DNA of 62,930 nt, filler included, from Octopus bimaculoides (taxonomy: Eukaryota), in assembly GCF_001194135.2 (NCBI RefSeq). It is 5 parts of 4 records of this genome, joined end to end, with 100 filler letters (N's around TTAATTAATTAA, not from the genome) between each part and the next. Parts side by side here need not be neighbours in the genome. Positions count along the whole stretch, not along the records: positions 1 to 23,350 come from NC_068981.1; 4 more parts are not named here. One strand, 5' to 3'. Numbering within the stretch: position 1 is the first letter of the stretch; the number at the start of each line of letters is the position of its first letter. Below the pieces are notes generated by a model. The model was not told the origin of the DNA. It saw nothing but the letters and a program-made list of their open reading frames with translations, and made no database searches. Shown one piece after another: positions 1 to 62,930 of the stretch. The translations under genes and the position numbers were made by a program.

Positions 1-75
1 ATATATATATATATATATGTATGTATGTGTGTATGTATGTATTTATGTATGTATGCATGTGTGTATGTACGTATG

Positions 76-108
<33 letters not shown>

Positions 109-125
109 AGATAGATAGATAGATA
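1..125. repeat. Compound microsatellite (TA)n/(TATG)n/(TAGA)n
   Basis: Directly visible simple repeats. Confidence 0.9.
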
Positions 126-129
126 TGCT

Positions 130-620
130 TATATGAGTACAGGACGTCTCAAAACGTAAACAACATTGAAATATGAAAATAAAGTAGGGTACGCAAGCAA
201 CGAGAGAAACAAATGGAAAACAAGGCAAGTAACATAAAGAACGACCCTACATCAGTTGTCGGCTCTCCTTGTACTCCTTATTGCGAGCAATGAACAGCAA
301 TATAAGACACTGAAGGCTGTTGCACCCACGAACCAAAATATAATTTGTGATTTGAAGAGGGTCAAAGTTGGTAACAAAAGGAGGACATTGGAGATATACA
401 AGGAAACCAAATGTAAATAAACATGGAGGGCCGTTAGACCAGATGGGGTAAAGTAGTCAAGGCTGGAGAAATATTGTCTTTGACAAGAGAAAAGATAGAA
501 GAGGAGATAGATAGGAATACGTGCAGTCTGTACGACAGCACTGAAGGAATAGAAAGATAATCACGTGAGGAAAAAGATGGACGATGTTCACGTGTGAGCA
601 ACGAGAGTGAGTACAGGAGG
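130..620 (-). mobile_element. Possible 3' end of a Penelope-like element (GIY-YIG C-terminus plus 3' region)
   Basis: Minus-strand reading '..QYFSSLDYFTPSGLT' resembles the PLE terminal motif 'I..L.T..P.GLN'. It is followed by a CTGATG(T)AGGG half-hammerhead at about 250-262. Very degenerate. Confidence 0.3.
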
Positions 621-940
621 AATAGGGAGAGAGAGAGACAGATAGTAAAAGGTGAAGGGGAGAAAAAAGAATTAGAGACCGGATGAGAGAGGAAAGGAAG
701 GGGAAAGAGAGAGAGAGAGAGAGAGAGAGGGGGGAACAGTAAAGGTTAGAGTCGCATCAAAAATGTTCAGATAAACTTACTTGGAAATAGATGCGTAGCG
801 TTCAATCAAATGATAATATAAATTATATGTATATATATTAATAATAATAACATTACAACAAAAGAATGAATGAGACCGCAATATTATGCAAAATAAAGGA
901 ATTTATCTATAAATATATGTGACAATTAGTTGGTTGTCAT

Positions 941-1000
941 AATAAAACTCGTAGTTTCGGATACCGGTGCTGAAAACTGCTCCAGCATCTCATCAGTTAG
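941..1000 (-). ncRNA. Type-I hammerhead-ribozyme-like motif in a probable inverted PLE terminal repeat
   Basis: Minus strand: CTAA-CTGATGA-GATGCTGG..CCGGTATC-C-GAAA-CT ACG AG-TT-TTA. Core boxes are intact; stem II has one extra C, stem I is 3 bp, stem III is 3 bp, and the cleavage triplet is GUU. Confidence 0.5.
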
Positions 1001-1021
1001 CCAATTCAGTAATCATTCAGT

Positions 1022-1870
1022 ATGAGCCAATTCAGTTATCATTCTAGGGCAATCACTAGGAATGTAGTTAAGAATATTTCATTTAGATTGTCTAAGTTAT
1101 GTGCTAATGTTGACATTTTCAATGATAAGACTGAATTTTATAACTTTGCCTTACTTAAAGCAGGTTATACAGATAAAGTTATCTACATTAATTCCATTCA
1201 ATCTTTTTCTACATTTACTAATGGAGACATGAAATCTAGTTGTAAGGATATAAACGATATCAATTTTAATTTATACGCCAACACCAAACAGAGGAAGGGA
1301 GATAACCCTTATTTAAACTCCTTTTTTTTCATTCTAAATGTAAATCGATGTCTTTTAAAGATACTTCCACTAAAAATAAGGCAACTAATAGTAAAACTAT
1401 TTGATTGATTATTCCTTATGGGAGGCAAATTAAATCTAATCTTACTTTGCTGGTTCGGGAAGCTATTATTAGGAATTTTCCAAAGAATTCTAGGTATTAC
1501 TTTATTATCAACTCGCACACGGTTAGGATTGTTTTTCCAACACAAAAAATCTCTTACAAATTATCTCCTCACATAATATTAGTCTGTTAAATAAGAATAC
1601 ATTTATTAATAATAACATTAATTTAGCTAATACCATCCGTCGTCCTAGATATATTAATAACAAGGTTATTGTCTCTGAAGTAAATTCCAATAGAATTAAG
1701 TTTATGTCAAGTAATTCTAAAATTAAAAACTCTATATACCAGTGTAAAATTACTTCAGGTACCGATGTCTTTTTTCTATAGGTAGTTCTTCTTCTCAGTT
1801 ATCTAAAAGAATTTCTAATCATTACTCTACATTTAGGGATAGGAATAAACGTAACAGTACTTGCTGCTGT
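1022..1870 (+). mobile_element. Penelope-like element 3' fragment (RT thumb, linker, GIY-YIG endonuclease), frameshifted
   Basis: 'ISFRLSKLCANVDIFNDKTEFYNFALLKAGY' (thumb), 'IIPYGRQIKSNLTLLVREAIIRNFPKNSRYYFIINSHTVRI' (linker) and 'SIYQCKITSGTDVFFY/IGSSSSQLSKRISNHYSTFRDRNKRNST' (GIY-YIG) occur in the expected order. Confidence 0.8.
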
Positions 1871-1899
1871 GTCCAAAAGGATAGCCTCATTCCACTTTA

Positions 1900-2360
1900 C
1901 TCATCACGTGGATAGAGAAACTCACCCCACCTTCTACAGTTACCTTCACAGCTCAGTCCAACCATCAACACCCGGCTCATCAACATCACCATCATTATCA
2001 TTATTATCGTCAGCAATATCATCATTGATACCCTTATCTTCACCACTACCATTATTTTCATAGCTTTGTAATATATTAACAGCTTATCATTTATTACCCT
2101 CATTATTTTCACCATCATTACCAGCACACAAAACTTTAATATCAGCAAAATCATCATCACCTCATATCATTATCATCATTGTCATCATTATTATTACCAT
2201 ATTTTCCACCAACATCATCTTCATTATCATCAACGTTATCAACACTATTACCATCACTGCTTTCATCATCATCCGCAACACTATCATTGCCATCTCCCTC
2301 CTAATCATTACAGCACTACCGTTATCAGCAATATCAATGTCATTAGCGACCCTGTCTTGC
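1900..2360. repeat. Cryptic, degenerate (ATC/ATT)n trinucleotide tract
   Basis: Strong 3-bp periodicity of ATC/ATT/ACC; yields spurious M/I-rich minus-strand ORFs. Confidence 0.75.
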
Positions 2361-2429
2361 ATTCCAGCACCAATATCACATTTATCAACATATTAATCAA
2401 CAAAGCTACCACAAAGCTATTCTGTTATT

Positions 2430-2431
2430 CC

Positions 2432-2499
<68 letters not shown>

Positions 2500-2750
2500 C
2501 TTTTCTATATTTCTTTCTTTCTATCCTAACAAACATTATATAAGGCTCACGACTTTTCTCCTTAAAAGTAGTTTTTTCTTTATTTATTGTTTTGATAATA
2601 TATTTGCTATTTAGTTCTAATAACGTTCATATAATTAGAAAATCCAATGACACATACATACATACATGCATACATACATACATGCATACATACATACATG
2701 CATACATACATACATACATACATACATACATACATACATACATACATACG
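2430..2750. repeat. (CTAT)n at about 2432-2497 and (TACA)n at about 2652-2748
   Basis: Directly visible. Confidence 0.9.
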
Positions 2751-2950
2751 CATCAGAACGCAGGACTTTTTGCCAGTGCTGCTTCTACTCATTTCAAAGA
2801 TTTGAACAAAGTCGACTCCGACATCGGGACCAAATCCATGCAAGCATGAATGCACGCTGGCAAAACGCTGCCCCTTTAAATGAAAACCTTACCTGTCATT
2901 GTGGCTTTGTGGCAAGGAGCAGAGTATGCCTTGCTGTCCACTCAAAAACA
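2750..2950 (+). mobile_element. Possible C-terminal zinc-finger tail of an RTE-type LINE ORF2
   Basis: 'FEQSRLRHRDQIHASMNARW..NLTCHCGFVARSRVCLAVHSKT' resembles the 'FE..R.....KR..RK.R....C..CG..C.SR.GL.SH.R' end of RTE ORF2. Confidence 0.35.
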
Positions 2951-3775
2951 AAACAAAAATGTAGTAACTGATACACAAGCACTCAGCAAACTGTGTACTC
3001 AACTTGTTCAATCGGTCAACATGTTTGCAAGCCACCAGTATCTGAAGAGACACATGCATGTCCATATAATGATTACCGCTTTCTCTCACGGAACCCTCTT
3101 TTGTCATTCACAAAAGAATCCATCAGAGATATATATTTATATATATAAAAGCCGATTGAGAGTCTTGTTAGAACATCAGACGGTTTGCCTGACGGAGTGT
3201 CGTATGTTATTGTTCTGACACCACGTGAGAAATAGCAGAAAAAATAAATGCATCAACTCAGTGCTAAAATTTAAAGTGACCAACATCGTACGGGTCGGTA
3301 CTGAATTCCTGAAGAAACACTTATTTCTCGCTAGAAGAAAAGCATTTTATATGTGACTTAAAGTTTATGCATGGGTATGTCGGGTAGATTAGAAAATGAT
3401 GACAATATCAACATGGTCTCGCCTGGATTCCTGACCACTGCATCAAGTCATGTCTTAATGGGCATGCTCTTGCAATTCAAAAGCAAGAGATAGCTCGTCA
3501 ATAAACGAGATAATTAAGTCCTTAACGATGCCATTCTTCTGTAGAGAACATAACATGTGTAATCAGCTGTCCAAAATTATCATCGGGATACTACCGCCTA
3601 TAAAGACATGATAGTGTTTCTAATTCCCTATGCCTTGCCGACTGCAGATAAGACTGACCTGGGGTAAATATAAGCAGCACCTCTGCAATTGATGGGATAC
3701 AAAATATGAGCTCAAAGAATATTGGTGAAACATTCCCACGAAGACGTTTTGTAAGCGCAAAAACGACCTGACATA

Positions 3776-5045
3776 CAGGGGTTGGACAAAATAATGGAAG
3801 CACCTAGCATCATAGCATCATAATTTTGAAATATCTGTAAAACCGTCAAAAGCTTGTTTTTTTATGTTTTTTTTTATATTTTTAGTGTTGCTTAATATTT
3901 TTTGCTAAAATTGCTGTTGCTTTTCAGATATCATCAGAAAAATGTAATTAAAATTCATTAAAATGACAGATCTATCGGACTTTCAATGAGGTCAAATTGT
4001 TAGTGCTCGTATGGCAGGCGCTAGCGTAACGAAAACAGCCGAAATGTTTGGTATATCAAGAAGTAATGTCTCGAAAGTAATGACAGCTTTTGAGAAAGAG
4101 GAAAAACCCTCCTCGTCGAAAATAAACTCCGGAAGAAAACCAAAACTTTTAGATAGGGAACGTCGGACACTTACACGAATTGTTAGAAAGGATCACAAAA
4201 GTACAGCTCCCAAAATTACTGCACAGCCTAATGACCATCTCAAGAACCTAGTTTCCACAAAAGCTGTTCGCTGGGAGCTGCACAAAGCCGGATTTCATAG
4301 GTGGGCTGCAATCAGAAAACCACTACTTTCAAAAACAAACGTTGCAAAGCGTTTAGAGTGGAATAAAAACCTACTGAATTGGTCCTTAGAAAAGTGGAAG
4401 AATGTTATTTTCTCGGACGAGTCATCCTTTACCTTATTTCCGACCACCGGCCGAGTATACGTGTAGAGACATCCAAAAGAAGCATTTGACACAGGCTACC
4501 TTCTTCCAACTGTTAAACATGGAAGAGGATCTGTGATGATCTGGTTGGGGGCTATATCTTGGGAATCCGCCGGCCCAATGCTTTCCCTTCATGACGGAAT
4601 TAATAGTCAAGGCTATTTAAGAATTTTATCTGATAAAATTCATCCTATGGTTGCGGAACTGTTTCTGGAGGGACACAGAATCTTTCAGGATGATAATGCA
4701 CCAATTCACGCAGCTAAAGTTGTTACTGAATGGCACGAGGAACATTGTAGTGAAGTTAAACATCTTATCTTACCACCGCAGTCCCCAGATCTCAATATTA
4801 TTGAACACTTATGGTGCATTTTAGAAAAACAAGGAGTCGATAACCTCCACCATCATCACTACAAGAACTGGAGACTGTTTTATCTGAAGACTGGACAAAA
4901 ATTCCTTTGGCAATAATTGAAACTTTGTAGGAGTCTATACCTCGTAGAATTCAAGCTGTAATTACTGCCAAAGGCGGTCCTACCCAGTATTCAAATAAAT
5001 TCGTTTGACATTTTAAGGTGTTTCCATTATTTTGTCCAACCCCTG
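3776..5045 (+). mobile_element. Full-length Tc1/mariner DNA transposon, DD36E type
   Basis: 30-bp TIRs CAGGGGTTGGACAAAATAATGGAA(G/A)CACCT with 1 mismatch; TA at 3774-75 and 5046-47; 1270 bp; transposase inside. Confidence 0.95.
3963..4993 (+). pseudogene. Tc1 transposase pseudogene (HTH plus DD36E catalytic domain)
   Basis: MTDLSDFQ*GQIVSARMAGAS.., FSDES, FQDDNAPIH, SPDLNIIEHLW, ends GGPTQY. Two in-frame stops and a frameshift near 4830. There are 36 residues between the second D and the E. Confidence 0.9.
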
Positions 5046-5287
5046 TATTTATTTGGGAAAGAAAAGAAAAGTTATGTATAGTCATAGAGATAATTTACAC
5101 TGCAGATGTGAACGTATCTTCGAAAATCAGTGAGAAGAATATCTATGGACAACAGCATGTAAACCTGCCACTCCTCTACCTAGGATTATTCATATGAATA
5201 ATCGTTGGTGCTCTAGGTTATGTTAATACGTAAGCCACAATCCGAAGAAACCATGGTTTTTAAACAAAGAAAGAGGTGGATAGCGTG

Positions 5288-5442
5288 AAGCGTAGGAGTG
5301 GCTGTGTTGTAAGTAGCTTGCTTCCGAACAACATGGTTTCGGGTTCAGTCCCGGGCAAGTGTCTTCTACTCTAGCTTCGGGCTGACCAAAGCCTTATGAG
5401 TGGATTTGGTAGACGGAAACTGAAAGAAGCCCGTCGTATATA

Positions 5443-5497
<55 letters not shown>

Positions 5498-5703
5498 GTT
5501 TGTGTATCTGAGTTTGTTCCCCCTAACATCGCTTAACAACCGATGCTGGTGTGTTTACGTCCCCGTAACACTAGCGGTTCGGCAAAAGGGTCCCATAGAA
5601 TAAGTACTACGCATACAAAGATTAAGTTCTAGGGTCGATTTGCTCGACTAAAGGCGGTGCTCCAGCATGGCCACAGTCAAATGAGTGAAACAAGTAAAAG
5701 AGT
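5288..5703 (+). mobile_element. tRNA-derived SINE family A (head AGCGTAGGAGTGGCTGTG.., internal microsatellite, tail ..GTCAAATGAGTGAAACAAGTAAAAGAG)
   Basis: Pol III A/B box-like head; homologous copies at 5890, 10181, 46543 and 58346. Confidence 0.85.
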
Positions 5704-5889
5704 ATAACCTTTAAGGTGAAACAGAAAATATGCAAGAATTTCTTCAAGTTTGATCTGTAACAATTGCTGTAACCTAAATTTCGGTCATGGAGCTTTTGAT
5801 TTCTATTAAGAAACCAGCTCTCACATTTGAGAAAGAATAGTAATAGATAAAAAGAACATTAATACTCATTATGCAAGCATATTCATTTT

Positions 5890-6169
5890 TCTTGTATTTG
5901 CTTCAGCCATTTGACTGCGGCCATGCTGAACCACCGCCTTCAGTGGAACAAATCGACCCGAGGACTTATTCTTTGTAAGCCTAGAACTCATTCTATCAGA
6001 TGATTTTTTGCCGAACCGCTAAGTTTCCGTCTACCAAATCCACTTACAAGTCTATAGTCGGTCTGAGGCTATAGTAGAAGACACCTGCCCAAAGTGCGAC
6101 ACAGGAGGATTGAAATCAGAACCATGTGGTTGGGAAGCAAACTTCTTACCACACAGCCACGCCTACGCT
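5890..6169 (-). mobile_element. SINE family A, internal microsatellite segment deleted
   Basis: Reverse-complement homology to 5288-5703. Confidence 0.85.
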
Positions 6170-6262
6170 TATGTATGTATATATAAATGTCAAAGCCTGT
6201 TAACGAATGGTAATATGCGCATGTATTTGATATATAGCTATATAAGTATGTTCATTTGCATA

Positions 6263-6299
<37 letters not shown>

Positions 6300-7156
6300 C
6301 GTGTATGCATGTGGCTGTGTGTGTGTGTGTGTGTGTGTGTTATATGGTGTGAATGTGTGAAATACATAGAGAACGAGTATTTCATGCTCGAAAATTCATT
6401 TAATATTTTATTCATACACAAGTGTTTGTATTATCTACGCAGTTGTTTAGTGTGTGTGTGTGNNNNNNNNNNNNNNNNNNNNNNNNNNNNNNNNNNNNNN
6501 NNNNNNNNNNNNNNNNNNNNNNNNNNNNNNNNNNNNNNNNNNNNNNNNNNNNNNNNNNNNNNNNNNNNNNNNNNNNNNNNNNNNNNNNNNNNNNNNNNNN
6601 NNNNNNNNNNNNNNNNNNNNNNNNNNNNNNNNNNNNNNNNNNNNNNNNNNNNNNNNNNNNNNNNNNNNNNNNNNNNNNNNNNNNNNNNNNNNNNNNNNNN
6701 NNNNNNNNNNNNNNNNNNNNNNNNNNNNNNNNNNNNNNNNNNNNNNNNNNNNNNNNNNNNNNNNNNNNNNNNNNNNNNNNNNNNNNNNNNNNNNNNNNNN
6801 NNNNNNNNNNNNNNNNNNNNNNNNNNNNNNNNNNNNNNNNNNNNNNNNNNNNNNNNNNNNNNNNNNNNNNNNNNNNNNNNNNNNNNNNNNNNNNNNNNNN
6901 NNNNNNNNNNNNNNNNNNNNNNNNNNNNNNNNNNNNNNNNNNNNNNNNNNNNNNNNNNNNNNNNNNNNNNNNNNNNNNNNNNNNNNNNNNNNNNNNNNNN
7001 NNNNNNNNNNNNNNNNNNNNNNNNNNNNNNNNNNNNNNNNNNNTTCCGCGGAAACAATAGAAAATCTTGTACAATTTCTCTGTCTGCTCTTTTTCTCGAA
7101 TCATTGTCTCTGTTTCTTTTTTCTCTCTATTTCTCTCACTTTCATTCCCCCTCATC

Positions 7157-7211
<55 letters not shown>

Positions 7212-8317
7212 GACACACAAATACTTAGATACACACACATATACGCGCCCACTGTTTACTCACCTTATGGCAGCACTATTTCACAAATTCTTCTGTTTCT
7301 TTCAGCACCTTGTGTTTTCGAAATGTAAATCTATTTACCATCATTTTGGAATAATTTCTTGGAAGTTTCTAGTGTCAATATCAACCATCTCGCCCTAATC
7401 TTTGTCAAAATACTTTCGATTTGCATTGCATTAAAATATGCAGTTGGGAGATTATTTTATTTTTTATGCTGTCTGGTTGTTGTGAACTTTGCTTTTCTTC
7501 ATAGAATCTAGAATTAACAAATTTGTTAATGCGATAAAATATCCCCTAAAGTGTAAGATGTTCAACTAGAAGAGTTCGAGCGACGCTTATTCTAAAACGA
7601 TATTTCAGCAAATAACTTTGTAGAAGACTTTTGACATAGAATGTGAATATGTGTGTGCCCTCAGCTTTGAGTGCACTGCTTTCTATTGCAGATACAGCTG
7701 TAAGCTAATGAAGGTGATTACGTAACTTCTGTATGATTGTCATTTTCATTCTGTGTCTTGTATAGATAGTAAACCTGCCTCGGTTCCTCTGAACTAGTTG
7801 TATACAACTTTCAACCATTTCTATCCGACACACTGGTCTTATCCCTTCTTGTCCTCTGTAACGTGTCATGTCATTCAGTCCTTGCACTGCAGTGTAAGAT
7901 GTACAAATATTAACAACACCCTAGAACTATTGGAGCAACTACAATTCTCTTTCCCGCTACGTTTTTCTTATAACCTTCACATTTTCCTCCCAACTACGCT
8001 ATATATAGTAAAAAAAGAAAACTGGAATAGATGCAGCGTAGATGTGCTCATCCTTTTCTATAGATATTTTGTATAAGTTCGTACAATGACAAAAAACAGC
8101 TTCCATAATTTCTGTTAACCTATCCATATTATTGGTGTTATAGTTGCTCACTTCCATATTATATCTGATCAATGAGATCTTCTATCAAAAACATTTTATT
8201 CATGTCAAAGCCACCTATTTAAATATTTGATGTGGTATTTGCTATACTTCGTAAATACATAACATGTTCTGTCATTTATTTCAATGTGTTTTTTTTCTTT
8301 TTGGAAAACTTTACATT

Positions 8318-8407
<90 letters not shown>

Positions 8408-9275
8408 CAGGGTGTTTCAAAAAATTTGATATCATTTCGCAATCTAATAACTTTGCCAGTTCTTGTTCAAATTTTAACACCATGTGTAGAAATAGGTCAA
8501 GATTTTATGTTTAATGTTTGATATGTTTATCTTTTCAGATATAGAAATGGCATCCACTGGAAGAGAAAAGGCGTTCTGTGCGTTGGAGTATGCTCGAACA
8601 CAGTCGAACAAAATTGTGCAACATGCATTTGTGAGAGAGTTCTCTAAAAAGTCACCAACTGCAATGCAGATTTGAACAGGTCACAAAAAATTCAAAGAGG
8701 AAGGCTGTCTGTGCAGGGCAACAGGATCTGGACCACCACTAACATCGGAAGAGACGGTCGACCGGGTTCACCAAAAACTCATGGCAAGCCCCATGAAGTC
8801 CATAAGAAGAACAAGTCTGGAAACCCAGATTCCTCCAACGGCAGTTTGGTGCACCCTAAGTAAACGCTTGCTAATGAAATCCTACAAGCTGCAGCTTGTT
8901 GAGGCCATAATGGCAGATGACAAGTGAAATCAAAAACATGGGTATATGTCCCCAACCTTCTTCCTGCGAACCTACAGGAACTCGAGCAGAGAATCACTAC
9001 CGCGCCGGAGACTGGTACCCAAGATATGCGACAGCGTGTTTGGAAGGAGCTGGACTACTGACTTGGCTAGTACCGTGTCTCAGACAGTACACATATTGAA
9101 CACTTTTGAAATCGTTCGTGGAATCCACATACCTTTGAATTTCTCAGTGAAATTTAGAGTAGAGGAATAAATCTTATGCTGCTCAAAATTAAGCCTGTTT
9201 AGTTTCATTTGCTTAGACTATGTAGTTTCTGTGATATTTACATCTCAAATGAAATAAAATTTTTGAAACACCCTG
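8408..9275 (+). mobile_element. Non-autonomous Tc1/mariner (rosa-like, DUF4817-type N-terminus) deletion derivative inserted at the end of a (TG)n tract
   Basis: TIRs CAGGGTGTTTCAAAAA..TTT; TA on both sides. MASTGREKAFCALEYARTQS..KSYKLQLVEAI..DDK is joined directly to the C-terminal '..YVP..LPANLQELEQRIT..RVWKELDY..THIEHF'; the catalytic domain is absent. Confidence 0.85.
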
Positions 9276-10126
9276 TATATGTGTATATATCTATCTATTT
9301 AACTATATATATATATATATNNNNNNNNNNNNNNNNNNNNNNNNNNNNNNNNNNNNNNNNNNNNNNNNNNNNNNNNNNNNNNNNNNNNNNNNNNNNNNNN
9401 NNNNNNNNNNNNNNNNNNNNNNNNNNNNNNNNNNNNNNNNNNNNNNNNNNNNNNNNNNNNNNNNNNNNNNNNNNNNNNNNNNNNNNNNNNNNNNNNNNNN
9501 NNNNNNNNNNNNNNNNNNNNNNNNNNNNNNNNNNNNNNNNNNNNNNNNNNNNNNNNNNNNNNNNNNNNNNNNNNNNNNNNNNNNNNNNNNNNNNNNNNNN
9601 NNNNNNNNNNNNNNNNNNNNNNNNNNNNNNNNNNNNNNNNNNNNNNNNNNNNNNNNNNNNNNNNNNNNNNNNNNNNNNNNNNNNNNNNNNNNNNNNNNNN
9701 NNNNNNNNNNNNNNNNNNNNNNNNNNNNNNNNNNNNNNNNNNNNNNNNNNNNNNNNNNNNNNNNNNNNNNNNNNNNNNNNNNNNNNNNNNNNNNNNNNNN
9801 NNNNNNNNNNNNNNNNNNNNNNNNNNNNNNNNNNNNNNNNNNNNNNNNNNNNNNNNNNNNNNNNNNNNNNNNNNNNNNNNNNNNNNNNNNNNNNNNNNNN
9901 NNNNNNNNNNNNNNNNNNNNNNNNNNNNNNNNNNNNNNNNNNNNNNNNNNNNNNNNNNNNNNNNNNNNNNNNNNNNNNNNNNNNNNNNNNNNNNNNNNNN
10001 NNNNNNNNNNNNNNNNNNNNNNNNNNNNNNNNNNNNNNNNNNNNNNNNNNNNNNNNNNNNNNNNNNNNNNNNNNNNNNNNNNNNNNNNNNNNNNNNNNNN
10101 NNNNNNNNNNNNNNNNNNNNNNNNNN

Positions 10127-10166
<40 letters not shown>

Positions 10167-10180
10167 ATATATATATATAT

Positions 10181-10327
10181 GACGGGCTTCTTTTAGTTTC
10201 CCTCAACCGAATCCACTCACAAGGCTTTGGTCAGCCCACGGCTATAGTAGAAGACACTTGCCTAAGGTGTCATGCAGTGGGACTGAACCCGAAACCATGG
10301 TTCTTACCACGCAGCCGCGCCTGCGCC
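10181..10327 (-). mobile_element. SINE family A 5' part (remainder in gap)
   Basis: Homology to 5288-5430. Confidence 0.8.
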
Positions 10328-11760
10328 TATAGGTTTAGATTTACTAAAGATTTCAGATCTCGAATTAAGCAGTACAGTGAAGTTTTGAGATCTAAAATAA
10401 ATGAGATGTTTCAGTTACGTACAGCCTGCATCTCTTTGATTGTGTGTAGTGCTTTACTTGGCTCTGTGTAGTGTAGAGTTGGTTTACAGATCCCATTAAC
10501 ATGCCTTTATTTTTATCCATGTGTCAGAAAGAAGACTAGTGGTTTGCGTATCTTTTAAAAAAAATTATTATCGCTTACACCAACGTAATTTTTTAATTTC
10601 CTTATTCCTTTATAGATAAATAAATAGTTAGCTAGATAGACAGATATTCCAAAATATGAGTGAGAGTGAGTGTTGGCTTATTACTTAGAACACTAACATC
10701 TTGTGTGTCCTTGTTAATCTTCTTATAAATAGTTATATATTTTCGTTTCTTTTAATTTCATTTGCAAAATTTTTGATGTGAATTCCTGTGTTAGACAGAT
10801 ATGGAGTAGAGAGGGCATGTCTTTGAAATCGAAAATGGCAACGAAATAACTTTCAAAAACTTAGTTGATTAACTGATTGACCGAAAGACTAATCAAACGA
10901 TTACTTAACTGGTTAAATGTTTAATTAATAATAAAATACTAAAACAGAAACAATGCGTGTGTTTATTATTGGCACAATGACCCTCCATGATACAACAAAG
11001 TTCTATATTTCGTTTGTGCTGTGCCTGAGTTTTGTAGTCGGAGATGCCTCGTTTCTGGCTTTAACCTTTCCGTCTTGGCCAGTTAGTTCCTTTCTGTCTT
11101 GGCCAGTTAAATATACTTGTATTTCTTACGATTTAAACGTTCATTTTGTCAATTCACTTACATAGGAAGAAGTTATATGCCAGAGATATCGTGTGTCCCA
11201 GCCGTTGAAACAAGATGCACTGATACATATAAATCAAAAACTAATTATGTGAAATTAGTTCCAACATATGTGATTGAATTTATTGCTGTCACCATTGCAA
11301 TTACAATAAACAAAAGAAATAAACCAAATACTTTTGGATGAACAGAATCTCATCGTTGTTTTCTTTTATTGTCAAATAATAACAAGACAAATAATAATTA
11401 TTATTTTAAATACCGCTTATTATGTGATCGTTTATTATATCACAGCTTATTTTTGTTGACAGCTCAACTACACATACAACAGAGAGAATGGAAGAAGAAC
11501 GAACATCGAGTGCAATTTTTTTTTATATATTTTTTAAGAAAAACCAGCCAATGGAAGAAAGGGGTGAAGTACAAATACCTCTAAATAACTTCTAGTAACT
11601 CATATTTTGTTGTTATTTTATATTTTTCTTTTCTTTGCTTTATTTTTCTTTTCGCCTTCTCGCTAATGGCAGTTCCGTGGAATTGTTCTCCAAAAGGTGA
11701 AAATTGCTGCATATAAAAAAAACGTTCACACTAGTATTATAAAATTTTCAATTCTTTACG

Positions 11761-11808
<48 letters not shown>

Positions 11809-12201
11809 CACACGAGTTCACGTTGTCGTATTATTACAACAAAAGGGCTTTTCCAACGAAACTCCCTTCTGTGATGCATAGGTGAACTGTAGATGTTTTT
11901 TGCAAAAGATTTTTCCTTTCAGCTAACGTGACATCAAGTAAAAATCAGGTGTTTTTAAACTTCAAACCAATTAGCAAGGCTTCCGATTTTTCTTTGCAGC
12001 TCTAGCGCTTCTTTTATATTGCACAAAAACATGTTGCGATATCAGCAGCTTCTTAACAAATTGCATGATTGCCTTCAGAACAGGATCAAACTCAATTTCT
12101 GGTCATCGATGGGAACATTTCTATAGTTATGCTTCATACACAAAAACAGTCATATATACATCTGTCTATCTCTCTCACCATCCCTCATCACTGTCTCTCC
12201 G

Positions 12202-12286
<85 letters not shown>

Positions 12287-12613
12287 TGTATAGTATACCT
12301 ACCGTAGAATATATATATTAACTGTAATACATACATACAAATAACACACATACATGTGGAGTGGTAGGCAGAGGAAAAGTGCAAGAGAGAGAGAGAGAGA
12401 GAGAGAAGTAGAGAAGCAAACAGATGCAGGTCATACTTTTCATATATTTATTTATATAAAAAAAGAGTAAGCTTTCATGTAAACGCATGAACCATTGTAT
12501 AAAACCACCGTTGTCTGTAGTACATATGTATGTTTGTATATCTACTTCAAATATATGTGTATGTGTAGAGGGGGGGCCGTGTGTACACATAGGTACATAT
12601 ACACACAAGCATA

Positions 12614-12647
<34 letters not shown>

Positions 12648-13083
12648 TGCATACTTATGTATGTCTGAGTGTATATACGACGTGCGAAACCAAATACGCA
12701 TGCTTATGTACAGATGACTGTGAACACAGGACTATTTTACAAGATTCCTTCAGGCTCTCTAAGGTTAAAGACACGATTGTGAAGATTAAAAAAATATCGT
12801 ATATCATGTTTTATTTCTTTTCTTATTTACCATATTCCTTTACAAATCTTCGTATTTTTACCGGAAATTGAAATAATATATTTTCTAGATCGTTAATGTA
12901 TATTAGAAATATTTCTATTCTATTTTCTATTACTTGGAATTGTTCTGACTCCCACCTATGCTTTTGTTGTATTGAAGAATTTGTTTCGAAGGTGTTCAAC
13001 GATTAAGACCAGTCTGTCATTGGTTGAGTTCATTTCTTAGTGCTAGTATGTATATCTCAACTAATATATATANNNNNNNNNNC

Positions 13084-13117
<34 letters not shown>

Positions 13118-13844
13118 TTAATTCCATGCTCTGCTACATTGCTTCTTACGCTATCCACACTTGCATATATAAAAATGTCCTAAACACACACTCACTCGCA
13201 CACACACACATACATTTGAAAATGCAAAATACATAACATTTTTGCCTTCTCTCTGTCTTTCTCTTTCTCTTTCTCTCTCTGTACTTCTCTTTCTCCTCGC
13301 CCATCTCTCTATTTCTCTTTCCCCTCCCTTCACTCTTCCCTCTCTCCCTCTCTCTCTCTCTCTCTCTCCTTTCCGTGTAATTTTGTCTCTTTCTCTCTTT
13401 CTCTTTCTCTCCGTCCCTCTTTCTGTGGGTACATACATGTGCTTTCGTGTTCCAGAAATTTTCTTTTGTAGAGTACACACACGTTCACGCACGCATGCAC
13501 ACACACAGACACACAGAGACACAGACACACACACACAAACACACGCACACACACACTCATACACATTGAACCATACATACTTACATACAAATGTACATAC
13601 ATATATATTAAATTAAAGTCCAAGACAACCAAAATTGCGTTTCTCTATACATTGTATTAAACAGATATATTTTGTACACTAAGCTATAGAAATTAGCGAA
13701 TCATTGTTAGGAAATATACAACACACATATATAGATATACTTGTTTCACACACGCATATACATATGTATATAATTACGTGCTTCTATAAATGCGTGTGTG
13801 TGTACGTGTGTTTGTTTATGTATAGATATATGCCTGTATATGCA

Positions 13845-14162
13845 CCTATTTTCTTTTCTTCGCTCTTTTAAAGCCTAGCCAGGCTCATGGGTCCGGTTTC
13901 CTGGTTTCTATGGTGTATGTGTTCCCCCTAGCTGGACGGGACGCCAGTCCATCGCAGCGTTACACAGGAAACAAGAAGAAAGAGTGAGAGAAAGTTGGGT
14001 CGAAAGTGAACAACAGGGCTCGCCACCACCCCCTGTCGGAGCCTCGTGGGGCTTTAGGTGTTTTCGCTCAATAAACACACATAACGCCTGGTCTGGGAAT
14101 CGAAACCGCGATCCCCCGACCGCGTGTCCGCTGCCCTAACCACTAGGCCATTGCGCCTCCAC
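13845..14162 (-). mobile_element. tRNA(Arg)-like SINE family C with tail type 2 (..GCGATGGACTGGCGTCCCGTCCAG..)
   Basis: Head GTGGAGGCGCAATGGCCTAGTGGTTAGGGCAGCG on the minus strand; close match to 51195-51505. Confidence 0.9.
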
Positions 14163-14805
14163 ATAATTATGCATATATATTTACATGTATGCGCGTATAT
14201 TCATATATATANNNNNNNNNNTATATATATATATATATAGTGAGAGAGAGAGAGAGGGGGATGGATGGATGGATGGATGGATGGATGGATATGTAGATAC
14301 ATACGTATATGCAAATTCGAAAAGAAATGTACTATATAGACGTGTATTTCGTGATCGGGTCCTTGTTGAGTATGAGAATAAGTGATTAGGAATCGTGTGT
14401 CTGACTTTCATATTAGTGTAACTCTGTTGATCCTCTTGTATGTCTTGGATTCTAGCAGTGACCCTTTCTACGTGTTGAATTATAGGAGACTGAAATGCTA
14501 GGCTTTATATGGGTCCCCGTTGTTGTTTAACTGTTCAGTCAATTCACAGCGTGTTTTGAATTCTAATTTCTTTAAAGTTTCAAATAGATTCAAAATTCTT
14601 TCAAGATACGGAAATTCAAAACCTTCAATGTGCTGCGAGTGTCTAGAATACTGGTACCAATGACATCTATGCGTAATTTTGTAATGTTATAGAGAAATGT
14701 GAAAACGTCTGGGCGTGGAGAAACGTTATAGAAAAAAGAAAATAAATCGCCATGATGATGGCTCTGACCTGTGATCTTTTTTATCGCATTTGTTAATATG
14801 CAGTA

Positions 14806-15450
14806 TAAGGCGGCGAGCGGACAGAATCATTAGCCCGCCTGGCACAATTTTAGCGGCATTTCGTTCGTCCTTATATTCTCAGTTCAAATTCCGCCGATTT
14901 CGGCCTTCATCCTTTCGGGGTTGATAAAATAAGTACCAGTTGAGTACTAGGGTCGATGTAATTGGATTATTCCTTCCCCCGGTTTCTGAACTAGTGCCAA
15001 AATTTGGCAGCATAAGGCGGTAANNNNNNNNNNCGTTAGCACGCCGGACAAAATGCTTAGCAGTATTTCGTTCGCCTTTACGTCCTGAGTTCAAATTCTG
15101 CAGAGGTCGATTTTGTCTTTCATTTTTTCGTGGTCGGTGAAACAAGTTGAATACTGGAGTCGATGTAATTGGCTTCCACCCCCCCCAACTCACACGCAAA
15201 GAATCTCAAGCCTTGTGCTTATAGTAGAAAGGATTATTATTCGGTAGCAAAGGCGGTGAGCTGGCAGAATAGTTTGCACGCCGGACAAAATTCTTAGCGG
15301 CATTTCTTTCGTTTCTATGTTCTGAGTTCAAATATCGCTGAGGTCGACCTTTTAGGGTCGATAGAAATAATACCAGTTATGCACTGTGATCCATGTAATA
15401 AACTAGCCCCTTTCCCCAAAATGTCAGGCCTTGTGCCTATTGTCGAATGA
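14806..15450 (+). mobile_element. Three head-to-tail SINE family B copies (central GCCTTTCATCCTTTCGGGGTCGATAAAATAAGTACCAG domain)
   Basis: Repeated AAGGCGG(C/T)GAGC heads at about 14806, 15014 and 15250. Confidence 0.85.
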
Positions 15451-15754
15451 GTTGTTACTAAGAGGCGTATTTCCAAATTGCTGTCTTAGTAAAATTATTA
15501 CAATCCTCAATAAATGTAAGCGAATTTCATTTGCAACCAATAATAATTCACCCTATGCTACAACATGGTCTCACGTTCAATTTGTGTTATCTTGTCTTTT
15601 GTTATATTTCTATCTGAAATGCCCTATGCTAAGCTATGCTGAATACTGACAACTGGTGCAATTTAAAGTTGGTTTATGTACTTCAATTTCTTCAGAAATT
15701 GTTGCTGATATTTTCAATAGATCTAATTTTTCATTAATAATATATACCAGAGTG

Positions 15755-16057
15755 AACTGGTTTCAAATTTTGGCACGAGGCCAGCAATTTCAGGGAGGGT
15801 TAAATCGATTATATTGCCTCCCTCAGTGCTCAACTACTACTCATTTTATCGGCTCCAAAAGGATGAAAGAGAAAGTCGATCTCGATGGATTATAAACTCA
15901 GAACGCACTGACGGACGAAATGCCGCAAAGCATTTTGCTCGGCGTGCTAACGATTCTTATTTCTTTATTGCCCACAAGGGGCTAAACATAGGGGGGGACA
16001 AACAAGGAAAGACAAAGAGATTAAGTCGATTACATCGACCCCAGTGCGTAACTGGTA
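15755..16057 (-). mobile_element. SINE family B copy plus an upstream-fused B variant with a distinct tail ending AATAAAGAAATA
   Basis: 15755-15957 is a B body and tail (head clipped); 15958-16057 is the variant tail, running into a gap. Confidence 0.8.
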
Positions 16058-16597
16058 NNNNNNNNNNNNNNNNNNNNNNNNNNNNNNNNNNNNNNNNNNN
16101 NNNNNNNNNNNNNNNNNNNNNNNNNNNNNNNNNNNNNNNNNNNNNNNNNNNNNNNNNATGCTTCGATATGGAAGCTTATTCATTTATATAATTGAATCTC
16201 AGACCACGTTCACTTCATAATAGGATTTTTTTATTAGCCTTTTATCCCAGCCCCTACATTAATAAAAGATCTAAGATCGTTTCAGTCTGCTTCAGTCCTT
16301 ACCAAGTAATGTTTACTTTATGCCCAGTCACAATTACACGGTCATATTTTTAACAGGTTATTCATTCTGTTATAAAGTTTTATGTTTCCTATATAATGAG
16401 CATTTATTTCGCTTGCTAAATGAGGTAATGTAACAACAGACAATAAGTTTATATTTGATATCCGTTAGTTGACAAGTTTGACGTCTGTTAGCAATATCAA
16501 CTTCATATTTCACCTGAACAAATTTGCCTTTGTCCTTCTAGGCTTGACGAGTACACGCACATACACACACGTACACACACACACACANNNNNNNNNN

Positions 16598-16658
<61 letters not shown>

Positions 16659-17210
16659 AGAGTGTCGTACGTATTTTTGCATTTATATCTCGTCTCATGA
16701 ATATTTTAACGTCTTCCGACAGAAATCAAGTCGTACTTGTTGAATGAAAAGTTGTTGTTATCGGTCTTGTTGTTGTTCTTTTCTAATTAAAACCTATCTC
16801 ACAGGCTAAAATTTCATTTTAGTAATATCGCAATACTAAAACGCTTATAGCCTCAAACATCTACAGCTGCTGCTTATATACACGGTCTTACTACGACAAG
16901 TATTACAGTGTTTTGTCACTTTTAATCAAATTTTTCCATTCAAATTCAGCTAATAATTTCTATTCTTTATCAGCAACGTCTATTCCCACCTACCTCTTGG
17001 AGTGATATTTAAAGTAATTTGGTATATTTCATCAAAACACTATTTTTATATAATCATTTCAACAAGTCATATTTATGTAATTACTCCAAGCTGTTTTGTA
17101 CAATTATATCAACAAACTATATTTATACATCATCGATACCAGACTATTGTCGTACGCGTTCATAATCATTTTTATTATATATATATATCTAAATCACAAA
17201 ACTATCTTCA

Positions 17211-17275
<65 letters not shown>

Positions 17276-17348
17276 NNNNNNNNNNNNNNNNNNNNNNNNN
17301 NNNNNNNNNNNNNNNNNNNNNNNNNNNNNNNNNNNNNNNNNNNNNNNN

Positions 17349-17383
<35 letters not shown>

Positions 17384-18245
17384 ATGGCGTCAAAAATTGA
17401 AAAGTGAATTCAAGTGAATATCACAAAATATTCTGATACTGTTCGGTCTACTCGAAGATATGGGAAAATATTGCCGAAAAATATATCTTTGGAATTGTAG
17501 CAAATGTTACGAATGAACTCGTTAAGTTGACGTATATATCTATAGTCATAATTTAAGTTAACTGATTGATTAAAATTACATTTTGTTCTCATTGTTTATC
17601 TGGAACTTATCCCTATGCAAGCAAACTAATGATCAGGGTAGGTTCATATGCTACAGCATGTCCTCTGTTCGGATAACAAAATATATTTAGGACTATATTA
17701 TCTAATCCGTCTGTTTAATTTTTAAGCGATAAAAATAATAATTCTCCTAGGAATATTTGATAATTTATCTGCCAGAGTCAGTTACCTCGTAAATCACTAC
17801 TCTCTAGAAGAAATTTTAAGTGTAGAATATGCAGGTAGATAATTATCCCTTTTAATCTTTGTTGTACGTCTTAATACAATGAGCGTTCCTTTCTGGATTA
17901 AGTGAAGTAACTTCAATATGCTTTGGTTAGAGGAGTACAAATAGCTAGCGTGATACTCACAGATGATATATGAATATAGGTAAATCAAAGCAAAAAGGTG
18001 AGTTTGGTCTTCTGCATTGCCTTGGTTTCTACATGTACTGTGTGACCTTTTCAACTATAGAATTTCAACTATAGAATCCAATTAAATACAACTCGGACTA
18101 CAGTATGTGTACTCTTTACAGACTTTTTTTTTGTTTGAGTGTGCAGATATATAGAAAGATACATGAAGATCGAAATACTGGTTACTCGTCTTACAATTCA
18201 GCTCACAGTAAATAATCATATAATATGCATACATAAATAACTATC

Positions 18246-18289
<44 letters not shown>

Positions 18290-18349
18290 ATTCTATCTAG
18301 ATAAATATATATATATAGAGAGAGAGAGAGAGTGTGTGTGTGTGTGTGT

Positions 18350-18545
18350 GGTCACAAAAGTGACAGAAGGTACAGACTATCACCGCTTTTGCTGAAAATA
18401 AGAGCTAAAACAACTCAAAAGCCACAAAAGCACTGTCTTAATGACTGACAAAGGGAGGTAAGTCCCCAGCGACATCTTAATCCTCATCAGCGACTCTTAA
18501 CGCCTGGGGTTAAAAGTCAACTACTTCTCTATGTCTTATAAGAAC
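18350..18545 (-). repeat. Inverted partial copy of the 18717-18948 segment (ribozyme half deleted)
   Basis: The reverse complement aligns with 18717-18948; it retains GTCG-CTGATGA-GGATTAAG but lacks the AATCC-GAAA-TCGCGATC half. Confidence 0.85.
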
Positions 18546-18630
18546 TACCTCTGTTAGCCTTATAACACACACACACACACACACACACACGGAAATGAAG
18601 CTAGTTTTGTGATTTAGATATATATAAAAA

Positions 18631-18972
18631 TTTGCCTTTAGGTTCTAATTGCTAATAAGCCACCTTTTTTAGTTTGTTGTTTACATTTTTGAAAATCAGC
18701 ACGTTTTCATTGATTTTTCTTATAAGACTAACAGTGGTAGTTAGGTTTAACCCTAGGCGTTAATAGTCGCTGATGAGGATTAAGGTGGTCTATATCAAAA
18801 TCCGAAATCGCGATCTGACTATGTATGCTGGAGACTTATCTCATTTTGTCAGTCATTAAGACAATGCTTTTGTGGCTTTTGAGTTGTTTTAAACCTTATT
18901 TTTTAGAAAACGCGGTGCTAGTCAGTACCCTCTGTAAATTTTATGACTGTAATTTTGCCTTTAGGTTCTAAT
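18631..18972 (+). mobile_element. 323-bp non-coding hammerhead-containing unit plus 19-bp start of a second unit (retrozyme-like or solo PLE terminal repeat)
   Basis: TTTGCCTTTAGGTTCTAAT occurs at 18631 and 18954; a hammerhead lies between them; no coding similarity seen. Confidence 0.6.
18763..18822 (+). ncRNA. Minimal type-I hammerhead ribozyme
   Basis: Stem I ATAGTCG/TGACTAT (7 bp), core CTGATGA (18770-76), stem II GGATT/AATCC, GAAA (18804-07), palindromic stem III ATCGCGAT, cleavage triplet AUC. Predicted cut after 18815. Confidence 0.88.
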
Positions 18973-19427
18973 GATTTGCTGGTTGTATGATTTAAGTTGG
19001 CACATATAAACTTACACATCTAATTATATGCAAGTACGCATAGACAAATGTATATATACACACATTGATACTCGATCCATACAAACTGTAGATCCTATTC
19101 AGAGATGGTTCTCAGAGCAGCGTATGTATACAAGAAGAGCACAAGTGGGGTTCAAAATTCACAACAGCTGTTTCGGCAGCATTTTAGATTACTTCATGGC
19201 AAGAATCCACCATCTGCAGGTGATTTTTTAAACAAATAACTTTGAAGCAAGTCGACTTATATTTTATACTTTACCTCCTCTGCTTAAAATAACCAGAAGA
19301 TAAATTTCTTGCCGTGTAATCAAAGAATGCATGAATGCATCAATAAAATGCTGCCGAAATATCTGTTGTGAATTTAAAACCTCCACTTGTGTTCTTCTGT
19401 TATATGTATATGTTTATGTATACATAT

Positions 19428-19493
<66 letters not shown>

Positions 19494-20039
19494 GTGCATA
19501 TAGATATATATGAGGTCGTGTAGGGTATTTCCAGAGAAGCAGTCAATCCTATCTTTGGGCTATCACCACCGTCAGATTCCAGACTAATACCGAAATTCTT
19601 CAGACGTAGAAAATCTTGGTTTTACGACGGTAAAACTGGTTTGTGAGTGTAGCGAAGAGTCAAATATAATCCAAATATTAAGACAAAGAAATACTTTAAT
19701 ACATCTTTAACGATCATTTACGATTGTTTCTGTACTAACTCTGCTTGCAACGCCAATTTACGCGATATTCAAAGTGAACCGTTACATAATATTCGAGATT
19801 TTAGATATTAGAGTGGCACTTTATCAGACTTGCATCATAGGTCCGTTCTCACATTGTGACATTGTTTCTTGCTTACGTCACGAGGAAGCAAAAAATCGAA
19901 TAAAAGTATGGTTAGGAGATGAATAATTAATATAGAGATCATGTGGGAAGGATGAAAAAGAAGAAAAATACGAAGAAGAATACGAAGAAAAAGAACGAAA
20001 AGGAGGGGGAGGCTGAGGATATAAAGAATGAGGAGAAGA

Positions 20040-20720
20040 CAATAAATAGCTAACCAGTGTACCTGGACGAAATATTCTCAGAATGGTCGGTCAGTATTAC
20101 GTTGTCACCGGCATCAAATTTCATTTGGTAAGTGAAAGGATTTTTCAGTTTACCACAAGCGACAATAAACAGACAAAATTGTGTAGAGGTTTGTAGAACG
20201 GCTAGAGTAACAGTTCTCAACACTCGATACATTTGTTAGTTCTTTACCAGATGTGTCTGTAAATCTTTACTAACATGTCTTCTGTTGGCAAAGCAGACGC
20301 AGTGTGCGGTGTTGATGACAATAAAGGATTCAGCGTGTAAGATACACAACATACTTAATTTCTTTCATTATAGTAGTATTAACATAGAATGACATAGATC
20401 GGTATTATTGCCATCATTTTCATTGCGCTACACTCACCCAATACGATAGTATTACAAGACACTATACATACATGACAGCTATTCATTGTAAAGCAAGATG
20501 CACACAATACATGTGTTTCTTCAGTTAATAGAGCGAAGGAACCTCCACGACTCTGTGCTGCTTCTCCAGGAGAGTGCGAAACCATTGAAACAACTTTCAC
20601 AACTTCACATGAAGCGTTCTAGACAGGGTACCTCTTTATTCACCTAGGGTTCGTATTTACCGTTTCTTCCTCTGTTTGGCACTGCACCTGCCCAGTCAGC
20701 TCGCAGTAGTTATCAACAGG
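20040..20720 (-). pseudogene. Possible degenerate hAT transposase relic
   Basis: Broken frames 'KKHMYCVHLAL', 'EDMLVKIYRHIW', 'FYKPLHNFVCLLSLVVN*KIL' echo hAT 'C..H.LHLA', '..LVKIY.HF', 'LL.H...RWLSL...V.RIL'. No TIRs found. Confidence 0.3.
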
Positions 20721-21271
20721 AAAAATTACCTTTCTGATTGTCGCAACTAGCGATATACTTTGTTATTGATATTCAAGCCTTTGACTGTATGAGTGTGTAT
20801 GTGAAACGAGTGGCGACAACAAAAAAAGGTAATGCTCTTGTCTGCATCATACTGAGTAACGTAGACTTGTGAAGGGCACAGCACAACGGGAAATGTTTGG
20901 CTACACCTTCACCCCCAAACACTATCCGAATTACAGAGACCATAGCCCTGACCCCAAATACAAAAACGAAAAGAACAATTTCTTACATCCAAAACGATAC
21001 CAGAACTCTGCTATCCACCAACAACATGTCTGAATAAAAAATGCAACACTCACCATCTAAACGTTACGAAACGAAAATTAAACAACAAACAGCAGTATAA
21101 TAATGAAACAAAATCATATGCGTACAAATCACACATTCTCGTACTCTCCACTTAAGTGAGCAATACTAGGAGGTACAATCAAAGTCTAACCATTACAAAA
21201 TGGATAGCAACACAAAATACTCCCATAAAGGAACAATTATAGTGATTATTCATCATTATTAACTTAACTTT

Positions 21272-21493
21272 AAGGCGACAAGCTGGCAGGATTGTTAGCA
21301 CTCTCGACGAAATGCTGAGTAGTATTTTGCCCGTCGCTACGTTCTGAGTTCAAATTTCGCCGCGGTCGACTTTACTTTTCATCCTTTCGCGGTCGATGAA
21401 ATGAGTACGAGTTAAGCACTGGGGTAGATGTAATCGACTAGACCTCACCCTCAAAAAATTTCAGGCCTCGTGCCTATTGTAAAAAGGATTATT
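21272..21493 (+). mobile_element. SINE family B
   Basis: Full head, body and tail homology to other B copies. Confidence 0.85.
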
Positions 21494-22250
21494 AATATAA
21501 CTAGAAAGTTCAGTTAATTCCAAGTTTCCAAATCCAGCATTCTGCAAACAGCCATCTCGCGACTTCTGTATGAAACTTGAACAATAAAATTTGAACATTA
21601 AAACTTACTCAAAATCTACTGACCAATGAGCAAAATCAACCACCTTAGTTGCGATATTCTTACTAAATGCACCAGACACCAACTTATCCGTCACTATTCA
21701 AAACTGAGAGATTCTATACATAGACAGTTGAAGCCTTGAACAGACACACACCACTTTTTTTATCTTATTAGAAACCCGCATAAGCAATGTCTGTAAGAAT
21801 GCTAAGCTAAAAATTAGAAACTCCACCACCATTCGCATGAATCGGCGTGTGCCTAAGACCACAGAAATCAACGAATTGTTCAGTGATCTCCTAATTGTAA
21901 TAGCAAATAATGTATTTTCAAATGTTGTAAGTGATTTTGAGTCTGTATACAATAAAACTAATGATTCAGTCATAACTTGCTTCCATATGCCTCATCAAGC
22001 GTGTCTTCGCCGCTTCCAATAACGCACTGGCAATATCAGGACTTTGGCCTAAAAATGCAATTATGGCTGCATATTAAAAATGGTGAACTTCAACCACTTT
22101 GTAACCAGGTAATCGGAACCCAATCCCAGACACTTCAGTTGCAGTTATTACTTAACATTAAAGACATTATTTTTCTTATCTTAAATCTTGCTTCAGCCAA
22201 AAAAGAAAACTGAAGGGAGGTGAACTTATATTACTATTAATACCCACTCT

Positions 22251-22468
22251 AAGTCGATGAGTTGGCAGAATCGTTAGAATGCGGGAATCGTTAGCATGCT
22301 TAGCGGTATTTCGTCCGTCTTCGCGTCGTTAGGTCAAATTCAGACGCGGTTGACTTTACCTTTCGTCCTTTCGGGGACCATAAAATAAGTGCCAGTTGAA
22401 CAATGTGGTCGATGTAATGGACTTCCCCCTCCCCGACGTTCCTGGCCTTGTGCTAAATTTTGAAACAG
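22251..22468 (+). mobile_element. SINE family B (..CCTTGTGCTAAATTTTGAAAC tail)
   Basis: Homology to other B copies. Confidence 0.8.
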
Positions 22469-22526
22469 ATATTACTGATCACTCTAGTATTGTCTATAAC
22501 TTATCAGTGGAGAGCATGCTACGAAT

Positions 22527-22559
<33 letters not shown>

Positions 22560-23238
22560 ACACTCACACACTCACACACACACACACACACATACATACA
22601 TACACACACACTCACACGTTAACAGACATAGGAACTGAGAGAGCGAGAGGAATATAAATACATGTCTAAAAGAAAACTGTACATAGCATTTAAGGTAATT
22701 CGGAAAGAGATAGTGAAATGCCCTGTATATTCTCTGAATAATCCTCATTGATAGAGTATGCGCTGTTATACATATTAACCACATCCGTTTCCTTGATTCC
22801 ATTTGGCACACATTATGAATATCTGTAAGCTGAATGTCACTTTGTGGGCACGTGATAAGTATTTTGAAGTTTTAACAAGTCTCGAACACATTTAGGTCGA
22901 AGGTTTTTCTGTTAATAGAGATTTGAACACATGTTGTAACCAAGTTGCATATTAAAGAATATAACTTGTAAATACAAACACACACACACACATGCATGAG
23001 TGTGTGTGTTTGTGCGTGTGTGTGTTATGTACACATAAACCTATATATATATATAGATATAGATACAGATATACATATTAAGTATGTATGTATTTATAAA
23101 TACATCTATGTGCACATATATACCGTACACATATTTATAGGCATCTTTAAATACATGTGTTTATGCGTGTAGAGATATTTTTGTGCAGATGTATGTGCAC
23201 ACAGACTGACTTACACACACATACATATATATATATTT

Positions 23239-23311
<73 letters not shown>

Positions 23312-23350
23312 CATATCATCTTTTTGAATAACTTCAATATTGTTACACTT

Positions 23351-23450
23351 NNNNNNNNNNNNNNNNNNNNNNNNNNNNNNNNNNNNNNNNNNNNTTAATT
23401 AATTAANNNNNNNNNNNNNNNNNNNNNNNNNNNNNNNNNNNNNNNNNNNN
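23351..23450. other. Scaffolding linker: 44 N + TTAATTAATTAA + 44 N (assembly artefact)
   Basis: An identical 100-bp structure recurs at 42237-42336, 49074-49173 and 60293-60392; the 12-mer has stops in all six frames. Confidence 0.95.
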
Positions 23451-24698
23451 ATGGAGACGTATGTGTATGTGTGTACATGTAGACATATAAACATATATAA
23501 GCTTGTATGTGTGTATGTGCATATGTATCGATGTATATATGGAGGTATAGCTATATGTGTGTATGTATATATGTACGTATGTGTGTATGTGAGTATGTAT
23601 GCGTATATATGTAAATGTGTGTGTGTATCTGTGCGCGTTTATGTGGGTGCATATGTATGTGTATGTGTGTATATGTATATGCATGCATATGTGAGTGTAT
23701 ATATGTGTTTGTGTGTATATGTGTTTGTGTGTATATAGTTATATATAAAAAATACATATAGATATATATTGGTGTGTGTATGTAAGTATAGTTATATGTG
23801 TGTATGTGTGTGTGTGTGTAGGTGTGGGTATGTGGTTGGTGGTGTGCGGTGCGTGTGCGTGGGCGGGTATAATTAATTAATTAATTACTATATTATCGTT
23901 ATAGAAAGATCCAATAGGAAATCTTGATGTACATGGGGGATGAATTTTTGACAAGGGATTTTTACGCTGTAAACCGGGCGGTGTACGTCACTGGATTTCA
24001 ATTGACTTGTTTGTTTACATTCTGTAAGAAAATAACGATGGTAGGTTGCGTGCAGTCGATTATTCTTTCACCCTCTTGAATGATGTGTGTGTTTTGCTAA
24101 TAATAGTAGTATTGGTGATGGCAATAATGCGACCCTGAAGAGATGGAGTANNNNNNNNNNNNNNNNNNNNNNNNNNNNNNNNNNNNNNNNNNNNNNNNNN
24201 NNNNNNNNNNNNNNNNNNNNNNNNNNNNNNNNNNNNNNNNNNNNNNNNNNNNNNNNNNNNNNNNNNNNNNNNNNNNNNNNNNNNNNNNNNNNNNNNNNNN
24301 NNNNNNNNNNNNNNNNNNNNNNNNNNNNNNNNNNNNNNNNNNNNNNNNNNNNNNNNNNNNNNNNNNNNNNNNNNNNNNNNNNNNNNNNNNNNNNNNNNNN
24401 NNNNNNNNNNNNNNNNNNNNNNNNNNNNNNNNNNNNNNNNNNNNNNNNNNNNNNNNNNNNNNNNNNNNNNNNNNNNNNNNNNNNNNNNNNNNNNNNNNNN
24501 NNNNNNNNNNNNNNNNNNNNNNNNNNNNNNNNNNNNNNNNNNNNNNNNNNNNNNNNNNNNNNNNNNNNNNNNNNNNNNNNNNNNNNNNNNNNNNNNNNNN
24601 NNNNNNNNNNNNNNNNNNNNNNNNNNTATATATATATATATGAACTTACTGTAGACAAGGCTTCATGGCGTTCGATTATAAATAAATAAAGAAATACA

Positions 24699-25030
24699 CA
24701 TTAGGTACAACATGAAATGTGTCTGTTGAATAAATGTTTGTATTTGTGTGTCTGCGTGAAGTGTTTGTCCACTGACCTTAGGAATATTCTTCCCACACAA
24801 GTCTTGACTTTGAGTGAGAAGGGTTGGGCAAACAAAACTACGTTTCGGCGGCGCTTCATTTTGTAGGTGCTTGGGTCTGGTATGTTGGAGATGCGATCCT
24901 TAAACCCGCTGGATACGACTGCCTCGTTGTAGTAGAGAGTGGTAGGTTCTAAGATATCTTGACTAGAGAATAGGTTCGAGATCCTCTTGCCAACATCTTT
25001 CACTAGGTTTTCTAACACGATAGGCTTGTA
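24699..25030 (-). mobile_element. Penelope-like element fragment (RT thumb plus linker)
   Basis: Open 105 aa: 'VGKRISNLFSS..YYNEAVVSSGF..RRRNVVLFAQPFSLKVKTCVGRIFLRSVDKHF..HKYKHLFNRH'. Confidence 0.8.
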
Positions 25031-25059
25031 GCAGGAGGCTGTGTTGATATACGACAGCT

Positions 25060-25362
25060 CCTCATTTGGCTGGCGATATTAGCGATAACGATATAGACGT
25101 TATCTTCCCTGAAATTGCTGGCCTTGTGCCAAATTTTGAAACTAATATTTATCAATGATAAGGCATCGAGTTGGCAGAATAATTAGCGCGCTGAACAGAA
25201 TACTCAGCAGCATTTCGTTCTGAGTTCAAGTCCCGCTTATGTTCAATTTGCTTTTCCTCCTATCGGGGTCGACAAAATAAGTACAAGTCAAGCATTGGGG
25301 TCGATGTGTTCGGTTAGCACCCACCCCAAATTACAGGCCTTGTGCCTATTAGAAAGGAATAT
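25060..25362 (+). mobile_element. SINE family B tail remnant followed by a complete B copy (25160-25362)
   Basis: Homology to other B copies. Confidence 0.75.
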
Positions 25363-25538
25363 TTACCAATGTTATAGCAGACGTAACATATATTGTAGTA
25401 GTATAACAGTGAAGGAAACGCTGCGATTCAAACAATGCAGTTATCCAGAGTTACAACGGTCTCCTCAAGATTTATTCACGCATCTCAAGTTAATGCGGAG
25501 TATAATGCACAATATAGTGTAGTGTACATGTGTGTATA

Positions 25539-25578
<40 letters not shown>

Positions 25579-27526
25579 TATACACACACACATATATATA
25601 GCATATATTCATGTACACCAGCTTCTCGGTCTCTTTCTATTTCTCGCTTTCTCTATATGTGTGACTATGTACATGCATACACTAGTTTAACATTTTACGG
25701 CAAAACTAACAATGTAATTATTAGTATACCACCCGCTGAAAGACTAAGAAAATGTATTTTTGACACTTCAATCTTTTGTCTTTTTACTTTCTTTTTATAA
25801 CGTAAGATTTGTTAGAAGGAAGAAGGAAGAAGGAAGCGGGGAAGTGGACCAGATGGAAGGATATGCGGCAGTAACGAAACGTGTGTTGTTCCGTGTTAAG
25901 TTCTGTTTATTAATGATCGACATATTCGTGTGTGTGTGTGTGTGTGTGTGTACTTGTGTCTGTATCTATGCATACAGAAACTCATTTATATTTTTGTAGT
26001 GAAACAACAGATTAATGATAACTAGATGAACTAATACAGCGAACAAACGAAGGAATTTCATAATAGCTGCTTGAGTAATGAAATGTATCATCAAAATGTC
26101 ACTAAAATCATATCCTTCAAATAAAAAAGTAGCAAGCATTAGATAAGTATTCATATTCAATAACCAAGATAAAGACTTAATTATTATTGGTAGAACATCT
26201 TTAATCATACGTATATTGTGTCAGCGGAGGTTACAGACTATGCAACACGAACAAAAACAAATGTTGTACATGGATGCTTGGCTGGCTATGAAAACGGTTT
26301 CATAGCGTTTGAATCAACTGTGCGGTACGTTTAGAAAATATCTTCTACAAATGCCATATATACACTCACTCCAAATTCAATGACAACTGTTCACGACTGT
26401 TCAAGTTCCAAGAATCGCTCGAAAGTATGTGACCAAAGCACCCAGGTATCAAATTGGCAAATATCATCTCTAACTGGAACTCACAAAGTTTTACGTGATT
26501 CTACACGACGACTTTCCTGAGATTTTTCATATTGTGGCGCGTCTACATGCATATGTATATACAAAATCAAGTAAGGGTATACTAAATAATATATAATGTA
26601 TAATTATAACACAGTGAAATTATCTCCGCTTCCGCAGAGAGTAGGCAATGGCAATTTAAATTTAACTTTCACTATTCCTGCTTAATGGTTTGTATACATA
26701 GACATGTAGAGTTTCATAACTAAAAATAAATACATTTCCATTAAATACATGTTGACATTTTCTAAGGTCCATCATAGAAAACCGGAACGACACAGAACAT
26801 TCTTATTAAAACGAATATTTGACTAAGCTGGCTCATATCATGAAAATGGCCAATTTCAACCAACAGTCGATATGGCAAATCTGCATGCGAAAGAAAAAAA
26901 ATTAAATACGGTATTCAAAGAAAAAATTGTCTGAAAGAGGCAAAATAAGAAATCTTACTTGGTATACAATATACATGTCCAAACGGGACAAGCAACATAA
27001 TGAAGCTTTTTGTATCGAAATATTTTTGAGATTGCCATCTAACCACAAAAAAGGTTTCTAGATACATTAATCTGTGTAATGAATCATATGTATGCATTCA
27101 TTTATGTATGTATATACGTATGTATGTATTTATGCATATACATATATACGAGCGTCATACTAATACATCCTTTTGTTATTTACACCACCTGTCCTCGTGT
27201 GTTGTTGTTTTTTCGTATATTCTCCCATATATATATATATATATATATATANNNNNNNNNNNNNNNNNNNNNNNNNNNNNNNNNNNNNNNNNNNNNNNNN
27301 NNNNNNNNNNNNNNNNNNNNNNNNNNNNNNNNNNNNNNNNNNNNNNNNNNNNNNNNNNNNNNNNNNNNNNNNNNNNNNNNNNNNNNNNNNNNNNNNNNNN
27401 NNNNNNNNNNNNNNNNNNNNNNNNNNNNNNNNNNNNNNNNNNNNNNNNNNNNNNNNNNNNNNNNNNNNNNNNNNNNATATATATTATTTACACTCACACA
27501 CAGACTCACTGGTCCAGGTATATATC

Positions 27527-27702
27527 GATTTCAAGTTTTGGCACAAGGGCAGTAATTTTAGAGGAGCGAGTATGTCGATTACATTAAATCCAGTCTTCAT
27601 CTGGTACTTATTTCATCAAGCTCGAGAAGATGAAAGTAAAGTCGACCTCGGTGGAATTGAACTCACACACCGCGTGCTTCAATTCTGCCAGCTTACCGAC
27701 TT
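27527..27702 (-). mobile_element. SINE family B, internally shortened
   Basis: Reverse-complement homology to B copies. Confidence 0.75.
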
Positions 27703-29075
27703 ACGTTTACATCTATGTTAAATACACAATCATACATATACGCGTATGTGTATGGTAGTGTACATATCTGTGCATGAACGTGGCTGAAAACGTTTGTGAA
27801 TACTTGTGTGATGTGAAATGCTACACCATGAGAACAAGAGGCTGTCTATAGATTATATTTTGGCTGTTTTGCACAGTTGCCCTAAAATAAAACATGTCTC
27901 CTAGATTTGAAGGAATGACACATACAATCTTTGCTTCGACACATGTCGAACGAAACTCATTCTTTGGCAGTTAATGCATTAAAAAAATTAACTAATATTT
28001 AAATGTAAGATAAATTTATAAATCCTGCAGAAGAAATATCTTCTGATTGACCACCGTAGAAATATCTGTTTAATTTGATGCATTCAGCATTAACAATACA
28101 TCTCCTACATTAGCACTCTGAAAGTTTAGCAAATATAAAACACTGCTTCACGCTCAATATATCATTAAAACTCATTCAAAACATACTATAATGGTCAGAA
28201 GATGGCATTGAAAGTGAGAATGGCTGCGTACTCATTCGGTAAAAATGTTGGAAATGAAGACAAGAAAAACAAATGCGTAAATCACAAGAATATAAAATGC
28301 TAATATTCAAAATGTAACAAAAGCTGTGTGAAATTATAAGGAGAGACAAGCAGAAATACATAAATGTAAAATAATTGAAGAGAATTATGAGATAGGAATA
28401 ATGGAATGGGAATGTCAGACGGTTTCATAGTCTGAAAAAGCAAAACAAAAATAAAAAGTAGTATGGAGAACTCGTTGAGATTAAATTAAGTAAAAACATA
28501 ATATTTGAAACGATAGGATAATAATATGGATGGTATTAGTAGGCTAAATCGGATTTTTATATTTATTACATGCTAATAATAGCATTTAGCATGGACTTTT
28601 AAACATGGGCTTTAGGAAAACTGCGCTAATAAATCACAACCGCACAAGAGCACTGTGGCGCACATGAACAGACATAATTGTATATACTTGCCAGGAATTG
28701 TCCTCACATACACACAGACACAGGAAGAACAAGACCTAATAGTTATGCATGTATAAAGGAATTCGTGATTTCGCATCATGTCCAAGGATGGTAAGTGTAT
28801 CCTTCGGATAGCAAATTTGCCCAAGCAAATTATACCTAAAAAAATATTACTAGAACTGAATTAATTAATACAATCATGAGTTCCCATCTCACAAAGAAAC
28901 AAATAAGCCTATGTTTTATAAAATAGGCACAAAGATATTTCATTCTTTCAAACAATATACTACTGTTAGGAAGTAAAATCAAATATTTGACCAAAAGTAT
29001 TTATGTGGGAATAAAACATTAATTGGTATTATTAAATAGTTTGAGTGTAGTGGAAATACTACTGAAGAACAAAGT

Positions 29076-29450
29076 TGTTGTTGGCACTCCGTCGCTTACG
29101 ACGTCAAGGATTCTAGTTGATCCGATCAACGGAACAGCCTGCTCGTGAAATTAACGTGCAAGTGGCTGAGCACTCCACAGACACGTATACCCTTAACGTA
29201 GTTCTAGAGGATATTCAGCGTGACACAGTGTGACAAGGCCGACCCTTTGAATTACAGGCACAAGAGAAACAGGAAGTAAAAGTTGTAGAGGAAGAGTACA
29301 GCAGGGTTCGCCCCCATCCCCTGCCGGAGCCTCGTGGAGCTTTAAGTGTTTTCGCTCAATAAACACTCACAACGCCCGGCCTGGGAATCGAAACGGCGAT
29401 CCTATGACTGCGAGTCCACTGCCCTAACGACTGGGCCATTGCGCCTCCAC
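29076..29450 (-). mobile_element. SINE family C with tail type 1 ending (CAA)n; 13-bp TSD TGAAGAAC(A/G)AAGT
   Basis: TSD at 29063-29075 and 29451-29463. Confidence 0.92.
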
Positions 29451-29561
29451 TGAAGAACGAAGTAACAAAGAGAAATCAATGCTACTTAAAGACACGAAAA
29501 AAATTAACACAAATGTTGCATTAAAAGTATTAGGAATTCTATTTAAAATGCATAATGTTTA

Positions 29562-29599
<38 letters not shown>

Positions 29600-31153
29600 G
29601 TCCAAGCATATTCTTCTGTATATGTTTGTACATACTTATATACATACATACAAACACACACACACATGTATGTATGCATTCATATCTGTATGTAGGCATG
29701 TATGTATATTTATGTCTATCTTTCTATCTATCAACCAGTCGTATACTTATTGCATAATATTGGAAATAGGCGACTCAAAATTGCTAATAACGTAAAACTT
29801 TCCGGCAAACGGTGATTGATTTCAAGCTTAAGTAATTGCCTAACATCTATATTTTCTCTAACAAGACCAAATAATCATCGAATGCTTATAAAATCTTTAA
29901 TATTAAGAAATCTAAATCAGTATTTTAGAACGGCTGACAAAAGGAGATTAATGATCAACATTGTGAACATGTTAGGAGACTAAGTAAAAGAATCGCCTTA
30001 GATAACTCTAAACAGGCATTACAATGTGTAACGTTGGTAATTCTCCTCTCACCTCTTATAGTTGATACGTCCATTAATGCGACGCCATTTTGAAATTGAT
30101 TTTTACATCCCAAAAAGAAGTTATTCCAAATTGTGCCCCATAGGGTGCGTATTATAGATAGACGGTGAGGCCTTTATAGTTCTGGTCAACTTAGACGCAA
30201 GATACAAGAACATAATTAACAAAACCAGATTTGAAAGAAGGATAACAAGCATAACTTCGCGGATCTTTCGCAATTCGTCCGCTATTGGCGATAAAGTATA
30301 ATAGCAAGAACAACAATAAAAATAACAGCAACAATAACAACAAAAATAATAACAGCAACAATAACAACAAAATTAATAACGATAATTTTCTTCATTCTAA
30401 ATATATACTATTCATATTTCATGCAGCGTTAGCAATATTAATAGAAATAAATATAATTTGATCAACTTTCATTCTAGTAACACTTGAAAACAACGTCCGT
30501 TTAAAAATATATACTATATCGTACAATAATGTATCCAGCTTGTCACTCATGTTCAAAGCCTATATATGCATGTGATTTTCTTTTTTCTTTTTTTTTTGTA
30601 TTTCATGTTATTATAATTGCATATAATCTAAGCATAACGCCAGCAGTATAAGGGGAGCAGGTAAGTCTCTTATATGGGTCACAGTATTTCGATGATACTT
30701 TATTTTTCTTTCGATCCTGATGCGGTGAAAAACAGGACTGAAGTTGCAGCTTTTGAACTCAAATCAGAAAGAGCCGGAACAAATGGCAGCAAGCACTATT
30801 CCAGTGTTTGAAAGTAACTACTGTTCACTGCCTAAATTAATGTCACTACATAACAATACACAAAGTTAATATTTCCAACATTCTACCAGAAACCTATTGT
30901 AAATTGTTGTTGACATCACAAGAATTTATTAATATTGGAAAGAAGGTGAAATAATTTTATGGGAGTAACATTTGATGTCTTGCGCATTGAAATGAATATT
31001 GTTTATAGCCAAAAGAGTTTCGCGATCCATATTAAAAAAGAAAATAAGAAATATTGTAAACTTCATTGTCTAATAATTCAGTAAATTAATGCCTGTGTTA
31101 AGCTGACACAACAATGTGTTTGTGTGTGTTTGTATTTATGTATGCATGTGTAA

Positions 31154-31393
31154 GTGAAGGCGTGTAACTTAGTGGTTAGATGTATTCGGCTCACGATCAT
31201 AAGGTCGTGAGTTCGATTCCCGGTGGCGCATTGTATCGTTGAGCATGACACTTATTTCCCGTTGTTGACAAAATGAGTAGTACCTGTATTTCAAAGGGCC
31301 AGCCTTTCCATATTCGGTGTGCATGTGGAGTACTTAGTTGCTTGCCCGTTAATTTCACGAGCAGGCTGTTCCCTTGATCCGATCAACTGGAAT
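31154..31393 (+). mobile_element. SINE with a different tRNA-like head (family D) carrying a shortened type-1 tail
   Basis: Head GTGAAGGCGTGTAACTTAGTGGTTAG..GAGTTCGATTCCC; tail CCTGTATTTCAAAGGGCCAGCC..TTAATTTCACGAGCAGGCTGTTCC.TTGATC.GATCAACTGGAA is shared with family C. Confidence 0.75.
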
Positions 31394-32570
31394 GGCAGTT
31401 TGTAATTTTTAAGCACATATGTATGCACGTGTGCATGTGTGTGTCCTTGCAAGTAGCATGACAACCTTCAGCGATATTCAATCAATAAGAATGAAATCTT
31501 TGTGTGCAATATAGAACTCATAAATATGAATTTATGCCTTACCAAACATGGATGAGAATTTAATGCCAAATATCTAAAGCCACTGGTTGACAGCGATAAA
31601 TATATTTAAAAACTATCTTTAATGTGTCCACTCGAAAGGAGCGAACTCATATCACTCGCACTGAAATACAATTAACTTGGATGTCAATGAGTTGTTAGGG
31701 CTCATGACATCGGTGATTGTAACTGGTTTCTTTCAAGTTAGCAGGTGAGTTGCTCTATATGCTTTTCTTGTACAGTATTTCATTTGACATTGGGAAACAG
31801 TTAAAACCACGTTAATTCTGTAGTTTCTTCGAATTCACACAGACACACACAAGCATATTTACACACACACATACATATATCCATACTTACATGTATATTC
31901 GCATCCATTCATGCATACACACATATACATACATGCATGCAAGCACAAACACGTGCGCACACACACACATACATACATATATACATACATGCAGGCAAAG
32001 TTGCATCCATCCATCTATCCATCCATACATATGCACACGCATACATACATGCATGCATAGAATCACACACGTGCATGTGCACATACATATATATATATCG
32101 ATATACGCATACGATATTTTATATGTTAACATTTATGTTTATATGCGAAGTTTTCCCAGACTATCTATAACACCGAAGCTGTACAACGGCGGATTCTCAT
32201 CAATCATTCCAGCCAAGAAAAAATTACTTTCACAATTCCTGTATTATGAACTAAAAATTAAATAAAAAAAACCTGTTCCAAATGTAATCTGAAAATGTAC
32301 AATGTTTAATTATCTTTAACCGACATATGGTCAACAAGTTGAGAACAAGAGGAGAAACTATTTAAAAACAAGTATTACTATTTAAGATTCAATCGGAAAT
32401 GATACGAAGACAACTGTTAGTGAAAAGATAACATGAAATTAACAATTTTAATTCAATGCATATATGCAGAAATACTACCATTTGTGGAACCATAAATTAT
32501 ATAACACTGCGAAAAAGAAGCATATATGCAATATAAGGTAATGTATATACCAATAGCTATGATGACAAAG

Positions 32571-32636
<66 letters not shown>

Positions 32637-32682
32637 NNNNNNNNNNNNNNNNNNNNCACGCAACCTTCCACTCACACACACA

Positions 32683-32753
<71 letters not shown>

Positions 32754-32938
32754 TCGGTTATGTATAGAATATAATACTACGAGATGATGGATTCAATAAG
32801 CTTCTATTATATATAGCTACAATTGTTTCAACGCATCATTACCTCCTGTCCAATACTGAATGTTACATATATTGTACTCAACATTATGTTCATTTTCCTC
32901 AGTAATCTCAATATATGCGTCTCTTCCAGTGATACATA

Positions 32939-33527
32939 TGATACATGTGAGTCACTAGTGTAAATGAGATGGAATGTCTCCTATATCTAACCTGTTCGAG
33001 TTGTAACATAATGTCTGTAGTTAACAATTTTAGAAGGCGGTTTATACACAGAATCCATTTTCAGTGATTTCTTAAAGAGATGTAAATAAAGAATATTCAG
33101 AAGGTAAGTTTATAAAATAAGAATATGGAAGTTTATACAGTAGTGTAATGAGTGCTAGTATGTTGTAACAAGGATTAATCTTACATACCAATGGGAACCA
33201 AATATGTATGTATGCAACCCAGGAAATATCGCTTGACTAACTATATACACTGAGGTTTATATGAAGCAGAGTGGAAGCTGATATTGATCAAATGAGTTGC
33301 ATGTAGTTGGTGGGGGACACAGAAAATCTGACATGTTGATGAAAGCGATGTTGTTTCTATGCCGTCAAATCCGCAACTAATTTGAAACTGCCGCTTCGCT
33401 GCTGTACTGAGTTCCTTCAGCTAAGGCAGATCACTTCATACACCTCCAGCTCTGATTGGCTTGAACCTTCTACATCACAACTGAACTATTCCACAGCAAC
33501 AAAATATATCTTTCCTGTATCGCTACA
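32939..33527 (-). repeat. 3' LTR
   Basis: Aligns end to end with 37826-38415; TG..CA termini. Confidence 0.85.
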
Positions 33528-33899
33528 TTGCAGACTGAAAGTCGATACAAACAAGAAAAAGGAGAAACATCCAAAGACAAGGAACATAAAATAGAAGCAA
33601 AATATTCCAAACAATGGCAACAGAAAAATAGATTGCGTACATGAGAAGTCAACAAATGTTCAAACACTGGAAAAAGAAGACAACATGAATACATAAAACA
33701 AAAGAAGCATGCAAACGGAAGGCTCACAGGGCCAGTTCATAAACAAATAGTTTGACAAAATCTTTCGGGTCAGTGCACACCATGACTGCTGCGAGTTGTC
33801 GTAACGTATCTTGGTGGAGACAGGAAAGATGTTTCTAGAGTAGCATGTGTAGGGGATGCATATGTATGCATAGTGTAGTGGAGGGCACGTATGTGGCTG

Positions 33900-36470
33900 C
33901 AGGGTATTAGCATCTGTGTAGCTCCTCTTGATTCTTTCCACAGGGACAGTGTCTCCAGAACAATTAAAATTTACAATAACATGTTTGTTGGAGCGCGCAA
34001 GCAAGTGATAATGTCTAGAGTAAATGGAATGAGAGGACTTCTCACTGCGTCATCTCTGACCAACACATGGGCCAACGAGGCAATATGCCTTGAGACCGGA
34101 GTTTTAACTGCTTGGTGCTGAGTGTTCATGGGTGGGAGGACTTGAAAGTACGAACGCAGGAGGTTCCCATAGACTGCAGGATCCTTTGCAGAAAGATCGA
34201 CTGGGGTGAGCATCTGGCACGGCAGTAGAGTACCATACAATAGCTCGGTTAGGGCATATCTGCGACCAGGTTGAACGCAGTCCGAATGCCAAGGAGTACT
34301 ATAAGGAGGTACTCTCTCCAGCGTTGAGTATCAGGGCAGGCATAAAACGCAATTTTCAACTGGTGATGGAAGCGCTCCACCATTCCAGTAGATGCAGGAT
34401 AATGACTGGTAGTGCGGATCCGTTGCGCACCGATGATGTAGTTCCGCAAAAAGTGAAATTCAAACTGCCTACCACACTGTGTCACGTAATAGTGGTAAGG
34501 ACACGGTAACGAGATATCCATCGTTATATCCAGCCTGATACCCGTGCTCGTGCGACAGATTCAACAGAGATATTAAAGGAATGGCTTCAGGCCAGCGAGT
34601 AAATCGGTCAATGCAGGTCAGGAGCTACGTAAACTATTGGTTGACAGGCATGGGTCCAACCAGGTCGATATGGCAATTGCAGATACGTGCATCAGGTGCC
34701 GATTGGTGCACGGATGTGTTTATGCACCTTCGACTTCTGGCATTGTAGGCACGATCGCCTCAATTGATTAATGTCACGTCTCATATTTGGCCAGAAGTAT
34801 GTAGCCGTATTGAGCTTTACTGAGTCCGAGACTCCAGGGTGCGAAAGACTGTGCAAAACTTCGAATACAGCTCGTCGATGTGTCCTGAGATGAAGGGACG
34901 AGCCAAATCCGTTGACACGTCACACAATATCTACATGTCAGCCATTGAAAGAGGCAGATAGTCGAATTTGCATACCACAAACTCAGAAGATGTGCCAAGT
35001 AAGTCCAGAGAAGGTTAGTCTGAGGACAAAACAGGCAGGTCAATCTCTGAAGCGGATGAGAAAGATTTCACCAGCAGGTGGAAAAATGCGCCTGATGCAG
35101 TGCTCTGAGCCCCGGAGATGTGCTGGAAATTACTGGTAAATTGTGATACGAGGTCCAGGTGTCTAGTCTCCCTCGGTGAATACTTCTGAAGCTTCGACCA
35201 TAAGGCAAATGTAAGGGGCTTATGATCGGTATAGAAGGTAAAGTTACTCCCTTCGAGGATGCGGTGGAAATGCTTCACGGACAGGTAGACCGCCAACAAT
35301 TTGCGACCAAAGTATTGTAGCGCGTCTCTGCCGGCTTTAGCTACCGAGAGAAAATTGCAAGAGGTTGAAGGTGTTGTTGGTTACGCTTCTACAGTACGGT
35401 ACCGATGGTATCAATTACAATCGAAAGCTTTGCATCGGTGACAGGGTGTCCGATTAGAGATGCTTTAGCAAGTTCACTTTTCACAGCATCAAAACACACC
35501 ATCTGGGTCGGAGTCAACAAAATAGCTTCATTCTTCTTACGACGATCCGTTAAGAGTTCTGTCAGTGGAGAAGGATTTCAGCCCAGTGAGGGATGAAGCG
35601 GCAATAAAAGTTCAGCAAGCCAAGGAAATTGTGCAACGCGCGAAGGGAAGTAAGAGGAGAAATGTTCACAATAGCTGGCACTTTCTCGGGCCAAGTAATA
35701 CAAGAGGGAATGTGCCAAAAGCAAATTTAGCTGGGTTAACCGTATTAGACATTGGTTAAGGCACTGAAAGAGCAGTTTTAAATGATGAACATGCTTTTCA
35801 GCTGAAAAACTAGCGATCAAGAGATCATCGATATATGCATAGACGAAATCCAGTCCACGAATGACTTCATGAATGATGCTGGTAGCATTTTGGAGGTCAA
35901 ATGGCATAGTCAAGAATCAAAAGAGCCGAATGGGGTTGTTACTGCAGTTTTCGGAATGTCCTCAGGGTGAACAAGAATCTGATGATAAGCTCTCACGAGA
36001 TCAAGCTTGAAAAACACAGCAAATCCAAACAGTGAGGAAGCAAGATCTTGGAGATGAGAAATTGGATACTTACCAGGAAGAATACAACATTCATTAATAT
36101 GGGCTTCCAGCCGCTGTGATAAAGAATACTGGGATAGTCGACGAAGTACTTCACTTTCTTCAAAAAAAGTAGCAAGATCCGTAGTGTTGTCTTGAAGTTG
36201 TCGGTTACGATTAGTGATGGAGAAAATTCGCACCTAGGATTGGGTTATACAGGTCGGCGATCATGGAAATTCATTTAAAATCCCTTCGTATGGCAAAATC
36301 CAAGGAAAGAGAGATTTGAGCGTACGTCTGTATCAGCGAGTGGTTCACAGCTTGCAGGGTGATTGCAGAAAGAGGAGGTTTATTTTTGACGAATTTCACT
36401 GGTCGAATACTGCAGGCACTACCAGAATCAACAAGAAAAAGTTGTGCGACAAGTCCTCGACGCAGAATGC
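33900..36470 (-). pseudogene. Gypsy pol pseudogene (protease, RT, RNase H, integrase) with frameshifts and deletions
   Basis: FLVDSGSACS (PR), KLDLVRAYHQI..KTAVTTPFG and VYAYIDDLLIAS (RT), FTFYTDHKPL (RH), RTTSHYPASTGMVERFHHQLK (IN). Confidence 0.92.
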
Positions 36471-36539
36471 ACGACTATGCGCGTGCGAACTTAGAGCAGC
36501 TGTCGTGCTTAGTGTCCCACTGTAGTGTCTCCCCTAAGT

Positions 36540-37336
36540 CGGATAAGCACACAGTCGAGTACATTTCTTGGCTGCAGCAACAAGACGTTTATCATACCAG
36601 CAAAATATCGACGGAGAGGGAGAAGAGAAAGAATGATGACTAGGAAATGATGAACGACTGTACAACCCTCGGCAGAGTCAAGAACTCCACGCAGTTTGAT
36701 TTGTCTAGTTAAATATCGAATGGCCTGCAGAGTCGCCGCTTGCATCGAATTAGGATCCGACGAGGCAGCTGCTACTGTATATGGAGAAGGAGAAACAGCA
36801 GCAGGTAGCAGGGCAGGTGTAGCAGCAAATCTGTTGCCAGTAGACTCTAATATCTTGTCAATGGAGGAAGCCAACTGGTCCACAGAACTGACCTCCATCA
36901 TAGGAGCAAGGATGGGTCGTACGTTTGATGGTAAACGGGAGAAGTAATGCTGTTTAAGCATTGCATTGTCTGAAGAAGCTCCCTCTACAAAAGAGTTGGG
37001 TTGGCATCCTATTGCCCAAGTGTTCTACGTTAACTAGTGTTCGAAATCGTTTCACCGCTGATAGAGACGTCCGACGGAGGACTTCAAGTTTTATCGATAA
37101 ATTGTAGCATCTTGAGGTGTGTCTGAGATTAGGCCTTTGAAATGAACTGATATGGAAGAAGGAATGGTGCTCAATAAAATGTGTAGCTGTTGCTGCTCCG
37201 AGTTAATGTTGCTCGCAGAAAAATATGCCTTCGCTTGTGTGAACCAAGCTCTAACATCACCACTGAAGGTTGATAAGCCAGAGGGATCCATACTGGCCAA
37301 GAAATGTAGCTCGTACGAACTAGTAAAATGAGGCAA
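36540..37336 (-). pseudogene. Gypsy gag pseudogene with CHCC-type Cys-His box
   Basis: 'DVRAWFTQAKAYFSASNI', 'YFSRLPSNVRPILA..LASSIDKILE' and 'CWYDKRLVAAAKKCTRLC' (CX2HX9CX3C with H->D) at 36549-36602. Confidence 0.85.
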
Positions 37337-37809
37337 GCACAGTTCTCAAAGACAAGAAATCACTAGTATGACAATAAAAAGAAATATTAGTCTTCAGTGT
37401 GCTTTGTTTTATTCTCCTTTCAAATAAACATAAACAAATCCAAAACAAAGCTGGATCGAATCTTACAACAATGGCAGCGAGCGGGAAAAGTTAAGCCGAA
37501 GCGAAGCGAGACCTGCCTGTTTGGCACCAGTGCACATGCGTAAGGCACCATGAGATTACGCGAAAAGAAGAATGTCGGCAGACATATTGAAAACGAAGTG
37601 CATCTATGTCGTTTAGAAGAAAATAAATGTAGTCATTATGTGAAGAATGCAACTACAGTTTCCTCTTTGAAACAAAAACAATACACAACATTGATTTGTT
37701 AGCCGTGCACAATTTTAGTTTACCTTTGCTCAGTACTGTTCTACAAAAAATATTATATATGTTTGTGGTTGGGGTGGGGGTAGGGGAAATTTCCTGAAGA
37801 AATATTTCA

Positions 37810-37824
37810 ACGTCGGTGTCACTA
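37810..37824 (-). promoter_or_regulatory. Primer-binding site, tRNA-Trp-like
   Basis: Minus strand TAGTGACACCGACGT, 1 nt inside the 5' LTR; 2 mismatches from the remembered Trp PBS TGGTGACCCCGACGT. Confidence 0.7.
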
Positions 37825-37825
37825 A

Positions 37826-38415
37826 TGTTACATGTGAGTCACTAATGTAAGCTGGAATGAATGTCTCCTATATGTAATGTGTTCGAGTTGTAACATTATG
37901 TTTGTAGTTAGCATTTTTAGAAAGCAGTTCATAGAATGAATCCATTTTCAGTGATTTCTTAAAGATGTATAAATAATGAATATTCAGGAAACAAGTTTAT
38001 GGAACAAAACCGTTGGAATGTATTCAGAAGTATAATGAATGCCAGCAACGATTATTCTTGCATGTCAACTGGAACCAAATGTATGTGTACGCGAGACGAG
38101 AAACATCGCATGATTTAATATATACACTGAGTGGTAGTTGATATTGATATAATTGATATAGCAGAGTGGTAGTTGATATTAATCAAATGAATTGCATGTA
38201 GTCGGCGGTGGACACAGAAAATGCCGAAGAAAGCGATGCTGCTTTTATGCCGTAAAATCCGCAACTAATTTAAAACTACCGCTTCGCTGCTGTACTGAGT
38301 TCCTTCAGCTAAGGCAGATCACTTCATACACCTCCAGCACTGATTGGCTTGAATCTTCCACAGCACAGCTGAACTATGCCACAGCGACAAAATAAATCTT
38401 TCCTGTCTCACTACA
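37826..38415 (-). repeat. 5' LTR
   Basis: Direct repeat of 32939-33527, adjacent to the PBS. Confidence 0.85.
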
Positions 38416-39730
38416 CATACATACTTAATGTATGTTAGGGTCGTTGCAGTTACCTAGATTGTTGGGCTCAAGTTACCGAATATAGAGATGTAGGAAGAAC
38501 AAGTATTTTACTGGCTGATATTGGTGAAGGCGGGTCAAATTATGCAGTTAGAAATGGAATTTACATTTGAATGACGTGGTATCCGTCACAAAAAAGCAAA
38601 GAATTTCTATGACTGCGTGTCGTGACAGGAAGCTGGTGGTGTCTCACTGTCTGAATAGCGTTCGTAGTAACTTGGGCATTCGTATTAATTTGGGCGATAT
38701 CGCATTGATTGCCGGCGAATGTGTGTTTGTGTGTAACTATGCCAGCTTTATGTGAGCGTGGATTTGTGCTCCCGATGCGTATATTCGCGTGCCTGCTATG
38801 TGTATGTGTGTGCGTGGGGGGGGGGGTTACATGTATGTGTAAGCTGACTAATAGGTGAGGGCTGCTAGCAGCTCTATGGTGGACATTTACATATTTCCAT
38901 ATATGTATGTGGGTATGTGTGCGGTTATGTATCAGTGATGCGTGAGTGTTTGCGCACGTTTATACGTAGGTATGCTTGTCATTTCTGTATATTAGTTGCG
39001 TGTGTGTCATTTCTATATATTGTTTGCTTGTGTGTCATTTCTCTGTGTGCGTGTGAAAAGGCATATAGCGTCATCAGTGTTCGGGCAACTAGATTTGGCG
39101 TAGGATTGAAGTCTGTTATTGTGTAACGGGGAAAGAAGGAGAGGAGAAGCGTACATCCATAGATGTGTGTGTGTGAGTATATGTGCGGCCGCATGTATAA
39201 GAAGACTTTTGTAGGACGTTAAATAAAATGCATAAGGCTGGAAAGTCCGCTTGTGATCAACGCAGACAACGGTGGTTAGGTTATCCGCCCATGGAAATGG
39301 GACAGCCAGTGTTAGTGTGATATGTCTGGCTTGTCGGCGTCTAGCTGCTTGACGTTTACGAGGAGGACGTACTTTTGGTGGCAGCAACAAGATAGATCTT
39401 ATTTACTGTTGATGGATACTGCAATGTTGGTGAAAATATACAGACTTTCATGGAAACAGAGCTGGCAATCACTATCAAAACATCCCCTGCAACGCAAACG
39501 TCCTAAAATCCAGAAGTCCGTTGACAACAATCAACTCGTAGTCTATTTTAAGAAATTAAATAGAACGCCCGAGCACGTCGCTGGACGACTCTGACAAACA
39601 GATGGAATTGTTATCCAAGGAACTACATATAATGAATATCGAAGGATCAAAACACGAAAACCTAGACAATGGAATGCTATAAGCTAGAACTAAAACTTTT
39701 TACATTATATGTATATAAAGAGGTGTATAT

Positions 39731-39786
<56 letters not shown>

Positions 39787-40067
39787 TATACGCGTTGATG
39801 CATGGCGTGTGTGGGGAGGTGTATACTTTAACTGAGGCACAGCGGTTCTAATAACCTGGTATTAGAACTGGGTATACATATACTTCAGAACAAAGCGTTA
39901 GTCGAGTAGAGACCAGTAATGAGAACTGGAAATGACTAAACAACAAGAACTTCATGAACGTACAGCTATAAGAGGCAATGCACGCAGAGTCGAATGCTTG
40001 TGTGTCACCCTGTAGCTTCGTAAAAGTTTCAAACATAAAGTGGAATTTTGTTTGAGAAAGCATTCAA

Positions 40068-40103
<36 letters not shown>

Positions 40104-40513
40104 AAAAAACCTTAACGCATGTGGGAAATGAATTCAACGGGTTGAAGGGGAGAAGCTCCTCCCAGAAGGGTAAATGATATAATTTCGCTACTTATATGCA
40201 TAAAGAGAGGTATATAAGTTACTATGAAAAGAAAATTACAAGTAAAAATACGTTCTGAGAACAGAGATGGCTTGAAAGAGACAGAATCCAAAATTAAGAG
40301 AGAAAGGAAAAAAGAAAAGTTAGTAAAAAAAAACAAGGAGAGAAAAAGAGAAACGGAAAATAGTTCGTAAATGTGAATGAGAAATGTTCTACGTAAGGAT
40401 CTTAACCAAATTGACCATTTAGGATTATCAGGCCAAAAGGGTTGGAGAGAAACGAGGTATATATTGGGAAGACTATATTTCAGATAACAGCGTGCGTGTA
40501 TTTGTGAGCGTAG

Positions 40514-40553
<40 letters not shown>

Positions 40554-40563
40554 NNNNNNNNNN

Positions 40564-40609
<46 letters not shown>

Positions 40610-41099
40610 TCAGGCAGGGGTGAGAGACATACAATCTTCATTTATACATAGAGGCATACACATTCAAGTATACCTATATACATGCACCAACGGCATCTAT
40701 AAATATGCACACTATAGTCACAGATAGCTACAAATAAAACTAATATTTGATCTGAAATAGTAATCTTCCTAAATATATTTAATTGACTTTGAGATAGTTG
40801 CTTAATGTTATTGTCAAAATATTCTGTTCTTTATTGTGTTTTAGCCACAAGTTTTAAAGTTTCTTGTAAATATATTTTCGTGTTATATTCTGGTAAATAT
40901 GATATCATCTCTTGTTTTATTTTTATTACGTATAATATATCTATGTGTCTATATAATTTTATATTTTGCTATTAGAAAGTTTCCTTAGATATTTCAATCT
41001 TCTGAAATTTTATAGGAAAGTGAAGTTCTGTTAACTAGTATTTTTATACCCATTTTATATTCTCTATCCAATTTAAATCAAAGAAATGAACATCTTGTT

Positions 41100-41830
41100 T
41101 CTGTAGAATATGCGAATAAATTTAGGCGTTTAATAATGCATATATTTAAACGTTTAATAATGCATAGAAAGATGTGAGTGAGCGCCTGTTGAATATGTTT
41201 CGTGCCTGTGATTTACGTGAAACTGCTCATCTAAGAAAGACAAGAATCTTTTATCTATGTTCGTTTTAACATCATGGGAAAAGAAGGGGGGCAACCGAAT
41301 TATTCTCCTGGGTCTACTTTCAGGCCTATTTTTGTTATTCGTAGTATCACTAGAGAGGTTGTAAATGAAAGCCACTATTGGCAAGGGCATCGTTGTAAGA
41401 AGAGTATCATTACATGCAAACACGAACATGGGCCTACTGTCAATTGTAACTGTCGAGACCCAGCAATCTGCCCATTCATCCTGGATTGCATGATTAAATC
41501 TGCCATTTATGAGGCAGAAGTTATTGCAATGCAATAACAAGAAAGAAGAGTTACATCAACTTATCTGAAGACGACTTCAGGAATCGCTATGCTAACCACA
41601 TATCTTCCTTCCGACACAGGGACAAAAGCAAGCGCCCAAGCTTGTTAGCTACGTATGGGGCTTGGAATCTAACACTACAACACATGCAATCAAGCAGGAA
41701 ATAGTTGAAAAGTCCACACCATATGTCAACAGATCAAAAATGCAAGCTATGAATCTAAGGATTCCACGACACTACTGAATTCTAGGTCTGAAATTTTCAG
41801 CGTCTGTAAATATGTGGATAATGTTCCTGT
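41100..41830 (+). mobile_element. Penelope-like element 3' fragment with inverted 5' segment
   Basis: Plus strand about 41390-41830: CNCRDPAICPFILDCMIKSAIYEAEV..SYINLSEDDFRNRYANHISSFR..LNSRSEIFSVCKY (GIY-YIG). Minus strand about 41100-41335: RRIIRLPPFFSHDVKTNIDKRFLSFLDEQF..IFNRR (the preceding linker). Confidence 0.8.
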
Positions 41831-42799
41831 TGACAAATTGGAAGACACCACCCTCTCCTCAATGAGCAGCTGTAGCTCAGACTGTACACTATTCATTCGG
41901 CTTTATTTTGGTTTTATGGTTAAAGGAGACATGACTCAAAGCCCCCACCATTTTCGTTTTCGTTTTCCTTCCGTTTTCCTGTGTTCTCAAACTCCTACAT
42001 CTACTTCCTTCTCACCATTTCTTGTATATTTTATTCATTTTAACGTCCTGTTTTAGCGTCTATTTGTGAGCATTACTTGAAGGCGCCAGGCCTATGAATA
42101 TGCTAGCAGATCATAAAAATATAGACTGCTCATAAAGATATATATTGTGTTTATGAATTGATATCTGTCTCTCAGTCAGAGTACACTTTTTGTTGATTTT
42201 ACTTTCACAGAATAGTATAATATAATACTATATATANNNNNNNNNNNNNNNNNNNNNNNNNNNNNNNNNNNNNNNNNNNNTTAATTAATTAANNNNNNNN
42301 NNNNNNNNNNNNNNNNNNNNNNNNNNNNNNNNNNNNCGAGGGGGGGGAGAAAGGAAAGAGAAAGAGATAGAGTAGCGTCGGAGGATAAGTTTACGAACTA
42401 CTTACAATTTTTGTGAGACGCTGCGTTCAATCATGTAAAAACAAAAGTAAATGAGTATATGCATATATACGTACAGGTATGTGCATACCGACATCCACCT
42501 GTATGTATAGGTGCATATCTGGGTACAGGACATTGCAAACAAACGTAGACGAGAACACACGAGCCACATAGAGAACATATATATATATATATATAGTGGC
42601 TTCATGCAGACATAGCGTGGATTCGATCCTCGATCGTCAAATTTCACTTAACAGTTCAACAGCATTTTCTCACTGTAAAATAATAGTTTTTCTGTGAGTG
42701 ATAGCAGTTACATTTGCCAGATGCCTTCGCTCAGCAGAATAATGTCTTTGCCACTTGACCCCTCTAACCTCGTCTATCTCACCAAAAGCTAGAATAGAG

Positions 42800-45700
42800 A
42801 TAACAGACCCCCAACGAAATCTATTGATCTCAACAATATGTCTATCCTTCTAGCTGTTTTTGGATAGTTATAAATACTAGAATTTGGTACGATATCTGGG
42901 ATTAAAATTTAAAATAACCCTCCGGAGGTAGAACTGACTTGGATACTAGCCACACTAATGTACGAGAATAGACATAATCCAGATAACAAGAGATGCACCG
43001 CAAAATTGGAGAGGACAAACACTAGAAGTCCTGGTGCAAGCCACAATGATCGATTTAGAAAAATTGCCCGAAAAGATATTATTCGGAGAGGATATCGTGT
43101 TAGCAGTACATGTGGAGGGGAGGAAGCCCAGGTGCTTCATATATGGAAAAAAGGGGCACCTGAGGTCAAAATGCTCCCCTCCACAAATGGGAAAACCCTA
43201 AGAAAATGGACAAGAGGAAAGTACAGAGGAGGCGGCACCCCCGGCCACTAAGGTTGTTACACAGAGAGCGACCGCCGAAATTGAACCTGTAAACAAACTG
43301 GCCGAAGCGACACCGGTAGTAGAAGAAATGAATTTTGAAACGGTGTCGCGAAAAAGGCCTAAAGAGGTAATGGAGTCACCAAATAAAGAGGCAGCTCCAA
43401 AAAAGAAGGAAAGGAAGAAGATTAACCCGGAGGAAAGGAAAAAGGGGAAAAATTTATTTCATCCAGAAGAAGTGGAAGTAACACACAATTTAGATGAAAG
43501 GATATCCGTAGTTTTAAAAAATACGAACAATACAATGATGGGGATAATCAAGCCCCATTTAAAGAGTAATATTTTTTTGACAAGTATCCCTAAAAACCCG
43601 AACAGTATAGCGAAAATACCACGAGATCTTTTTATGGACCTAAAAAACAGGTATCCTAAAGAGATACGTGAACTAACAGAGTCGCCCAAAGTGTTCGACT
43701 CGCCGATGGAACCCACCATAGAAGAGACGAAGGGGGTGGTCTCAGCCTCAGTGGTACTGAGAACGTTCCCCTTGGATTAAGGTAGACAAATTTCCTTCTT
43801 TTCTTGTTTTTTGACATGGTTGCACTACGTGTAGGCTGTCTGAATGTGCTTGGCCTGAGCTCGAAGTGGAACCAAGCCTGTTTCCTTGACGACCTCAGGT
43901 CAGGTAAAATTGATATTATGGTTGCTACAGAGACCAAGTTGGACAAGCTGCAGGCCTTCTCAAACCTCCTGAAAGACAATGAGAAAATCATGTCTCCTAG
44001 TTGGACAGTGGGAGGGGTGGCGTTGTGGTTTTGATCCGAAAAAGCTTGGCTCTGCAGTCACATGCAAACTTTGTAGACCCAGAAGGTGATTCGGTCGTTC
44101 TGGATCTGACTTTTCAGTGGTATGACCTTCTGGTTGATCGGCATTTACGCGCCTTGCATAGTGGGCAAACGGAAGGGGTTCTATCGACGCCTGGAAGATT
44201 TTCTTGTGACGTCAAAGACAATAGTAATCTTAGGAAACTTTAACGCTAATCTAGATGCACGCCTAGATAACGTTGGCTCAACCGGTAGGAAAAGTGACTC
44301 ATGCCTCATCGATCTGCTGAAGCGATTTAGGTTGACAGATCGATTCAGACTCGAGAATCCGAGCGTTCCAATATGAACTTGGAGTAATAACGACGGATCT
44401 CTCAGGTCTTATATATAGACAGGATAGTAGTGAAAACTAGAGATAGGTCCTCTTTTAGCTGTCCACAGTTTACGCATATACCCTACACGGATCACAAATT
44501 ACTGACGTGTAAGATGCATATAGATAAAGTCCATAGACAGGGATCTGGTTACTGGAAGTTGAACAAGACCCTATTGGCTTGCGAAATATACGGTAACCGG
44601 ATTAAGGAGTTAGTCATGAGGGCACTCACCGGTACCGTGTTGAATAACCGGTGGTGAGTGACTCTCAAAAGAGCCATTCGTCTTGAGTCTATTATATTTA
44701 GCAAACAGTTAAGTCTAGAGCAGGCTAGGGTAGAAGGGTCTCTAGTTAAGGCATTAAAAGAGGCGCTGAGAGTGGGCTCTGCACCCCATGGCGGCGAGAT
44801 CGGCCTTGGACCGATACGTCAATGCCAAACACGAAGGTTGCAGGGTCCGGGTTAAAGTACGTGCACTGGGTCGCGGGGGTATCAACGCTGCCGGGTGGGC
44901 TCGCTCTGTTCTCCCGAGCGAGCAATACCGGCAGCGGCGCTACCACTGCGGATTTTTTGTAGCGGGTTGGTAGAGCATATATCCGACGACGTTTTGGGGG
45001 AAGACTCTAGGCTTCGATGAAGAACAGCTTGTCAACCTGTTCGGAAGAACATTCAGGCACTTCCAGAAATCCCTGGCCTGGTTGTGCTACCGATTGGCCT
45101 TGCCAGTTCGAGAGAGATTTTCAAGGCATGGTGCTAGTACCCCACCCACATTCCCGAGGTGCGGGCGTGTCACTGAAACTGTCACGCTCGCCTTCGTACA
45201 TTGTGAGAAACTGAGGGAACTGATAACCTATGCCGAACAACTGGTGTCAGATGCGGAAAGAGTACGGTTATCGACTGAGTCTATCATCAAGATTGTGGCG
45301 CCTCCCTCCTTTAACGAGGATAAGGAGGCGTCATTTTTTTGCGTAGTAGCCGTATCGAAAGAAACAGTATAGATGACGCGTGGAAGAGGAATTGAGACAG
45401 GCAACTTTATCTCCGGACACGGGTTGGTTAGTTTTTTTTAACTACCACCTGTCCAGAAAGATCAGTTTGGAGAAAAGGTGCCTGCCTCAAAAAACGTTTG
45501 AGAAAAGATGGACAAATGTCGTAAGGAAGTTGAGAGTGAATGGAGCCGCGCTAGTGTAGCCGGTCTGAACGGAAAAGAAGGAAAAAACGGAAGGAAAAAC
45601 AACAAAAAAGTTATTACAAAGAGTAAAAAGGAAAAAACCGGTGAGTCGAACACAAACCCGAAAAATATCATTTAATTTTTAATTCATTTCGATTTCATTG

Positions 45701-45846
45701 TACTGTGTAAATTTATTCGATTTCAGTATATCCGATTTTAGACAACCTGACTAATGTATAACCCCAGCCCCTAAATGTTTTTTGTTTTGTCCTTGTGCTG
45801 TCCCCTCTGTGTAAGCCATTTATTGATTATAAAGAAATTAGTTAGT
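42800..45846 (+). mobile_element. Tx1/L1-clade LINE, 5'-truncated, RT domain internally deleted
   Basis: ORF1 with knuckle 'VEGRKPRCFIYGKKGHLRSKC'; ORF2 APE from 43816 (VGCLNVLGL, VATETKL, IGIYAP, ILGNFNA, SYIDRI, YTDHK); zf-RVT-like C-terminus (LAWLCYRLALPVRER..PRCGRVTETVT.AFVHC); 3' end ATAAAGAAATTAGTTAGT. Confidence 0.88.
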
Positions 45847-46542
45847 GAGAGCGACCATCAGTTAGTGAACAGAGACCAACTAGAGTCATGGCCACAAGCA
45901 GACAGACACTAAAGACAAACGGTCAGAAGGAGAAAGATTACAATCAGTCAATTATGAGACACAACATCCCCCGACTCTATAACTTTCACTAGTTCAATTT
46001 CTTTCCTCTTACGACATCATGCTATCAATATCTATGGTTTACTACTATAATAAGAACATGTACCCACATACCAGCCGAAATTAACTCTTTTAAACTCTTT
46101 TTCCATTTACTAATTATACATACCAAACCGTCGTGGTTTTGGATATATACAAAGTAACGGTAAATAAATATCGCTTTACAACTTCGATCACTGTTTTTCG
46201 TTCATCTTGCACATCTACAACAGCAACACTCGATACAATTGCTAACTGCCGACTCCAACATATATCGTAATACAAACCGTTACACTGGCAACCAATTACA
46301 TATATGTAACAACCGTTACATATATATATACACTTCGTTTTTGTATCTGGTTTGCAAGATTCTTTATGTGAATTCGTTTGTTGAAGCACATTTTGTAGTA
46401 TTTGGGGAGAGTCATACTGCCTTAATGCCTTAATGGAGGAAAAACAAATATAAATGATAAATGAGTGGAAATTGAACCGGTGCGTGTGTGTTACATTAAG
46501 GCAGTATGACTCTCTCCAGACACAACAATATATATATATATA

Positions 46543-46691
46543 TCCTTTCAGTTTCCATCGACCAAATCCACTCACAAGGCTTTGGTTGGCCCGAGGCTAT
46601 AGTAGAAGACACTTGCCCAAGGTGCCACGCAGTGGGACTGAACCTGGAATCATGTGGTTTGGAAGCAAGCTTCTCACTACACAGTCATGCC
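46543..46691 (-). mobile_element. SINE family A 5' part
   Basis: Homology to 5288-5430. Confidence 0.8.
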
Positions 46692-47620
46692 TTATATCTT
46701 ACAAAACAAAATTTAGAATTCTAAAAAAGATAGTGTTACGTGTCAGTATATATATATATATATATATATATTACGGAGATGTACTTGCATAGCAAGTGAC
46801 CGGATCTGAGATCGTGTGCTGGAACGAAAACAATTGCAGCGTGGAAGGTGTTTATAAGCCATTTAAAACAACACACAAAAACCGTTAGATTCACTTCAAT
46901 ATTTNNNNNNNNNNNNNNNNNNNNNNNNNNNNNNNNNNNNNNNNNNNNNNNNNNNNNNNNNNNNNNNNNNNNNNNNNNNNNNNNNNNNNNNNNNNNNNNN
47001 NNNNNNNNNNNNNNNNNNNNNNNNNNNNNNNNNNNNNNNNNNNNNNNNNNNNNNNNNNNNNNNNNNNNNNNNNNNNNNNNNNNNNNNNNNNNNNNNNNNN
47101 NNNNNNNNNNNNNNNNNNNNNNNNNNNNNNNNNNNNNNNNNNNNNNNNNNNNNNNNNNNNNNNNNNNNNNNNNNNNNNNNNNNNNNNNNNNNNNNNNNNN
47201 NNNNNNNNNNNNNNNNNNNNNNNNNNNNNNNNNNNNNNNNNNNNNNNNNNNNNNNNNNNNNNNNNNNNNNNNNNNNNNNNNNNNNNNNNNNNNNNNNNNN
47301 NNNNNNNNNNNNNNNNNNNNNNNNNNNNNNNNNNNNNNNNNNNNNNNNNNNNNNNNNNNNNNNNNNNNNNNNNNNNNNNNNNNNNNNNNNNNNNNNNNNN
47401 NNNNNNNNNNNNNNNNNNNNNNNNNNNNNNNNNNNNNNNNNNNNNNNNNNNNNNNNNNNNNNNNNNNNNNNNNNNNNNNNNNNNNNNNNNNNNNNNNNNN
47501 NNNNNNNNNNNNNNNNNNNNNNNNNNNNNNNNNNNNNNNNNNNNNNNNNNNNNNNNNNNNNNNNNNNNNNNNNNNNNNNNNNNNNNNNNNNNNNNNNNNN
47601 NNNNNNNNNNNNNNNNNNNN

Positions 47621-47697
<77 letters not shown>

Positions 47698-49173
47698 CAT
47701 GTGTGCGTATATGTACGTGTATTTGTATATTATGCTTGTGTATTTGTGTCGTCGATGTAATCGACTTACCCCACGCCCAAAACAAAATTTGAAACCATCA
47801 TTAATTACTTCAGAATATACTTCAATTTATTAAAATTATTTATTCTCTGTCACGTATTTGACCAATATTTAAACTTCAAACAGTATTTTTCAAATATCAC
47901 TGATATTATCACAGATTAAGAAAATGACAAAAATCTTATTCTAGTCAGGTTTGATCTCATGTAACTACAACTGTTGTTTACATGTGTTGTGTTTACCAAG
48001 GTCAGCTCTGATTCAGCGTTTCAGCCAGAGGCAAAGCAAGTGTTCTCAGCAACCGGGAAGGCAAGGGGCATTCTTAGTCCCCCATCTTAATTAATAGCCC
48101 ACCGACAGAGGCAAACTACATTTCACCTCTTGCTTTGTCTCTTGTTCCAATTATCGCATCTTATTTTTAAGTATTACAGATACTTCCTATTTTACGATGG
48201 TAAGGTGTGGATTGTTAGTTGGAACTTGGCTGTTATTTCCTGCAGCTCAGTGTGTGTGTGTCTGTTCGTGTGTATATACACACATTATGTGGGCGATACT
48301 TTCAACCGAGACGTTCCAATTGTATCTGATTCTTCAAGTGTTTCAATTCTCTGTACGTACATATATTGACAAGATTGCTGACCTTTATTAATAATTTTTT
48401 TCATTGTGCTGATGTGCCATTTTCTATCGTTAACGAAACTGTTGGCATTTTTGATGTCACGGGTATGCTAGGATATATGTATGTATGTGTGTATGTATGT
48501 ATGTATGTATGTATGTATGTATCTATATATATAATATAATATAATATAATATAATATAATATAATAATATATATATGCATATATGCATACATATATGTAC
48601 ATATATATATATATGTATATATATGTATATACACATGCATATATGGGTACAGGACGTAAAAAAAACGTGAACAACATGAAGAACGAGAAGAGGAAAAACA
48701 AAAACATGGAAAACGAACTTTATATATATATATATATATTAATAAATTATAGGGTAGCAAAAAAAATTTTTGAAATTTTATTTACCACCAGTGGTCTAGC
48801 GAGAATAAAAAAAACAGTCAATAGACTATGTATTATTCATTTAAAATGCAGAGATGCCTATAATAGGACATCTACTCGCTAGAAATAGCAGCAAAAGACT
48901 ACATACCACAAAAATTAGGGATAATTTCGAAAGGAAATGAAAAATAAAAACTTTTACCAATCTATATTCTGTACCATGGTTTCAAGTCAATTTTAGTAAG
49001 ATAAAGATTTTATCTTACAAGGTCGGACTATCGTCAGCAGAAATGACCAGACAACATATGAAGCACGAGTCAANNNNNNNNNNNNNNNNNNNNNNNNNNN
49101 NNNNNNNNNNNNNNNNNTTAATTAATTAANNNNNNNNNNNNNNNNNNNNNNNNNNNNNNNNNNNNNNNNNNNN

Positions 49174-49276
49174 CCTGTCGGGGGTCGATAAAATAAGTAC
49201 CAGTTAAGTACTGCGGTCGATCTAATCGTCTAGCCCCCTCCCCCAAATTTCAGACCTTGCGCCTATAGTAGAAAGG

Positions 49277-49369
<93 letters not shown>

Positions 49370-49930
49370 GTTGTTGTTATTATTTAGGCGGCGAGCTAAC
49401 AGAATCATTAGCACGTCGGGCAGAATGCTTAACGGCATTTCGTCCCTCCTTATATTCTGAGTTCAAATCCTGCCGATGTCGACTTTACCTTTCATCCTTT
49501 CGGGTTGATAAGTGAGGTACTTGCGAAACACTGGGGTCGATGTAATCGACTAGTCCCCTTCTACCAAATTTCAAGCCTTGTGCCTATAGTAGAAAGGATT
49601 ATTATAAATATTATTATTATTATTATTATTATTAGTAGTAGTAGTAGTAGTAGTAGTAAAAGGCGGTAAACTGACAGATTCGTTAATGCGTCGTACAAAA
49701 TGCATTGCGGTATTTCTTTCGGTTGTTTACGTTCTGAGTTTAAATTCCCCTGAGGTCGACTTTCATCCTTTTCGAATCGATAAAGTAAATACCATTTGAA
49801 CACTGGAATTAATATAATTGACTTTCCCCAACCTCAAAATTTCAGGCCTCTTGCTTATAGTAGAAAGAGTAAAAGGAGAAAAATCGCATTTTTTCATTTA
49901 CGTTCAGGTCTTGTGCCTATAATTAAAAAA
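49174..49930 (+). mobile_element. Head-to-tail cluster of SINE family B copies separated by (AAT)n/(ATT)n/(AGT)n tails
   Basis: Tail-only copy at 49174-49277, copies from about 49385 and 49660, extra tail at about 49900-49925. Confidence 0.85.
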
Positions 49931-49984
49931 AATATTGTTTTTATTAAAAAGAGAAATTCTAATAAGTATTATATGGAAATATGG

Positions 49985-50700
49985 TACGTGACAAAGCCAA
50001 TTCATGATGACAGTACAAAAAGACGCAAAATAAACAAACAATAACACATACATGCTGGCAGTCCGTGGAGGCGCAATGGCTCAGTATTTAGGGCAGCGGA
50101 CTCGCGGTCATAGGATCGCGGTTTCGATTTCCAGACCGGGCGTTGAGTGTTTATTGAGCGAAAACACCTAAAGTTCCTCGAGGCTCTTGCAGGGGATGGT
50201 GGCGAACCCTGCTGTACTCTTTCACCACAACTTTCTCTCACTCTTACTTCCTGTTTCTGTTGTGCCTGTATTTCAAAGGGTCAGCCTTGTCACACTGTGT
50301 CACGCTGAATATCCCCGAGAACTACGTTAAGGGTACACGTGTCTGTGGAGTGCTCAGCCACTTGCACGTTAATTTCACGAGCAGGCTGCTCCGTTGATCG
50401 GATCAACTGGAACCTACGACGTCGTAAGCGACGGAGTGCCAACAACAAGCTGGCAGTCCAAATCAATGGTATTTAGCCGGAATCAGGACAAATTTACTTA
50501 CATAGGTTGAATAATCAACGAAAAGAAACATGTGAAACTGAAACAATGAGGCAAATTACAGAATCAATAATGATGAATAAAATCTGGAGGAACAACTCTA
50601 TAACGAATGACACATTGACTAAAAGAAGAATGGAGATGAAATTGTAAGTATTTGAAATGAAGTATTTCTGCAACATTTTGAGCAATACACGGAAGGACTT
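49985..50700 (+). pseudogene. RTE-clade LINE RT C-terminal relic interrupted by a family C SINE
   Basis: 'VQINGI*..FTYIG*II..TCETETMRQI..MNKIWRNNSI..VFEMKYFCNIL' matches RTE 'I.ING..LE.V..F.YLGS.I...CE.EI..RI..L.KIW....AFEM.C.R.IL'. Confidence 0.55.
50065..50448 (+). mobile_element. SINE family C, tail type 1, 11-bp TSD GCTGGCAGTCC
   Basis: TSD at 50054-64 and 50449-59. Confidence 0.93.
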
Positions 50701-51194
50701 GAGCAGTAGTAGTTTTGTTAAACGTCAGAAAAGTTGTCTTACAGTATTTGCTCCATTTCTTTACTTCTGAATTCAAATCCCGCTATGGTCATTTTACCTT
50801 CATTTTCTCGGCGTCGAGAAAATAAAGTACCAGTCAAGTTACTGATGTTAAAGCTATCAGCAATATCTCCCCTTAAAATTGTTGTTATTGAGTTTAAATC
50901 AGGAACTACAGTTAACACGTTCATGTTGAGAAGAAAAGGATATTCATTGAAACCGTAGAATGATTGGGTAACTTGCAAATACAATCATATCTGGAAAACT
51001 AGAAAGTAAAACTAGAAGCTGCCAACCAAAAAGAAACTCATTCCGATTCCTAATCGAAACCATATCACCTTATTTGTAGTATAAATATAATCGCGGGAAA
51101 TATTAAAATTCTCATGTTGCATTTCGATTCCTTTTATCTTTGAGGTTTTGTCCTAATGCAAAGTAAAGGCAATGTATTTGGAAGTATAAGATAT

Positions 51195-51505
51195 TTTTAT
51201 TTATGCGCCCTTTTAAAGCCTAGCCAGGCTCATGGGCCCGGTTTCCCGGTTTCCATGGCGTATGTGTTCCCCCCAACTGGACGGGACGCCAGTCCATCGC
51301 AGTGTTACTCAAGAAACAGGAAGAAAGAGTGAGAGAAAGTTGGGGTGAAAGAGTACAACAGGGGTTGCCACCACCCCCTGCCGGAGCCTCGTAGAGCTTT
51401 AGGTGTTTTCGCTCAATAAACACAGACAACGCCCGGTCTGGGAATTGAAACCGCGATTCTCCGACCGCAAGTCCGCTGCCCTAACCACTTGGCCATTGCG
51501 CCTCC
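51195..51505 (-). mobile_element. SINE family C, tail type 2 ending ..GGGCGCATAAATAAAAA, 12-bp TSD AGTATAAGATAT
   Basis: TSD at 51183-94 and 51506-17. Confidence 0.92.
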
Positions 51506-52761
51506 AGTATAAGATATATTTCTCTAATATTCCATGTGCTTTATTATCAATCATTCTTCAGAAGGCAGCCGTTGTCATCGTTGAAAGTTTGAGTGCTTAC
51601 GGTTAAATACTGACAAGATAAAAATGCCCACTGTTTAATTGTTGACATTATAAACGCCGGCAGTTGTTTTAGCTGAAAAATTTTCAAAAATCTAACTGCA
51701 TTTTTTTTTTTAATCGTTTTAAAACTAAAGCAGTTTATTGGACTGAAAGTTGACATGACTGTAAAAAAGAAAACTGAAATAATTGAAATAGTTAAAAATG
51801 CATTAAGAAATATACTAAAAGAATAATAGTGCCAGTAATAACTTTAAGAATTACAGCAATTCATTCAAACAAAACGATAAATTGTGAGACATTAACCCGA
51901 AGGAAAATACGAGGCTAGTCGGAGTATAAGTTGCGAAAACTTTTTTTAATATTGTCATTAACCATTACTTATAAATATATTTGGCCACAAGATGATGGCA
52001 ATATGACTGTCGGCATTTATTCTGAGTAGCACAACTTTAGTGTAATTTATTTGTTTATTTAAAAATTTATTAACTTGGTTAGTATTTGGCATGCGCACAA
52101 AATACCGGAAGTCAAAATGCATATAAAACAAAACAATCAAGAAAAAGTTGCACACAAATGCTCACACAGGTACGCATACATATTCTTAAATATATACACA
52201 CATATACAAAGATACACACACACACACACACATATGCAAATATTTGTATGAGTAAAAGCAATATTTTCAAGAATTCTTTTTGTGGACAAAGTGTTTATTG
52301 AATTACAATACATCATTTAAATGCTGACATATGCTGTTCACTAAATACTTTTTTCGTGCTGCTACTACAAGCTATTTCGGGATATTTTTTTCACACATTC
52401 CCAAAGAGTGTTTCATTTGCAGAAATAATTAATAATCATTTGTCTTATTTAACAAGAAAATATATAATTAGCTACAACATAAATTATTTAATTAACTTCT
52501 CATTTTTATTGCTTTTCTCTTAATTTTATGATGGACTTGGGACAAAATCTCTCTCCTAGAATTTTTTGGGTAAATTAAAAGTCTATTAGTATTAGTAAAA
52601 GTTAATTCGCGTTAAGTTATGTGTTAGCATTCTTTAAAATCCCAACGTCATACATATATGCCTACATTCTTTCACCTGGTGTTGCACCCAAAACAAACTT
52701 TCATAGATTTTATATCTCATTTATTCACAACACATCACTTTCCCAATATGTATATAATACG

Positions 52762-52979
52762 AGGTGGCGAGCTGGCAGAAACGTTAGCACGCCGGGTGAA
52801 ATGTTTAGCGGTATTTCGTCTGTCTTTACGTTCTGAGTTCAAATTCCGCCGAGGTCGACTTTGCCTTTCATCCTTAATGGGTCGATAAATTAAGTACCAG
52901 CTGTGTACTGGGGTCGATATAATCGACTGGCCCTCTCCCCCTAAAATTTAGGGCCTTGTACCTAGAGTAGAAAAGAATA
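52762..52979 (+). mobile_element. SINE family B
   Basis: Well-preserved head, body and tail. Confidence 0.9.
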
Positions 52980-53013
52980 TGTATGTAACAGAATATATTA
53001 TAATATGATATAA

Positions 53014-53229
53014 TGGATTCAAATTTTGCCACAAGGGCAGCAATTTTGGAGGAGAGGGATGAGTCGATTACATTGACTCCAAAGTTCAACTGGTACTTAT
53101 TTTATCGGCACCGAAAAGATGATAGGCAAAGTTGACCCCGGCAGAGTTAGAACTCAGAACGTAGCAACGAGCGATATACTGCTAAGCATTTCGTCCAGCG
53201 CGCTAACGATTCTACCAGCTCGTCGCCTT
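53014..53229 (-). mobile_element. SINE family B (inverted relative to 52762-52979)
   Basis: Reverse-complement homology to B copies. Confidence 0.88.
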
Positions 53230-53553
53230 ATATAATATAATACAATTTGATATAATTTAAAATTATATAACCATGTGTGTATATGTATGTATGTATATAT
53301 ATATATATATATATATGAGTATGTGTACGCTAATATCGAACAGTGAGAATGAGTGCTCAACACAGCATTGGTGGATACATTTTCTTTCTTTGTGGGTTAA
53401 GAAAACAGCCAATGTTTTCATGTGAAAAGATCTTCACAATTGTTCAAGAATACCACCTGAAAGTGTTGTTACTCGTCTTCACATGAAACCATAAGTTGCC
53501 TTGTTAACCCACAAATAATGAATGAGTATGTGTATGAATATATTTACGCGCAC

Positions 53554-53588
<35 letters not shown>

Positions 53589-53605
53589 CACATAAACACA
53601 CACAT

Positions 53606-53987
53606 TGTTGGCACTCCGTCGCTTACGACGTCGAGGGTTTCAGTTGATCCAATCAACGGAACAGCCTGCTCGTGAAATTAACGTGCAAGTGGCTGAGCAC
53701 TCCACAGACACGTGTACCTTTAACGTAGTTCTCGGGCATATTCAGCGTGACACAGTGTGACAAGGCTGACCCTTTGAATTACAGGCACAACAGAAACATG
53801 AAGTAAGAATGAGAGCAAATTGTGGCGAAAGAGTACAGCAGGGTTCGCCACCATCCCCTGCCAGAGCCTCGTGGAGCTTTAGGTGTTTCCGCTCAATAAA
53901 CACTCACAACGCCTGGTCTGGGAATCGAAACCGCGATCCTATGACCGCGAGTCCGCTGCCCTAACCACTAGACCATTGCGCCTCCAC
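53606..53987 (-). mobile_element. SINE family C, tail type 1, 12-bp TSD AAACACACACAT
   Basis: TSD at 53594-605 and 53988-99. Confidence 0.93.
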
Positions 53988-54019
53988 AAACACACACATA
54001 TACAGAGGCTAAGGATCGG

Positions 54020-54740
54020 GACAAAGGTCTACGAAATGTATGAAGTCGAGTAGGCCTTCATTATGAGGGATAGCAATGTATATGAATTTGATGTCGAGGG
54101 TAAACATTAGTCGGAAAGATCCTGGAGGAAAAGAGGAAGAATTAAAGAGACGAAGAGCGTGATCGGTGCCATGAATGTAAGAGGAGCGGAAACCACTAGG
54201 AGTGCGAGGACGAGATCGAGATATTGGGAAATTAATTCAGACACAAAGGGATGGCCTGGTTGTTGGGCTTACGAATCTTAATAATGAGGAGTGAAATCGG
54301 AGGGTAGAGGATGGTAGAAAAGATCGTCTTGAAGTTGGCGGAGCGCTTCAGCCACGTAGAAATTTGCATGCCACACAACCACGGCTTCACCCTTGTCAGT
54401 GAGTTTATTAATGAAGTTTTCCCGGAGCCTGATGCAAGGGAGGGCTTAGATTTCGTCTCGGATCATGTTGAGCTGTTGGGGTCGACTACGAAAATAGAAC
54501 TGGTCTAGAGTGCGGTGGCAGACGCTGATAGTTTGATCAGCTGAGCGGCACAAGATCAATGAAGCGGCCTCGTCCGTTTGGTGCAGGTGGAGCATTATGA
54601 AAGAGTATGCAGCTCAACGCGACGAGATGTGAAACGGAGACACCTACTGAAGAGAGAATGCTCAGTTTCAGAGAGAAGAAAATCAAAGAGAAATAGTTAC
54701 AACAGAGTGAAAAGGAATAAAGGGGAGTAGGGAAGATGTG
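54020..54740 (-). pseudogene. Penelope-like element RT N-terminal fragment (different lineage from the other PLE pieces)
   Basis: 'LSETEHSLFSRCLRF', 'KLTDKGEAVVVWHANFYVAEALRQLQDDLFY', 'ELISQYLDLVL', 'MFTLDIKFIYIAIPHNEGL' match the PLE RT motifs PADKG.AVVV and L.T.D..SLYT.IPH.EG. Confidence 0.72.
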
Positions 54741-55593
54741 TGAGGTGGAGAAAGGGAGACGGTGGCAGACTGGGAGGAGAGTTGAAAAGAGTTGGCACTA
54801 AGTGGTAGAGATGGCGAAAAAGTAGGGTGACAGAGGTGAGGGTAGTATGTGTTATCGGGGTAGGGAAAAGGATGGGTATTGTGGAGTTGAGTAGGACAGG
54901 ATAGAGGAATGATAAAGGAATAATTAGGAATGCTTGGTGCGATAAAAAAAAAAATTGTGGAGAAGGCAGTTGAGGTAGAGAACGAAACGGAGGGTAGAGT
55001 GGGGTAATGGAAGAGCAGCAGCAGGAAAAGAGGATAGAACAGAGAAGTGGGAGACAACGCTTAAATGTGCGTGTTTTGGAGGGATTAGAGAGGATGGTGG
55101 CACGCGTATGGCTGTGGGAAGTTGTGCAAGGGACCGGTTCATTGGGAGAGGCAGAGTGGGAAGTAGGATGGAAGGGGAGATAGNNNNNNNNNNNNNNNNN
55201 NNNNNNNNNNNNNNNNNNNNNNNNNNNNNNNNNNNNNNNNNNNNNNNNNNNNNNNNNNNNNNNNNNNNNNNNNNNNNNNNNNNNNNNNNNNNNNNNNNNN
55301 NNNNNNNNNNNNNNNNNNNNNNNNNNNNNNNNNNNNNNNNNNNNNNNNNNNNNNNNNNNNNNNNNNNNNNNNNNNNNNNNNNNNNNNNNNNNNNNNNNNN
55401 NNNNNNNNNNNNNNNNNNNNNNNNNNNNNNNNNNNNNNNNNNNNNNNNNNNNNNNNNNNNNNNNNNNNNNNNNNNNNNNNNNNNNNNNNNNNNNNNNNNN
55501 NNNNNNNNNNNNNNNNNNNNNNNNNNNNNNNNNNNNNNNNNNNNNNNNNNNNNNNNNNNNNNNNNNNNNNNNNNNNNNNNNNNNNNNNNNNNN

Positions 55594-56274
55594 TAGCTGA
55601 AAGAACCACTCGCGATTGGTATGCCAAGTTCAAAAATGGAAATTTTGACCTCAAAGACACACCTCGTTCTGGCCGTCCAGTTGAGTGCGATGAAGAGCGA
55701 TTAAACCAACTTTTGCACGAAAATTCTCGTCAGACGACAAGAGAACTAGCAGAGAAAATGGAATGCTCCCACACTGCTATAGAGAAACATCTTCATCCGA
55801 TGAGAAAGGTTCAGAAGTATGGAGCATGAGTTCCGCATGCTTTAAGTGACAACAGCAAAAATCAACGACCTAATCGTCAGCATGGAGTTCTTCTGCTGCA
55901 CGACAACGCCCGCCCTCATATCGCCAATATGACCAAGGAAGCCATTCAAACGCATGGATGGGATTTGCTGCCACATCCGCCATACTCTCCTGATTTGGTA
56001 CCAACGGATTTCCACCTCTTTCGATCTCTTTCAAATGCTATGCGCGGAGTTTCGTTCAATACTGATGCAGAATTGAGAGCTTGGTTGGATCAATTTTTCG
56101 AGTCGAAATCGGGAGATTTCCACCAACGAGGTATTGAAAATCTTCTTGAATGTTGAGAAGAAGTTGTAAACAACGAGGATGAATACATTATTGATTAATT
56201 AGTTGTTATTTTTTATTAAACCTTTTTTAAAATTTAAATTAAAAAAAACCGCGGGAACATAGTTACCAACTTAA
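55594..56274 (+). mobile_element. mariner (DD34D) element, 5' end in gap, in-frame internal deletion
   Basis: RSGRP, YGA*VPHAL, then directly LLHDNARPH..HPPYSPDLVPTDFHLF; right TIR ..CCGCGGGAACATAGTTACCAACTTAA followed by TA (56275-76). Confidence 0.9.
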
Positions 56275-56780
56275 TATACATACTTCTTTTTACTTCTCTC
56301 TCACCCTCTCTCTCTATATATATGATTGACCGCTAGCTACTAAAGCTTTCTTTTTTTATTCTCTCTCTTTATTTTCTCATGTTCCGTTCTGTTGAAGAGC
56401 GTAGGCTCGAAACGTAAAAGACTTTCTCACCTTCCCGAGCGTTAAACAAATACATCTGTTTGTTGTTTACACATCTGTCTTCGTGTTTTGATTTTTATAA
56501 ATTCCAACTATATATATATATATATACATAGTGGACTGTTGGCGATTTTTCCTTCTTTCTCTTTGGACTTTCCTGTTTCCGACGAAGAGNNNNNNNNNNN
56601 NNNNNNNNNNNNNNNNNNNNNNNNNNNNNNNNNNNNNNNNNNNNNNNNNNNNNNNNNNNNNNNNNNNNNNNNNNNNNNNNNNNNNNNNNNNNNNNNNNNN
56701 NNNNNNNNNNNNNNNNNNNNNNNNNNNNNNNNNNNNNNNNNNNNNNNNNNNNNNNNNNNNNNNNNNNNNNNNNNNNNNNN

Positions 56781-56839
<59 letters not shown>

Positions 56840-57919
56840 AACACACACACATATGTATGCATGTATGTACACGTATTTACACAAACATATCTATACCTTC
56901 AGCACCACATGCGTACGGACATAACTCACACATACACACACATGCATGTATGCGTATGTAAACTACGGGTTTTGAATTAATCATTCGATTTCTAATGGAG
57001 GTGCAAGTAACAATTATTACAGTTACATTTACGTGCGACAAGTGTTTGCGCATGCGTATGTGTGGCGAGTGTTTGTGTGCATGAAAGTGTGTGTAAAAAT
57101 TTAAATAGGTAGCCTCAGGTTCGACGATGAGTATTGCAGATACTTGACTTTATCCCTCTAACATCAATCTATTATATGCATTCGTGTAGGTCACCGATTG
57201 AGGATATCATCCTTTCTCCCACACATCAGCTTTTGAAGCCCTCCCGCCTAAAATTTCATGGTCATTGCCTTCCCAACTAGCTGTAGTTAAATGAGTTACT
57301 TGCTCTTGCATTAGTATGTAACTGACTGAGTATTTCACAGATACATACACACTTAATTCACAGACAAAAATTAACGTCACACTGTTTATGTCAAGTCTAG
57401 GTCGTTGATCTATTGATGCACTCTTTCGAACAGGCTTACGTCCACGCATTTGCCGCCTACATAGTTTTATTTATATGATTTGAGTCGACTATCTGTTCGA
57501 AGCGATAGTCTAACACACTTGCTCAATATGCTGTTAGGTGAGATTAAACCCAGGATTTAATGATTGCGAAGTGAACTACTTCCCCAATTATTCATGTCAT
57601 CACCTTTGCATGTAAATAAATGCATTCATACACATAACTTCAATAAATTTCTATTTATATTCTATCTGAATAAATGTTTCGTCCTCCAATCCTAGAATAA
57701 ACGAATAAATGATAGAACAATTTTGTCTATTAGTTCTGACTAAAAATAGCAAAAGTTCCAATATTTTATTTATTTACAAACACATCATATGACCTTTTTT
57801 ACCCAAAATGTTTTATGAGAAACAAAGTAATTCGACTCTTGACAAAAGCTATTGAGCGAAAAGCTTCACAAGTCTACTTTAGCTTGACCTTCTTATGAAC
57901 TTCTGCCGAATCTCATGCT

Positions 57920-58300
57920 AACATCATAACGGTAAAAGTTCTTATACCACATCATGTACAGCATTATACAGAAGCTAGTTACGCAGTGTTAAAACAGTGC
58001 AAAATTTTATACCATCATGCACAGCGTCACATCACGCAGTGCTACAACAATACAAAATTTTATACCGTACCTTAAACATTTCTATACAGTAGTACATCAA
58101 GGCAGTGCTACAACTACGAAAAGTTTTATAACGCACCCTATACATACCAATACAATGCCACATCACGCGAATTTATAACAGTGCAAAATGTTATGCTACA
58201 CCGGGCATAGCGACACCGCGCATAGCACAATGCGAAGCGACATAAGTGCAAGATCTTATAACCACATTAAGCACAGTTCCACATAGCACAGCCACAAAAA
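57920..58300. repeat. Degenerate minisatellite of about 65 bp (about 6 units) built from pentamers
   Basis: Anchor AAAA(G/T)TTTATA(C/A)C at 57934, 58001, 58054, 58119, 58185 and 58250. Confidence 0.65.
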
Positions 58301-58345
58301 ACAAAATAAACATTAACAATAAACTGAAAGATCATTTTTTAAATT

Positions 58346-59205
58346 CTTTTACTCTTTTACTTACAAATGACTGTTTCAGTCATTTGACTGCGGCCATGCT
58401 GGAGCACCGCCTTTAGTCGGAAAAATCGACCCCAGGACTTATTCTTTGTAAGCCTGGTACTTATTCTATCGGTATTTTTTGCCGAACCGCTATGTTACGG
58501 GAACGTAAACACGCCAACATCGGTTGTCAAGTGATGGTGGTGGTGGTGGTGNNNNNNNNNNNNNNNNNNNNNNNNNNNNNNNNNNNNNNNNNNNNNNNNN
58601 NNNNNNNNNNNNNNNNNNNNNNNNNNNNNNNNNNNNNNNNNNNNNNNNNNNNNNNNNNNNNNNNNNNNNNNNNNNNNNNNNNNNNNNNNNNNNNNNNNNN
58701 NNNNNNNNNNNNNNNNNNNNNNNNNNNNNNNNNNNNNNNNNNNNNNNNNNNNNNNNNNNNNNNNNNNNNNNNNNNNNNNNNNNNNNNNNNNNNNNNNNNN
58801 NNNNNNNNNNNNNNNNNNNNNNNNNNNNNNNNNNNNNNNNNNNNNNNNNNNNNNNNNNNNNNNNNNNNNNNNNNNNNNNNNNNNNNNNNNNNNNNNNNNN
58901 NNNNNNNNNNNNNNNNNNNNNNNNNNNNNNNNNNNNNNNNNNNNNNNNNNNNNNNNNNNNNNNNNNNNNNNNNNNNNNNNNNNNNNNNNNNNNNNNNNNN
59001 NNNNNNNNNNNNNNNNNNNNNNNNNNNNNNNNNNNNNNNNNNNNNNNNNNNNNNNNNNNNNNNNNNNNNNNNNNNNNNNNNNNNNNNNNNNNNNNNNNNN
59101 NNNNNNNNNNNNNNNNNNNNNNNTTTTTTCTTTTTTCTTCTCTCCTTTTTTTTTATAAACAAAAAAAAAAAAACAAGCTTCTTATCACACAGCCACTCCT
59201 GCGCC
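58346..59205 (-). mobile_element. SINE family A spanning a gap
   Basis: Tail at 58346-58530 and head remnant at 59170-59205. Confidence 0.75.
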
Positions 59206-59450
59206 TATCATTCAATACTTTTTAGTTAGGTACACACTACATTTTACAAGTAAAAGGTTGGTAGTGACTTTGAAGTCACATCTTATCAGCCGTCAACAGA
59301 TTGGTGATCAGACTATCATTCTCGTTTTGAAGAGAATACGGATTGCTGAGTTACGGTGACGTAAACAATATACAAAGATGATGGATGGTCACGGCTAGAA
59401 CGTTTTAGATCGGGGTTTGGTCCATCAGTGTCAACCTGGAGCTAAGCAGT

Positions 59451-59670
59451 AATAATGATTTCAAATTTTGGCTGAGGGCTAGCAATTTCAGGGGAGGGGT
59501 ATAAGCCAATTACATCGACCCAAGTGCTCAACTGGTACTTATTTTATCGACCCGCAAGAATGAAAAGAAAGGTCGACCTTGGCGGAATTTGAACTCAGAA
59601 CGTCAATCCGGAAAAAATGCTGCAAAGCATTTTGCCTGACGTACTAACAATTCTTCTAGCTTACCGCCTT
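59451..59670 (-). mobile_element. SINE family B with 12-bp TSD GAGCTAAGCAGT
   Basis: TSD at 59439-50 and 59671-82. Confidence 0.9.
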
Positions 59671-60246
59671 GAGCTAAGCAGTTATATAAGAACAATAGTA
59701 CAACTAAACTATGCAAGATGTCACTTCAACACACCGTGCATAACATAATGTGTCCAACTGAACATTACATTGGCATTAATGTCATATAAAACCATTTCGT
59801 GCTTGAACTACAAGGACACAACAGCAGAAACATGCGCCTATACATGTAGATAATACTATAGCACATAAAATTACACTACGTTATATCATGCCCTTAACGC
59901 AGTACATCACAGCAAGCCACATCACGTTGTAACCCACCCATCTTTCTATATACATAACATAAACTAATGTAATTGATGCTGTACGTGTATTGGGTATATT
60001 TAGTACATTTGTATCTGTGTGTATTTTTGAGAGAATAGAAATGCATGTGTTTGTGTGTGCGTGTGTGAGCGCGCGCCCATGTATGTGTGTGTGTGTATTA
60101 GTTCATGTATAGATATCTGTGTGTAAATTAGTGTTTGTATTTATGCAAGTGTGTATTAGTATGCCTAGAGATGTATGTAAGTTTAATTAAATCATATGTA
60201 TACATATATATGTGTGTGTGTATGTATATGTATACATATACGTGTC

Positions 60247-60292
<46 letters not shown>

Positions 60293-60713
60293 NNNNNNNN
60301 NNNNNNNNNNNNNNNNNNNNNNNNNNNNNNNNNNNNTTAATTAATTAANNNNNNNNNNNNNNNNNNNNNNNNNNNNNNNNNNNNNNNNNNNNTATATATA
60401 TATACTAAAACAATATATATATAGTTATATATGCATTCATATATATATATACGTATGTTCATATATACATACGTGTGTGTGCGTGTATGTATCGTATAAG
60501 AATATTAATAACAATATTGTTGATGTCGCTGTTGTTGTTGTTGCTGTTCCTGCTGCTATTGTTACAAGAACAAAAGCAACAAGACAAAGAATGAATATTG
60601 GAAGATGAAGAGGATGAGACGGAGGCCGTAGAGGAACATATTAATAAATATAATGATAGTAAAGTAACATTATAAATACACATGACATAGAACCAAGTAA
60701 TATNNNNNNNNNN

Positions 60714-60895
60714 TGTATTTCAAAAGGCCAGCCTTGTCACCCTCTGTGTCACGCTGAATCTCCCCGAGAACCACGTTAAGTGTACACGTATCTGTGAAGT
60801 GCTCAGCCACTTACACGTTAATTTCACGAGCAGGCTGTTCCGCTGATCGGATCAACTGGAACCCTCACCGTCATAATCGACGGAGTGCCACGACA
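60714..60895 (+). mobile_element. Type-1 SINE tail (head lost at or in the gap)
   Basis: Homology to 50270-50448. Confidence 0.8.
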
Positions 60896-61034
60896 ACTAA
60901 ATAATACAAGTCTTGTGACATAGACCAACAATTGTGATTTTGCTCTCTGTTTTATCATAACAGAAAATAAGGTTCCCGGCCAACCAAGTTTTGGGATCTG
61001 GTTTCGATCCCTGAATCATCTCAGTCTCTCATCC

Positions 61035-61180
61035 TCTCATTCATTTATAAAACTTATATTCTCTCATTCATTTATAAAACTTATATTCTCTTATTCATTT
61101 ATAAAACATATTCTCTCATTCATTTATGAAACATATTCTCTCATTCATTTATAAAACTTATATTCTCTCATTCATTTATG
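61035..61180. repeat. 25-27-bp tandem minisatellite CTCTCATTCATTTATAAAAC(TT)ATATT, about 5.5 units
   Basis: Directly visible. Confidence 0.9.
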
Positions 61181-61184
61181 TATG

Positions 61185-61233
<49 letters not shown>

Positions 61234-61639
61234 NNNNNNNNNNNNNNNNNNNNNNNNNNNNNNNNNNNNNNNNNNNNNNNNNNNNNNNNNNNNNNNNNNN
61301 NNNNNNNNNNNNNNNNNNNNNNNNNNNNNNNNNNNNNNNNNNNNNNNNNNNNNNNNNNNNNNNNNNNNNNNNNNNNNNNNNNNNNNNNNNNNNNNNNNNN
61401 NNNNNNNNNNNNNNNNNNNNNNNNNNNNNNNNNNNNNNNNNNNNNNNNNNNNNNNNNNNNNNNNNNNNNNNNNNNNNNNNNATGGCTTTTAAATTAAAAG
61501 TAAAATATTTTAAAATGAATTCTTTCAACTTTACATTTGTAAATGAAGCCCATTTTTTAAAATTCAAATCCATTATAAATTTACTATAAATTTACTTTTA
61601 CTATTTTTACATTTTACCTTGGTTTGGTTATTGTTAACA

Positions 61640-61655
61640 TCATTATGATCATCAC

Positions 61656-61725
<70 letters not shown>

Positions 61726-61752
61726 TGTTATTATTATTATTATTACTATTAT
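61640..61752. repeat. (ATT)n microsatellite
   Basis: Directly visible. Confidence 0.9.
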
Positions 61753-62219
61753 TTGCAATCGTATTAACATTTTTCTACGAAATTAAAGAAAAAATATAAT
61801 AGTACATTTAACAAAACCCAGATGTTTCATTCCGCATTAGATATAATTACATTTCTTTCCGCAGAGAAATATCAAATGTGCATCACGTCTTTAAAACGTT
61901 CGATATTTTTATCAATTTGTACTAAGACCAAAAACAGAAAAACACCAGAAAACTATTATGTTCCCGCCATATTCTATTCAGATTGAGCTCTACGAAGGCA
62001 TACTAATCTTAGATGACATAATGCTTTTTAGCCAAACTGATTCATGAATCAAGCTGTCTGTTTGCAAGAACACTCATTTGTTTCAATTATTCTATAATTG
62101 CTAAGATACTGTGTACACTTTTTTACATATTCTTCCAAACTGACGTTGCTTTTCATCCTTTTGAGATCATAAAATAAGAACCACTTGAAATTAGGGTTTG
62201 ATATAATTGATAATGCGCA

Positions 62220-62420
62220 GGGCGGCGAGCTGGCAGGATCGTTAACGCGTCAGACAAAATGATTAGCAGTATTTTGAGCTCAAGTTCCACCAAGGTCGAC
62301 TTTGCTTTTCATCTTTTCTGAGTCGATGAGATAAGTACCAGTTGAATACTGAGGTCGATGTAATTGACTAGCCCCTTCCTCCAAAAATTTGCAGGCTTTT
62401 TGCCTATAGTAGAAAGGATA
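62220..62420 (+). mobile_element. SINE family B
   Basis: Homology to other B copies. Confidence 0.85.
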
Positions 62421-62506
62421 TAATGAATTATGCGCAAGGCGTGCCGAATGTAACTCTCAATAAACAGCCTTTGCCGTTTTGAAAAGAAAATTTTTCTAAA
62501 GCGGGG

Positions 62507-62869
62507 TTGTTGGTACTCCGTCGCTTACGACGTCGAGGGTTCCAGTTGATCCAATCAACGGAACAGCCTGCTCGTGAAATTAACGTGCAAGTGGCTGAGC
62601 ACTCCACAGACACGTGTACCCTTAACGTAGATTCAGCGTGACACAGCTGACCCCTTTGAATTACAGGTACAACAGAAACAAGAAGTAAGAGTGAGAGAAA
62701 GTTGTGGAGAAAGAGTACAGCAGGGTTCACCACCATCCCCTGCCGGAGCCTCGTGGAGCTTTAGGTGCTTTCGCTCAATAAACACTCACAACGCCCGGTC
62801 TGGGAATCGAAACCACGATCCTATGACCGCGAGTCCGCTGCCCTAACCACTGGGCCATTGCGCCTCCAC
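62507..62869 (-). mobile_element. SINE family C, tail type 1
   Basis: Near-identical to 53606-53987 apart from small deletions. Confidence 0.9.
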
Positions 62870-62930
62870 TTAAAGTTGGGTAAGAGGTGTCTTATTAACA
62901 TACACACCCACTATGGGAAAAAGAGTTAAC

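What the first reader, a model, noticed from the sequence alone, without database searches (positions are those of the whole stretch)
18631..18972. Intact minimal hammerhead ribozyme in a 323-bp non-coding unit: candidate cephalopod retrozyme / circRNA element
Seen in sequence: every type-I hammerhead element is present at 18763-18822. These are a 7-bp stem I (ATAGTCG/TGACTAT, extendable with GCGT/ATGC), the CUGAUGA and GAAA cores, a perfect 5-bp stem II with a 17-nt loop, an AUC cleavage triplet, and a stem III that is the palindrome ATCGCGAT. That palindrome is too tight to fold alone but suits intermolecular pairing. A 19-bp sequence repeats 323 bp apart, so the unit looks like one monomer plus the start of the next, with no coding remnant. 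Established: minimal type-I hammerheads with palindromic stem III occur in Penelope-like elements and cleave as dimers. Metazoan non-LTR retrozymes are 170-400-nt hammerhead-bearing tandem units that produce abundant circular RNAs and are thought to borrow PLE enzymes. Inference: this is a retrozyme-like non-autonomous element, and several PLE fragments in this window are potential enzyme donors.
Basis: partly seen in the sequence, partly recalled or inferred. Interest (0 to 1): 0.85.

Follow-up and report, generated by a model that had tools for sequence, protein, structure and literature searches.

The report
Solitary hammerhead-ribozyme retroelement copy in octopus DNA
The hammerhead ribozyme motif is real and complete, but it lies in one isolated 301-bp retroelement copy flanked by a target-site duplication, not in a tandem array, so it is an ordinary relic of the known Penelope-like/retrozyme lineage and cannot make circular RNA at this locus.

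Summary
Observation confirmed. A complete type-I hammerhead sits at 18757-18828 (+), with cleavage after C18815. A structural descriptor finds it once in the piece and in none of 1000 shuffles. Rfam supports it only weakly: HH9, 20.7 bits against a gathering score of 52. The 19/22-nt direct repeat 323 bp apart is real, and no protein domain lies nearby.

Interpretation partly supported. There is no tandem array. Its homology to the + copy stops at 18947, where the downstream direct repeat begins, and it runs on into (CA)n instead. The repeat is therefore best read as a target-site duplication around one 301-bp insertion (18650-18950), not the start of a next monomer.

A head-to-head truncated neighbour, microsatellite flanks and insertion ends away from the cleavage site match published Penelope-like element (PLE) insertion signatures. 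With one intact ribozyme whose stem III pairs only between two molecules, this locus cannot excise or circularise an RNA.

No RT/GIY-YIG remnant exists in the piece. No other copy could be retrieved, because no cephalopod genome was searchable. Truncated PLE end versus solo monomer of a non-autonomous retrozyme family stays open. New member of a known kind; low to moderate interest.

The parts
18628..18649 (.). Upstream copy of the direct repeat AAATTTGCCTTTAGGTTCTAAT; proposed target-site duplication, left side
   Evidence: the repeat finder family D7, 21/22 identical to 18951-18972. The exact 19-mer is at 18631-18649.
18650..18950 (+). 301-bp non-coding hammerhead-bearing retroelement copy (35% GC)
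   Evidence: Bounded by the direct repeat. No Pfam domain in six frames. Homology with the inverted copy covers about 18707-18947. GC content.
18757..18828 (+). Type-I hammerhead ribozyme motif. Stem I 18757-18760 + 18763-18769 / 18816-18822 + 18825-18828. Core CUGAUGA 18770-18776. Stem II 18777-18781 / 18799-18803, loop 18782-18798. GAAA 18804-18807. Palindromic helix III AUCGCGAU 18807-18814. Cleavage between C18815 and U18816.
   Evidence: Sequence. Descriptor: 1 hit, against 0 hits in 1000 shuffles. Rfam HH9 alignment with the same helices, 20.7 bits, below gathering. Helix III forms only as an intermolecular duplex, -11.5 kcal/mol.
18951..18972 (.). Downstream copy of the direct repeat; proposed target-site duplication, right side
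   Evidence: Homology to the inverted family copy ends at 18947, just before it.
18351..18552 (-). Older inverted, 5'-truncated copy of the same element. It keeps stem I 5' strand, CUGAUGA and stem II 5' strand. A 37-nt deletion removes the rest of loop II, the stem II 3' strand, GAAA, helix III, the cleavage site and the stem I 3' strand. It also carries a short internal duplication of about 25 nt near its 5' end.
   Evidence: Inverted repeats I1 (76 nt, 89%) and I19 (42 nt, 93%). blastn 18717-18947 vs 18544-18351. Alignments.
18332..18350 (.). (GT)n microsatellite abutting the 3' end of the inverted copy
   Evidence: Tandem Repeats Finder.
18565..18590 (.). [quoted passage not shown]
   Evidence: Tandem Repeats Finder.

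Best explanation
Positions 18650-18950 are one solitary insertion of a short, non-coding retroelement sequence. It belongs to the hammerhead-bearing Penelope-like element (PLE)/retrozyme lineage. It was integrated by target-primed reverse transcription, which duplicated 19-22 bp of target.

It landed about 100 bp from an older, inverted, 5'-truncated copy of the same family whose ribozyme is now deleted.

In an RNA the motif would fold stems I and II around the CUGAUGA/GAAA core. Helix III would need a second hammerhead RNA, pairing through AUCGCGAU, before cleavage after C18815.

This locus has only one intact ribozyme and no tandem partner. It can at most cut a read-through transcript once. 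It cannot release or circularise a unit, so it is a relic copy and not an active retrozyme locus.

Shown: the motif, the repeat, the inverted copy, the absence of an array and the absence of coding sequence. Inferred: the integration mechanism, ribozyme activity and dimer dependence.

Not resolved: whether the family is the truncated 3'/pLTR (pseudo-LTR) end of a coding PLE or a non-autonomous derivative ('solo retrozyme'). I put these at roughly even odds. The canonical-type helix III and long helix I lean towards the retrozyme type. The genomic arrangement fits either.
For: - Complete catalytic core and helices.
- One descriptor hit, against 0 hits in 1000 shuffles.
- Rfam HH9 alignment with the same architecture.
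- Helix III forms only as a duplex, -11.5 kcal/mol.
- The 21/22 direct repeat flanks the unit.
- Homology with the second copy stops at 18947, next to the repeat, and that copy continues into (CA)n.
- The second copy is 5'-truncated and head-to-head with the first.
- No tandem array, no tRNA-like head, no protein domain.

Literature:
- Most genomic PLE-type hammerheads are solitary and 'probably related to truncated PLEs'. Pairs 100-700 bp apart on opposite strands are described (PMC4209133).
- PLE insertions show inverted 5'-truncated copies and a bias for microsatellite targets (PMC8557442).
- Head-to-head inverted pLTRs and solo pLTRs occur (PMC3846280).
- PLE reverse transcription starts about 90 nt 3' of the hammerhead cut, and cleavage is not needed for insertion (PMC11167929). 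This fits a 3' end 132-135 nt past the cut site and insertion ends that do not coincide with it.
- Octopus genomes carry recently active Penelope families (PMC13282606).
- The window shares Tc1 and SINE-like repeat families with Octopus sinensis.
Against: - Only one intact ribozyme is available, so there is no covariation support.
- The Rfam score is far below gathering, and there is no hit at all in the wider scans.
- The monomer minimum-free-energy fold (-19.7 kcal/mol) pairs core nucleotides instead of adopting the hammerhead fold (-7.8).
- No RT/GIY-YIG sequence in the piece ties the unit to a PLE.
- The duplication of 19-22 bp is longer than the 8-10 bp reported for rotifer PLEs.
- The repeat flanks only the + copy. 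The head-to-head pair is therefore not one classic composite PLE insertion but two events.
- No other family copy could be retrieved, so copy number, consensus ends and association with ORFs are unknown.
Confidence: 0.7

Rival explanations
1. One reading: the locus is a partial tandem (1.07 units of a 323-bp monomer) of an active non-LTR retrozyme. Transcripts would be cut by dimerising hammerheads and ligated into circular RNA.
For: Unit size, low GC content, lack of coding capacity and a canonical-type type-I hammerhead with a weak palindromic helix III all match published metazoan retrozymes (PMC7229834). The motif lacks the extra nucleotide between A9 and G10.1, and lacks the short helix I, that characterise minimal PLE hammerheads. 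It therefore looks more like the retrozyme/satellite type.
Against: - No array with a period near 323 bp.
- Only 19-22 nt are repeated.
- The inverted family copy does not continue into the repeat sequence.
- There is only one intact hammerhead on this strand, while the published criterion needs at least two consecutive units.
- The unit fold is not unusually stable (z = -0.22), unlike the highly self-paired retrozyme circles described.
Confidence: 0.1
2. The motif is a chance hammerhead-like arrangement inside an unrelated interspersed repeat, with no ribozyme history.
For: Rfam finds nothing at gathering score, and nothing in an 801-nt scan. There is a single intact example and no covariation. 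The minimum-free-energy fold is not the hammerhead fold.
Against: - 0 of 1000 shuffles give any hit, even though the descriptor fixes only the 11 core nucleotides.
- G10.1-C11.1 and a palindromic helix III were not required by the descriptor but are present.
- The second copy conserves the retained 5' half of the motif at 93%.
- The surrounding anatomy fits PLE-type insertions.
Confidence: 0.05
3. The inverted duplication, and possibly the flanking repeat, is an artefact of a gapped draft assembly, such as mis-joined haplotypes or collapsed repeats.
For: The piece has eight N gaps, one only 1 kb upstream at 17276-17348. PLE tandem/inverted structures are known to trouble short-read assemblies (PMC8557442).
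Against: The two copies differ by about 10-19% substitutions plus a 37-nt deletion and a duplication. They are therefore not duplicated reads of one locus. No gap lies between 17349 and 23350.
Confidence: 0.05

Closest known systems
Hammerhead ribozymes of Penelope-like elements (pLTR-associated and dispersed 'min-HHRs'; Cervera & de la Pena 2014, PMC4209133; Lunse, Weinberg & Breaker 2017, cited in PMC7761336)
   Same: - Type-I topology, G10.1-C11.1 and a palindromic helix III that implies action as a dimer.
- Mostly solitary genomic copies.
- Pairs on opposite strands a few hundred bp apart.
- An inverted 5'-truncated neighbour and microsatellite-rich flanks.
- Insertion ends unrelated to the cleavage site.
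   Different: - No RT/GIY-YIG ORF is nearby.
- There is no extra nucleotide between A9 and G10.1.
- Helix I is long (7 + 4 bp), not 4-5 bp.
- Helix II is 5 bp, not 6-8 bp.
- A helix III/loop 3 is present, whereas most min-HHRs lack it.
Metazoan non-LTR retrozymes (Cervera & de la Pena 2020, PMC7229834; Li et al. 2026 preprint 10.64898/2026.07.22.740005)
   Same: - A non-coding unit of about 300 bp with low GC content.
- A canonical-type type-I hammerhead with a weak palindromic helix III.
- A duplication longer than 4 bp.
- A presumed dependence on PLE enzymes.
- 'Solo retrozyme' monomers are recognised.
   Different: - Not in a tandem array and no second ribozyme on the same strand.
- No unusually stable self-paired fold.
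- No expression data.
- Conserved loop 1/loop 2 tertiary-contact nucleotides were not assessed.
Newt satellite 2 and Schistosoma Sm-alpha hammerheads (classical type-I motifs that cleave as double hammerheads; Forster et al. 1988, as cited in PMC4209133)
   Same: Helix III has 2 bp plus a 4-nt palindromic loop that extends to an 8-bp intermolecular helix. Helix I of 6-7 bp is closed by a further stem.
   Different: Those motifs lie in long tandem satellite or SINE-like arrays and have demonstrated cleavage. Here there is a single copy and no experimental data.
Rfam Hammerhead_HH9 (RF02275)
   Same: It is the best-scoring Rfam model, and the alignment reproduces stems I, II and III and the core.
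   Different: The score is 20.7 bits against a gathering score of 52. HH9 is a conserved amniote intronic ribozyme, so this is not a member.

Membership tests
Hammerhead ribozyme, type I | Conserved core C3 U4 G5 A6 N7 G8 A9 ... G12 A13 A14, the A15.1-U16.1 pair, and H17 not G | tested here: met
   CUGAUGA 18770-18776, GAAA 18804-18807, A18807-U18814, C18815.
Hammerhead ribozyme, type I | Three helices around the core, with helix I open-ended | tested here: met
   Stem I has 7 + 4 bp and stem II has 5 bp. Helix III has 2 bp plus a 4-nt loop, or 8 bp as a duplex. The Rfam HH9 alignment shows the same topology.
Hammerhead ribozyme, type I | Score at or above a curated Rfam hammerhead gathering threshold | tested here: not met
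   0 matches at gathering. Best score is 20.7 bits against 52 for RF02275, and only in a 96-nt scan.
Hammerhead ribozyme, type I | Self-cleavage at the predicted site | not testable with these tools
   Needs in vitro transcription of monomer and dimer, or RNA-end mapping.
Hammerhead ribozyme, type I | Compensatory changes in the helices among related copies | tested here: inconclusive
   The only other copy has lost the 3' strands of stems I and II. No further copies were obtainable.
Metazoan non-LTR retrozyme | Tandem repeat of at least two consecutive units, each with a complete hammerhead | tested here: not met
   Tandem Repeats Finder finds only dinucleotide arrays. The repeat is 22 nt only. 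There is one hammerhead hit in the piece.
Metazoan non-LTR retrozyme | Non-coding unit of about 150-450 bp with GC below 45-50% | tested here: met
   301 bp (323 bp including one repeat), 35% GC. No Pfam domain.
Metazoan non-LTR retrozyme | Stable, highly self-paired predicted RNA | tested here: not met
   -63.5 kcal/mol against a shuffle mean of -62.3, z = -0.22.
Metazoan non-LTR retrozyme | Expression as linear and circular RNA of unit length | not testable with these tools
Penelope-like element (terminal/pLTR fragment) | Hammerhead lies in a repeat that flanks an RT + GIY-YIG ORF in full-length copies | tested here: inconclusive
   No RVT or GIY-YIG hit in the piece. The open frame running through the 3' end (18825-18968) has no relative among 5.8 billion proteins. 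Full-length family members elsewhere could not be searched.
Penelope-like element (terminal/pLTR fragment) | Insertion architecture: 5'-truncated copies, an adjacent inverted (head-to-head) copy, microsatellite targets, and a target-site duplication | tested here: met
   An inverted 5'-truncated copy lies about 100 bp upstream. (GT)n and (AC)n flank it. A 21/22 direct repeat flanks the + copy. Features as described. Caveat: the repeat flanks one copy only, so these are two events.
Penelope-like element (terminal/pLTR fragment) | Minimal hammerhead traits: an extra nucleotide between A9 and G10.1, helix II of 6-8 bp, helix I of 4-5 bp, helix III absent or a tiny palindrome | tested here: inconclusive
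   The palindromic helix III and G10.1-C11.1 are present. There is no extra nucleotide, helix I is 7 + 4 bp and helix II is 5 bp.
tRNA-derived SINE | tRNA-like head | tested here: not met
   ARAGORN finds no tRNA-like sequence in the piece.

The most novel reading that the evidence does not exclude
The unit is a solo monomer of a so far undescribed cephalopod non-LTR retrozyme family. That family would form tandem arrays elsewhere in octopod genomes and yield abundant circular RNAs of about 300 nt. In addition, head-to-head pairs such as this one would fold into imperfect double-stranded RNA hairpins of about 200 bp when read through (predicted -263 kcal/mol). Such hairpins would feed the unusually active A-to-I editing or small-RNA pathways of cephalopods.
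Probability: 0.15. Interest if true: 0.45.

Novelty: new member of a known kind. Interest (0 to 1): 0.25.

Why it matters
Hammerhead ribozymes in PLE repeats and in retrozymes are well documented across metazoans. I found no paper in the held library that reports them in cephalopods. Octopus genomes do carry active Penelope families.

The locus is a clean, datable example: an intact ribozyme, a near-perfect duplication, and an older dead neighbour. It could seed a genome-wide family search. It does not change how these elements are understood, and by itself it gives no evidence for circular RNA in cephalopods.

Tried and rejected
1. Recovering other copies through spurious ORFs. A two-sequence alignment of the conserved open frame of both copies, searched against 5.8 billion proteins, found no candidate.

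2. Exact-pattern scans.
- The ribozyme 5' half against metagenome contigs: 0 hits.
- The conserved 3' block against viral contigs: 0 hits.
- A 22-mer against metagenome contigs: two hits with no homology beyond 23-25 nt, so chance matches.

3. Reaching same-species DNA through the window's Tc1 transposase.
- The exact product is not on record.
- Homologues led to an Octopus sinensis chromosome segment (L001) and an ENA contig (L002).
- These share Tc1 and SINE-like repeat families with the window but hold no copy of the unit and no convincing hammerhead; L002 gave only one weak relaxed-descriptor match.
- The reverse transcriptases on L002 are LINE-type, not PLE, so they were not usable as a PLE query.

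The best 120 hits would be dominated by non-cephalopod PLEs.

5. tRNA-SINE origin is rejected. Rod-like viroid-style folding is rejected. The SCARNA7, mir-297, MIR854 and snoR79 sub-threshold Rfam hits in the region are driven by microsatellite or low-complexity sequence.

Full report
THE OBSERVATION

The sequence at 18757-18828 (+) holds every element of a type-I hammerhead:
- an outer stem, GCGT 18757-18760 / ATGC 18825-18828;
- a 2x2 internal loop;
- an inner stem I, ATAGTCG 18763-18769 / TGACTAT 18816-18822 (7 bp, with G.U next to the core);
- CUGAUGA at 18770-18776;
- stem II, GGATT 18777-18781 / AATCC 18799-18803, with a 17-nt loop;
- GAAA at 18804-18807;
- the palindrome AUCGCGAU at 18807-18814;
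- C17 at 18815.

I wrote a descriptor that fixes only the core and asks for the three helices. It finds this site and nothing else on either strand of the 23-kb piece. It finds no site in 1000 dinucleotide-preserving shuffles. A looser descriptor adds nothing.

Rfam is much less supportive. There are no matches at gathering score in the piece. There is no hammerhead hit in an 801-nt permissive scan. Only a 96-nt scan gives a sub-threshold match, to Hammerhead_HH9 (20.7 bits, gathering 52, E = 0.0026). Its alignment does reproduce the same helices.

Helix III does not fold within one molecule. Two copies pair through the palindrome with -11.5 kcal/mol. The monomer minimum-free-energy structure keeps stems I and II but pairs core nucleotides (-19.7 against -7.8 kcal/mol for the hammerhead fold). 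This is common for hammerheads and is not decisive.

The direct repeat is real. Positions 18628-18649 and 18951-18972 match 21/22, with an exact 19-mer and 323 bp spacing.

A second copy of the same sequence lies head-to-head just upstream, on the minus strand, at about 18351-18552. The matching blocks are 76 nt at 89% and 42 nt at 93%, within 232 aligned columns.

It is 5'-truncated relative to the + copy and carries a short internal duplication. It also has a 37-nt deletion. That deletion removes the rest of loop II, the stem II 3' strand, GAAA, helix III, the cleavage site and the stem I 3' strand. Its ribozyme is dead.

(GT)n abuts one end and (AC)n lies a few bases beyond the other.

TANDEM MONOMER OR SINGLE INSERTION?

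Tandem Repeats Finder finds no array with a period near 323 bp. No other copy exists in the piece.

The inverted copy supplies an independent marker for the element's 3' boundary. Homology runs to 18947 and then stops. The + copy continues, after TGT, into the 22-nt repeat. The inverted copy continues into (CA)n.

The repeat is therefore flanking DNA duplicated on insertion, not the first bases of a second monomer. The element is 18650-18950: 301 bp, 35% GC.

CODING CONTENT

Six-frame translations of 17350-20750 give no Pfam hit at E up to 1. All stop-free stretches of 40 aa or more in the rest of the piece give only a Tc1/mariner transposase at 3990-4913.

So 'no coding remnant' holds. 'PLE fragments in this window' does not hold for this piece.

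The only open frame running through the 3' end of the unit (18825-18968) is partly conserved in the second copy. It has no relative among 5.8 billion proteins, so nothing suggests it is the N-terminus of a PLE ORF.

ORGANISM

The Tc1 copy is 86% identical to one on an Octopus sinensis chromosome. Several SINE-like repeat families are shared with that locus. The window is therefore octopod.

Octopus vulgaris has some 30 recently active Penelope families (PMC13282606).

COMPARISON WITH WHAT IS KNOWN

- Cervera & de la Pena 2014 report thousands of PLE-type hammerheads per metazoan genome. Most are solitary and 'probably related to truncated PLEs'. They explicitly describe pairs 100-700 bp apart on opposite strands.
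- Craig et al. 2021 and Arkhipova et al. 2013 describe inverted 5'-truncated copies next to the direct repeat. Most are head-to-head. They also describe solo pLTRs, target-site duplications and a bias for microsatellite targets.
- Frangieh et al. 2024 show that a PLE reverse transcriptase starts about 90 nt downstream of the hammerhead cut. They also show that cleavage is not needed for insertion. Here the 3' end lies 132-135 nt past the cut, and neither insertion end coincides with the cleavage site.

All of this fits integration by PLE machinery.

Against a simple 'truncated PLE' label, the motif is closer to the canonical metazoan type-I design than to minimal PLE hammerheads:
- helix I is long and closed by a further stem;
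- helix III is 2 bp with a 4-nt palindromic loop;
- there is no extra nucleotide after A9.

That canonical design is the one found in retrozymes and satellite repeats. The recent preprint by Li et al. argues that retrozymes derive from PLE pLTRs. It recognises 'solo retrozyme' monomers but defines an active element by at least two consecutive ribozyme-bearing units. That criterion is not met here.

The unit's predicted fold is also no more stable than shuffles (z = -0.22), unlike published retrozyme circles.

MECHANISM

Most likely, a transcript of a family member was reverse-transcribed at a staggered nick. This produced the 301-bp copy and its 19-22 bp duplication. The insertion lies beside an older copy in a microsatellite-rich spot.

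The ribozyme is intact in sequence, but it needs a partner hammerhead to build helix III. None exists in cis. At this locus it can at most cut a read-through transcript once, and no unit can be excised or circularised.

These steps are inferred. Only the anatomy is shown.

WHAT REMAINS OPEN

I could not search any cephalopod genome at the DNA level. Protein-word, metagenome and viral scans found no further copies. The octopus DNA I could fetch held none.

The following are therefore unknown:
- copy number;
- whether arrays exist elsewhere;
- whether full-length copies encode RT/EN;
- whether the helices covary.

VERDICT

This is a new member of a known kind, of modest interest mainly as a seed for a family-level search in cephalopods.

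Noticed in passing
window 18351-18950: If transcribed as one RNA, the head-to-head pair is predicted to fold into an imperfect hairpin of about 200 bp (-263 kcal/mol). Such a hairpin is a possible substrate for A-to-I editing or small-RNA pathways in an octopod.
   Followed up: partly
window 17180-17241 and 18565-18626 (third, weaker copy 6226-6290): A 62-nt inverted repeat, 97% complementary, made of a dinucleotide run ((TG)n at 17216-17241, (CA)n at 18565-18590) plus the unique sequence GGAAATGAAGCTAGTTTTGTGATTTAGATATATAT. It brackets a 1.3-kb segment that ends with the inverted hammerhead copy. This could be a microsatellite-associated repeat family or the terminal inverted repeats of an unknown element. 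One arm runs into the N gap at 17276-17348.
   Followed up: partly
window 3990-4913 (+): Tc1/mariner transposase pseudogene (HTH_Tnp_Tc3_2 + DDE_3) with its reading frame interrupted by a stop at about 4464-4466. The surrounding element (3773-5048) is 86% identical in DNA to a copy on Octopus sinensis CM016861.1 (L001 10184-11470).
   Followed up: yes
window 14788-15440, 15760-16052, 21271-21492, 22296-22464: Clustered copies, in both orientations, of a SINE-like repeat (translations contain NERNAAKHFVRRAN). The copies match a similar cluster at L001 17104-18310 in Octopus sinensis at 68-83%.
   Followed up: partly
window 5226-5393 (-), 6023-6262 (+), 10183-10330 (+): A second interspersed repeat family (translations contain GFGQP...VEDTCP...LNPKP). 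Matches in L001 (6693-6962, 15618-15762) abut or overlap the first copy (window 5299-5701). It is usually next to microsatellites and N gaps.
   Followed up: no
window 8496-8924 (+): Stop-free stretches that look like the N-terminal helix-turn-helix part of a mariner-type transposase (for example ...TSEETVDRVHQKLMASPMKSIRRTSLETQIPPTAVW...). No Pfam hit at E up to 0.1, so the identity is uncertain.
   Followed up: partly
window 6463-7043, 9321-10126, 16058-16157, 17276-17348 and four 10-nt gaps: The piece is a gapped draft assembly with eight N runs, most of them adjoining microsatellites. Repeat structures near the gaps should be treated with caution.
   Followed up: yes
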